A stretch of 63,984 nucleotides of DNA, filler included, from Choristocarpus tenellus KU-1152 (Eukaryota; Protista; Phaeophyceae): NCBI GenBank assembly GCA_964200185.2. It is 12 parts of 12 records of this genome, joined end to end, with 100 filler letters (N's around TTAATTAATTAA, not from the genome) between each part and the next. Parts side by side here need not be neighbours in the genome. Positions count along the whole stretch, not along the records: positions 52,628 to 57,334 come from CAXNAD020013388.1; 11 more parts are not named here. One strand, given 5' to 3'. A program made the position numbers and the translations under genes. This document shows, piece after piece, positions 1 to 63,984 of the stretch. The number at the start of each line of letters is the position of its first letter. Position 1 is the stretch's first letter. The notes beneath the pieces are model-generated. The model ran no database searches. It was not told where the DNA came from and worked only from the letters and a program-made list of their open reading frames with translations.

Positions 1-2
1 AT

Positions 3-3000
3 CGTATCCGTGGGGGGATCGAGGGAAGCATTGCCCACCTCCGCTTCTACACCCGTGCCTTATCTCCAATTCATGTCCGGATAATATATGACCCAGGCCC
101 ACCCGAAACTGTCAGGGTCGAGGATCAGCACTGCTATCAAATGTGCGTGTGCCTTGTGATAATATCACGGTCAGCAGTGTGTCGCCGACACCTCCTGGAG
201 CTAAAGTGGCTTAGTCTATGCTTCCAGGCCTTTATCTATGGTACAGGGAGAGTGAAGCAAGCTGTCGCTCGTCTATTTCGTGAGGTACTTCCATACGCAC
301 AACCAGAGGTTATATCAAACCTTCCTTTGTATGTTGGGCACTCTCCATCACCCAAGAGAGAACCTAGATCAGAGAGTGGCAGTAGTCATAACTCCTTCAT
401 TACTTACCTTCTTCAGCTCATTGGATTAAGCTCGTGGAGCGCAGAAGCGGCGTCAACCGCCATGATCAGGGGCACAGAAAATGAATTTGTAGAAAGAGAT
501 GGAGAGGTCGCCGTTACACTAGAGGATCTTTTTTGTAAGCAGTCAGTTATATTCCGGACATCAACTAGTAGTTTGGAAGATGGAACATCCAAAGCAGCAG
601 ACACTCGAGAACAAGGATGCTCTGCTAAGGTCAGCATGGTCCTTGGATTACTCTCCAAGCCACTGCTAAGTGCAAGTGCTGTCCTTGATATGCACACTGT
701 GAGTGCAGAGCTCATTGCCCTGCTAAAAACCTTATCGAAAACTCATGCATGGCAAGAAGTTATCGCAACAGAATTCAGGAAGGAGCTTCACGGTTTGGCG
801 ACTTTCATTCATGGCACTGGCATGGACATGTTTGGCTCGTCAAGGCAGGAGAACGGCGATGCAAGTGACGAACTTAGACGGTGGGAAACGCGGAAGAGTC
901 AAGCCTTGGTTCGTGCTGAGGCAGCCTTACAGGTCCTCGGCGGGCAAATTGAGCTATTTCATGTCGGGGTCACTGCAGAAATGTGCGGAATGGACACACA
1001 GTGCACGGTCCTCAGCTTTGATCCTCCAACATCCAATACTCATGTCCTCGTGCACCCAGTTGTTGGGGCAGCCGCTGCAGAAAACATCCAGCGAGTAAGG
1101 GCTGAGGAACTTAGAGTTGTGCACCAAAGCCTTTCGTCTAACAGTATTTGGAAAGCATTGCATCTCTCATCTCCAGCGTTTCTCAACCAAAGAGAGGGTG
1201 AAGGCACACGTAGACCTCCGTCTTCTTTTTTAATGGATATATCCATTGCTCTTCTGCATTCCAAACCATTGCCAAGACCAAGTCTAAGCTCAAGCACACA
1301 ATCCATGGTGGATGATGATTTGGTATACCGTGAATTGCTGCTCGCAAAATGCCGAACAAAATGTGCAAATATTTTGCATTGCCTGAGCAAGGAAGAGGAC
1401 TGGGCGAAGCAGGTGATAGAAAATGCCGCATTGTTTTCAAAAATTCTGCACACTGCAGTGATTCCTGACAGCGCCACACGCTCTCTAGGGCTGGACACAA
1501 TGGAAAAAAAAGCTGCCAATATCCAAAGTCGTCTACATCAAATGTGTGGTACACCAGGCAGTCTTGACATTATTCGAGGCAAGGTGGCAGAGCTGATATC
1601 CCACAAGACAGGAAACCTGGTGTCAGGAAACTTGGGCAGCCAGAAGAATAGCGACCTCATGAGTTTCAGCAGGCTTCACGATTCCCACCATCACCAAGTC
1701 AACTCTGGTGAAGTAGTGTGCAGGAACAATTTGTCCTGTCCGTTTTGTCCAGAGGTGGGTATGTCACCATCAGATGTGGTTGAACATGTGCTACAAAAGC
1801 ACTCAACTGATATGCAGAAGGTTCCTTGTCCAGTTTGTGTAGCTGAAAGGGGAGATTCCACTGTGCATGACTTGCCTACCCATCTGGAGCTCTTCCACTT
1901 CAATTCAAATGCCTACAACGGGCATGCACTATCCCGTGTAGGGTTCGTCCCATCTTACAGCTGCCAATATCATGGTGAGACTGCCAGGTCTGACATTGAT
2001 ATCCCTTCAGATCTAGTCGAACAACTGATGGTGATTGGCTTCCCAGAGGAATGGTGTATAATGGCACTTCGTGAGAACAACAATGACGTGGTCAACGCAT
2101 CAGCATGGATTGTGGACCACCTGGACATGCTTAGCACACTGCACAACCTCGAGCCTCCAGACCCTAGCATTGGATCCGATGGAAATATTGGGACGAGCCT
2201 GGGCTGCCGGTCTCCCATTAACCAACGCATGTGGGTGGAAGATGATTGCAAGCGGGACTCCGAAAATCACCAACATGGACAAGGTCCAGCCAATGATGGC
2301 GAGGAAGCAGCAGATGTTGAGGACAGTGAGAGTGCGGAGGGGGAAGAAATGGGGGCTGAGCCAGATATTGAAGGACAACATGAAGTCGACGATGAAGATG
2401 AGGTTGAGGAGGAGGATGAGGATGGGATATTTGACAGCGAGGAAGACGAAAGCAAGGAAGACATCGGTATGCTGTATGTGAGGCATCACGGTGAAGATCA
2501 TCAGCGGTTTATTGAAACTTCATCGGCAGTGAATTCACCATTAGAAAATCAACAGCTTAATGAGGTGGAAGACAATGAATTTGAGGAAGGTCACATCCTC
2601 TCCATCTCTGCTGACTCATACTTCCCCTTAGAATCACCTCATGTGTCTGCTAGGCTTGCCAGATCACCACTGCAGTTCAGCAACTGCTCAGGAAAGAGTG
2701 CAAGCCTGCACATTTCTCCCATCAATGCTGAGATTGCAGGCATGGAGCTGAGTCAACTCACGGAGGCTTGGCTACAGACAGAAATGTCTCTGACAATCCG
2801 CTATTGTCGTTCTGTGATTGTAAATGCCTTAGTGCATTGGCCTGCATCCAAGGCAATGTACACTTCATCCTTTGGATCACCCTCACTTGTTGTTCAACTA
2901 GTGAAGGCAGTGGTATTCTATGGTGGAGATGTACCGGTTGATGTTGTCAAGGAGCCCCATGATGGTCTCCTTTGCCCTCTGCCAAATGGCGCATACCCTC

Positions 3001-6000
3001 CCAACATGCTCAGCGTCTTTGGTCCTTGGATACTTCACCTTCTGCGGGTCGAACAAGATGAGGCTAATGATTCACACACAGAAACAGGGGTAGGGACAAG
3101 GTCACCAGGTAGTCACGGGCAAGAGCCCGAAAGACTTTCCACATTATTGGTCGCTTGTTGTTTAGATGAACTAGACATGGCTGCAGAGCCTTTTAGCAGC
3201 ACACCCTGGGGTTCAGCAAGGTCAGAGTCGGCGTTTCGAGGTAAAGCAAATATCGAACTTCTACAGTGGCTCATAGATCTCCTCTTCTCAGCAGGAAGTA
3301 TAGACATGTGCACCGAGAATGCCTTTTCACGACTCAGCAATTGTCTCCAGAGCACCAATGCTTCCATCAAGGAGGTTGCCATGTACGCTCTCACTTGCAT
3401 TGCAACCAAGTGGTGCGAGCAACTCACCATCGGCAGTAGCATTGAGGCAGGCACCTCTGGCGAAGCCATTGCTTGTGCACCTGGGCTACCCAGTCCATTG
3501 GCCATGGAAGATACCCTTCAAAGACATATTGCAATTTCGAGCATACGATCTGCAATTGGGAAGAGAATGGCAGCAGAGCGGCGACAGGTTCGTCTCTTCT
3601 TCACAAGGTACTTGCAGACCATGGCTGCTTTCTTTATTTCAGTTTGCAAGCTGCAGCAATTGATAACACAACGGAGACAAATCTCAAGCCCTAGGAAGGA
3701 TGCTGCCCTGACTGTCAAGCTAGGGGATCCAGGAGGCATTGCAGTACTATATTGCACAGATTCCAGTGTTGCTCTTACGTGGTCACCGGTGCGCACTGCA
3801 GCATCGACATCAAGAGTAATGTATGAAGTACAAATGGCCAGCAGACAACTTGGCGGGGGGAATGACAGGTCAAAATCATTCCAATGTGTCTACACTGGAA
3901 AGCGTCTTCGCTGCAAGGTAGACAATCTCATGCCTTGCCAGGTCTATCACTTTCAACTCCGAGCATTCCACCCTGTTGCAGGGACCACTCCTTGGAGTCA
4001 ACAAATATCTGCAGAGACAGAGCCAGGTGTGGCATTTCGTTTTGACCCTGCTAACTCTGGGCCAGCTATATTTGTTGACAGGAATGAACTGTCTGCCAGC
4101 TTTGGTAGTAATGAAACTTGGAGCACAATTCTTGGTACTACCCCATTCATTAGTGGTAAGAACTACTGGGAGCTGCACTTGGAGAAGTCTTCTATGGCAT
4201 ACTTGTTCATTGGTGTGGCTACACGAGACACAGAACTGACAACGTTCCTGGGAGGAGATGAGTATGGGTGGGGTTTCATTGGAGATCGAGCCCTGTACCA
4301 CAAGCGAACTAAGGTGAAGGCTTATGGGGAGCGGTTCAGTCAGGGAGACACCATCGGCGTTACCCTCAATCTAGATCGAGGTACGCTGTCCTTCAGCAAG
4401 AATGGACTCGACCTAGGCGTTGCATTTGAGGGACTAGTTGGCGAACTTTATCCTGCTGTGGCCTTCTACAGCCTGGGTCAGCGGGTTTCTCTTGTGCGCT
4501 CTGCATTCCGCTGCCCCGGTGCAGGGGTAACACTATTAAAATCACCAATGAGTACCACCCCTGAGGATTTGTGTCAAGTGTCTGAGGCCATGCAAGCGAT
4601 GGTTTTTGGGACTGGTCTACCCAGGCAGTGGATCTCCGAAGCGTGTGCAGCTCATGGGGCATGGGTAGCAGGAAACACCATACGTTACATGACAAGCTGT
4701 GGCTATGAACTTCAATTCGACACTTCTGAGACTGCATGCACACCATTTGGCCTAAGGACCAAGGGCCGTGTACAAACGCCTAGAGGAAATGCAACTGTAG
4801 TGGGGGTATGTAATGGTGCAGCATGGTTCCATGTGGATGGTGAGCCTGGAGCCTGGTTCTTTACTCTAAATGAGATTCTTGAAGGCCGATCAGTTGGACG
4901 TTTTATTATGTCCTTGCCAGTCGAAGAAGGCCCTGATGGGGACAGGGTGGGAACTGAGTCGGGGCACAGCAAGCACTGGGCACTGAGCTCTCTAAAGGGT
5001 GAGGGTCGCGAAGATCAAATAAGCTTAGACCAGAGGGAAATAAAAAGAGTGGAAGAGATGTCAGGGCAGGAAAATAAGGAAATTGTATGGGGCCCTTTCT
5101 CAGAAGATGAATTTAGGGCGCTGGCAGACTGCCCCAAGTGGACTCCAGCAATGGATAGTCTGGTTGTGTCAGCGCTCAACAATTATGCAGATTGTCAGCA
5201 GATCTCTGTCTGGAACATCCCACCCAAGAAAGTCCTACAAATCTTGGACCCCATGAGAAGGAGGCTCAAACACTTGGGCGTATGCAATGGAGGGCAGCAT
5301 TCAAACATAAATGATGCTGAAGTCTTGTGTCGGTTATCCTTGCTCAAGGCATTCAACCACCAGCTCATTAGCGTCCTTCCCTTTGTGGACCTGGCTGAGG
5401 GTGTACAGCAGTCGGGGAAGGCTCAGTCTAGAACATTCTATTGGGGACAAGCATCACCAGAAAGAGGTCTAGCCGTCGGGGCAGCATCAAATTACAAGCG
5501 TGGGCTCGGACCACTGCTGGTTTGCCTCCGAGGCAGTATATTTGTCACCACAAAACGACAGGTCCTGCACCAGGCTGTTGCCATTACAACCACCAAAGCC
5601 AAGAAGGCTGAAGATGAATACGACTATCCGGAAAGCCTGCCGCAGGTGTTGCTTAATAGGCAAAAAGCTGCGGCCGCCCAGGAGTCCTTGAACACCAAAG
5701 TTTGCCTCGAGGCATCCCTCTTTAGTCAATTGTACAAGGAGCTTCACTTCCTCGAAACGTCACTACTGCGCATGGGATACACCCACCCAATGGATGACGG
5801 TCAAGAGAGGACATTCAAGGTAACATTTGCAATCCTCACTGAAAAGGTCTCCATTGATGCCATGAACAAAGTAAGGGCAGGGTCAGGTGGGGAAGGAGGA
5901 TTTACTTTAGATTTGGAAGTATTCTCCAACCACTGCAACAGCTGTATGTATTAAAGTTACCTGTACCAATAATGACACGATCGGTGTCTGCAGTCAAGTG

Positions 6001-7987
6001 CTCCACTGTTTCAAAGAGCGAACTGAAATGGGTCATGGAACTTCAATCTGAAGTCCCTCCAGTGGTATGTAAGGCATTTGAGGGTGCGCTTCTATCTCAA
6101 TATGTGTAGAGGGACACTAGGTTCTATAGAAATTATTGAGAGGAAAGCCAAACACTTTCTTTTCAAGCTGTTGAGGAAGGAGGAATAAGGACATATACTT
6201 CAGCACACGCCTTGGTCACAAAATATTATTTACTGGAAATAAGGTTATTGTGTAGAATTTACGTGAGGACAGTGGTGAAATCAGAGGTGTGCCCAACATG
6301 TTAAAAAAATTTACCAAGAATTTCAATGCCTCTGAGAAGCACCAAAGTATTGTGCTGTATTTTTTTTCCTTTGACCCTTTCACCGTATGTAACACCCAAC
6401 CAATCAGTATTGTCAACAGTGCTATTCTTGAGAATGGGCCATTCAACAAACTGCCATGACAGAGAAGTCGTTCACCTTTAGGGGGACTGGACTGTCTAGT
6501 ACCACATATCTCGCACTATTTGCATAAAACGTAAGGGAGTTTCAGCTCTCTCTCTCTCTCTCTCTCTCTCTGAACAATGCGCTACAAATACCATACCACG
6601 TCAATCAGCAATGAAAGACTCTGTACATACTTGTTCATTTCCTCAAGCAGTGGTGTGGCAGTTTTGGTAACCTTTGACCATGTCTTCCACTAGAAGCAGG
6701 CAGTACAAAAATAGCATGGTAAACAGTAATCAGTGTGTCTTCACTTGACCCACCTTCCTCTTTCCATCCCAGGTGAAGTTTGCTGGAGAGGGAGTTGACG
6801 ACTACGGCGGCCCATACCGCGAAATTTTCACTCAGGTGGCGGCAGAACTCAAAACAGTGGTTGCCCTTTCTACAGATGATAACTTAGGGTCTCTCGCTGC
6901 ATCTTATCCAGCAAGGGAGGTATGCATGCTTCCCATTCTGCAGCCAACTCCAAACTCTATCATTGATGGATTGGGGGCAAGGAGGGAAAAAGGGGAGCAG
7001 GGGGAGGGTATGGACTTCACAGTTTTCCCTCGGGTACACAAACAGCAGCAATTGGACATGTACAACTTCTTGGGGCAGTTAATCGGAATCGCCCTCCGTA
7101 GTAAAGTGCCCACTCCTTGGGCCCTATCACGTATTGTGTGGAAGGCCTTGGTCGGACAAGCCATGTACCAACAAGACCTTGAGCACCTGGACAGCTCCCT
7201 TTATATGTTTCTCCAAAAGGTACAGGAACTATTATGGGAACGGTCCTCTATGGTTGCCGCAGATGCAAAGTTCAATGAATCAGGACAGGGAAATACCACA
7301 CTGGAAGCCTGGCATGGCATGGAGGCCACATTGCAAGAACTGGCAAGCAATGGGGAGGCGGTGAAGAGGGCTGGGGGGGTACAATCACAGTCTACCACTA
7401 TAATGGAAGGTTTAGCGCAAACAACAGCCATTGCACAAGACCGATTGCATCAGGGGGACACCGCCCTGTTCGCCATCAGGGACGGCCTCGCCTCTTTGGT
7501 ACCTGCTGCTGTCCTACCCCTCTTCACTTGGGAAGAGATGGAGCTTGAAGCCTGTGGGCGGCAGGGGGTTGATGTCAACCTCCTTGAGGCCAACACGGAG
7601 TATGACGAGGACATCTCCTGCACAGACCCTCACATTAAGAGGTTCTGGCGAGTGCTGCGAGCATTCGATGACAAGGATCGCTCTCAGTTCCTTAGATTTG
7701 TCTGGGCACGTTCTCGCTTGCCATTGCATGCTTCCAGCTTCCACCAGAAGTTCAAGATACAGGCCCCTACCGGGGAGGGGGTAAGAGATGACCCAGACAG
7801 CTACCTACCTAAGGCACACACGTGCTTTTTCTCAATCAATCTTCCCAAGTATACCTCTGATGAGATCATGACAGAGAAGCTCACTTACACCATGTACAAC
7901 TGCATTGAGATGGATGCAGACTTTCGTCTTGCTGACAGTGAGATGACAGGATGGGGAAGCACAATAGAGTCAGAAGACCTGCACTGA
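3..7987 (+). CDS. Giant HECT-type E3 ubiquitin ligase (LamG-like tail, double C2H2 Zn finger, UBA, FN3, SPRY/B30.2, HECT); 5'-truncated; exons <3..5819 and 6773..7987
   Basis: The frame is open from base 3, upstream of the listed ATG at 141, and reads GGIEGSIAHLRFYTRALSP, typical of a LamG-3/ConA-like domain end. Motifs: CPFC..H..CPVC..HLELFH (about 1735-1900), UBA LVEQLMVIGFPEEWCIMALRENNNDVVNASAWI (about 2010-2115), FN3 (about 3720-4020), SPRY GKNYWE..FIGVA..GDTIGVTLNLDRGTLSFSKNG..LYPAV (about 4040-4500). A phase-0 intron 5820..6772 (AAG|GTAACA ... ccatcccag|GTG) joins ERTFK to VKFAGEGVDDYGGPYRE, the canonical HECT start. Catalytic LPKAHTCF is present; stop TGA at 7985-7987. Confidence 0.93.
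6547..6570. repeat. (CT)n microsatellite in HECT intron
   Basis: ctctctctc... run read directly. Confidence 0.9.
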
Positions 7988-8831
7988 ACAGAAAAGGAAC
8001 ATCCAAGTTTTGACTTCCTGAAAGGTTTCATGGTAGGAAGGGTTGCTTGTCCCTTTGTACAGTGAAGGCAGAGAACATCAAGCATACATGTCAACTTTTT
8101 TCGTGTATCTGTGGTATGTAGACAGTGTGTATAGAATGGAGTGGGACGCCTTGAAGCCCCCCACTTGCCAGCCCAACAATTGTCACCTATTCATATTGAA
8201 GCCCTTGTAGATCATAATAAAACGATCCTGGGCAACTGCATCTGTGAAACCTTGAGTCCATTATTTCAGTTATGCATTTACGACTGTCACTTGCTCGATT
8301 CTCGACTTAAGGAACAGAGCTTGTACAAATATAATTAATCAACTGATCGCCAATGGTCAACAATGGATTTAAGCAATCTCCACACTGACATATTGGTGTT
8401 CAAATTGAAGATCACAAGCAACCTATAATCTCAGATTGAAATAGGAGGCAAAGAGAAAGACATCATGTGAATCACAATTGTTTGCAATGGGTCGAGGCCC
8501 ATTGGTTAGTGGAAGAGGTGCAGGCCTTGGTTCCTGTTCATGCTGCATTGATTACCAATTCCCGAAACTAGATTTTATGCCCTCGCCAACAAGAATCCTC
8601 GTAAGCTAAGTCTGTCACTACGATTTCGAGAACTCTGATCTCGTTAGGACCCCTTGGTCAGCTGGATTACAAACCAGGGTAACCCCCACATGCCATACTT
8701 TCTTCCAAGGACAAAATGAACACGACTATCTACCTCCTACAACTCCATCTTTGCACAGGCATTTGCACGGTCAAGTGGTAAGAGAACATTGAAACGAAGA
8801 AAAATTTACGTGGGAAAGACCTGCACAAGCG

Positions 8832-9530
8832 TTATTGAACACCTCCAATATCATCACCCATATCAAAGTAGTATTCATCCTCTTCATCGTCATACAGATG
8901 CTCCTCTCCCCATGCCCTAGCAACTTTGGCATCCTCCTCGCTAACTCTATCAATCAGGGCCATCAGATCTACAGCTGCACCAAGATCTGTCTGCTTAAAC
9001 AGAAGCTCAGGAACTCTCTTCATGTTCCTGAGGTTCGATGCCATCACATGGCGGATGGACTTTGCACTCTTCACGCACCAAGCGTAGGCCTCCCGCTTCT
9101 CAAACACATCCCCGTACACCGAGACGTAAATTCTAGCCGTTCGGAGGTCTGGGGTTATATTTACATCAACTACGGAGATCTTCAGGCGCACCTCCTCTGC
9201 CAACTTATCCAAGGTCTTGATCCCATGTCCACGGCGAATGATGCTGGACACCTCAACTGCTATTAGTTGAGCAACACGAGCCTGCCGTTTGGACTCCCCC
9301 CCCTCTTGACGGAATGCGTTGCCGCGGCCCATCATAATTGGGGATTTTTCCCGTGGTCTCCGTGGTGATTGTCCAGTACGCACCAGCTCTTCCCGTCGTG
9401 AAACCAGGGGTACATTCACGGTGGGGGGGTCTAAGCACCGCAAGTTAGGGGCCATCACAAAAGCCCTGCAATGATATCCCAGAAAAGTCAAAAGCGAAGC
9501 AAAACAGCATAGCCGACTTAACGAAACCAT
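8832..9530 (-). CDS. rbfA: Ribosome-binding factor A, nucleus-encoded and plastid-targeted; intronless
   Basis: RbfA motifs KRQARVAQLIAVEVSSII, ISVVDVNITPDLRTARIYVSV, IRHVMASNLRNMKRVPELLF. The likely start is ATG 9530 (ORF open to 9617), giving the signal peptide MVSLSRLCCFASLLTFLGYHCRA|F, with the +1 Phe typical of complex-plastid bipartite presequences. Confidence 0.9.
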   Translation of the reverse strand: MVSLSRLCCFASLLTFLGYHCRAFVMAPNLRCLDPPTVNVPLVSRREELVRTGQSPRRPREKSPIMMGRGNAFRQEGGESKRQARVAQLIAVEVSSIIRRGHGIKTLDKLAEEVRLKISVVDVNITPDLRTARIYVSVYGDVFEKREAYAWCVKSAKSIRHVMASNLRNMKRVPELLFKQTDLGAAVDLMALIDRVSEEDAKVARAWGEEHLYDDEEDEYYFDMGDDIGGVQ

Positions 9531-11392
9531 CCGTTTCCTTATCATCTCTCCTCTCCCGTACCCAACACACAGCCTAGTTGAGGGAAGGCACTCCAGAAAG
9601 AGGTGTTGCACGTTCATATGACTTTTGTGTGTTGCGATTTGGGACTTATGCGGGAACCTCTACGTAGCGCTACGTAGCGATTTGAGCCTCCTTGTACGTT
9701 ATTATATTATTGTAATGAACAAGGCAGACAAATATGCATTAAAATAGTTGTAGGTATAGTATTACTTGTCCTTTCTTATCGGGGGTTCAAACCTTATCGG
9801 TGCAAAGTACTTCAAAACCGTAATTTGGATTTCAGTTCGTATCTACTTCCATGCGGCAAGCGCAACCAATCACGCTCCTACCTGCACTCTGCACCACTTG
9901 CACATGCCTGCAGTATGCCTCGAGCCTAGCCCTACCTGTCGTTACACCTCAAAAACTCTGGACCAGGATCATGCTCAATTGGTGGGATTGGTGGGTTTGT
10001 TGTGGGACTCATGAATCCATCCTACAGAAAGCAACCCACGAGCAGGGAGACAGCACACTCGTACGTAGAGTAGGGCAGGAGATAGTCCCAGCGGTCATTT
10101 AATTTAAGGCCCTGATCTGGGGCATTACGTAGATTTTTTGTCTGCTATAATATATAGTTGAAATTATAAAGGTCTGTTGTGGTGGTGGCTGAAGTGATGA
10201 ATCATTGAGTGATCTAATAGTTTTTTTCTTGAAAGAGGACTTCCTCTGGATGTGCGAGTGGTAAAACACAACACGACTACCTATATATTAGTAAAGCCAG
10301 AGGTCAACCTGCTACCAGACCGAATCTATGGGCCATGAACCCACTGGTCACATCCTCTCCCTGAATGGTGTTCTCAATGTTCACTTTTCCTCTAAAACCC
10401 GATACCTGGACCCCTCCACTCAATCCATTCTCACTTAGTTTTCATCCTCCAGCTGGAGAAAGTCAGAAGAGCCTGTCCACACAAATTCAATTTGTCGAAA
10501 AGGTAGATAGCACTTACCACTGGAAGAACAATTGGCCTCTAAAGAAAAGGCAGATGGCTAGAGTGTGCACCACTTAAGGATGTTAAAAAAATATTTTGAT
10601 CATTACTTTTGACGAGTTGGAGCTTGTCGCAATTTTGATCAAAAAGGTTTAGAGCTTGTCCTGCCCTTGGTCCTTTGCTGACTGCATGTTGGTGACTTCT
10701 TCCATAAAGAATATCTGTACATACTATATGTTTTGGGTTCAATTAAATCAGCTCATTCTCATAATCTCGGCGTTATGCTGTCAAGGTGAGGACAGATTTG
10801 TATGTTCTAGGAAGTCTTTCAATGCAACCCCAACGTTTCCCTCATACTGCAAAAATATTAAAGAGACAGCTTCAAATCGCCATCTATCAGGAATGTTGAA
10901 AAAAAAAGCGGCATTCTGTAAAACTGTCTAAGGGGATGAGCCATGGACTTGTGCTAGTTTGGTTTCATGACTCTACACTACACACCACAAACCAGGACAA
11001 AAGGCCTTGCAAAATCACAAAATGACTACAGTTCATGAAAAAATGACAAAAACGATAAAGTACATTGAAGACCATCAACTCCAGATTACTGGTCATATTG
11101 ACATCAAGTAAGTCCACCCTCCTCAACCTGGACATACGCATTACCCGTATTACATCCCTGCGGGAGGTGATTGGACTAAGCTCCCCCCTCTAGCTATCCC
11201 TTCAACAGTCCTACGCCAAAAAAACAATAGCTGGAATGGTGACAGCCTTCATAGGGGTATATACAGAGGAGAAACCATCCCCTTCAAGAAAAAATACTCA
11301 CAGGGACCTTAAGAGGCCCTGTTATAGGCACCCCTCAATGCTCACCTTCCAGGATGTACAACTCAAATCCAACGACCTCAAAACGACGCTAC

Positions 11393-11492
11393 NNNNNNNN
11401 NNNNNNNNNNNNNNNNNNNNNNNNNNNNNNNNNNNNTTAATTAATTAANNNNNNNNNNNNNNNNNNNNNNNNNNNNNNNNNNNNNNNNNNNN
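11393..11492. other. Artificial contig linker (44N-TTAATTAATTAA-44N), first of 11
   Basis: Identical 100-bp linkers with stops in all six frames at 11393-11492, 14075-14174, 16937-17036, 21063-21162, 29491-29590, 32681-32780, 39410-39509, 45595-45694, 52528-52627, 57335-57434, 61350-61449. A separate 10-N gap lies at 40750-40759. Confidence 0.98.
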
Positions 11493-11825
11493 CCCCCCCC
11501 AGATACTTTGAGCCTGTGGTAGTAGACTATCAGAGGGAAGGAAAATTTCTATTGCAGCTTGGTAATATATCGAAGAATTACACCATCGTTCTTATCAATA
11601 GACTACAACAGAGAAAGAGCGTCCCTTGGTATCACATGAACAATCTGTTTTTGAGTTTGAATCGCCACCACAGTGATGACCAAGTTACAAAAATCGTACC
11701 CTGGAGAGTTGAAAATGGATTGTAAGCTAGACCTTGTGTGATATTCTGAAGGATACAAATACATCTAGAGGGATGTCAAGACGTGTAATGTTTGGACCAA
11801 AATGGTCAAAAATCTGATACCAAAT

Positions 11826-12084
11826 GAGTCAAAGTATCTTAGAGGGTAGAGCTGCGTCCATTTGGGGACCAAAATCCATTGTTGCAATTTTGATGAAAAA
11901 TTGACTATCGTGTTTGTTAGAAAGTGTCAATATACATGTTCTGGACACACCTTTTCATAATGTATATGTTTTACCTACTCCAAAACATTTTGGAGTAGGA
12001 AAACGTTATACAAAAACCCATGGGAAGCCAAGTCCCAAATGGACAAGCAGGGCAAACCTCGTACCCTCTAAGATACTTTCATTC
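11826..12084 (+). mobile_element. MITE family B (about 260 bp), full copy
   Basis: TIRs GAGTCAAAGTATCTTAGAGGGTA ... TACCCTCTAAGATACTTTCATTC; homologous copies at 16887, 24464, 59285. Confidence 0.85.
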
Positions 12085-14015
12085 AAAATCATAACTTAGA
12101 ACATGTGAGGTCTGATGTGTCAACTTCAAACCATACCACCATACCTTTCAGAACAGAGAATCTCCAATGACACTAAATCCTCAAAATATCACTCCCTTGA
12201 ATGAGATATTGACACTGTATCTCCTGATCCAGGATTGTGTACCGGTCGAGTCAGGAATTTCTGATAACTGCCAGTTCACAGATTTCCTTGACTGTTATGA
12301 GGGTACCTGGTACCTGGCTCAAGCTGACCTGAACTGCTGGTTTGGCTACAACTACTACACCTGAAATCATTACAATTGGTGGGGCAGTCATTGAGTCAAC
12401 ACAGCAATGCCCCTTGGAGTCATAGTGATCAAAATAACAGCCAATCTACATAACGCCTCTTTCCAATCAGTAGGGTGAATTCCACAATGTGGACTGAAAA
12501 CGTTCATCAGTGTGACAATACTCGCTCGGCATGTATCAGACAGTAACCCACAAGTGTTGTATACAGTGATGGCGTTGGTATATGACAGGCTCTCTGATGC
12601 TTGTGTCAATGGAGGCCCAAATGGAATTGAAATTTACAAGTATGCTCACAGAACTCTGTCCGGGACAAGATATGATGCTGCTTTTTTGCACTGGAGGTGG
12701 TAGTCTAGTCAATGATATTGTGACCTTGAAAGGAGATACTATAGTATTTTTACCTGCAATGTAGAGACTATAGGATCAATAGTGGAGGGAATCAGGCGGG
12801 AAGAACCAAATCTGAACCAAAGAGGAACAGCTATTAAATTTATATAAACCAGTGCAACAGTTTTGGAGGACTAGACCTAGACTCCTCCAGAAGGTGCCTA
12901 GAATGTACTTGGTATTGAAGATGTATTCTTTTTGTGGAGTTGGTTGGGAGCTCAAGTACAGTGCAACTCTATGATGAATATGAAATGTCAGCTGGAGGGA
13001 AAAATGAGCAGACCTGCAATATTTTCACCGTGATGTGTTATTGGTGAGCTAGTTCACACCAAAACTGGTAAGTTCAAGTTGTATCAATTAATCTACGTAT
13101 GAGAATTTTGACAAACAGGTGAAAATATTACTTGGAACCTTAAGGCATGATGAGATTCCTTGAGATATCTTGATCGATAGTCTGCATCCTGGATGAGATA
13201 GCTACTTGGGATACTTCCAATCACATCTAGACTTCTTGCCTGAACGTGTTCATCCCCCAGTATCCCAGACACCTCTACATCGAGGGCAAGCAGCTCTGAT
13301 TCGATTCTGCATGTGAGGGACCAAGGACATCGTACCATGTCTGTGACTTGATAGCCCTTCTAAATCTTACGTTGCCTGTATGTAATGCACTGTGTGCCAG
13401 TATATGGCTGGAATGCGCATCAGTGTTTGTGTGGAGAGTTGACCAATAACGTAACTACGTGGAAAAAATCAACGCACTTCCAGCACTAATGTCCATTTTG
13501 AGCAATCCGATCAATCAGACTTGAAACAAGTGGTTGATTTCTTGAAGAGTATTTGTCCGGCACAACTGACTAATGTTAGGTCAGCACACATGTACCTTTG
13601 GTCCTGCCTAAATTTATATCAATTCTAATTCTCAAGAGATCACTTCTCTTTTAGTATTATGTCCTACTAGAGATGTATTGTGAGGAATATTTTTTTAGAT
13701 TTTTTTTCGGAATAGTGAAGATACTAATGCGTAGGAGTGAGTTTTGTTTAGACGCACAATTTATAATATTGGATCGTGGGTTATCCTGAAACGAAATTGA
13801 TGCGCATACAGTCACTAAGAAAATTGGTGTCTCCTGTTTAGCATCTAGTGTCTGCGGCAATATCAAGCCAGGGTCAACCACCTAATTCTGAGCCAGAATA
13901 CAACCAATCATTAACCATTTTGCAATTTCCTGTATGAATTTCGTGGGCTCCAATCCTTTTATGTCAAAAAAAACGTTTTTGGTAAATCCACCTTAGTGAG
14001 ATATTATTGTTTCCA

Positions 14016-14074
14016 GGCTCAAAGCATCTTGGGGGTGGGGGGGGGGGAAGTCTACACCAGGGTGTCCATTCGGG
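14016..14074 (+). mobile_element. MITE family A, left end cut by contig break
   Basis: GGCTCAAAGCATCT-polyG-TCTACACCAGGGTGTCCATT matches the full copies at 30315, 46969, 47489. Other truncated ends: 11493-11514, 17071-17095, 32602-32680, 32781-32831, 45695-45845, 61450-61538. Confidence 0.8.
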
Positions 14075-14174
14075 NNNNNNNNNNNNNNNNNNNNNNNNNN
14101 NNNNNNNNNNNNNNNNNNTTAATTAATTAANNNNNNNNNNNNNNNNNNNNNNNNNNNNNNNNNNNNNNNNNNNN

Positions 14175-14352
14175 CACTCCGGTATGTCCTTATCCCCTTC
14201 GTGTACAATCCATCTTCCAGCTCGATAACATCTCCAGGGAGAGCCAGTTCCAGAGCATCGGTGAGTGACGGGGTGCTGTTGGGGGAGACCTCATATACCT
14301 CGGCAACTGCTCCCACCGCGAACGTCAAAAGGGTTAGCCATGGCACTAACAT
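14175..14352 (-). CDS. Secreted right-handed parallel beta-helix (pectin-lyase-fold) protein, N-terminus only
   Basis: Signal peptide MLVPWLTLLTFAVGAVA|E followed by SLTDALELALPGDVIELEDGLY, the classic cap motif (xxAxPGDxIxLxxGxY) of beta-helix polysaccharide-active enzymes; runs into the contig end. Confidence 0.7.
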
Positions 14353-16886
14353 TCCTCTTGATCATGCACCTGGATGTGCGCTATCATCACCGCTTATCTG
14401 CAGAATGACAGTTATCCCTCAAGTCACTGGAGACCGTGTAACTGCTTGCCCTGATTATTAAATGAAATGTAGAGGTTCAACATTATTGTACTTTCTCCAC
14501 ATATAAATTCTAGTATGTGGAAAGAACTTTGATATAGATCGAAAATATATTAACAAGATGAATGGATGAATGATGAAATATAAGGTAGTGATATGAACTG
14601 ACATTCTGATATTCGAAATTTGGAAATATAATCTGAATTAAAAAAATTTCACATTTGATGATTTTTATATATTACTCTGTTCGGGATAATTTTGTACGTT
14701 CACTTTGACCTATACTACTAATTTATATAATATTTATTTCAATATCATTCATCATATTTAAGAACAATACCAATATAATTCAATGAAGTATATTATAATT
14801 ATTATCTTCATTTTAGTGTAAGGCTATTCTGAACAGATCAACACACATACATATCAACCTGTATTTATAGAAGACCTCTAATAGACCTGGTTGATTGTAT
14901 TGAAGATTACGTCAGATAATCATACTACCATACATTTATGTACACTGTTGTAGACATCTAAAGACCACAATAATAACAGTAGTGAGACTTCGAACGAATA
15001 CTTGAACAAGAGAGAACAGTCCTCCTTCCTAGTTCCTACTCTCTCTACTACTATATTATGTAGAATATAAGGTTCTCAAAATATTCGTTCTTCGAACCGA
15101 GCACTGACCCTCACTCCCTCTCAAACCTTCTACGATACCACCCACCTCACCAACATTCGTTCATCCACTCTATTAAAATTGTATTTGAGAGGTTTTAATA
15201 AATCTTCAAATAAATTATGATAAATTCTAAGAACTACTTGACGTAAAAAATCTATTTGTAGGTTAGAAATTTCTGAAAACGAATTCGTAAACAAAAAATC
15301 TAACAAAGTGATACTCATGTATAGGTAACGTACGTTGGAGGTATAACAGCAATGTATACACGTGAATCGAGGCCACTGTGAAATGGATTAAAACAAGCCG
15401 ACAGGTTCTTCGTACTGAAGGCGAGTGGGAAGAGGCAAGGAAAAAGAGAGAGACAAGTCAAGAGAGAGAGCAGTCTCTCAGAACATTACTCAGGAAAAGA
15501 GTGAACAAGTGGGAAGTGAATGAGGGGGGTTTGTAAGGTCCCCTTAAACCACCCGCTATTTACTTCAAGCAGATGTTACCTTCAACATGCAAAAACAAAT
15601 GCTGTTATGAATATCAGATTCTTCTAGATAGATTACCTTCAGGGTATACCTTCTTTGGAAGATGGCTCTCACATACATAGGAATATGATTTCCTACGTCG
15701 AAGGGAGTAAATATATTTTAGAGAGATTTCTTTCACACACATTTACCACAACGGTTACTTTTACAGGAGTCCTTACAATATTCATTTAAATTTCTCCCTG
15801 ACAAATCTCCAAAATACCACAGAGTATATAATAGTATAATATAGTAGGTTGGAAAGGAGTACAAACTGAAAAACGTAGAGGTTACTTTTGTTTCTATTTG
15901 ATTCATAATAATGCATACGAATTCCAAATAAAACTAAAGCATGAACAAAACTCAACTTCCACGACGACATCGGTTCAATATCCTTGGGTATTATATCTGG
16001 TCAAACTGGAAGAGGTAGTGGTGGGTACCCTTGTTGTGGAAACAGTGTATAGAGTGGTGGGGTGAGGTGATGAATTGAAATTGTGTGATTCTGGCAGTAT
16101 CAGCACCAACAGCACCAACAACAGTTGTAGTAGTAGTGGCATGGGGTAAGACGTTTGAATCATATGGTGGTGTGCTTTGGATATATCTCGCCTGTGTGGT
16201 ATCCTATGTTTTGAAATAGTCCGATATTGTTACAGGTTTCCTGGTTCCAGTTCTCTTTTTAACACCATTCGGAATAACAACAACAACAACAGTGGCGATG
16301 TGTACATCATGTATGTGAAATATTCCATTACCAACCGTGACAATGTATACAAAAGCTCAAATGTTATTCTCCCAGAGGAAGAATCAGAGCAGGGGGTCAC
16401 CATTGGGGTCCTTGTGAATAGCATGCCAGCAATCCTTCAAAGTGAAACCCTGGCACAGGTCAAAATGGAGAGGTCTTCCATCAGGTGGTTGATATAATCT
16501 AATAAGCCAACACGAAACGTATGACTAAGCAAGATGAACATTTATCATTATTATGGTTCATTTTATGATGTGTGATTGGTTATATCTGGTATCCACCCAT
16601 CCTTCCTTGTTCGTTACCTTGTGTCGATGGATCCATACTGCTGATGATGTACTTGAAGGTGTTCCGTAGTTGTAGAGGGTAAAACGAGTTGATTGCAATG
16701 AGCGATAAATGACACTACAGAAGAAGAAACTGTACGATAAACGCAAACACATGGCGGATAATTCATCAGTGGTTCACCTGGAAGATTGATCACGAAGGGA
16801 AGTCACATTCTTCTTATTTAATATGTTAGGTAGGGGATGGGGTTGAGTAATAAGCGAACAGGAATCAAAGACGCTCTCAAAGGTAA

Positions 16887-16936
16887 GAGCGAAAGTATCT
16901 TAGAGGGTACGAGTTTTGCCCTGTTTGTCCATTTGG
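16887..16936 (-). mobile_element. MITE family B, partial at contig end
   Basis: GAGCGAAAGTATCTTAGAGGGTACGAGTTTTGCCCTGTTTGTCCATTTGG, nearly identical to 24464-24513. Confidence 0.8.
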
Positions 16937-19396
16937 NNNNNNNNNNNNNNNNNNNNNNNNNNNNNNNNNNNNNNNNNNNNTTAATTAATTAANNNNNNNN
17001 NNNNNNNNNNNNNNNNNNNNNNNNNNNNNNNNNNNNGTCTATAGTGTACCAGCAGCACTAACTACGAACACCCCCCCCCCAAGATACTTTGAACCTGACC
17101 CTAACCAGAAGTATTCCAAATCTTCTTTCAGAAATGAATTTCATCATCTTCAAACGCTATGGACAACGTGGCACAGACTTATGGCATGGAGGTAGTACGT
17201 TTTTAGTTCGATCATAAATTTTGCACAGGCAGGCACAGCCTCACCCTTAGCCATACCCCACCACCCCTTCTACCCAGGCATATTATATCCCTATTTCCCT
17301 GGCACAGCACCCACATGCGCCACTCTTCCTTTCCTCTCGTGGCTGCTGGACCATAGTTAATACAAATTGATGGAGCTTCCCCTCCGGTTTCCCCCCCTCC
17401 TTGTTACCGAATCACGTCATTGCACCCTGCAATACATCGTCCTTGCTATAGAATGTCGACAGTGTCCCATTTTGGTGGCAGTTAGACAGGAGTACTATAT
17501 GGAAAGAATATTGCTTGACATCATCGATGCAACAGGTTAATCTGAGCGCGTGTAATTCTCTAGACGACGAGGATGTAACTCTTTCGATAAAGCGTAAATG
17601 AACCAACCACAGAAGGAGATATTGTTGCGAAGGGACACCTCGGAGAGAGAAAGAGTATCTTCGTCACATGTTGGTCCATTAACGGATACGAACGCATCAA
17701 ACACAAATAGAGCGAATGTCACATTTTCCCCTTGGTTCCTTGCATCTCACAGCTCCCACCACCAATGTTGACCACGCATGGAAGGTCTGATGGGGGGAAA
17801 TCCTTGCCCTTATGAGCCCACATAGATTTTGAATGACACTCCCACATATTGTCCATTTCGAGTGACAGGAAGTAGGTTAAAAATATGTATTCGTTGAGAT
17901 GAGTGCCTACATATCGCAGTGTCTGGTACGCTGAGAGAGACCTTATCACACCGGGAGCAATGGCTGCAAACAGAGGGGCAAACAGTGCCAAACTGCTAAC
18001 GAACATCATTCAACTGAAGGTAAGAGGTGCGGAAACCAAGTGAAATAAAGGAATACTCTTCTACCATGTGTGGCATTGGGCGCAAGCAAAGGCAAGTGTG
18101 GTATCCCCCAATGCAAGCAACTCCCAATATTCTGCAAAAGCAACCATACCCAGCAGGTCCGTTGGTCTTGCTTAGGTCACTATTTCCCAGGTTTCTAAAT
18201 CACGTGGCGAGAAAACAACTGTGCCCACCAGGTCTGTCCATCTCGTTTTGGTTCACTGCACCTTAGAGTCTATGACACACAGCACAACAACAACTGTACC
18301 CACCAGGTCTGTCGATCTTGTTTGGGGTCGCTTGCTGTGTTCCTCGATCAAATCAAATTGCTTCACTTCCCTCCCCAAAAATAATAATGATGTAACCCCC
18401 TGCCGTTTCTCAGTGGAACTCAAACGGGGAGCACTAAAAATAACAAATATTTTTTGGGATTGTATTTGGTTGTCATTTCCTGAAGGAAAGTGCGCATGAA
18501 GGGGCGAAATAAAGCTCTTATAGTGTTGGGGTTGAAGGCTGGCCTTGACCAAAACTTAAGACCAGATTCCGGTCTCCACCCTACTTACACCCCCCCTTCA
18601 GAACACATACATTGAAACCTCCAAAAGAAACTTTGAGTCCCCGCACATGTACATAGAGCTTTTGCACACATAGACAGGTTGGGTAGCATCTTCCCACATT
18701 CCTTACTGGAACGCCCTTCAATTATGGGTCGTGGCACATCCTACTGAATAATGGTTACTACCCACTGACTAAGTTTCACTTTCAACTACCACCCGTCACT
18801 CCTGAATTCTGCGGGTTTCTGATAAAAAACAGGGGGAAATATATATATTATCTTGCTGGTGACAACTCCAATTTCAATCAACGTAAATGTCTGATCTAGG
18901 CTCAAAATCGTTTGTCCTCCAATTTTTTTGCTCATTTGGTACCCTGACGAGAAAGAAGAAAGAAGAAAAGAGAGAGGAGTAGAAACAACTCAGATGGTAT
19001 TATTATATTTAAGTGTATATGTGTGGGTAGTGAGGAGAAGTTGATCTGGGGTCTATTGCGCCAACGCACCAACACAAAATAAACTCGAGTCAAACAAGTT
19101 ACCTGTCCATTTAATCCGAAGATCACTCGTCATACACTGCAGAAAAGAAAGGAGGCAGAAAGAAAGAAAGGGACAAAAGAAAAATTCAGCCCCACGCTAA
19201 ACAAATTATTAACAGTGACAAAGAGAAAATAGCATTCTGGAGACAAACGGCAATGACGGTTGTGATGAGTGTGCATGTGGCTTGGTCTATTTGCTTCGGT
19301 TACATTTGCCTCCACTTTGGGATTATATATATATATCACCCATCATAGCATAGCGATAGCAAAAAATATCCTGGGGAGAGCAGAACATAGTTCTTG

Positions 19397-19562
19397 TGTT
19401 ACAGGCGAATAGCTCGAGCATTTCTTCTTGTGTTCTAACAAATGCTCGCATTTGTTACACACGAATAGCGCAAGCATTTCTTCTCACGTTTTAGAAAACA
19501 CCAACATCTGTGACAGGCGAATAGTGCGAGCATTTTTCTCGCGTTCTAACAAGTACGAACAA
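19397..19562. repeat. Degenerate tandem repeat, 3 x 56 bp
   Basis: Units start TGT(T/G)ACA(GG/CA)CGAATAG..GCATTT..CT at 19397, 19453, 19509. Confidence 0.8.
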
Positions 19563-20101
19563 TATACGAGATTAGTAACACATAGGTGTAGCCTTACAAA
19601 ATAGATGCTGATTTCGTAGAAGATACAGAGTAAGATTCGTAATGCATATTACAGAAGAAAACGTCAAAGTGTCTAAGAAGTGGCAGAATAAAGGTTTATA
19701 ATTGGAGTACGTATAGAGCAGTTGCACAGAAGACTATAGAAATTGGGAGGATGAAGAAAATAATAAGAGGGCTTTAGGTCAAATTAATTTCCCCTCTTAA
19801 ATCAGTCTTTTATCTTCAACGAAGCATTGAGTCGAGCTTTGAGCTAAGCACTGAGTGGAGTATCAAGAGAAGGCTGTCTGACACCCAACAACCTGTTATC
19901 AAGGGCAACATCCCCATAGCGTCGTTTTAAGGTTGTTGGATTAGAGGTACACATCCTGTGGAGGTGAGTTCTGGGGCACGCCGTAACACTTGTATTTTGC
20001 AAGGACGACAGTGATTTTGAGTTGAGGCGAACTTTGTATTTGGTTCTGTACTAGAGTCTGGAGTATGCATATTACTATTAATTACTTTTTACTATGGAGT
20101 A

Positions 20102-21062
20102 CCTCCTCCGTTCGGAATTAAATGTAACATATATTTTGCAGCCCTGATGAAAAGGCTTTTATTTTTTCACATATCCATACGTTATGGGTGTATGGTAAAG
20201 ACACTAAAACGTTGCCCACAAAAATCTCAACCAAATTGGGCCAGCCTACACTTATCCATGATTCCGCCCTCAAAGCCCTCCAAAATTCCATTCCAGCACG
20301 GTATTTCACCGCATCCGCCTGGGTATTCAAGGGGGAGCTTGCCCGCCTTCTCAGCCTTTTCCTTGCTAAGATGGCGAATTTTGAAGACGCTGTTACCCTT
20401 GGACCCCAGCTCTTCACTGCAGACTCCAAAAATGCTCTGCCAGATGCGCTCTAGTGTCTCCTGCAAGTACATATTAAACGCCTCCATTGTGACCTCCAAC
20501 AACTTCTCTGTGTTGGTCACTCCCACGTCTTCCTTCAGTTGCTGAATGGAATGAGAGAATCCGAGGTCGTTGATGTTGAGGTGAGGTAAGGTGAGTTGGC
20601 TGGCTGGGTCTATATGACAATGTCATCCCCCATCGCCTCCTCAATTACCTCCATGATCCCCCCGTCGGTGTGTGGCTTTGCCCTGTCCTGCTGAACGAGG
20701 ATGGTGTGTCCTTCCGGCCTAGGCATGCGAGCCTTGATTGCTGGGATAACATCCTCCATCATGACCTTTTTACACCTCTCCCTGTACACAGTGACTGGCA
20801 TAGGCACCTTGGTTCCCTTTGGGTGGTGATTGCTGGAGTGCTGAGGGACCTCAGTGTCTACCATTGGCCAGATCCTGATCTTTCCATCGAACCACACCTC
20901 ATTGGAGAGCTTCCTACGGCAGGCCACAGATGCAAGGAACATCATCTTCGTGATATATCGCTTGTTCTATGCCCATTAGGGGTTTGGGGGATCCTCAATG
21001 AGGTGCAGGTACACACCTTGCCCATTTTTGAGGATGTAGAACCACTTCTCGTCCACGTACAC
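20102..21062 (-). mobile_element. Tc1/mariner transposon (plant/oomycete Stowaway-associated type), transposase pseudogene with 3' TIR
   Basis: Minus strand reads VYVDEKWFY..*..*NKRYITKMMFLASVA..FDGKIRIWP..VIPAIKARMP..VQQDRAKPH..*TQPANSPYL(frameshift)NINDLGF..GNSVFKIRHLSKEK..GKLP. It ends at TA|CCTCCTCCGTTCGGAATTAAATGTAAC (20100-20128), like the Stowaway TIR CTCCCTCCGTTC with a TA target. Three in-frame stops plus frameshifts. Confidence 0.9.
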
Positions 21063-21163
21063 NNNNNNNNNNNNNNNNNNNNNNNNNNNNNNNNNNNNNN
21101 NNNNNNTTAATTAATTAANNNNNNNNNNNNNNNNNNNNNNNNNNNNNNNNNNNNNNNNNNNNG

Positions 21164-21218
<55 letters not shown>

Positions 21219-21740
21219 CGGGGATGGGGCAACACGAGATAGAAGCAGGCCTTGGGGAAAGTGTAGCAGGAGGTTTCTAACGATGGGCTCATGGGGAATA
21301 GCCTAGCCTCAGAGGTACAAAACGAGTCAAGTCAATCGATAAAAATGGCGGTTGAGGTATTTTGACCATGGTCGAATGAACAAGGCCAATAAAAAAAAAA
21401 GAAGACCCATAGACTCAATCCGCTCACGGGCAACGCCTCTACATGGAATCGAATACCACGAGGAGAGTCCAGAGAGTGTGGGTGCGGCAAGGTACTTGAC
21501 AACAAAAAAAAAAACTGAAATATTATTTTTGGAACTGAAGTTACAGAACGGGGTAAATAGGTTGATTCCCCAGTACATAAATGTAAAAGAAAAAAAATTG
21601 AAACCGCATAGTTGGGAGGAAGCCACTCGACACCAACGTCTGTAACGTTCCTAGGGGAGGGACACGAAAAAAGATGATGTTATGAAATTTTTGTATCACT
21701 TTCTTCACCAAGCGCAGAGATGAAACCCTCATTTTCTCAC

Positions 21741-24700
21741 CTCCACGGCAGCGAAGGCCACCAGGCGTTCTGCAAATGTGGCGTTGCTGCCTATCCACCG
21801 TATTGCCCAATCAGCTGTAAAGACAAAAAAATAAAAATAGAGAGGAGGAGAAGGAGGAGCAATTTGTACAAAATTTAGGGGGAGGGTAAGGGGTGGGGGG
21901 AGGAACGTTTTGTGAAGATGGGCAAAGTCTTTCTACTACGTACCATGATATCTATCATTCAAGCAAGGACTGTAAAAGTTGTAATAATCTACTGCACTAT
22001 AAGAGCACAGCACATCACAGCACAGCACAGCTCAGCTCAGCACAAAGACAATCCCCCCCCCCCCACCACCCACAAGTTGGAGTCATTGCACAATCCAAAG
22101 GCGTTTGCGCTTGAGATCCTTTTGCTCTTTCTCAGTCCCTATATCGGACTATGCAACCCACCTCATCCCAACACTTTGTTCAGGTGCACAGAGGGTGAGA
22201 ACCATGCGACTCATGGAGGTAGTAGTACTTGCTCAAATAGAATAAATCCAATGCGCTATGTGCTGGCACGTTATGCATGTATATGCCTATCCACACACAT
22301 CCACACACACACACACACACATGTGTTTTTATCCCCTATGTAGCATAAGCGCCAAACACATACACCCAGAAAAAAAAAATGATTCCTCCACTCTGTCCTT
22401 CCCCGACCACACCCACATTTATTTTCAGCAAAAAAGCACCCAGTTACTCCCGAAACAAACTCACTCACGGAGTAAGGCAACTTGAATAGTCCATGACCTA
22501 CCTTTGCGCTTGACACAAGGAATGTTATTGTATGCATTGAACAAGTGCTCCCTCTCCTTCCTGTCCTTGATGTACGTGTCCAGCAGCAACGCATACCTAA
22601 CACAAACAAACAAACAAACACACAAGCACCAACTTCAAGCTTAGCCAATGAAGGCATCACCTCCAGCAACCACGAGAGATTAGTTCTCAGCAAGAGGGAG
22701 GGAGGGAGGTTGTCTAAACAACGTTAACCCAAGCGCTGGACGCGAAGAAGTCAATCCTAACCCTAATCCTAACCCTAACCCTAACCCCAACTATAATGCT
22801 AACTACAACTAACTGCTGACCGTTTGTCGAGATGTTAAAAAAAAAAAAGTACAGTCAGAAGACAACTAGAAAAAGAAAAATGTAGAGGTGACTCGGAAGG
22901 GGCGAATAACGAATAAGAGATTCAAGTCAAATCTAGGTTACGTCAAACAAGCAGTTGCCAAGGAAAGCGGGGGTCTCGGGGGGATTTCTCTCAAGATAAA
23001 AATAAAAAAAGGAAAGTCCTAGTAGTGCCGAGTGATGCATAGCAAACAGGTGCTGACAGTTGGAAAACATGAAAAAAATAAGATTGCCACACACACACAC
23101 ACACACACACACATGTATATATATATATATATAGAGAGAGGTCTGTACAAAGAGATAATTTCTTCATGCTTGCTCGGTAGAAAAATTGACACACACAAAA
23201 ATTCAAAACAACCTCTGCACAATCTTCCACTTCATATCGTTCTATGTTGTGTCATGATAAAAATGTCATTTGGTGCTTGAATAGCAGGCACCCTTGCCCC
23301 TCCCTTCCCCCTTCCCACTTCCCCCACATCGCAACCATCAGTAACAATCAAACGTTCTGATATTTGAATCCCCACGTACATTGAACATGCTACAATATAG
23401 TACCAACCAAAATGATCACCATGAAGATACTTCATGATTCAAAGTCAGATAGAAGTATGAGATTTGCTTGCTTTGCAACCCAGGAAGTGATCAATGTTCT
23501 TTTTACTTTTTTTATGTTTTATTTCTTCAGGCATATCCAATAGCAAACCGCAATAGCAAAACAATGAAAATTAATACAAAATCTACCCCAAACGCCTTCC
23601 CCCCTTCCGTGTAAACCTCCTGTCTCACATCTCTTGGTGAATGGACTCCATTGCTATCTGAAAGCTGTAGAAACATCTTGCCTCCGGGAGCTGAATCTCC
23701 TGACTGAACCGCTCCACCTGCAAAAATAAAAAACATTATTTTATTATTTGCAAATGCGAACCAAACCCCAACGCCAACAGTATTTCACAAAACCAACCTC
23801 TTACACCTCACAGTCACACCCAGTCGACCCAGAGAGCGCTGCCGCTCCAATCAGTAACTTCTTTCAACTTTTTAAATTTATTTTATTTCATTTTATTTGA
23901 TACACCTTAGTTTTTATTAACCACAAAACAACAAATGGAACTACCACACCATCATGAAATCGTACTGTCGTACAACAACAAAAAGTTAAAAAAAACCTGC
24001 AGCAAAAAAAAAAAAGCCAGCCGAATGGAATGATGAAACCCTCTCCTCCCTCAAAAATAAAACACTGCAATGATCAATTACTCTGTAAAAAAAAACAAAC
24101 CCGAAGGCATGTAGGTATATATATATATATATTAATATTTATTTATGTGTATCTATTTTTCCTCATACAACGAATGTATAGCTCACACAATACAACTCAA
24201 AAAAGCGTTGTAGCACTGTACACGGCGAGATGTTGCCTGCCTAGATGACGGGCAACTGGACGTCACAAGACCAAATCGAGTTTTAAGGAGTTGCCAAGCA
24301 ACAGGCGTTGCATAGCAAATGAACCCCCTAGCGCTGTCCACAATATCGGACATGGCGGATTTATATATATATTTTTTCATTTAGACACTTTTTTTTTTTC
24401 ATTTATCACTCTCTCGCTGGAAGTAAAAACACCAAACCAATCATGCAGAACAATAACAACAACGAGTGAAAGTATCTTAGAGGGTACGAGTTTTGCCCTG
24501 TTTGTCCATTTGAGGCTTTGGCTTCTCTTGGGGGTTTTCATCACATTTTTCTACTCCAAAATGTTTAGGAGTAGGTAAAATGTATATGATATGAAAAGGT
24601 GTGTCCAGAACACGGATATTTACACTTCCTAACAAACACAATAGCCAAAATTACAAAAAAAAATCAGCATGGGATTTTGGCCGCCAAATGGACGCGGCTT

Positions 24701-27589
24701 TACCCTCTAAGATACTTTGACTCAATAACATAAACACAGAATAATTATATATATATAAATATATACATATTGGAAACAAAAACCAAAACGAGCTCTCCTC
24801 GATAACGCCTGTCATATATCGAATACGATCGTATGTTGCAGGGTAACAATATGCGTCAAGCGCTACGTCATCCCAGGCGCGGCATGCCTATTCTCCGATG
24901 TTAAGATACCACGTATGTATATACATACATACAGTACTGTGCAAAAAGTTTAGTACAAATGCAATATCGGAGTTCCAGACAGGACAACGATCCGAAGCAT
25001 ACAACAAAGAAGAACCTTTTGCCTGTTTGAAAGGTGACCGGTGGCCTGCGACCCTAACCCTAACCCTAACCCTTGATGGAATGGCCTGCACAGTCACCTG
25101 ATTTAAATCCCATTGAGAACCTATGGCATCATCTAGACAGGCAAGTTCAAAAGTCAAATTCACGTTTGTACTAAACTTTTTGCACAGTACTGTGTATGTA
25201 TATATATATATATACAGTGCATTTCTAGCCAATGACAACACACAACACAATTTCAGTCTACTTCAACCCGTCCCGACTTCAGTACCGCGGGACTCTTCCG
25301 TAACAAATGTTAACGCACACGCCATTCCCATTTTGCTGAGGACACCATGCAGGACGGACCGATAGATCTACAACAAGTATATATCTTTACTCAGGACACC
25401 AATCAAATTAAAAATCACCTTTTCCACACGGAATGAGATTTTTCTGTTTTTTTTTTGTAAAAGGTGCGCTCTACACCTTGGGAAAAAATAAAAAACAGTT
25501 CCTTCTTCGGCTACACAAAAAAATACTACCTCGAAAAGGACAACGCGGGTGTCGACCTCCCAACAGTAGGCCGCTCCTAGCTCAGGGGGTTCAGTAAAGT
25601 TTGAGCGTTTTGTGTTCTTGAGCGCACGAGAGGGGATGTCTTGAAGGCAACCGTTACACAGGGATATCTACAAACCCTGACCCTAACCCTAACACCAGCA
25701 ACAGGCAACAAAGGAAGTATTTTTTTTTGCTATAGTGTCAGGCGTTTGTATGTACCTGGGCAAAAAGAGCACAAACAAAAAATGTTCATATGGTGTTGTG
25801 TGTCATGTAATACACTGAACTACAAGCCTGTAGAGAGATGAACAAACTCACGGGCAGGAACTTCTGGGCTAGGAATAAATAAACCATTGTATCTTCTAGT
25901 GGCAGAGGCCGATTTGATTCAAGCTAGAGATAAGGGCTTTGGTGGTTAGAGGCAGGTTTGTGGTGCCCTTATAAAACACATTTGATGATGCACTCTCCAG
26001 CCATCTGCAGTTATTCACAGTACACGTATCATGCAGCCCAAGGCTTGACCCGCATTGCCATTAGTTGTACACTAATCAACAAGTACGCCTGTGTGTTGGT
26101 TTTCATTCTAATTTTCATTCTCTCTATAAACGTACTCCATTTTAAAATGACACAACTCCCAAATGCACCCACAGTAAAATTACACCTGACCTTGTAACTG
26201 CAAAGGTGTGTAACTGACTTGAAGACTCACCAGGTTCTCCATGACGATTCCATCACTGGCCGCAAAGAAGGCTAGGACCATGCTGATGAAATGCTTCTCA
26301 TTGTCTGTCAATGCTTCCCAGTCCGTCATATCCTGGATGGGAACCACAGTTCAAGGACAATGGGGGCGTGGTACTGTGTGACCTCAATATAAAAATATCT
26401 GGGGGACATACACAGGAGGAAAGGGTGCATTTCCTACCCATATTTGATGAACGCAAGCCGGTTCATGAACAGTGACAGTTGAGCCTACCTGCGTGTGTGT
26501 GCGAAATAAACGGCGTTATCAGTAGTGTTCGTGCACGAACTTGTTACACACTTCACCCTGGAAATCCCGCGGCTACAATCACACTTATTGCTGATGTGTT
26601 AACAACCATGGCACAGGAGAAGCCATATGGAAGGCAGGGAAAGGCGGTCAAACAAGCTGTTATCTTATCAGGTGTGTGGTAGGCGATGGCATCACCTGAC
26701 TCAGATCCACTTCCTCCACTGTCCAGAAGCTCGCCTTGGCCTTCTTGTACATATCCCATAGGTCAGGGTGCTTGATAGGAAACAGCACAAAGCGGGATGA
26801 GTCGGGGCGGCATATCGGATCCACATACGGAACCGTTGCCTCCGTTGCCTCTGTCTCCATCTCTACCTCCGACAAACCCCTCGACCCAACAAGTCCCTCT
26901 AACTTAAAAGGCGATGGCATTTCCGCGCTAGCCTCAGCCACTGCTGTCTTTGCACTAACCCCTTCGTCCACTAAGGTTGCCATTGCCCGCTGTTCGACGC
27001 TTGCACGATGCAAGGGAACACCCCCCCCGACCTTCACCCTTTGCCCCACTCCTGGTCGTGAACCTGCTTCTCTAGGACCCGTCCCCACGCCCCCTACCCA
27101 GGCACTACCTGCCGCCGCCATATTCCGTGTTCCTGCAGAACCCCCTCCCGACATACTGCGGAGGCTAGTCACCTGCATCATAACATGTGTTGAACATGAG
27201 TGGTGTAACGCGTTCTATAGGGATGGGAGATTGAAATGGGAGGGTATGCAAGGTTGAGACTGAAGCGACATCGAGCGGAATGCGGAAGCACTCACCCCCC
27301 TTCGTACTTCTGTGTCGAGGGCTTCGTCCTTTAATGTAGCATGCGGCATTTCAACATGTAGGCCTTCATCGCTGGTTGTACCACCTTCCAGTGTCCTAGA
27401 CTCCGATTCAACCTTGGATGATACAGAGTCTTGATCCCGCGCCCGTCTCCCGAGCTTGTCTTTGCCCATTCCATTACGAGGAGGCAATGCGACGATATCT
27501 CTTCGCGGAAGCTCGATGCTACAGCGGGCAGCTGGGAACGACAGAGCTGCCACCGCCACAAGTCGTGATACTTGAACCATTGTCCCCAT
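21741..27589 (-). CDS. RNR2: Ribonucleoside-diphosphate reductase small subunit (class Ia R2); 3'-truncated; exons 27589-27296, 27172-26696, 26332-26231, 23717-23629, 22596-22502, 21814-21741
   Basis: Spliced protein includes [33 protein letters not shown]|[34 protein letters not shown]|[30 protein letters not shown]|[18 protein letters not shown]|[21 protein letters not shown]. All introns are GT-AG with consistent phases (0,0,0,2,1). Remaining exons lie beyond the contig edge. Confidence 0.95.
22755..22790. repeat. Interstitial telomere-like (CCCTAA)n tract
   Basis: atcctaaccctaatcctaaccctaaccctaacccc inside an RNR2 intron; similar tracts elsewhere (see findings). Confidence 0.75.
24464..24723 (-). 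mobile_element. MITE family B, full copy in RNR2 intron 3
   Basis: GAGTGAAAGTATCTTAGAGGGTA ... TACCCTCTAAGATACTTTGACTC; reverse complement of 11826-12084. Confidence 0.85.
24932..25192. mobile_element. Tc1-type MITE with perfect 28-bp TIRs in RNR2 intron 3
   Basis: CAGTACTGTGCAAAAAGTTTAGTACAAA (24932-24959) and its exact reverse complement (25165-25192), preceded by TA and set in a (TA/CATA)n tract; CAGT termini are typical of Tc1. Confidence 0.85.
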
Positions 27590-27765
27590 CTGTCTTCGCC
27601 TTCACCCTCTCTTCCCTCCTCCACAAAGGAGGTCGGCCACCAAATACAATCCAGATTATTGAGGAGGCCCGCAGGTGCTCGATCCTCGCCCTATGTCGAG
27701 GGTTGACCAAGTATCGCGAACACAACTGCTTCTTCTGGGGCTGTAGAGGTACCAAACAACATTAC

Positions 27766-27830
27766 AGTAGTAGTATTAGTAGTATTAGTAGTATTAGTAG
27801 TAGTAGTAGTAGTACTAGTACTAGTAGTAA
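27766..27830. repeat. (AGT)n/(AGTATT) microsatellite in the divergent promoter region
   Basis: agtagtagtattagtagtattagtagtattagtagtagt... read directly. Confidence 0.85.
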
Positions 27831-28135
27831 TAGAAACAGCGCAAAGTGTATTGATTTCATGAAAATGAGACCGACGGATCGATTGGTGTTGAATATCGAC
27901 CGACCGACGAAAATTCTCATTTGTCATCAATATACTTAGTTTATTTTGGAGTTGTGAGTCTTGTTTGAATACTTCCAATATCTACTCTATCAATAGTCTG
28001 TCTGTGATCTATCTGTGAACTCGTGGTCTCTGAGTTTAACTCTTTGCTTCCTTGCATCGTTGTCCCGTCAAGGGAGAAGTCCTTCAACGTACGGCCAAGA
28101 GGGAGGTGATGCAGATCGATTTGCCATCCCACCCA

Positions 28136-28711
28136 ATGTTGCGAAGAGGAATCGCCTGCCTTTTCCTGTCAGTCTCAACCCGCGAGACGGCAGCCTTTCG
28201 GGCACCACCCTTTGGGTATTCATCATTGTCGAAGCCACAACATTACTCTAAGGGTTCATGCAGCTGCTTGAAGCCTGACCTTCCTAGCTGGAAAAGGTTG
28301 AAAGCGAATGTTAGGGGATCGAGATGGGTAGGACCAATTTTCCAATCTCCAAGTGGGGACAGCGCGGAAGAGGTGGGAGACGAGGAGGGGGTGGATCAAG
28401 TTGCAGAAACATCAATGAGTAAATCAGGGTCCACAAAAGGTTCATCAAAGGAGGAAGTAGAGGAGACAAGGGAGGAGACGTTGTATCTCCCAAGTGGTAT
28501 TGGTGTTGATGGCGATGACTGGCGGCTCACCCGAGCTAAGCTGCTCGCCGGTTCGGAGGGTAAATGGAAGGAGAAACTCAAGCGTAACGTCAACGAAATG
28601 CAGCTAGGAAACGAGGATGCATGGGCACACGAAATTACCTCGCCAGAGAAGGGATGTCTTATTGTTGCGCGCTCCAATATGTTTAGCGCCACCCAGACCT
28701 ACTTCAACCAG
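28136..28711 (+). CDS. DUF179 / YqgE-AlgH family protein, probably plastid-targeted; first exon, 3'-truncated
   Basis: MLRRGIACLFLSVSTRETAA|FRAP bipartite presequence. DWRLTRAKL and WAHEITSPEKGCLIVAR..QTYFNQ match the N-terminal part of plant/algal DUF179 proteins. Donor CAG|GTAAAG at 28711/28712; the contig ends on a polypyrimidine tract (29400-29490). Confidence 0.78.
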
Positions 28712-30077
28712 GTAAAGTCGGCGAGAAGTGGCACAACGGAAGTCCAGAGTTGCCTTGCGTGATACATGCAGTGATTCCATTACTAGAACAGTGCGAAGTA
28801 GGAAATGAAAGGTGGCGAAAAATCTACCTCACTCAGAAATGGCAAGGACTCGTCGGGTCTAAAAAACTTGCTTTGTACAGATACGCTTCAAACACAGCTT
28901 CAACTCCCACCACACCTTTGGTCTGATCGACGAGTACCTCGTAAGCTACAATCGCTGTTCCAGTTGATAATGCGACGCCAATTATAGCACCAGTTGACTG
29001 GTTCTTTGCTTGTTTCTTTTCCTATTACACCTGCTTTTGTGACCCGGACCAAGTCCACATTACCTTTACGATGGGTATTTGTTGCTCTCGCCTTTCCCTC
29101 TACCATGCAATCCATTGCTTTTTCCGGCCATCTCTGCACTGTTTGTAACTGTGCCGTTGCCTGGGTGTGTATTTTTGGCTGCAATGGTGCCATGGCTGCT
29201 CTTGTGGATGGATAGGTGGCGTAACTGCGTAGACCGTCTTAGGTTTCGGGAAGACACTACTGTTGGCTTCCATTCCTGTGCCGTGCGTCAACCCGTTCGT
29301 TCTCTTCGTAACTGAAAAGGCTACCATGGCAGGGTTGAAAAGTACAGTGACGATGGCTAAACAGTTAATCCATGTTTGATTCCTGCTGTGGTGTTAATTC
29401 CTCTCTCTCACTCTCTCTTTCTAACACCCCTCCTACAAATACCCCTTCCATCTAGCTTTCTACTTCCTTCTTCCTCCCCCCCCCCTCCCANNNNNNNNNN
29501 NNNNNNNNNNNNNNNNNNNNNNNNNNNNNNNNNNTTAATTAATTAANNNNNNNNNNNNNNNNNNNNNNNNNNNNNNNNNNNNNNNNNNNNGACGCCGGCA
29601 CCCCCCCCCCAGATACTTTGACCCTTTGCAGTCTCCAGAAAATACGATGCTTGTCGTTGTTTAGGTTGTCGTATCCATCTTCCAATTGACAAAGAAACTT
29701 TATCACCGCAGAGAGGTTATCAGGATGGGAGGATATTGTATAGACCAAACTCGAGTATGTTTGGAAAAGTCCAGAAGGGAAAGGTTTAAGAACCATTTCG
29801 GGTAAAGTCTTCTCGAATTGTCTAGAAAATAGGGAAATCAAGGTGTAAGGACAGATTCAGGTGCACCCTTTCAAAAGACCAAGATGGTTGCAATTCAAAA
29901 TCTCATGTAACACTTTTCAAGAACAGCTTTTTGTTTAGTTGCTTGATCTGTGGGGAGAAGCGACCAAAAATTGTCCTGAAATATTTCTTGAAACCCCCTA
30001 TGTTGTAGTGCACAGGGGAACCCCCCTGTCATACTTTTTTACTTCTTTAAACGAAGTATAGGGTTATTTTCATACAC

Positions 30078-30107
30078 GGGCTAGGGTTAGGGTTAGGGTT
30101 AGGGTTA
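30078..30107. repeat. Interstitial (TTAGGG)n tract
   Basis: gggctagggttagggttagggttagggtta. Confidence 0.75.
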
Positions 30108-30314
30108 AATTCTGGAAAATGAGTATAGAAAAGTGAAAAGTGGTGAATCCTTGAGAGGTTGTGGTTCCCCAGCGCACACTACACTCTTTTACCATTCTTC
30201 TGGAATATTTCCTTCCTTGACTGGTTAGGGATTTTTTTTTTCGGATATAAGTTAGGGTTAAGGTTAGCGTCAAAGATTTTCAAAAATGCGTGCGCAAAAG
30301 TTAATAACACAATA

Positions 30315-30497
30315 GACCCAAAGTATATCTGGGGGGTTAGGGGGGGTCTACACGAGGGTGTCCATTTGGATCAAAATCGGGAAATGTGCATTTGCATTAT
30401 CCATCCGATGTATGGCAACTAAATCACCCAAAAATCGCGATATGAAAAAATTGACCCCAAATGGACTGCCGCCACCCCCTCCCAGATACTTTGAGCC
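30315..30497 (+). mobile_element. MITE family A (about 180 bp), full copy
   Basis: GACCCAAAGTAT(AT)CTGGGGGG ... CCCAGATACTTTGAGCC with internal inverted TCCATTTGG/CCAAATGGA. Confidence 0.85.
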
Positions 30498-31629
30498 TTA
30501 CAGTCGGGATTCCCCAAGGACAGTGGAGGTTCCCGAAGAGAGGGGGTTCCCCTGTGCACTGGACATGCCCCAACCTTTGGAAACGTTTCTGCAGGAAGCG
30601 TCTTTTCAAAACGATTTAGTCCAACGCCTTTTCAAAACCATTTTTTCCATTTCGTTGTGTGATTTGTGGGGAAAACCGACCCGAATTGTATCTGGAAAAA
30701 ATACTTTGAATTTACATAAATATTGCAACTTTTTCACAAAATACTCCAATGGGGGAAGGGGTCTGCCCACCTCTGCGCACCCCCCACCAAACTCACGGTC
30801 CAGTCCTGATTTGTGCTCAAACCAGAGATTGGCCCATGCTTCTTATGTTGGTCTCAGGTCTCGAATTGGAGCATCGTTTTATCATAGTTGCAGTGCTTGG
30901 CCTTGCACCAATGATAACACCCTTGGTTGCGAGAGGATTCCTGGTGAGTATGGGGAGGTGGTGCAACCTGAACAACGGTGATCAGAATATACGAGGAAAC
31001 GAATGGATGCAAGAGCACGAACAGATCACTAAAATAAGTATTTCCTACTCAATTCTGCAAAACAAAACAGACACAGAGCGAAGTATCCATATCTTCCGTT
31101 TATTGCCTCAGGGTGATGCCTCCATGAGAAGGTGACTTCCCTGAAGCCTCAAAGAGTTTAGGTAGACTTGCATAGCCCCAAGTTGCTACCGCAGTCTCTG
31201 ACCTGCAGGCATATCCCAATTTTTCAACTTTTTGTCAAAACCCTCCAGGCATATTCCGAGAAGCACAGAACCCCAACAAATCACTCCATGTGCTGACTCA
31301 GTCACTAGACACCTCTTTCCGTCCAGAGCCAATGCTGGTAGGAATTTATGTTACAGCATCGAGTTGATCTCACCCAATTGGGATGATGCAGTGGGCTTGA
31401 TGCTGAGGAATGAAGTAGGTAGACTATGAACTAATGGATAGATACAAATGCCAGAATCGCTGGCTTTTAGTATTATCTCGGTTATATGATTCAGATGAAG
31501 GGCTGGCTTTGGATTGTCAATGAGTGGGCTAGGCTGGGGCTAATAAAAAGGATACAACAAGTTCCACAAGTCCAATCAATCAAAATGTTATATTTCATCA
31601 TATTATGGATGGGTTTGGGGAAACGATCA

Positions 31630-31790
31630 CATAGAACCGTTGCATGAAACATATCTGGGGATATAAAGAAAGGAATCGCCCTCTTGATGACCTCAGGTGC
31701 GATCCAAAACCTGCTACCAGTGGCGGCCACTTTGCCTGAACTACCAGTTAGGACCACTTGCTCGACAGAGAAATGCTTACAGTGATAAAA
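31630..31790 (-). pseudogene. Possible protein-kinase relic (subdomains VII-IX)
   Basis: HFSVEQVVLTGSSGKVAATGSRFWIAPEVIKRAIPFFISPDMF resembles DFG...GTxxWMAPEVI...D; no other kinase subdomains are clearly intact. Confidence 0.3.
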
Positions 31791-32465
31791 TTCTCTGTTG
31801 TCTTCATTTTGTGACTCGTGGACAAAACCCGGCGGCGTCTCCTTAGTCCATCCTCAGCGTATTCGGGAACTGTTTAATTATAATTTCAACGTTCTTTATA
31901 GCAATGCAGTTCTTCAACTCTACAAAGCCATGACCCCCAATCACCATTAGATAACACAGCTTCCACCCTTACTATCCCGAAGGTAATTATTGCAGTAGAA
32001 CTCACTGCAACCAAGTTTAGGTGCAACTCACGTGCCAAGTAGTGAACAGCAACCTAGAATGATAATACAAGATAACATTTTGTTGTATGTTCTACGGAAT
32101 TCGTATAAAAAGAATTTAGGCGTAGGGCTAGGGTTAGGGTTAGGTATAGAATATACTTGATATGACTATGTATTGCTGTATTCTACGAGACAACCAAGTG
32201 AGTGACTATTCGACAAGACTGAACTCATTCACTATCTGAATCAAAACAACAATGCCAATCCTTCAATTTCAGCCCGCGTTAGGCCTTCACTCCATGCACA
32301 TTGATTCTATATCATAGAGGGTCCACCCTCCTTTTTGTTATGATCTGACTTAGGTATATTATCTGAGAATTAGATCAACTGTTGAGGCAGAGAGAAAATC
32401 TTTGTTCTCTTTGATTTGTGATCCCATAGATTGCACAATCCAAGTCTTCTATGTAGTCTACATTC

Positions 32466-32499
<34 letters not shown>

Positions 32500-33751
32500 T
32501 AGTGTATACAACAATGTTGCGTTGGCAACCACCCTCAACCGAAGGCAACATCCCATTACACTAGTCAACAGACTTATAAATTTGTCTCAACGTTTCATTA
32601 TGACCCAAAGTATCTGTGGGAGGGGGGGGGGTCTACACCAGGGTGTCCATTTGGCCCAAAACCAGGAAAAGTGCACTTACNNNNNNNNNNNNNNNNNNNN
32701 NNNNNNNNNNNNNNNNNNNNNNNNTTAATTAATTAANNNNNNNNNNNNNNNNNNNNNNNNNNNNNNNNNNNNNNNNNNNNCACCCTGGTGTAGCCCCCCC
32801 CCTCCCCCCCCCCCACCAGATACTTTGAGCCAGCTTGCGATCTCTGGGATTAGCTTTTGTTGAAATTTTAGTAAATCCCAGAAATACCAAGAAAGATGGG
32901 CTGACTATCTTTCTTGGCAGCCTAGCTAGGGGTTTACTAAAATTCTAGAACCATTACTATACATATTTGTAGGACTGCCTTGCAGATGAAAAATATACCT
33001 CTGGAAAGTCAGGATCCTGAGCTTTCTAATCTAGCAGTATCATGAGGAATATATTGTAGTGATTGAAAGAGGAGTGATTTACAAAACGAAAATCACGAAT
33101 ATCAAAATATACAATGGGCCAACAACCCTCTATTACCTGTAACTTACATAGACCATTAATAATAGGCAAAAGGTGAGACAGGGAATAGAAGGTGGAAGAC
33201 CCATTACGTTTGAAGGTCGGTCTCGGCAAAACGGGAAGAGGGAAATGAATAATTTACCACCTCTGCAGGATCTGGAGGACTGGCTACAGGCATCCATCCA
33301 GGTCCTTTTCGCAGAACTTACTGCACATGATGATGGTCAGCGGGTCAACGTCATCCATCATCACAATATAATAATGTTTTCGCCGACATTGCTCTATTCT
33401 GTCATAATAGTGATTATAAGCCCACTCAACAATAGCATCAGACATCATTTTCTTGTTTGACCGCCTTACAGTATTTCGCCGTCTTCTTCTGTCGGTTTTC
33501 CATGCATAGTAACCTCCATTGCCATTGCTCCCTTCACAAGGCAAAACCAAGTGGGGACGACAATAGAAGAAGATATAAACTGCTGTAGGTCACGTAAAGC
33601 ACGAGAGGGAAGTAGTGGGTGAGGTAGAAAACTTGTCCAGAGGAGAGAGGTAACAAAGTAGTAAATAAAGAGGAATAACAAGGTATTTCCATCGCGCGCA
33701 TCGTGCGCATTTTAGAAGGAGATGTTAGTTTTACTGATACAACTCCAAGAA

Positions 33752-36700
33752 ATGTGGAGATGTGCTGTTCGTTTTGGAAGAGATTCTGTGCTTGGGAAGG
33801 CACAGTCGCTGTTCAACTTAGCTTCTACAACCTACTACAGATATAGTGGCGGTAGTTTGGTTGCTCCTGCAATCGCCGTAACCTCGGTTGCTGCAGGACT
33901 AGCACTGGGAGAAGGACAGCGGAACCAAACTGCTGAGTGTCGTGAAACTCTGAGAAGTGAGTCCTTACACTTAGATCTTACTTACATTTGCTCTTCAGTA
34001 GGTGGAGAGGGCTCAATTTTCCATTAGAAGACTATGGGTGTTGTGGCTCTGGTCGAATGATAGCAAGCCTCACTAGGTTGGAGAGGCGCTTCCTCCTTCG
34101 ACGATACAGTAAGGGTCTACTCGACTATGTAATGGATCTCTCGACCATATGCTGGAGCTCTTGTTCCAAACATCTTCTCTCCTCAAGAACCTATGACACG
34201 TCTTGATACAGATGGAAGGGACATTGGAAGTGATGTGGAGGAGGAGCATGCCATTGAGGGAGACGGGCTGGTTCGTATTAGGAAGACTGCGCTCGACTTC
34301 TTGAAGGTCTGCCCTCGTGGACTATTTCTTGGGTAGCTATGAACATTACACGAAGTGCTGGGTAGGTAACAACAGATGCCGTGAGAGTCCTCACTCCCTT
34401 CAAACTTGTGTGGCTGCCCTCGCATCTACCCTTTTGTCCAGATTGGTTTGAATATGAACAGCAACGCTCTATTGTAGTAGGTGAAAGATGCGAGGTGCGC
34501 AAACAGTTGATGTCGTCGATTGGTTCTAGGCCCACCTAGTATGAGGCAGGCGCTCGATATTCTTGCACGAACAAACCCGACCATATCTAAGAGTGCCCGT
34601 TGTCCCAACCTTCTTCTGTATTGCTCCTCAATGTGTTCGCGACATCCAGAGATAGCAATCAATGATCAGGTTCAGACCTTATCCTCTTTTCCCACCCCCT
34701 TGCCTCTCTTTCAAATCTTCACCATCTTTGGACCAAGCTCCTCAACAGTAGTGATGTGAATCAATCGCAGTTTATGCTTTTTCTGGTCTTCAACGAACTC
34801 ACCTCCTCTCCACCCTTCCAGGCCCAGGAGCAGCTTCAACTAGGTTCAGAATCTCGTGTGAGCACTCCCGAGACAGACAAGAAACCACGACGCCAGACCT
34901 TGTACAATGTCGACGATGAGTTGAAGAAGTTTCCCGATATAATGAAGGGGAACGCTTTCCATGAGACACTCAACGGTAAGCATAATCCCCCTTCGCAATG
35001 CTTGATGCGAGACCTACACGCGATACCAGCACAGGGGCGTCTCAAGTCGACTCTTCAGTTCCTCACACTTTGTAACAACAAACCGAAACAGATATGGTTT
35101 TGAGAGTATGCATGTCAGCATCCGAGGCACCTATGTTGCTCCTGCAGCTGCTGCCCAATGTTCCCTCATCATTACCCTCTTGTTTATGGATGAGCTCTTC
35201 CTACTTGCCACTCTCGGTACCCCTTTAGAAAGCTCCTCTTGCTGTTCTATTACAATAGTTTCCTTGACAGTAACAGGCGTTGTGTCTAGTAGTGGAGGAA
35301 ATTATTTTATTTTCCAGTCGACGATTTGGGTCTCTTAGGCATCCGTCCATGTTGATTCTAACAACAATTAGAACAACAGCGATGTTTTCCCTGCTTGAAA
35401 CGCTTGCTCAGGAGAGCATACAATATTCTGTCCCTACTTTTTGATAAAGCGTGAAGGAGATGGCGGGCTACAGTCTGTTGTTCGCTTTGGCCCTGCTGTG
35501 CAAGGATATCCCAGGGTAAGTAAAACCAAACTGTTGTGAGTTATCGAGACTGAACAAGAAAAGTGGACTAGGGGGAGATGGGTAATGCCTCTACAGAATC
35601 GAGGGCTGATTAATGTTTGAGGTGTTTCTTGCATCCTTTGAATTGTGTTTGTTTTCTCCAGATGGTAATTTTCTGTTTGATGCAGGGTAGCATGCACTAC
35701 AGGATGCTGTGTATTGTGCACTATCCAGCATATGTGCACTAGTTAAAAGAGCTCTTGGAAGTGCTAACTTGATATGTGGGATGTAATTTTATAGCATGTT
35801 CCAGGCTCATTTCTTCTTGAATGATAATCCTTAAGTGTTTTGTTGTACATTGCAGGTAGGTATCTTTCCCAGTAGCCCACTGGCCTCAACAGGACACAAA
35901 CATCAAAAATCAATTATTTCCCTTGGCTTCTCCTGAGTTATGGAGGCATGAGGAACAGGATGCATCCTCTTCGAGACTCTTTTTCAGGCCACTCCTTGAC
36001 CTCAGGATTGCCAATCTGTGTCCCCAAATACTCCTTGATCGATTGATTAACACCCTTTATTAACCCACATTCCTGCTCCCCCCCCTCTGCTGCTGCGTAC
36101 TCCCTGGATGACGTACATAGCTTGTGCATGGAGGTGTAACAGCACTAACCTTTGACCAGTTGTTTGGGTGGGCGCTCTTCTTTCGAGACATCACCAACGC
36201 CTTTACTGCATACTTGAAGGTGAAGTTCCATGTGTAGTAGGAGTTGCACATCTTACATCTTGCTCTTGTCTCCTCTTTGACCCTTCCGTGCGGTGGGTGC
36301 TTCAGGGGACGGGGGGGACAGGGGGGGACAGGGGGTGGAGGTTTTGATCATTTTCATGGATTTCGACGTATTCCTGTCCAGAAGTGTCGCACTAGTGGTG
36401 ACTCTGCGTGTGTACTAGTTTTCCCACCTGCTGTGCGACTTCATGCTATCCACTATAGGTGTAGAGTACTCAAAGGTGTAGAGTACTCAAAAGGTGTAGA
36501 GTAATCAAAGGTGTAGAGTACTCAAAGGTGTAAGGTACTCAAAGGTGTAGAGTACTCAAAGGTGTAGAGTACTCAAAGGTGTAGAGCACTCAAAGATGTA
36601 GAGCACTCAAGAGCGGGATGATGGTGGTTGAGAGGCATCAACAATAACATTCCGACACTTTCCTCCGCAGGTGGACTACAAGATGCCGATCCCATGCGAG

Positions 36701-36907
36701 ACAATTGGAGTTGTTGACGTTAGTGTCTATTGCACTGAGGGGAGAAAGATATTTCTGCGGGGTAGTCTCCAGAGCCTGGATGGAACCATCACCTATGCTA
36801 TGGCTGATGCGCTTTTTGTTATGCCCAAGCCTGTTGAGCAGGTCAAAGTTGCTGTGGTCCCCACTGCAGAAGTGGAGGGGGGCACCTCCCCCGGAGTTGA
36901 AGATTGA
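33752..36907 (+). CDS. Hot-dog-fold acyl-CoA thioesterase (PaaI/THEM4-like), complete; exons 33752-33956, 34212-34306, 34822-34975, 35412-35515, 36121-36219, 36671-36907
   Basis: Six GT-AG exons with matching phases (1,0,1,0,0). Core VVRFGPAVQGYPR|LVHGGVTALTFDQ..FTAYLK|VDYKMPIP..EGRKIFLRG..ADALFV is the HGG-motif thioesterase. The Arg-rich N-terminus MWRCAVRFGR.. suggests mitochondrial targeting (inference). Confidence 0.88.
36457..36610. repeat. Minisatellite, about 8.5 x 18 bp (AAAGGTGTAGAGTACTC-like) in thioesterase intron 5
   Basis: Head-to-tail units with no spacers. Confidence 0.92.
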
Positions 36908-38822
36908 GTAATATTTTTTGGTTTGATTTGGTTCATGCTTGATAGCTCTATTTGTGCGGAGAGTAGTGTGTTTCTCCCTCCAAGCCCCTTTTTTTCTTTT
37001 CTCTTCTGTTTCTTGCGGCTTTGCTTTTTTGGGGTGAGCTTGGCCCTTCTCGGTTCATATATGAAGAGGGGATTGGAAGAGGGGTGCCGCCTGCGATCGG
37101 CTTCAGTGATTCCTGTTTAGGGTTGTGTGTCGTCATTTGTGGAAGAGGTTCATCTTGTTAGATGATGGCAGATGCACAGAGGAACATTTGCCGCCATCCT
37201 TTGATGGAATGTTCTTTTGAGTGTATTATGTGTTGCAGGTGCTTCTATTAACAAACTATAAAGCATTGCTGTAGAAGGAGCAGGGCCTGCAGAAGGAAAT
37301 ACATATATTTTCGAAGTGTAACGAAAAGGACCAAGTACTACTGGAGTATTTGGAAAATATATGTGTGTTTTAAAGTTTTTAGTAGGGCGTACATGCAGAT
37401 ACTTTGGTGTATCTCTTTTGGTTTGTGTCCATGATATGTGCTGCAGTTGCCTACTCAGAAACGTGTATGGATGGACCCTAACCCTAAACTTTGCCCTATC
37501 TCATGGAAAGCTAAATGTGATTTTTCCACTCGGAACAGAGGACACACATGAGATCGGAACATTGGAGGTTTCACACAGACGCATCGTATTGTGCACCCAC
37601 GCACTCCTCACATTGCTGGTTTGACCAATTAGTAACCGGATGGGATGTGTTAATACAGCCTTCTATTTCATGGGGATACCCTTCCTTGAGACTGAGTGTT
37701 AATACACGTTTGACTCTACATGGTGCCGTGAATGTCTGATGGAAAGTGGGGGAGGTGGCATTGCACAGAGGATAGTCCTGCGGGGTAGGATATGGAGTGC
37801 GTAGTCAGGGTCATGATTTCTCTGCTTGAGCAAGTGGTGTGAAATCCCCACACCTGCTCTTTGTCGTACATGTTGAACAAACTACTCCCCACTTCCCAGA
37901 CACCTTGACTTACAACCATCGTCACTGCCACAAGCAAGACCTTTCCCCCATAGGGCAAAACCAGGCAATGGAAAAATAGTATATCCTAGTTCCCTACCCA
38001 CTGCGCCACTGTCATCCCTACCATCGGGTTCTCTCCGTATGCATTTCTTTACTCCAAACAGTACACTATAGTACTAAGGTATATGTTCCTAAGAAAACTC
38101 TGAACTTTCAATAATTTTTCTCCATACTTCTAGCTTTGCTTCTCCCCAGCAAACTTCCATCTACCTCCTCTTCAAGGTCAGTGTGATGCACTGTCTACTG
38201 GAGACAACTTTTTGCAGTCCATGCCCCTCAGATTCCGCTATCCCTCCCACCACCCCACGTACATGCTGCTCTCATCGTGACCATATGTACACATAGGTAG
38301 CAGATGCGTTGGGTATAAAGTTGTGGACTGGCACCAACTATAATCCACCGCTTCCGATTAGTAACGATTGACCGATATAACGATATTTTTTCTTATCTAT
38401 TACTGGATTCTTTTCTACTATGTATATTCCATAGCCTTGACCTGTTTTCGGATCATGGGGTCCCTCAGAATAGAGCTGATAGAGGTTTCATCTTAGCTTT
38501 TCTGTTAAATACGGCAGACTATGGAGGTTCCTTGGGGTTAGGATTAGGGTAGGGTCCCTCCAATAGTCCGTCCGATTTGTCAAAATAGTTGGGGTGAAAG
38601 TTTTAACTAACTCCTTGATGGAGAACGTACCAGGTCCAGGGCCTCTTACCACTCTGGAGATTATTTTCTTTCGGCAACGCCACTTCCTGCCGCACGCTAT
38701 GTCCTATGACCCAGACGATTAATCAGGAATAATTGCCAAGAGCTAAATCGATTATAATAATCGTCAGTCGCAAATCCTCTCGATCTACAACTTAGTAAAA
38801 GAAAACACTTATGTGCTAATGG

Positions 38823-39081
38823 GAACCAAAGTAAACGAGAGATACCCAGGTTTTGGCCACCTTGCATTTTAAGTCAGTTTTTCAATCTTTTGCAATCAAC
38901 CCATATTTCTATGGATGAAGTGCTAAATTTGACTTGAGAGCGTTGATTTCTCTATTGTTTGAGACTCTTAGACATAATTCAGAAAATATCTTACACATAT
39001 TTGTTAAAAGAGAAGATTTTTGCTCATAATTGTCAGCATCCTTAAAATGCAACTCTGGGTACCTCTCGCTCACTTTGACTC
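38823..39081 (+). mobile_element. MITE family C (about 250-270 bp), full copy
   Basis: GAACCAAAGTAAACGAGAGATACCCAG ... CTGGGTACCTCTCGCTCACTTTGACTC; homologous to 46582, 48575, 62055. Confidence 0.82.
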
Positions 39082-39509
39082 TGAGTCATGGTTCATCATT
39101 GTAAAACGGTGGTAGTGAAGGGTAGCCTGACAGAACCGGCACATTTCATTGCACAAAAAATAGATGCTTCTGTCAAAACATTTTCTATGTTTGAAACAGG
39201 AAGCGACTCCACCAAGTAAGTGGGGTTGAGGGACGCGGAAGATGGTCCAGTGATGAAGGCACAAAATGAAACGGATGGATGGATTTCTGGCAGGAGAGGC
39301 TAAGTGAGGGGAAGAAGCACGAGTTCCACTCCATGCAATCCCAATCCATGAAAAGCAGCAATGTCAACCATCACTGCGCACCATCAAATCTCCTCCCCTC
39401 CTTCCACACNNNNNNNNNNNNNNNNNNNNNNNNNNNNNNNNNNNNNNNNNNNNTTAATTAATTAANNNNNNNNNNNNNNNNNNNNNNNNNNNNNNNNNNN
39501 NNNNNNNNN

Positions 39510-41500
39510 CCTGTTGCCTGTAGCCGTGGCTGAATCCGCCGCTGTTCCTCAGGGACTCGATGGCGGCCTTGTGGTTCGCGTCCCAGAGCACAGTGAATGT
39601 ATGAACCGCCCTGAAGTCGACCTTACCCTGTGTGCCGATTTACGCAACATTGCGGAGGAGAGGGCAACGTCGGTGATGTCATATATGATGAGGATCCTAA
39701 CAGAGTTCGTCGTATCATTGAGTCACATCGTGTCTGCCTAAGTATTTCTATGGAGATACGAACTCTGCACAATAGACATATGTGACCCATCAAGGTTTGT
39801 CTTTCATCTGCGGAAAGCGAAACTGACTTGGCTCGCTGCGGTGGGGTTAATGGCAGATTCGGTCAGAAGGATTTCATGTTGAATGTATTAGTGACGAAGT
39901 CTTTTCGTTCTGCATGTGTGATGGTGGGTTCAATGGCTGTGCAACCGAATTTTATCGACCGCCTATCGTTCACTTTACATATTCGAGTGTTGTTACTGAC
40001 ATGCTTGGAACTGTGCCGCACTCACATCGTTTGTGTTCCTCCTTTTGTGATCCTGCCACACACCGCACAGGACTTTCTCAAACTCATCGGTTTCTGGTGG
40101 CAGAGTGATGAGGTCAGCGAACGAGGGATTAGTATTGTTGGATTATAATTCATGGGTTGTCCGTGTCGACCATAATACAAATCCCAGAAACATTCATTAA
40201 TGGTTGTGGTCTTACCTTCCTCTGCACATATCTGGGCCAGAATCGCTATTGCATTGTAGAACTGATTGGCCGTCCTGTAGCTCGCACTATTCAGTCCACT
40301 CTCCAGGTTAGTATCCACCCATGCCTTTTTTAGAAAGGCCGCGATCTTCCCAGTCACAACCTTCTTCGCCACCCCATTGAACACGTCATCACAATCTGAA
40401 AAATCCAACTTGCCATGCGAGTACCGGTTACACGGCCTCAATAGGGCATTGCGCCTCTTGTTTTCCTTGTTGTTCTCAAGGTCTGGCAGGGTGGATGGGA
40501 GGGGCTTGACCTTTCCAAATTCTGTCCGGAACTCCTTCATGGCCCGCAAACATGACACCATCCTCGGGAATACATCAACGACGTTGGGGACGTGTGACTT
40601 GCTCGATGTCACACCTTGTCCGATCGATAGTGATTCCGCCTTCTCTTTGTCACATCGTGGATAGACGTTCCATACGAGGTGGGTGCCACGATTATGCAGG
40701 ATATGGATTACTTTAGAGGCCCAATCCTTATCCACAAAGTCAGGCAAAGNNNNNNNNNNTTAACAGCATTAGTCGATGCTGTCCATTCAGGCAGTAGAAC
40801 ATGTTGAGAGGGTCTTAAGGGTTCCGCGAATTCCCCAACTTGTCCTTCTCCACGAATCCACCGACGATGTAGTATTTGATAAGAGAACTGATGGAGAGAT
40901 CCCCTTCAATCCCATAGTCCACCATGTACTCCCTTATCTCGTCCGCGGTCTTCCATCGTGAGCACATGGCATAAGCCTGCGACGTTAGGACAGATCATAC
41001 GTGCTGCCCTGCCTCCTTGTGATCCTTTGGGATATCGTTAAAGATGGACGCAAGTCTGCCCTCGTCAAGCAAACTTGCGTTGTAGTCTTGGGACAGAAAT
41101 CCAGTGGTGGCCAGGTAGGTGGTTTTGATTGCGCCCAGTCGAAGGCTACAAATTTGTGCGGTCCTCTTTCTGGTCTCTTGAAAAGCATGTTCTCTCGTAG
41201 TCCTTAATGTAATGTACGGTTTATGAAAACATGGCGTCGAACGAAAGAGGGTATGGGGAATGGTTTTCAGTAACGTATGCAGCTGATATGTTTCGCATGG
41301 TTGTGTGTTAAGGACGATTAGGTAGGGACTAAGATGAAACAAGCGATCATACAACTGTTTTGCGAACGAGCAGGCTATTGGGTGAAGAGTGATTTGCACC
41401 ATTGAAGGAATGTCTGTATTGCATTGGACATGGAAAACCGGATGGGTCTTAAGTTCAGGCTCTTTGCACTTCGTCGACATAATTTTGAAGGACAGCATCT
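39510..41500 (-). pseudogene. Degenerate large ORF of unrecognised family, copy 1 (probably repeat/mobile-element or viral relic)
   Basis: 241-aa open segment 40022-40747 plus flanking broken frames; collinear amino-acid similarity to 57435-59200 on another contig. Confidence 0.6.
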
Positions 41501-41577
41501 GAAAATTATAAGGAGTTCCGTCGCGAAAATTAATAACGTTTCAGAATTCCTGAAATATGTGCCTAGAGTTTTTTACT

Positions 41578-41985
41578 TCTCGCATGCTGTAGTTCGGTGC
41601 CATGCGAAAATAGGGTTTAGTTGAGAAGTGATTCGTGATACATTCTTGTGTTTTGAATGAGCGTGGTTACATGATTATCCTTTCTTCGAAAAATATGAAA
41701 TTGATATAACAAAAAGGTGCGAGCGACGTGATCAGTGAAATAGAAGTGGTTGGGAAAGAAAACCTGATTTATACACTTTACGATGCAAATCTCGCATGAC
41801 GTTGTTCGGCGTCATGTGAAAATAGGGTATAGTTGAGAAGCGATTCGTCATACGTTTTTAATCTGTTGAATGAGTGTGGTTACATGATTATCCATTCTTC
41901 AAAAAAAAAATGGATATAAAAAAAGGTAATATGGACGTGATCAGAGAAATAGAAATGGTTGGGGAAAGGGAATCTGACTGATCAA
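41578..41985. repeat. Diverged direct duplication, 2 x about 212 bp
   Basis: TCTCGCATG..GAAAATAGGGT.TAGTTGAGAAG.GATTCGT..GAATGAG.GTGGTTACATGATTATCC..GACGTGATCAG.GAAATAGAA at 41578 and 41790. Confidence 0.85.
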
Positions 41986-44900
41986 CTTGCATGGTAATCA
42001 ATGTGGCTGGTTATGCTCCTTAATTCATTACATAAGAGGAAAAGGTCGCGCTAAAAAAAAAAAGGCAGTGGTGGAGTGCTCGGGTTTCGGGTGACGAGGA
42101 CTAGCAATAGAGGGCGGCTATTGTTGTTGCATATTAATATTTCAAAAAGTGAGGGATGGGTGAGGTGCAAACCCGAAAGAAATTATTGTTTTTCGAATGT
42201 AAGGCTGTACAGGGTATCGTGTATTTCTTCACGTACAAGATGTTCACATCGGCAGCGTACTGCTTAGGGAAGCCATGTGAATTGGATACGGAGGTGGGTG
42301 GTCACTTTTTGGTGAATACTGAAACGATGTCCAAAATTAACAATGGGTTGGATGCAATACTTGAAAGAAATATTACTTACCAATGAAAAAAAAACACCGG
42401 GTTACATGTGTATTCCTTCTTGAAAAACATGTGAAAAGGGGCAGCGAACTGGTTCGGAATATGAACATAATTGGCTACAGCGGAGAGTGGTTTGTTCTGT
42501 TGGTCAATCTAAAAGTGGTGTTGATAATTATGAACGGGTGACATGTAGTACTTCACATAAATCTCAGTTTTGTATGGGAAAAATCACTGGGGATCATGTA
42601 TTCCCCATGCAAAAATGTATCGGAGGGGGCTGTGAACTAAGGCGTCAAACGACTGAAGAATTGGATGCAGAGGAGGGTCGCATCTTCCTTGTGTTTATTC
42701 CTAAAATGATGTCGAAAGCTCGGAATGGCTGGGGCGCACTACCTCAAAATACACGGTTAGGCATTGAGATGACACAAATGAAATAGGATTACTATGCAAC
42801 ACAAAACAAACAACGCGTGCATGAAAGAGATGCAGGTAGTGATCACAGTTTGGTACAGGGTAGGGTTACTGTTTGTGTGAATCGACGTAAGAATGTGCGA
42901 TGGGAGTTAGGGCAGCCGTGTTAGGGACTGTATTTGTGAGGGAGCATACGATATGTGCGCTAACGATCTGCTTGGCAAATTCTGTATACATTGCGAAGAT
43001 GTTTTAACAAGACTGTGTTGGGTTGGTTAAGGTGTGCACCAGGGACATGGGGTCATTCAAATTTTGTGAATATGCGCAACGCGATGATGGAAATTTACGA
43101 AGGGACGTTGTAAAGGTTGTTACCGTGAACTTTGACAATGTTTACAACCATTTCGGAATTAGGGAGGGGAGGGGGGGGGGTAGAGGTGCACACGTGGTGG
43201 CCGTCATTATGGACAAGAAGAGGGATGAGTATAATCTTCAATCCCAACTGTTCCAAATAATTATGACTTAATGATTTCGTTGTCATTCGTGGACTTCGTG
43301 AGAGTGTACATGTGGGCGGGGCTGCAGTAGTATGCCTGATTCTTTCACAAGTTCTATAAAGGAACATGGTCTCAAACTAGAGGGACTAACGACCACGACC
43401 TTAGAGTTCTACGGAGGATTTGTTGGTGCGATGGAGTGATACAAAAGAAAAGGTTGCGTAATGATGGGAGGGTGTGTGTGTGATCTGGCGAGGAATATGG
43501 CGATTTCAGTTGCGGTTGTTATTGTGGTCGATAAACCATGTGTTATTTCCGTGTGGAAAAGGTGAAGGTGGTGTTGCATAGAGTAGGGTTAGGAAAACAT
43601 GTATGAGTGTGTAGCTATGTGGTAACAGCGCGCACAGACTCTACTGCGTTCGTGGGATGGGTAGATTATGACTTTCACTATGTCTCTGGGTTGGTATGAT
43701 GACATTCCGATGATGGGGGTGGGACAACACGGTCAGAACTAATGCGGAAAAAAGCTGTTGCCCAATCTTACGGAAAAGCCAAGGAAGATTCCTATATATA
43801 GTGATCAACACGTTTGACAAATCAAGTTGTGAATGTTCCGCTTGACGCGTTGGGGTAAAGATTGGGTGGTAGAATTAGGTACTGTGTCGTGTGGAACGGG
43901 TTACACCAAAAGGACAAGGACACACATGCAACAGTCATCCTTTCCCGTATTCATGTTACAATGACAGCGTGAGGGGCTTGCTCGAATAGAAACAAATTCG
44001 GAAATAGTGGACAGGGTATACTGTCCTTTTCATTTCTTCGTCTGTAGGACAATAATTCGGTGCGTGTTCCAACCGTGTCTAGATGCGTGAAAGAGGAAAC
44101 ATAAAGGCTAGAAATACGAAGGATCGAGGCTGAATGATCCGGATTGTGCATGGAGCGACGTGTTGGAATGGGAGCTATGATAGTGCGGTAGTGTCTGCTG
44201 AGAGCGGAGAAGGCGAATTCATATACTCAAGGATGGGTTGAATGATCTGGAATAACCTTCAAGATGTATGCCGTCAAACTCACTTGTTGCCTGCTGCTTT
44301 TGACATCCTTATGTCCAGCGTTTGCGACGCCTTTCCTTTTGAGTTCCTTTGCAGTGGGGCAATGTGGGTGCGTTCCAAAGTGGGCAGCGTAAACCTGTAA
44401 GGGAGGAGAAGCCACCTTTTACCCTTAACCGCTGGTCCGGATGGAGGGCTCGCCACGGGGGGTTGCTTCCTGTCTCCGTTTCCGTCACCTCCTCCTCCCA
44501 TACAGAAGACGGTCAGCCGTTTATTCACCTCCCAACTACCCGTATATCGTACTATGATACGTATGTGTTGTACATACGACTAGGGATGATGTAATATGGT
44601 TTAGTTCAAACTCTAACATAAGATACATAAGAACATCAAATCTATCTGCATCCGTTACGTATTGCACTTCATCTTGTGTCTCCAACCATTCAGGTTTCGT
44701 TCCTGCGTAACCTTGCATGGAAATACCCGTGTCAGTAATCGGCGAACCAATATTGATATTTTTTTACAATGAGGCAGATCTTTCCAACATATCCTAAACC
44801 CGTCCAGACCACACACATTTTTTGGAATATAAATGATCAGGTTGTTCTCTTTCTTGGGAACAAGTGAGGCTCTCATTTTGTGGTATGATTTGGATGCCAA

Positions 44901-46581
44901 TCAGATATTCATGCGTTGACGACGTCATCAGAACCTGCCGTTATCCTCCTATAGAAGAATATATATATTATATTATTATGCCCTCTGACATTTTGCAGAT
45001 GTGTCAGGGGGAAACAAATGAAAACTATATACATATGTGTATATATATATATATATATATGTTATCCACATCTGAGAAAAGAGTATAAATATCTGTATCT
45101 CAGGCGAGATTAGGTTGGCTCTTTGATCCCACCCACATTTTTTCTTTGCACTGGCATATAATTTTATTATTATAGCCTCTGACAAATGTTTGGCGTACAT
45201 CGTTCGTTGATATATAATAACCAAATGATATATAAGAACCAACTCACGTTCGCCCTACCCGATTCGCATTACCTCCCACATGACGTCGTCCGAAGTCATT
45301 GTGCGGATCGATCGAGCGATACGAGCACAACAAGAGTATTTCCTACAGGATTTGAGATTTCCGTGCAAACAACTTTCGAACGGAAATCGAAAAAACGAAG
45401 GCCTAAGCGCTTCATGGAAGCAAGGCATATTTTTATAATCTTTCCATTTCGTTAGAATTAGTTGCGAATATCGAGAATGAAAAAGTGCAAATATCTCTTC
45501 ACTAAAATAATGGTTTTATGAACACAGTCAATGTGAAACAGGTGGAAACAGCCGACAGGTTCTTCGTAATGAAGGGGAGCGGGAAGACCCACAGNNNNNN
45601 NNNNNNNNNNNNNNNNNNNNNNNNNNNNNNNNNNNNNNTTAATTAATTAANNNNNNNNNNNNNNNNNNNNNNNNNNNNNNNNNNNNNNNNNNNNCTACAG
45701 CAGGGTGTCCATTTGGGCCCTGACCAGGAAAAGTGCACTTGTATTATCCATCTGACATGTGCAACCAAATTACCCAAAAATCGCAACACGGAAAAATGGA
45801 CCCCGAATGGACAGTCACCAACCTCCCCCCCAGATACCTTGAGCCAAGATCAGTCGGGGGATTCAGGACGCTTGGAGCTGTTCTAGTAGATACGGTCAAG
45901 TGTTTTTATGAGAGGACCTTAGGTGTCTCACTGGGCTTAATATTTGAATGCTCAAGGCTGAAGTGCTTAAAGTTCTATTATATGATGATGTATATGACGC
46001 GGACACTCTGCCAGGCTAATTATATTAAGCTCCATTCGTATCACCACCACCACAAATTCCTCCTCTGCTGCATAGACAAGAGAAGAACTGGTGGACACGC
46101 CTCCAATATGACCTTGACAAGTTCGAGATTGGAATTGATGGCTGAAGTGCCAAGGCCACTAACCAACAGGAGTGGCATAAGTGTGTAGGTGAATGCACAT
46201 TTAATGACCTTCAGGTATTCCAAGGAAAACTAATGTACGCCACATCAAAGCAGCAGCTAAGATCACCCAAGCCACCAAAACCACCATCACCCCTGCTTGT
46301 TGGATGTTTTCTCTTGGGTTGACTTCCCTTATGTGTCTACTCTCTTTCCCTTCCGCCTTTTTTAGGCGATGATGGTGTTTTTCTCCTACGAATTCTATTC
46401 TATTCTTCGTTTTCTTTTTTCCCTTTTTCTTTTTATATTTATCTCTATTTTTATTTTCTTCAACTGATTTGTCTTCTTTTTAATCATTTTTGCCTTTCTT
46501 GAAGGGTACACATATTACCTTCTTTGAACTGCTCTTTCTTCAACAAGTCTGATATCGTGCTCTAAGCCTTTTTTAATCTTG

Positions 46582-46841
46582 GAGTCAAAGCGAACAAGAG
46601 GTACCCAGGTTTGGCCATTTTGTATTTTAAGCCACTTTTTTTGTTATCTTTTGCAACTCATCCTTGTCTTTGTGGATGAAGCACTAGGATTGATTGACCT
46701 CGGAGCACTGGTTTCTCTATTGTACAAGTTCGAAATTTCTCGACAGAATGCAGAAATTTCCTGTAGGCATCTGTACGTAAAGTCTAATTTTACACATTTG
46801 TCAGTCATCCTCAAATTGCAACCTCTAGTCTACTCTGACTC
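46582..46841 (+). mobile_element. MITE family C, full copy
   Basis: GAGTCAAAGCGAACAAGAGGTACCCAGG ... GCAACCTCTAGTCTACTCTGACTC. Confidence 0.78.
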
Positions 46842-46968
46842 CCTGACCAAGGCAAAGGTGTCTACATCCCAGCAATGACACATGCGGCCGGTAGCGTATA
46901 AGTCCAGAAGGCACGGATGAGCTGGAGGAGGTCACCAGGGTACTTTTTCATAAAAGGTCGAGCTTTCA

Positions 46969-47149
46969 GAGCCAAAGTATCTGGGGGGGGGAGGGGGGTC
47001 TACACCAGGGTGTCCATTTGGACCAAAATAAGGAAAAGTGCATTTTCATTATCCATCGGGCGTATGCAACCAAATCACCGAAAAATCGCGACATGAAAAA
47101 ATTGACCCCAAACGGACAGCCGCCACTCCCCCCGCATATACTTGAAGCC
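46969..47149 (+). mobile_element. MITE family A, full copy
   Basis: GAGCCAAAGTATCTGGGGG ... CATATACTTGAAGCC. Confidence 0.85.
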
Positions 47150-47488
47150 TTCAGAGGTGTGCTCAAACAAGAAATCAACAAGTACATCCCGGAGGAATAG
47201 GTAGTAGTAGTAGTAGTTTTACTTTCTCGGGTATTTGGAAGGAGAAGGCCACCACAATACCGATGAAAAGGTAAGGTGCCACAGAAAGCGCAACTTCCTC
47301 TCTCACTGACACGTTGCATGATGTAATGTGGCATGAAAGTAAAAAATTTGGATCGTCTCATGTGTTACAGCTCAACAGGCACCTAGGAGGCGACTGCAAG
47401 CTATGGGGAGATGGAGGCCCTGAGATGCAAGCAGGATTTATCGTGGTCATCAGTGGTTGTTCCTTCCCGAAGAGTGGACAAGTAAATA

Positions 47489-47667
47489 GGCTCAAAGTAT
47501 CTGGGGGGTGGGTGGCGGCTGTCTATTTGGGGCCGATTTTTCATGTCGCGATTTTTGGGTGATTTGGTTCCATACGTCGGATGGATAATGAAAGTGCATT
47601 TTTCCTGGTTTTGGCTCAAATGAACACCCTGGTGTAGACCCCCCTCCCCCCACAGATACTTTGGGTC
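47489..47667 (-). mobile_element. MITE family A, full copy with possible 3-bp TSD ATA
   Basis: ATA|GGCTCAAAGTATCT ... AGATACTTTGGGTC|ATA. Confidence 0.88.
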
Positions 47668-48574
47668 ATATCGGTACATAAAGTATAATTTTACACATTT
47701 TTCAGTCATCCTTAAAATGCAACCTCTAGTTTACTCTGATACAAATAAATATTTGCAAAGTCACTTTTTTTACAGGTATATTTATTACATTTTATGAATT
47801 GCGCCTGAAAGGTTAAAACAATAGAGAAATAAACGCTCTCAGGGCAAACTTAGAATTTCATCCATAGAAACATGGGCGAATTACAAAAGATCCGAACACA
47901 GGCTTAAGATGCAAAACATCCAAAACCTGGGTACCTCTAATTTACTCTTATACGATGGTCCTGGACTAGTCCTCAAAAAATACATTCCACCTGGGCGGTC
48001 CTCAATCTGGTCCCATAATGTACTACCGATTTGGTGCAATTTGTTGGTAGTAACACTGTAACATGAATGCTATTTGATTACAGGACTGGGATCCCTCACG
48101 CTCAAGCTTCTTGCGCCTAGTGGTTTGTAGGCGTTATTCCGGCATAGATTTCAGGGATTCGAACTGCTCCACACCAGATTTCTTTTGAAGGATGTCTGAT
48201 TTCCATCATCCAAACATAAAGTAGAAAGCACAACAGCTTGTCCACCTGTACTATTCTATTTGCCACTTACGACACAAAGAAAGGTTGGAAGTCCGTAACA
48301 GTGCGGCAAGATTTTATTGGGTAGAGGGAAACTGAAGGTGATCCAGCACAATATTCAAGGGAGGACATAGAGTATTGAGCAGTAGGATGGTTGCACCCAA
48401 TTGAGAGAAGGAAGGCATAAACGGAGCTCGTGCAGCTAGTAGCCCTAGTGCAACAGTAGTTTGTAGTATGAGATGTATTGTACAGGTACAGTGTGTAGTA
48501 CGTCCAATCACGGGTTGGGACAGTCTCCAAAGTAAAGCGATAAATGCCATAAAGTTAATGATATAAACAATGAA

Positions 48575-48847
48575 GACCCAAAGTAAACAGGAGGTATTCA
48601 GGTTTAGGCCGTTGTGCATTCATTCTAAGTCTGTTTTTCAATCTATAGCGATTCACCCATGTTTCTATGGAGAAGTTATAAATTTGACTTGAAAGTGTTC
48701 ATTTCTCTGTTGTTTTGTCCTTCTGACACAATTCACAAAATATCTTACACATATACCTTTTTTTTTTAAAGCTGAATTTTGGAAGTATTGTCAGCGTTCT
48801 TAAAACGGTGCACACATACTCAGGGTATCTTTCGTTTACTTTGACTA
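48575..48847 (+). mobile_element. MITE family C, full copy
   Basis: GACCCAAAGTAAACAGGAGGTATTCAGG ... CAGGGTATCTTTCGTTTACTTTGACT; further fragments at 47681-47741 and 47820-47950. Confidence 0.78.
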
Positions 48848-50339
48848 AAAATACTGTACTTACTGCAGTAAACAGTAATGTAAAGAAAAAGAAAATGAAA
48901 GCAGCAACTAGTATACGTGTATACGAAATCATTTCGTATTCTTCATCTTTGAGCAAAATCGCATTACATCATAAAAAAAAATGATCATTATATCACCACA
49001 TATAGCGTGAGGGATATCTCAGGTACAGTCGGACCTAATGATGTTGCTGCATATATACTACGGACACACCACAGTTCGAACTGGCAACCAGTAGTGGAGC
49101 CATTGATGGATCATCACCCCGTAGATTTGCACATGTAATTGTGTCATATCCACTCATACTCCAGTCAGCCAATCGCGTGTAGATTCCACTATAGGTCAGA
49201 CTCCATGCCCACACTAGTTGCACCATTGGCAGATTTTGTAGACTCGAACCTCTCCACAACTTGAGCTATTGAACAGGCCTTTGTCGGGAGGAACTATTCA
49301 ACCTGGGTCAGGATGGACATATATTTGACGTGTCGCGAATAATGTTGTATCTATCACTGCCCCTCCCGCTGTTGCTACTTAGGGCTCATCATAAATCAAT
49401 GTATGGGAGGGAGGTAAGGTGAGGGACGTGGGAGCACTCATTACTCATCAATACTCATCAGAAAATATGTAATGATAATTGTAGTATTATACTTTGTATG
49501 TGTAGTTTGTTTTTCAGATGTTCATCAGTTAGACTACATTCTACTATAATACGACTTCTCAACCATGATTTTTCAACGTTCACCACATCTGACAGGACCA
49601 CTAAAATACAATACTACATACGTAGCATGAACTTGTTGGACCAGTTCAGGGTTATCAAAGAGTGTAACCAGACGAGGCCGTGGACCAGCCCAGGTAAAAC
49701 ATGCTCAACAGGGTTGGATCGGGGCTATCGAGATTGCAAACCGGACCTGGCCTCCAACCGGCCTGGGTAAAACATATTCGAACAGGGTCAGACAGGGGGC
49801 GATCGGCATCATAAACTAGACTGGTTCGTAGACTGGTCTGGAGTCCCGGTCCAGCCAGTCGGTCCGCTCAACTGTCACTGTAGTGTATAGGAGAGAGTAG
49901 TAGTTAGAGGAAGAGGAAGACGTAACACAAGAATAATTGAATATAGATACAGCTTACTGCAGTAAGATGCTCGTACAAATTATATATATTGATAGTGGGT
50001 GGAAAGGAAGAATCTGAATGTAGTAGAAGACAACAATTGCTGCTTGGCAGATATAACAAGTACAGGACAGAATAAAAAAAGAAAAGAAGAGTGAAAGAGA
50101 AGAACACAGAGAAGAAAAGGAGAGGGTAATCGAACCCAGTTTGTCTATGGAGGGGAACAAAGAGAGCCCACCTGGAATACAATCCGAAAAAAATACCACT
50201 CATCAGGTCACACAAGCGAAAGGAGAAAGGGACACAAAATAATTAATCCCAAAAAGAGAATGATATTGAGAAAGCTGCATTCAACAGACATTGGTAGCAG
50301 TGGTTACGTACGGGCTGATTCAGCTGCCGCTTTCTTTCG

Positions 50340-50990
50340 CATGATGTACAACAACTATCACAGCTTCCTTCGAATGTCACTCTGCCATGAAGTATATTGC
50401 GTCGCCACCCACATACACACTTGTATCTCCTCTGTCGGTTGGTTGCCCTTCCCTTTGCCCCATCCCTCCACTGTCATCTTCTCAAAGTGACCAGTTCTTC
50501 TCCTTTCAACTTTTCTTCCGTTTTACATCTCCAAGCTTCTCAAACATCAGGGCCTTGGGAAGTCGCTCGTTCACCATATATGCGCAACTGATCCTGCGAA
50601 CAGGAGCCCCCATTTTTGCACTGCTGCGTTGATACTCTCACACGTAGTCATCGCAAGGGTATCTCCGTAGAACAGTGTACGATCGGTTTGTTCCTGATTG
50701 TGAAATCTGATCAAGCGTCCAAGAGGAATTGGTGGTGGTGAGACCAAAGCTTCATGCAGTGAAAACCCAAGTGTCCACGTTTTATAACCATGCAACAGGA
50801 CCTGAAGTACTTCAGCCTTGAGCATTCGGGTCCTAAGCCTGTGCGATACACGTGAGATCCTGTCATGGAGCACTATGGTGTAGTTGCGGAAACAACTCCA
50901 ATCTCAATGCAGGTATTACACGGAGTTACGTTCCTTAATCTACGTAGAACTCGAAATTCATATCTGATTCAACGCCACAACACTGACCTT
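50340..50990 (-). mobile_element. Non-LTR retrotransposon (RTE-like LINE) 3' relic
   Basis: LHDR..LRTRMLKAEVLQVLLHGYKTWTL..TDRTLFYGDTLAMTTCESINAAVQKWGLLFAGSVAH../ERLPKALMF matches the post-RT C-terminal region of RTE-clade LINEs (LKAEV.E.LLYGC.TWT..RKRRLLFAG.V.R..RLPK..MFG); frameshifted. Confidence 0.8.
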
Positions 50991-52220
50991 TCAATTCCAC
51001 CTTTAATCCTTCCAACCACTTTATCGTCTATTTTTGTGTTGGTGTCTGATTGTGTGACCCCTTTAGAGGTGACGTAACCAATTCTGTGTGTGTTGTGGGC
51101 CAACCATCTCTAGTTTTGTTTTTGGTCTTGGTGGCTATAGCAACATCATCACTGATGTTGGCTCGAACGGAGACAAAATGTCGGTTGTCTTTTAGTCCTG
51201 GTCCATCACACCAGAACTGGCATGGTGAGAAGAAGTTATTGATAAGCATTTTTTATTTTTTTTTATAAAAAACAAGATTACAGAATTAAGAATTACAACC
51301 AGAAAATAGGTCGATGACAGAAAAACATAAAACATGACCAAAGCACATATTCAGCATACCTACTTGCTACAATACGTGAGTTAAATAGTGAGAGAACTTA
51401 CCGTCCCATATGCCACGATCCCCTCAGACTGAATCCCACCTACTAGAGGTGGTTGGTAGTACGATATGCAGGTATAAGAGGTCAGTTTGGAAACCCCAAA
51501 AACCAGGCAGTTAAGAGAGCCAAGCGGAGAACCTCACAAAATCACAGAAGAAATTTGCCAAACCATTGAGAGGATATAACTACGCGATTCTTATAGAAAG
51601 ATATGTGACTTGTGGATGCTCTACTTTAAAGGAGAGGTTTCCTTAGCACATAACCAGGAAAAATAGGAAATTGAAGTAATCTCGCAAATACAAGGATCAA
51701 CAGCAACAAGGACCAGGCCACAGACGAGCCATAATCAGTCAAGGAGGCCGCAAGGGTGTTCCCTGTCTTCAAGGTCTCTTGAGGGGTAGCTCTTGGCATA
51801 GGCAACCAAGCAAACAGACCCTCCTCTCGTCTGACTGTATACAGAGACGCCAACAGGTCAATGTACTTACTCTGCTACATAGCACATACAGATACTGTCA
51901 CAGGGCATAGAGCCAGAAGTGCTGTGAGATAGGGCATTTCATGATAGATGCCCTAATTCCTTGGACGAGAGCCAGAAGGGCAGCCTTGAAAGACAGGTGA
52001 GATTCAAAGTGCAAAATACACCACATGGTTAGACATGTTACGCATTCTATCATTGGACAAGCAGTAGAATAATGGGAGGACTAGCACTTGCTGAAAATAA
52101 CCATTACATTTAATTTCATAAAACAAATATGGAGGACAGTAAAAAAGAACAGTTAACCAAAATGATCTGCAGTATGAATTGCCTATTAACTTCAGTGTAG
52201 ATAGTTCTAAGACCGCCACC

Positions 52221-52388
52221 AACTGTGTACATGAAGAAGAGAACACTATTGGATCGGTTCTGTCAAATACTTTGCCGCCTGTGAAAGAACTCATGTCAGA
52301 CTCCCTCCTCAAGAACTGTGTACATGAAGAAGAGAACACTATTGGATCGGTTCTGTCAAAGACTTTGCCGCCTGTGGAAGAACTCATG
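52221..52388. repeat. Direct duplication, 2 x about 75 bp with 93-bp period
   Basis: AACTGTGTACATGAAGAAGAGAACACTATTGGATCGGTTCTGTCAAA.ACTTTGCCGCCTGTG.AAGAACTCATG at 52221 and 52314. Confidence 0.9.
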
Positions 52389-52527
52389 GGTCAAAGTATC
52401 TGGGGGTGGGGTGTCGGCGTCCGTTTTTCAACTTTTTTGGGGTGATTTGGTCGCACGTGTCGGATTTGAAATGTCAGCAAAACAAAGAGTCGTTTGACCG
52501 AAACGGACGCCCCCTCACAAACCACCC
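52388..52527 (-). mobile_element. MITE family A variant subfamily, cut by contig end
   Basis: GGGTCAAAGTATCTGGGGG..GTCGGCGTCCG; the matching end is at 29591-29624 (GACGCCGGCA-polyC-AGATACTTTGACCC). Confidence 0.7.
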
Positions 52528-52846
52528 NNNNNNNNNNNNNNNNNNNNNNNNNNNNNNNNNNNNNNNNNNNNTTAATTAATTAANNNNNNNNNNNNNNNNN
52601 NNNNNNNNNNNNNNNNNNNNNNNNNNNCCCCCCACCCCCACAACAAAACAACCCCCCCGCCCCCCCCCCCCCTCGTTGTTTCCTACAACCTGCCCCCCCC
52701 CCCCCCCCAACCTCCAAATGAACATATCAAAACATCAAACAGAATGCACCCCCAGGACCACAGGAAAAAGGGAGAGCGGGGGTAGGGTGTGAGGGTACCA
52801 AAGGGGGAAGGAGGTGCACTTCTTCTTCTCTCACTCACTCACTCAC

Positions 52847-55746
52847 CACAGGAACTAATGGGGCGAGCTCCACCCTGAGCTTTCCAGAAAATCGAATCTT
52901 GGAGAGGGTGATCACCATGGGAACAGGTTTCACTCCTGCCTCCAGCACAACTTCAGCATCACTAGCCCACCGCATCTCCATTTCTAACACCACCATACCC
53001 TTCCTCATATCCAGCACACGCGCACCCACCACCTTTCACAAAAAAAAAGATTTTTTTTTACATTTTTTTCTACGGTGAATGAATGACTCTTGTACGATAA
53101 AATATTATACATACATATATATATATACAGCATTTAACACAAAATAAAAAAATTGCAATTTTGTCGCAGATGTGTCTATCCCCTTTGCCCCATAATCATA
53201 CATGCCACTACTGGAGTTACATTATGAACTATATTGTTTGATATTGGTATATTACACAGAACATGCAGGTAGTTGCTTCCCCCCCTCCAAAAGGCTAAAA
53301 ACTATATTTTTTGTAATATTACATTCATTCTCGAATATTCACACTACACAACAGTACCATTCTTCCATCATTCTTTATTTCATTTTGGTGCCATTTGTCA
53401 ACTCCCTTCCAAGTCAAGCTCTGGCATACAACATTGTATCCACAAGAGTCAGACTATACAACATGCCCCTTTAGGCACTGGTCCCAAAATAACACCACGT
53501 GTTACTTAATACAGTAGAACATACTGACAGACTAAACAATAAGGTATCTGATGTGATCCAAACAAATAGTCAAAGAACACACACACACAACACACACAGA
53601 GATCTCTTCAACTACGCAACCAAGTGCAAGCGCACACACACCTTAGGAGCCTTGGACCCAAGAGATACAGTGCGGAACCCAAGAGCTGTAACGCCTGCTG
53701 GTTTGTAAGACTCCAGAAGCGGCTCCACCGATGTCTTTACGATCTCCTTCACTGCACCGGATGCAGGCACCCACAACTGCAAAGCAATATATTTTTTTTG
53801 GGGGGGGGAGGTTCAGGGCTCAAGAGCTCTACATTCCTATCAATGCTATTTGTACCGGAGTTTACACAGGCACTGTTCACCCTAAACCCTAGAATGAACA
53901 ACCCACACCTAAGCCCTGCGTTCCCTCCAATAACCTCCACTGCCGTTCACACCAGACTCAATTCCCTCTCAACACACGCCCCTTCCCCAGTCATACGAAC
54001 TCCCAAGATAACCACACACAAGTTTCAGAGCATACAAGCATACCATCATCTGCAGCACTACAGCATTCTCATCACACACACGTACCATGCAACTATCACT
54101 AAGCTCACTGCACCAGTATATAAAGAGTGTACATATGTTAGAAAAAAAGGTATTTCTCATTTACCTTCTGTAGTATCTTGTTTATCCACTCTACACGCTC
54201 TACCTCGGAGTCAGTATACCAAGCCGGCAGGAACGAAGTCACCTGCTTCAGCACCTGCATTCGCCATAGTAGATGCACAGTGATGATGGGGGGGGGGGAG
54301 AGGGGGGCACAAACAGATACCACAATCCACAATGGACAGTTACATGAGTATGCTTAGGAGCAACAAGAATAGACACAAAAGCTATGCATGGCATGGAGAC
54401 AGGGGGAGGAAGTGAAGGGATGAATCTGGGGGCAGGGGGAGGCACTACAGAATGAGCAGTACGCATTATACACACATAGATGTTCTCCTTCAAGCATCCA
54501 ATTCAAACAAATATCGCAACACTACCTTCAATTCAACTCACGCTCTTTGCAGTACTCCAGAAACAGGAAAAGTAATATAAATACAGCATATATATACATG
54601 TATGTATACATTCCTGGCTGTACAGGAGATAACTTACCATTCGTGTATCTCTACCCTTTACAACCGAGCAATAAGAAAATAGTTTGTGGGTAAACTATGT
54701 CGCCATACTTCTCTGTAGCAAAACTGGCGTTCACACACACCAAACCAAAATAAACAAATCCTCTGCCCTCTCATTGCCAGCACCCACTTCACCACCATCA
54801 CCCCCAAGACGTTACATTCCTCCAGCTCACAACAGGGACACCCAACAGCTCAAAACTTAGAAATAGTAACCGTATGCATGTCCATGTGCATGTGTGAAAC
54901 ACCGATAGCCCACAGTGGTTCCATTGTCCACATGCAAACATGCAAGTCAACATCAGCACCATAAATAGGGTTTCAGTTGTCAACAGTACAGTATGACTAA
55001 GAATTAAACAACTAACTCCTAATCGTGCATACTCAACTCCTTGTACTGTTCCAGGCAAATGAACCACATCAAACAACCCCGTGACAGCTGATTTACAACA
55101 CACAACTAAAAAGGGGAAAAAAATAAAATAATCCGGATTAGAGGGACACAGCCTTCCTGTGAACGCCATGCCATCTCTATTAAAAACCCTGGCCAGCAGA
55201 GCACAGGGCGAAACAAACGCACCACAAACGCCACCTAGCAAAACCGTCCCAATCCATTACAACTCCGACTCCAACAGTTTGAAACACAAACCTGGCACAA
55301 TATCATGGAATGATCCTCTCCCGGAATGATTTAACATTGAGTATGCTTTTACTACCCTCCACCACAAAATGAACATTGCCACATATCACTACCAAAACCT
55401 AACAAAGAAAAACGTCCCAGATTCTACCCCCCTCCCCCACACCCCCGCTCACCTTTGCATCTGTCACAATACCCATTGCCACTCCAGTATCTGCCTTGTC
55501 CTTGACATGCTGTAGATAGCTCACCATCATCACAGCCAACATCATACACAACCACAGTGGCACCTCAAACCATGCAACAGCCACCGGGATCGCTGCCAGA
55601 GGAAGATACCATGAAGGCCCAAAGGACCACGCATCATAATCCTCGTGAACCTGGCGCATACGCTTCACGGCCTCTGCCCTCTCTCTGGCAGCAGTTCCGC
55701 CTCCTCCCTTACGCTTACTAGTGCCAGATAAACTTTGGTCAGAGAT
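52847..55746 (-). CDS. Extended-synaptotagmin/tricalbin-like region: hydrophobic hairpin + SMP (TULIP) domain; exons about 55746(or 55732/55717)-55453, 54254-54165, 53776-53642, 53032-52847; 3'-truncated
   Basis: WYLPLAAIPVAVAWFEVPLWLCMMLAVMMVSYL hairpin, then VLKQVTSFLPAWYTDSEVERVEWINKILQK|LWVPASGAVKEIVKTSVEPLLESYKPAGVTALGFRTVSLGSKAPK|VVGARV..VLEMEMRWASDAEVVL..LSKIRFSGKLRVELAPLVPV. This is the SMP signature (LP.W..D.ERV.W.N..L..W..LG..P..RW..I.F.G..R..L.PL). All three internal introns are phase 0. Confidence 0.88.
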
Positions 55747-56600
55747 CTGCTCTCACACCAGAGACCAAAAAGGGGGGGACAAGTAAGAGGATCAGCCACA
55801 GAGGCTGAGAGTAGAGCATGTTTCATGTTTCATGTTTCATGTTTCATCAAGCATACGCCACGCCCATGCACACGTCTATTCGTTATGGTTACGTCGACCA
55901 AACGGTGGCTTGTCCAACATTACAGTTGGGAAACAGGAGGCGTGTATTGTACTCTCCCCGCGACCTGATTGGCTCAAGAGTTAATTGAGGCTAGGCCTAG
56001 GGCTAGGGCTAGGGCTAGGGCAGCAGAAAGCTTTCGTGATCTCACCACTCCAATGGCACCAAATTGGCATACAAAACATAACCGTACTACACACTAGGCC
56101 GCATCCGGCTACAAACATATGCCGCAAACACGGCGGGCGATATTTTTCTTGAACGCACGAGCCAATCAATCAACTGTCAAAAATACTTACGGCGCCCACA
56201 CCACAAAACAAGAGGGCGCCCTATCAGAACCATTTCCCATTCCCCAATGGAAGAAAAGAAAAGAAAAGAAAAGAAAAGAAAAAGAAAAGTGGTGCATACA
56301 CGCAGGCATACTGTACTGTACTGTACTGTACTGAGTGTGTAAGGTGTACTACAGCAATCCAACACCGAACACACTCACTATTTCATTACCCACGATGTAT
56401 GTCACAGCCCGTCCTCCTTATTGGCATCAAGAGTGCTACCGTAGCGCTCCAGAGCACCCCACAAGAATAATAAAAAAACAAAATCTGAAGTATCGCAATA
56501 GGGAACGCCCAACCCCCCTTCCCCCCCCCCCCCAAAACAACACCCAAACAACCAAAAAAAAAAAAAACAAACCCCCACACCTAACCCCCCGCGCCTGTAC

Positions 56601-56737
56601 TTGGTGGCCTCATCCACACGTTTCATGTGTTCCACTGCCTGCCCCTCCTTCACTTTCAAAGGCATATCATCGACCATACCCGCAACGATGACCTTCAGCG
56701 CTAGCAACAAGTGCTCAGCCACAACTGCAATCAAAAT
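56601..56737 (-). CDS. Anoctamin/TMEM16 final transmembrane exon (5' part of the gene is beyond the contig end)
   Basis: Acceptor tatgtcag|ATT then ILIAVVAEHLLLALKVIVAGMVDDMPLKVKEGQAVEHMKR, matching the TMEM16 TM10 signature hhhhEHhhhhhKhhh.hhpD.P..V. Confidence 0.72.
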
Positions 56738-57434
56738 CTGACATACAGACCAGGGTAGTTCAAAGATTGAGGTGTGTATCGGAATGTACGTGAGGGTGTG
56801 TGTGAGGGTGTGTCATGGGACAAGTTATTTTACAGCAGCAGCAACAGCAGTAGCAAAGCCCTGAAAAGAATCCTTGCTCAGTATCACGAGGGATTCAATA
56901 TTTGGGAGGGGATAGAGGGGTGCAGGAAAGGAGGGCCTGCGCATGTGGGGTATCTAGAGCCCTATACCTTCCACCATTACATTTGATTTCAAGGGAAATC
57001 GCATCCCATTATCAACAGCAACGGCAAAAGGATACACTCCACTCGCCGCAAACAGCACAAGATGAAACTGTTAAAATTGGATTAATTAATTAAACTATTA
57101 AGTTGGAAACCATGCTACACAGAATGTATGTAGTACCAACATAGTGTACAGTAACAAGAGTATACTGCAGGGCGATTCCTGAGAGGGTGACAAAAAAAAC
57201 ATACGATTCTATACCATCAAAAGGGGCATTTTTTTCAAATTTGAAAAATAAAACGAAACAATCAACAAGATGATCCCCCCCCCCTTCCCCCCATTAACCT
57301 ACTACTTTCGAACACAATCGTATTTTCACTCCTGNNNNNNNNNNNNNNNNNNNNNNNNNNNNNNNNNNNNNNNNNNNNTTAATTAATTAANNNNNNNNNN
57401 NNNNNNNNNNNNNNNNNNNNNNNNNNNNNNNNNN

Positions 57435-59200
57435 GGAATACTATGGGATGCGCGTAGCGCATTGGAACCTTATGGGCTTGGGGCTCTTTGAAAACTGATC
57501 GCTTTACCGTTCGACAGAACACATCAAGCTCCTTCATTACTGTCTGCCCTATGTCAAGTGTGGCGTCGTCAAGTGGGGACAATATAGCTGGGAATGTTTA
57601 TCCCACCTTCAACTTGTAGGTGTGCGTGAACCGCCCGCTGTTCTTGAGGGATTCGATGGTGGCCTCCGGGTTAGCGTACCACAGCACATTGAACATGTGA
57701 ACCACTCTGAAGTCGAATTTGTCCTGGTCAGGTGCGCATTGGGTGTGTGGAGGATAATGTAATATTATCAGGACAGAAGAACGTGGGAGTGGGAGTGGGT
57801 TTGTTGGTTAATGGCGTATGTCATAAGGTCGATAGCATTAACAATGTATGAAACGTCATTTCAAGCTCAGTATTGGAAGGCAGGGGTTACTACGGTGTTG
57901 TTGAACCGTTAGTGATGGAGTATTGGATCTACTATTGTGGATACGGGTGCATTGCGCTTACACTTCGACCATATCGCGCTTCTTGTGCTCTCTCCACATA
58001 CCGAGAAGGATCTCCTCCAGTTCTTTTGTCTCTGGTGGAAAATAGTGAGGGGAAGAGAGGGATGGGGTATGTAGGACCACCCACATGGAATTAATATGGA
58101 TATATGCGACGAAAGGTACCCGATGCTTCACAATCGTTTCGCGAATCGTTCCCTGTTGAAGGAGCCGTGAGAATCTCACCTTCTCCCGCACATATGTAGA
58201 CAAGGGTGGCGATCTCATTGAAGAATTGGACGGAGGTCTGGTTGATGAGTCTATTACACCGGCTTCCATATATGTGTCCTCCCAAGCTTGTTTGAGGAAT
58301 GCCTTTATCTTTTGCATCTACCCTCCTTTTCACAGCCGTCTGTAACGCGGCGTCGGCACTCCAGAAGTCTATGTCACCTAGACAGTACTGGTTACACTTG
58401 GTGACCAGTGTCGCCATGCGTGCGCGACGATCAGGGTCCTCTTCCATTTCCCGGACTTAGAGGTGGGACCTGTCGCAACTGAAGTCGCGCCTATACTCCA
58501 GGATAGCGGCAACCCAAGACACCATCCAATGGAATATGTCTAGGATGTTTGGCACATACGATCGGCAGACTGCAACGCTCTCTCCTGTGGAGATTGATTC
58601 CGTCTTCTCCCGGCTGCAATGTGGTGGATATATCTTCCACATGAAGCTCCTATGGTTAGCCATCTGGAGGTTTGCTCCTACTTCCGACGCCCATCGAGTT
58701 GTCACATGGGACGGGAGGTTGATACCACAAGGCACTTTGTCCTCTTTGGCGACGCACTCAATCGCCCTGAACACCATAACGCGGTATTGTCCATTGAGAA
58801 AAAATAATAGATTGTCGTCACCCTCTATGTCCCTATCGTCGTCATTATGGTCCACGCCCAAGCTTTTATTAGCGATATAAATATCCAATCAGTTCCCTGT
58901 CTGGCACACTGGAGGGCACGTTTGCCCTGCACATGTCGGCTTTGATGTCGCTTATGGTCTTCCATCTCGAGCACAGGGGAAAAGGCTGCCCTCAGGATCC
59001 CCGCGAGCCTATCGGCGACAACCTGTGGGTCCGGCCCCAGCTTCGAGAACATAGACTCCACTCTAGCGTTGTCAAGAAGGTTGGCGTTCTATCTCTGTGT
59101 CAAGAAGTCAGATGTGGCAAGGTCCGTCGTACACATCGTGCAGAGGTTTGACGTTATCAGGTCTGTGATCTTTTGGTGTTCAAGAGTCCCCGAGCCTCTG
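57435..59200 (-). pseudogene. Degenerate large ORF of unrecognised family, copy 2
   Basis: Fragments 58825-59061, 58457-58888, 58091-58447, 57958-58317 and 57435-57730 are in collinear order with copy 1 at 39510-41500; stops and frameshifts throughout. Confidence 0.6.
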
Positions 59201-59284
59201 GCCAGCTGTCTCTGTTAAGGTATAGGGTAAAATGTTAGGACAACGGTATCAGCAAAGAAGAATGATATCGACGAAGGTGTGGAT

Positions 59285-59639
59285 GACCCAAAGTATGTTA
59301 GAGGGTAGAGCCGAGTCCATTTGGGGGCCAAAATACAGTGTTACAATTTTGATGTGATTTTGGCTAAAATATTTGTTAGGAAATGTCAATATCCATGTTC
59401 CGACTCACCTTTTCGTAACGTACGCACTTTACCTACTCCGAAACATTTTGGAATAGGAAAATGTGATTAAAAAGACGATGGGAAAAACAAACACGATGGC
59501 CAAAGTTACATCAAAATTGCAACATTTGATTTTGGTCCCAAATGGACGCGGCTCTACCCTCTAAGATAATTCGACTCGGAAGCAAAGCCCCAAATGGACA
59601 AACAGGACAATACTCGTACCATCTAAGATACTTTCACTC
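59285..59639 (+). mobile_element. MITE family B with 3-bp TSD GAT and an internal inverted extra terminus
   Basis: GAT|GACCCAAAGTATGTTAGAGGGTAG ... TACCATCTAAGATACTTTCACTC|GAT; internal inverted left-end copy at about 59485-59577. Confidence 0.85.
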
Positions 59640-59959
59640 GATGCAATGATTAGCCGAGTGCATCAAGGGTGTCTTTATACGAACAAGTGACGGACTATGT
59701 GATTAATGATGACGGGGTCTATACGGAGTGCAGGGTTCTTGTCCATGCGTGGGCTATGCAAACGAGATATGGAAAGGGTGTAGCGATGCCGTGGAAATGA
59801 GGACAGTATAATCCTTTCCTCAAAGGTCGCTATTTACTAAGAAATATGAAGCTGTTAACCCAGTCGATATGGGATGAATATGAATATGCATACGCACCAA
59901 TATCGGACGAAGTCGTTCTGGTAGGATTTACGCGCCGACCAAGGTAACATATATCGAGA

Positions 59960-60570
59960 GCAATCGTGCACAGGTTTGTGCTTGACATAGGGCAGGCAAT
60001 AATGAATGTATTTCATGTGTTCTGTCGAACGGTAGATGCCATCAATATCCAAAGCGCGGCAAGACTGTTGGGGGGTGCGTGTGTCAATTTGAAATAGTAA
60101 TCCTGAGCAGGAAAACATTACGTCGAACCGAGAAAGTGAAAGATGATAAAAGGTACTTAGATGCTGACCCAGGTTGGATGTCGGGAGGGCAATCATGCGC
60201 AGGTTTGTCCTTGACATATGGCAGCCAGTGATGAGTGAATTTTATGATGAGTGAATTTTATGTGTTCTGTCGAACGGTAAAGGCCATCAATTTCCAAAGC
60301 GCGGCGAGACGGTGGAGGGTGTGTGTGTCCATTTGAAATAGTAACAACCTGAGCAGATAAACATCACATCGAACTGAGAAAGTGATAGATAAAGATGAAA
60401 GGTACTTAGTCGCTGACCCGGGTTGGATGTTGGTAGGGCAATCATGCGCAGGTTTGTGCTTGACACAAGGCTGATAATAATGAACGAATTTGATTTGTTC
60501 TGTCGAACGCTAAAGGCCTACAAATTCCAAAGCACGGCAATACAGTTTGGGGGTGTGTATGTACATTTCC
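59960..60570 (+). repeat. Tandem triplication (periods 229 and 249 bp) of a coding-like module
   Basis: CAGGTTTGT.CTTGACA..ATGA..TTTT..TGTTCTGTCGAACG.TA..CCAAAGC.CGGC at 59971, 60200, 60449. Confidence 0.88.
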
Positions 60571-62054
60571 GATTTGATCCTTATCGGAAAATGTTCGAAT
60601 GGTATCGTAGCCCTTACACGCGCGTATCGAAGGTCATCCTGGACGGACCGATGTTGTGGTGCTTGAAATTGCATGGTGGAATCTTGCTTCTATTTTGGAT
60701 CAGTTGTCTGATTACTCCCAACAAAAAGTGACAGCAACACATGTTCCAATTTCGGAAAAAGGTTCAGCCGAATTCGCTGTAGTCATTTCGTATTAGAGTC
60801 GTTCAATTTATTCTACGATGACATTTTGATCCGAGGTGAAATCTGCAAATGGCGGTTTGGATTAGTGTTGAAAATTTAGGTGATTTATTTTTGTCAGGGG
60901 CTAGGGTTGGTATCATGGGTGCTGGTCGAAATATCTTAGTGGTAGGGCCGCGTTCATTTTGCGACCGAATTCAAATGTTGCTTTTTTGCTGTCATTCTTG
61001 CCCTCATTATTGTTTGGATATGTAATATCCTTTTTCCGAACACTCCTTTCCATAAGTGTAGACATTGTAAATCTCCAAATATTTTGGAGTAAGTACAAAG
61101 TCCTTGAAAACTCGTGACCAGCCAAGTCCCAAAGGACAGACAGGAAAAAACTCGCGCCCTCTAACGTAGAGCATCGAATCTAATATTATTAGTATCGCAA
61201 CCATTGACAGGTGTTGTGTACACTGTTGTAAAGGCAAAAAATGCAGGGCATCGAATCTGAAAATGCTTGTATATTGACAGATAACAGCCGATTTCAAAAA
61301 TTGAGGATGGAGCTTTTCATCGAGGATGAGCTTTACCCAAAATTGACTGNNNNNNNNNNNNNNNNNNNNNNNNNNNNNNNNNNNNNNNNNNNNTTAATTA
61401 ATTAANNNNNNNNNNNNNNNNNNNNNNNNNNNNNNNNNNNNNNNNNNNNGCGTATGCAATCAAATAACCCAAAAATCGCGACATGAAAAATTTGACCCCA
61501 AGTGGACAGCCGCCACCCCCTCCCAGATACTTTGAGCCATTACCACATACATTAGGGAGATACTACAAGGTCACGAAAAAGAATTATGGGCCTAAACATA
61601 AATAGATTTGTGAACATTGTGTTTGTTGATCCTTGCTACTGCCTGAAAGAAGAATACTGGAGAGAAGGAGTTATTATCGTGGAAATGTTTCAATAGCTTT
61701 ATGCAGGGGGTCAATCAGATCAGCAGGGTTGTTCCTGATTTTCAAAAGAGACGAAGTTGGGTTTGGGGGGGGGTTGCTTGTGATATCTTCAATTATGAAG
61801 TACCCACAGTACTACTTCTAACACTGTTCATGTAGACAACACTGGTAGCGGCCCCACTAATACTAGTGAGCACACTCTCGCTTCTTGTCAATCCTACTTA
61901 GGAGAACCCAGTAGTAAGGGAAAATGATTCCAAACAATCTGTCTCTAGATGTCATCCAACACCTCCTCCACCTCCTCGTTGTCACCATCAAGAACCTCCT
62001 ACTTCTCTTGCCAGCTTGCGATCCACAGCTGCCTTTCTTACTCCAATTCACCGA

Positions 62055-62299
62055 GAACCAAAGTAAACGATAGGTACCCAGGTTTTGGGCGTTTTGAATT
62101 TCAAGCCAAATTTTCCATCTTTTAAAATTCACTTAAGTTCTAAGATTGACTTGACAGCGCCGAGTTTTCTATTATTTGAAAAAATGAAACTGAATTAAGA
62201 AAATTCCCTGTGTGCACTTGCACAGCAAGCCGGAATTTGGACATTTGTGTCAACATCCTCTAAAATGCAACCCTGGGTACCTCTTGTTTACTTTGACTC
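62055..62299 (+). mobile_element. MITE family C, full copy
   Basis: GAACCAAAGTAAACGATAGGTACCCAGG ... CCTGGGTACCTCTTGTTTACTTTGACTC. Confidence 0.85.
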
Positions 62300-62979
62300 T
62301 CGAGGACTCCTCTCTTAGTCGTACCAGACGATTTCTGACTGTCCCTAGACTCAGAATACCTTGTGGCAAATGAGCTCTCTTTCTCCCGACTCATATCCGG
62401 ATCTCTCCTTCTTGGAGCTTTTTCACTCTTTCCCTTCCTAGCACTACAAACACAGACATACTAAACAATTCCACTTCATTCATTATGGTGTGACTGTGCA
62501 ACAAATTTCCAAGCACTATTACAGTGAAATAGTAGCTACTATTACGTAGCATTGTTGGGCATGATGTCATGAACAGTTTGATATCATAGTGATGTGAAGT
62601 TTGTGAGAGGAATAATAAATATGCAAACATCAACAATATGGTGATAATATGGCATTGAAACTGTAGGACGTTAAAATGATTGCGATGTTGTCTTAGAAAG
62701 GGTGGTTCAGGGCAGCAATGCCGTATTGATATCATGAAGTGATGATAAATAAAAGAGGAAAGACTTTTCATACATGCGTACTGTATTGTATGTTTTGTCA
62801 GAAATCAAGGTGCAAGAGGTCAAGAAAGTTCGTCAAGAAGATTCAGAACATATGGCGAAGACGGAGAAGCCACGGAGCTAGTTATATGGCATAATAGTAT
62901 CTATTAGAGCAAATCACGATATTTTGTAGGGTTAGGGTTAGTCAGTCAGTTGCCTTATGTAAAGAATATGACAAATTTA

Positions 62980-63984
62980 TATCATGTACAATGCAGTATA
63001 ACATTTCGGTTTTCTATTACTGTTTGACTTGAAGGATATCCTACCAATATCTGTGATGACACTGGCGTTGTCATGAAGTGGATTCCTTGGTTGAACGTGT
63101 GTTGGTAATGTTGGGTATTACCAAAAACCTCTTGTAACTTGGAGTTTACTTCTTTCCCTTTCAACAATCTTCTCCTGAGGACTACTCTTGTAGCACATTG
63201 TATCTCGTGCGCAGATAAGAGGACTACACAGAGAGTGAAGATGATCGAGACACCTGACCACACCAATCATCATCTCTGATCTCCTCGTCGGGATTGTCCT
63301 GACCTAGGAGTCCGGCTTACTGATATGATAACATATTTTATGATGATCACCAGTCGAACAAATGTTCAACCCCAGAATAATGACAGTGTGTTATCTGTGT
63401 GCACTACGATTTTGCCACAGTGAGTGGTTATTACTTCGTTGACATTGACACGTATATTAAGTCGTTCTTGCAGAGAAGGGTGGAGGAACTTGTCTGGAGC
63501 AGCCGTAGTGGTCCGTAGTCTCGTGTGCAACTGAATAATATGTATCAACAAGTGATGATGAACATGAAGCGTAAGAAAGAAGGAATTATTTTTCGTAAGG
63601 ATGAAAAATATTCTAACCCAAAATTACTCGCTGTATAAGTTCTAGTTACAATACATTGTCACCTTGAAGGAGTATTGTCCTCAGCGGTGGGTAAGTTGTG
63701 GTGTAACCCAGCCTGACCTTCCTGCGGAGACTCTCCTCCACCGCCTTGAGTGTATATGCAGGAATATCCTGTACTTGAGGTCTTCCCAATGGAAACGTTT
63801 GATGGCCTGCTCGATGAACAGTCACCCTTCCACCGTGTACAAATCCCAACAACTTCTTATCGTGCATAGTCCACTTCGTCATCACTTTGACAATACTGTG
63901 ATCGCGCTCGAGTTTGAAAGCCCACCATGTAATTACCTCTAGCAGCTCGTGGATCAACTGTTACAGGCGCCCCTCAATGCTCAC
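62980..63984 (-). pseudogene. Possible Plavaka/CACTA-like DDE transposase relic
   Basis: Ordered weak motifs KKLLGFV.., YPPLRTILLQGD, MIGVVRCLDHL, EVNSKLQEVFG..HTFNQGI recall Plavaka blocks (LIGYIP, P..A.Y.AD, LHQ..KGVFKDHL, RHF..GIS). Heavily degenerate. Confidence 0.3.

Follow-up and report, generated by a model that had tools for sequence, protein, structure and literature searches.

A probable single-chain fusion of an anoctamin (TMEM16) domain with an extended-synaptotagmin-type SMP module in the brown alga Choristocarpus tenellus

Introduction

Lipid-transfer proteins serve one leaflet only, and because they move lipid to or from that single leaflet, sustained transfer should need a nearby scramblase. 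Bridge-type lipid-transfer proteins are paired with scramblases in this way, for example ATG2 with ATG9 and VPS13A with XK. TMEM16K is an ER-resident Ca2+-activated scramblase of the TMEM16 (anoctamin) family, which also includes pure channels and tethers. In yeast, the TMEM16-family protein Ist2 recruits Osh6/7 (PMC8282664), and scrambling by Ist2 sustains transfer by Osh6 (PMC12617493). In the literature searched, this non-covalent Ist2-Osh6 arrangement is the nearest published concept to the architecture described here; as the preliminary description of the locus had supposed, we found there no description of an anoctamin-SMP fusion, and no partner scramblase reported for SMP-domain shuttles such as the extended synaptotagmins (E-Syts).

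Here we describe a locus in Choristocarpus tenellus KU-1152, within a 63,984-nt stretch of joined genome records (the window), at which both kinds of module appear to be encoded together. Five consecutive minus-strand exons are, with a probability of roughly 0.85, the middle of one gene coding for an anoctamin/TMEM16-E-Syt-type single chain. The product very probably runs from a TMEM16K-like anoctamin of ten helices through a short charged cytosolic linker to a hairpin, an SMP domain, and one or more C2 domains.

Results

The first of the five exons, exon A (56593..56737, minus strand), follows the acceptor tgtcag at 56740-56738 and encodes helix 10, with which the anoctamin/TMEM16 domain ends, and the start of the cytosolic sequence that follows (ILIAVVAEHLLLALKVIVAGMVDDMPLKVKEGQAVEHMKRVDEATKYR). 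It matches the Pfam Anoctamin model (PF04547) at model positions 428-457 of 460 (E 0.015), but at 14.6 bits this very short exon, with the remaining domain off the piece, falls below the 28-bit cut-off. The one solved structure it matches is human ANO10/TMEM16K, at helix 10 (residues 592-621, E 0.28); among homologues it aligns to P0005 722-770, P0006 200-248, and P0029 582-628. Helix 10 is in its expected place and is continuous with upstream anoctamin sequence both in the homologue alignments and in the spliced contig discussed below, which reads ...HLETIEG before QILIAVV where P0005 has ...LLDSFEG before RIILALF.

Exon B (55453..55748, minus strand) encodes the charged linker (ISDQSLSGTSKRKGGGGTAARERAEAVKRMRQVHEDY), a hydrophobic hairpin, and the lead-in to the SMP domain. 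The hairpin, DAWSFGPSWYLPLAAIPVAVAWF-EVP-LWLCMMLAVMMVSYL, has two hydrophobic arms of ~15 residues each around E-V-P and is followed by the conserved stretch QHxKDKAD..GIVTDAK (here QHVKDKAD...GIVTDAK), after which the SMP domain starts. The exon is 48-50% identical to its homologues P0001, P0002, and P0003 and aligns to P0005 790-867 and P0006 268-345; both P0001-P0003 and every fused protein keep a hairpin directly before the SMP domain.

The remaining three exons, also on the minus strand, encode SMP sequence. Exon C (54165..54254) carries the domain start (VLKQVTSFLPAWYTDSEVERVEWINKILQK) and is 77% identical to P0005 866-896; exon D (53642..53776) is 54% identical to P0005 893-942 and 66% identical to the metagenomic relatives L001/L002; and exon E (52847..53032), with the motif ITLSKIRFSGKLRVELAPLVP, is 52-55% identical to P0005 941-1003 and P0006 419-480. 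The loose end of exon E at 52845 continues in frame as VPCFGAIMAT, comparable to VPCVGAVAV in P0005. Taken singly, exons C, D, and E (30-62 residues each) gave no SMP match in Pfam, and exons D and E gave none among solved structures; one Pfam match of exon C, to NCBP3 (E 0.023), was taken as chance. We assign these exons to the SMP domain because of their identity to regions of P0005 (866-1003, 52-77%) and P0006 (aligned at 353-480) that fall largely inside above-cut-off SMP_LBD matches, the P0005 stretch overlapping the SMP_LBD match at 884-1068 of that protein.

All five exons are joined in a contig from sequencing run X3 (record 17; 2123 nt), which has a depth of 577, compared with 3-4 for X3 pieces lying in introns. 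No run is on record as RNA and the type of X3 is unrecorded; we infer its RNA nature from this depth pattern and from the splice-like joints. The contig covers 52845-53029, 53639-53776, 54165-54251, 55450-55748, and 56593-56740 with zero mismatches, placing exons E, D, C, B, and A in order and in a single reading frame. Three of its joints are CT..AC on the plus strand, that is, GT..AG on the gene strand, and skip 1198 nt (B-C), 388 nt (C-D), and 609 nt (D-E); none of these joints is present in the DNA-like runs X1 and X2. Beyond the five exons, the contig adds 160 nt of a further anoctamin exon at its upstream end and 1088 nt past exon E at its downstream end. Contigs of this kind cannot reveal transcript starts, transcript ends, or rare isoforms.

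The interval between exons A and B (55749..56592, minus strand), put at about 850 bp in the preliminary description, comprises 844 nt that the transcript skips. No other conserved exon was found within it by tblastx against L001/L002. Its part at 56243-56592 begins with G/T-rich low-complexity sequence and is matched by no DNA contig from either X1 or X2. Microsatellites are present in the interval.

How the transcript crosses this interval differs from the splice sites first proposed. As had been noted, exon A runs on without a stop up to the point where the transcript leaves it, but the contig reads through both suggested donors (AA/GTACAG at 56601 and AG/GCGCGG at 56595) as far as 56593, and the suggested acceptors at 55732 and 55717 are unused. 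Two phase-0 donors, CGT/GTGGAT and GGT/GTGGGG, are likewise not used by the transcript. Beyond 56593 the contig carries 18 nt (TCATGGCTCACAACATCG, gene strand), with the codons LMAHNI, and then enters exon B at its canonical CAG acceptor, which places the exon start at 55746; the fit of the contig starts at 55748. This acceptor had been expected to shift the frame with the suggested donors; it is in fact used, the frame being kept by the 18 extra nucleotides, which are absent from the window. Position 56593 is base 1 of a codon, and with the 18 nt and the 2 nt at 55748-55747 makes up 21 nt, so that 55746 opens an exon B codon. The 18-mer has no match in the window at up to 3 mismatches, and no 7-mer or longer of it occurs on the gene strand of 55700-56640. 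That these nucleotides have no place in the window counts against the fusion; LMAHNI, the sequence they encode, is a family motif.

Proteins with the same architecture occur elsewhere. As predicted from their sequences, anoctamin-hairpin-SMP-C2 proteins form a conserved, unnamed family with members among other stramenopile algae and uncultured eukaryotes. P0005, a single uninterrupted ORF of 1418 codons (L005 3001-7257), carries an Anoctamin domain at 291-758 (350.7 bits), the hairpin at 789-865, SMP_LBD at 884-1068, and C2 at 1084-1180, and P0006, a Trinity transcript of Tribonema gayanum, carries anoctamin, SMP, and C2. SMP_LBD (PF17047) scores 48.9 and 58.3 bits in P0005 and P0006 (cut-off 27), Anoctamin scores 228.9 bits in P0020 and 237.6 bits in P0024 (cut-off 28), both of which also carry SMP, and C2 is above cut-off in P0005, P0006, and P0020. 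Precomputed Pfam annotation gives PF04547, PF17047, and PF00168 for Tribonema minus KAG5191948.1 (among P0041-P0049) and for at least 10 further predicted proteins, while 12 proteins have PF04547 with PF17047. Helix 10 and the hairpin also share one ORF in six short ORFs (P0008, P0010, P0012, P0014, P0018, and P0019). The two-domain homologues that the preliminary description had looked to related genomes for are present in Tribonema and among other database proteins. The named sources among the relatives are Tribonema, a brown alga (a partial fragment of the hairpin region), and a foraminiferan transcriptome that is possibly contaminated. One candidate, P0004 (1593 aa, 27 matched stretches, DUF1045/MazG_C), was rejected as a low-complexity false positive. 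In public databases the fused proteins are labelled generically, for instance as 'calcium-activated chloride channel-domain-containing protein'.

The exon structure is conserved as well. L001 and L002 have the same exon order and spacing as the window despite only 43-66% amino-acid identity, with 17-20 collinear exons on one strand spanning P0005 residues 188-1204 and with C2 exons downstream. The linker, of ~50-60 residues, keeps its length across distant members. Of the Ca2+-site motifs, which we take on the basis of established TMEM16 structures to lie in helices 6, 7, and 8, all but one of 15 fused proteins (14) have a DEYLE-type helix 7 motif together with a helix 8 NNxxExxxD, and eight have the helix 6 motif NxxE; these are read in the family, since the window carries helix 10 alone of the anoctamin part and the exons concerned are off the piece.

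Discussion

The original observation at this locus, that an exon for the tenth transmembrane helix lies upstream of hairpin and SMP exons with all of them on the minus strand, is upheld by translation and alignment, and the proposal that anoctamin and SMP belong to one gene finds support along three independent lines, in the in-frame X3 contig, in homologues with both domains, and in the shared exon order of L001/L002. The same sequences could also be read as two neighbouring genes, an anoctamin and a separate E-Syt-like gene. The joined contig would then be a read-through product or an assembly chimera, and gene-model merging would account for the fused proteins in databases. L001 and L002 offer some grounds for this: their linker exon starts with an ATG directly after a stop codon, a non-coding block of 55 nt is conserved upstream of that exon where other introns are conserved for only ~10-15 nt before the acceptor, and a stop lies 6-8 codons beyond their exon A when it is left unspliced. 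In addition, one 90% cluster contains SMP-C2-only ORF calls (714 aa) alongside a fused model of 1390 aa. However, gene-model merging does not apply to P0005, whose ORF is uninterrupted, six more ORFs unite helix 10 with the hairpin, and the Tribonema gayanum protein derives from a transcript assembly. The X3 join keeps the frame and codes for a motif of the family. In the window itself, unspliced exon A stays open for 60 codons, into poly-T/poly-G sequence, and the conserved linker has no in-frame ATG before it. The part of the linker that precedes the only in-frame ATG (ERAEAVKRMRQVHEDYDAWSF, compared with ERNNAIAALRKVRKESEPWSF in Tribonema) is conserved with the fused homologues, and therefore translation must come from upstream. 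We regard two separate genes as very improbable.

The same features of the relatives bear differently on a milder proposal, in which the gene is fused and also yields shorter products, SMP-C2-only from an internal start, anoctamin-only by intron retention or alternative splicing, or both, with possible toggling between forms. The conserved ATG of the linker exon and the unusually conserved block before it in L001/L002, the early stops after their unspliced exon A, and the presence of 714-aa and 1390-aa forms in one cluster would all suit such products. X3, by comparison, shows one joined form only (although contigs drop rare variants), the window lacks an ATG at the head of the linker, and the 714-aa calls are ORF-type calls on short contigs that need not be real transcripts; we think additional products of this kind improbable. 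A different question is what the anoctamin half does. The fusion may be real and its TMEM16 half, instead of acting as a scramblase coupled to lipid transfer, mainly provide a dimeric anchor or tether in the ER, or an ion channel, while SMP-C2 works like any E-Syt. Members of the TMEM16 family that are pure channels or tethers provide precedent, and the E-Syt module looks self-sufficient because its hairpin is retained even though ten helices already anchor the chain. Yet among solved relatives the nearest is TMEM16K, which scrambles lipids in the ER, the fused family retains the Ca2+-site motifs, and the preservation of the linker in distant members suggests that close spacing of the modules matters; scrambling by Ist2, moreover, sustains Osh6-mediated transfer (PMC12617493). 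An anchor or channel role is on this evidence unlikely, with a better claim than the shorter products.

Returning to a fused gene with an active scramblase, a scramblase coupled to an SMP shuttle at a membrane contact site makes a plausible reading by analogy with its relatives, and one that is coherent in its topology; we would put it at about even odds. The protein would reside in the ER as a dimer, like TMEM16 proteins. Because helix 10 ends in the cytosol, the hairpin would dip into the leaflet on that side, with SMP and C2 exposed to the cytosol, as in E-Syt. A rise in Ca2+ would dock the C2 domain(s) onto the partner membrane, the SMP module would take glycerolipids from the cytosolic ER leaflet or deliver them to it, and the scramblase on the same chain, with Ca2+-site residues that the family retains, would re-balance the ER leaflets where lipid leaves or arrives. 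A stronger version, in which this is an obligate contact-site machine of ochrophytes and other uncultured eukaryotes and one Ca2+ signal switches a scramblase and a shuttle held ~50-60 residues apart, is more tentative, and we lean somewhat against it.

A conserved fusion of TMEM16K-like and E-Syt-like genes links the two activities on genetic grounds, and it points to TMEM16K-type proteins as candidates for the partners of E-Syts wherever the two are encoded separately. If the single Ca2+-switched machine is real, the fusion could act as a natural 'Rosetta stone', indicating that SMP shuttles need an adjacent scramblase as bridge-type proteins do, and animals and fungi would be expected to have a TMEM16K-E-Syt partnership that is still undiscovered. 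Since module stoichiometry and spacing are set by the chain, the fusion also offers a compact object for reconstitution and cryo-EM. The sequences themselves were already public; the value here is in recognising the architecture.

Set against known systems, the anoctamin half most resembles human TMEM16K/anoctamin-10 (PDB 5oc9), the best solved match of that half of P0005 (E 4.6e-56), and the acidic motifs of helices 6-8 are kept in the fused family; TMEM16K, however, ends soon after helix 10, whereas the fusion continues into the hairpin, SMP, and C2 domain(s). The second half resembles the E-Syts and tricalbins, with the same order of hairpin, SMP, and C2, and P0005 882-1210 aligns to SMP-C2A-C2B of E-Syt2 (PDB 4p42; E 1.7e-41), a region with which exons C-E of the window are collinear, although fewer C2 domains (one or two) are detected in the fused family. 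In E-Syts the N-terminal hairpin is the sole anchor, whereas in the fusion it comes after ~750 residues that form a ten-helix scramblase; the fusion is not a plain E-Syt, because its hairpin is preceded in frame by helix 10 and, in homologues, by the entire ten-helix domain. With ATG2-ATG9 and VPS13A-XK the proposed arrangement would share the coupling of lipid removal or delivery at one leaflet to leaflet re-equilibration, but those are separate proteins, with bridge-like RBG folds, unrelated scramblases, and no gene fusion. Ist2 with Osh6 or Osh7, at yeast ER-plasma membrane contacts, likewise combines a TMEM16-family ER scramblase with a shuttle-type lipid-transfer protein; there the association is non-covalent, through a long disordered tail, and the shuttle is an ORD module, whereas in the fusion an SMP module follows in one chain across a linker of ~50-60 residues.

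A spliced, transcript-like contig joins the anoctamin and SMP exons

The usable piece of the window (52628-57334) yields five consecutive exons from the middle part of a minus-strand gene. Exon A (56737-56593) translates to ILIAVVAEHLLLALKVIVAGMVDDMPLKVKEGQAVEHMKRVDEATKYR, exon B (55748/55746-55453) leads from a charged linker through a two-armed hydrophobic hairpin to QHVKDKADTGVAMGIVTDAK, and exons C (54254-54165), D (53776-53642), and E (53032-52847), all phase 0, encode the SMP domain. Domain and structure searches used these exons singly as queries: exon A matched the final 30 positions of the Pfam Anoctamin model (428-457 of 460) at an E-value of 0.015, below the cut-off, and its sole match among solved structures was helix 10 of human ANO10/TMEM16K (E 0.28), while exons C, D, and E, each too short, gave no match singly in Pfam or in solved structures.

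The joining of these exons is seen in the public run X3, whose RNA character we infer from its behavior on the window, no run being recorded as RNA. An X3 contig of 2123 nt (depth 577) covers 52845-53029, 53639-53776, 54165-54251, 55450-55748, and 56593-56740 with zero mismatches, against a depth of 3-4 for intronic X3 pieces; contigs of the DNA-like runs X1 and X2 cover exons and introns equally and contain none of the X3 joints. Read on the gene strand, each of the three downstream joints has the GT..AG signature, and our exon borders are thereby confirmed. The contig spans exons A-E in one frame and bears out the proposal of the preliminary description that the anoctamin and SMP exons belong to one gene; the reading of two separate genes is now very unlikely. 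The splice sites proposed there fared differently: the transcript reads through both donors (56601 and 56595), leaves the acceptors at 55732 and 55717 unused, and enters exon B at the CAG acceptor that was feared to shift the frame, with the frame kept.

Between 56593 and 55748 the contig carries 18 extra letters, reading TCATGGCTCACAACATCG on the gene strand, a segment found nowhere in the window. Position 56593 is a first codon base in the frame of exon A and 55746 opens a codon of exon B, so that one base, the 18, and two more (55748-55747) make 21 nt, reading L-M-A-H-N-I-E, and the chain is open throughout (...DEATKYR-LMAHNIE-ISDQSLSGTSKRKGGGG...AWSFGPSWY...). The junction LMAHNI resembles MLAHNI in the linker exon of the metagenomic loci L001 and L002, with 12 nucleotides identical (GCTCACAACATC), and also fits the pattern R-[LM]-x-A-x-[NG]-[LMI]-K of the homologous proteins P0005, P0006, and P0020. 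Both loose ends of the contig are in frame, upstream with ...HLETIEG (compare ...LLDSFEG in P0005) and downstream with VPCFGAIMAT (VPCVGAVAV in P0005).

The X1 and X2 contigs cease matching the window exactly at 56593, the base where the transcript departs, and a second time at 56242. Neither run gives any depth in the bin 56396-56552, although such a hole in the mapping proves nothing. From 56592 down, the window is G/T-rich and of low complexity, of the same kind as both piece ends. We think that the window is probably mis-assembled here and that exon A truly extends by 18 nt to a normal donor; the stretch 56243-56592 looks like an assembly artefact or an intronic mis-join that may conceal the 18 nt. 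Alternatively, the 18 nt could be a micro-exon in sequence absent from the window. Runs rich in G or in G and T occupy 56243-56592 and the piece ends at 52628-52720 and 57274-57300. The A-B interval also holds four perfect or near-perfect microsatellites (55817-55847, 55989-56021, 56251-56289, and 56309-56333), with units listed as (CATGTTT)4, (GGCTAG)5, (AAGAA)8, and (TACTG)5; the GGCTAG array reads CCCTAG/CCTAGC on the gene strand, one base from the telomere-type unit CCCTAA.

Collinear genes and fused proteins

When exon B was used in a word-indexed search, two metagenomic ORFs came up at 46-48% identity (P0001 and P0002). On the contigs concerned, L001 (from a 54.8 kb contig) and L002-L004, anoctamin exons precede the ORFs in the same orientation; the contigs are collinear with exons A-E at 43-66% identity, and in each the helix 10 exon comes before the hairpin exon by about 0.8 kb. 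In L001 and L002, 17-20 collinear exons extend across P0005 188-1204, and a 144-nt linker exon (MEEREQAKQLRMLAHNIKAQEHK...) lies between helix 10 and hairpin. Its 13 synonymous against 2 replacement differences between the two contigs indicate that it is coding, and the join is in frame, as the helix 10 exon ends at a phase-0 donor and the acceptor (TGTAG|ATG) has the same phase in both. Intron positions vary: at L001 9811-10118 and L002 9716-10013, ...KIHGE and S(E/D)AWSF are separated by an intron that is absent from the window (55660-55640), and in place of the window's D/E intron these loci have one within their counterpart of exon E.

HMMER, run exhaustively with exon B, returned 25 matches, many of which carry the hairpin a long way from the N-terminus. 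Exon B finds its best match in the brown alga Discosporangium mesarthrocarpum, in a partial protein. Proteins with both domains, which the preliminary description suggested looking for, do exist. P0005 (1418 aa) has Pfam Anoctamin at 291-758 (350.7 bits), SMP_LBD at 884-1068, and C2 at 1084-1180, and exons A-E align to its residues 722-770, 790-867, 866-896, 893-942, and 941-1003, respectively. Its 1418 codons form a single unbroken ORF (L005 3001-7257) within a eukaryotic metagenome contig of 32 kb, and the fusion is therefore independent of splicing prediction there. Anoctamin and SMP_LBD also share one protein in P0006 (EukProt; an ORF from a Trinity transcript of Tribonema gayanum, a xanthophyte), P0020, and P0024, and six shorter ORFs (P0008, P0010, P0012, P0014, P0018, and P0019) join helix 10 to the hairpin through a linker of about 200 residues. 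A second search found 12 proteins with precomputed PF04547 and PF17047, nearly all with PF00168 too, among them Tribonema minus KAG5191948.1, whose only annotation is 'calcium-activated chloride channel-domain-containing protein'. Full-text literature searches, which took in recent reviews on SMP proteins and on Ist2-ORP coupling, turned up no account of an anoctamin-SMP fusion; public databases already contain the fused proteins, unrecognized as a class.

Some public records are irregular. Relative to the T. gayanum transcript, KAG5191948.1 repeats short segments at residues ~290-330 and ~150-175 (ERNNAIAALRK..., linker; DEYLELAIQ..., helix 7), and the N-terminal half of its anoctamin domain is missing; a gene-model error is the probable cause. 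One 1400-aa member of the P0044 cluster is assigned in EukProt to the foraminiferan Bolivina argentea, the rest of the cluster being derived from NCBI genome contigs; the entry may be contamination from prey or a kleptoplast donor (a diatom) rather than a foraminiferan gene.

The fused gene might yield short isoforms as well, which we consider unlikely; in favor are the linker exon of L001 and L002, which opens with ATG after a stop, and a conserved non-coding block of about 55 nt just upstream (GCTGAGCT.GCACTGACAC ... ACCGTTATTTACCGTT; L001 9602-9651, L002 9515-9568). The block, conserved much farther out than the 10-15 nt before other acceptors of this pair, may represent a branch-point region; alternatively, an SMP-only product might have its internal promoter or 5' UTR here. 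One cluster (90% identity) places SMP-C2-only proteins of 714 aa (P0017; NCBI, Logan) beside a 1390-aa fused model (P0029; EukProt), P0017 starting at about residue 667 of P0029; the short proteins either reflect an artefact of gene calling by ORF or represent a genuine short isoform.

Proposed function and nearest known systems

The fused family retains NxxE, DEYLE, and NNxxExxxD in helices 6, 7, and 8, which we take to be the motifs forming the TMEM16 Ca2+ site. Helix 10 of TMEM16 terminates in the cytosol and the hairpin comes back to the same side, which would put the SMP and C2 domains in the cytosol, as in E-Syts, a coherent topology. The protein may be an ER-resident dimer whose C2 domains would dock to a partner membrane upon a rise in Ca2+; its SMP module would shuttle glycerolipids and the attached scramblase would re-balance the ER leaflets at the same spot. 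That the TMEM16 half is only an anchor or channel is possible but less probable.

Among solved structures, the anoctamin half of P0005 is closest to TMEM16K (5oc9, E 4.6e-56) and the other half to E-Syt2 SMP-C2A-C2B (4p42, E 1.7e-41). The closest published analogue is Ist2-Osh6: Ist2 recruits Osh6/7 (PMC8282664) and its scrambling sustains Osh6 transfer (PMC12617493), but the coupling there is non-covalent.
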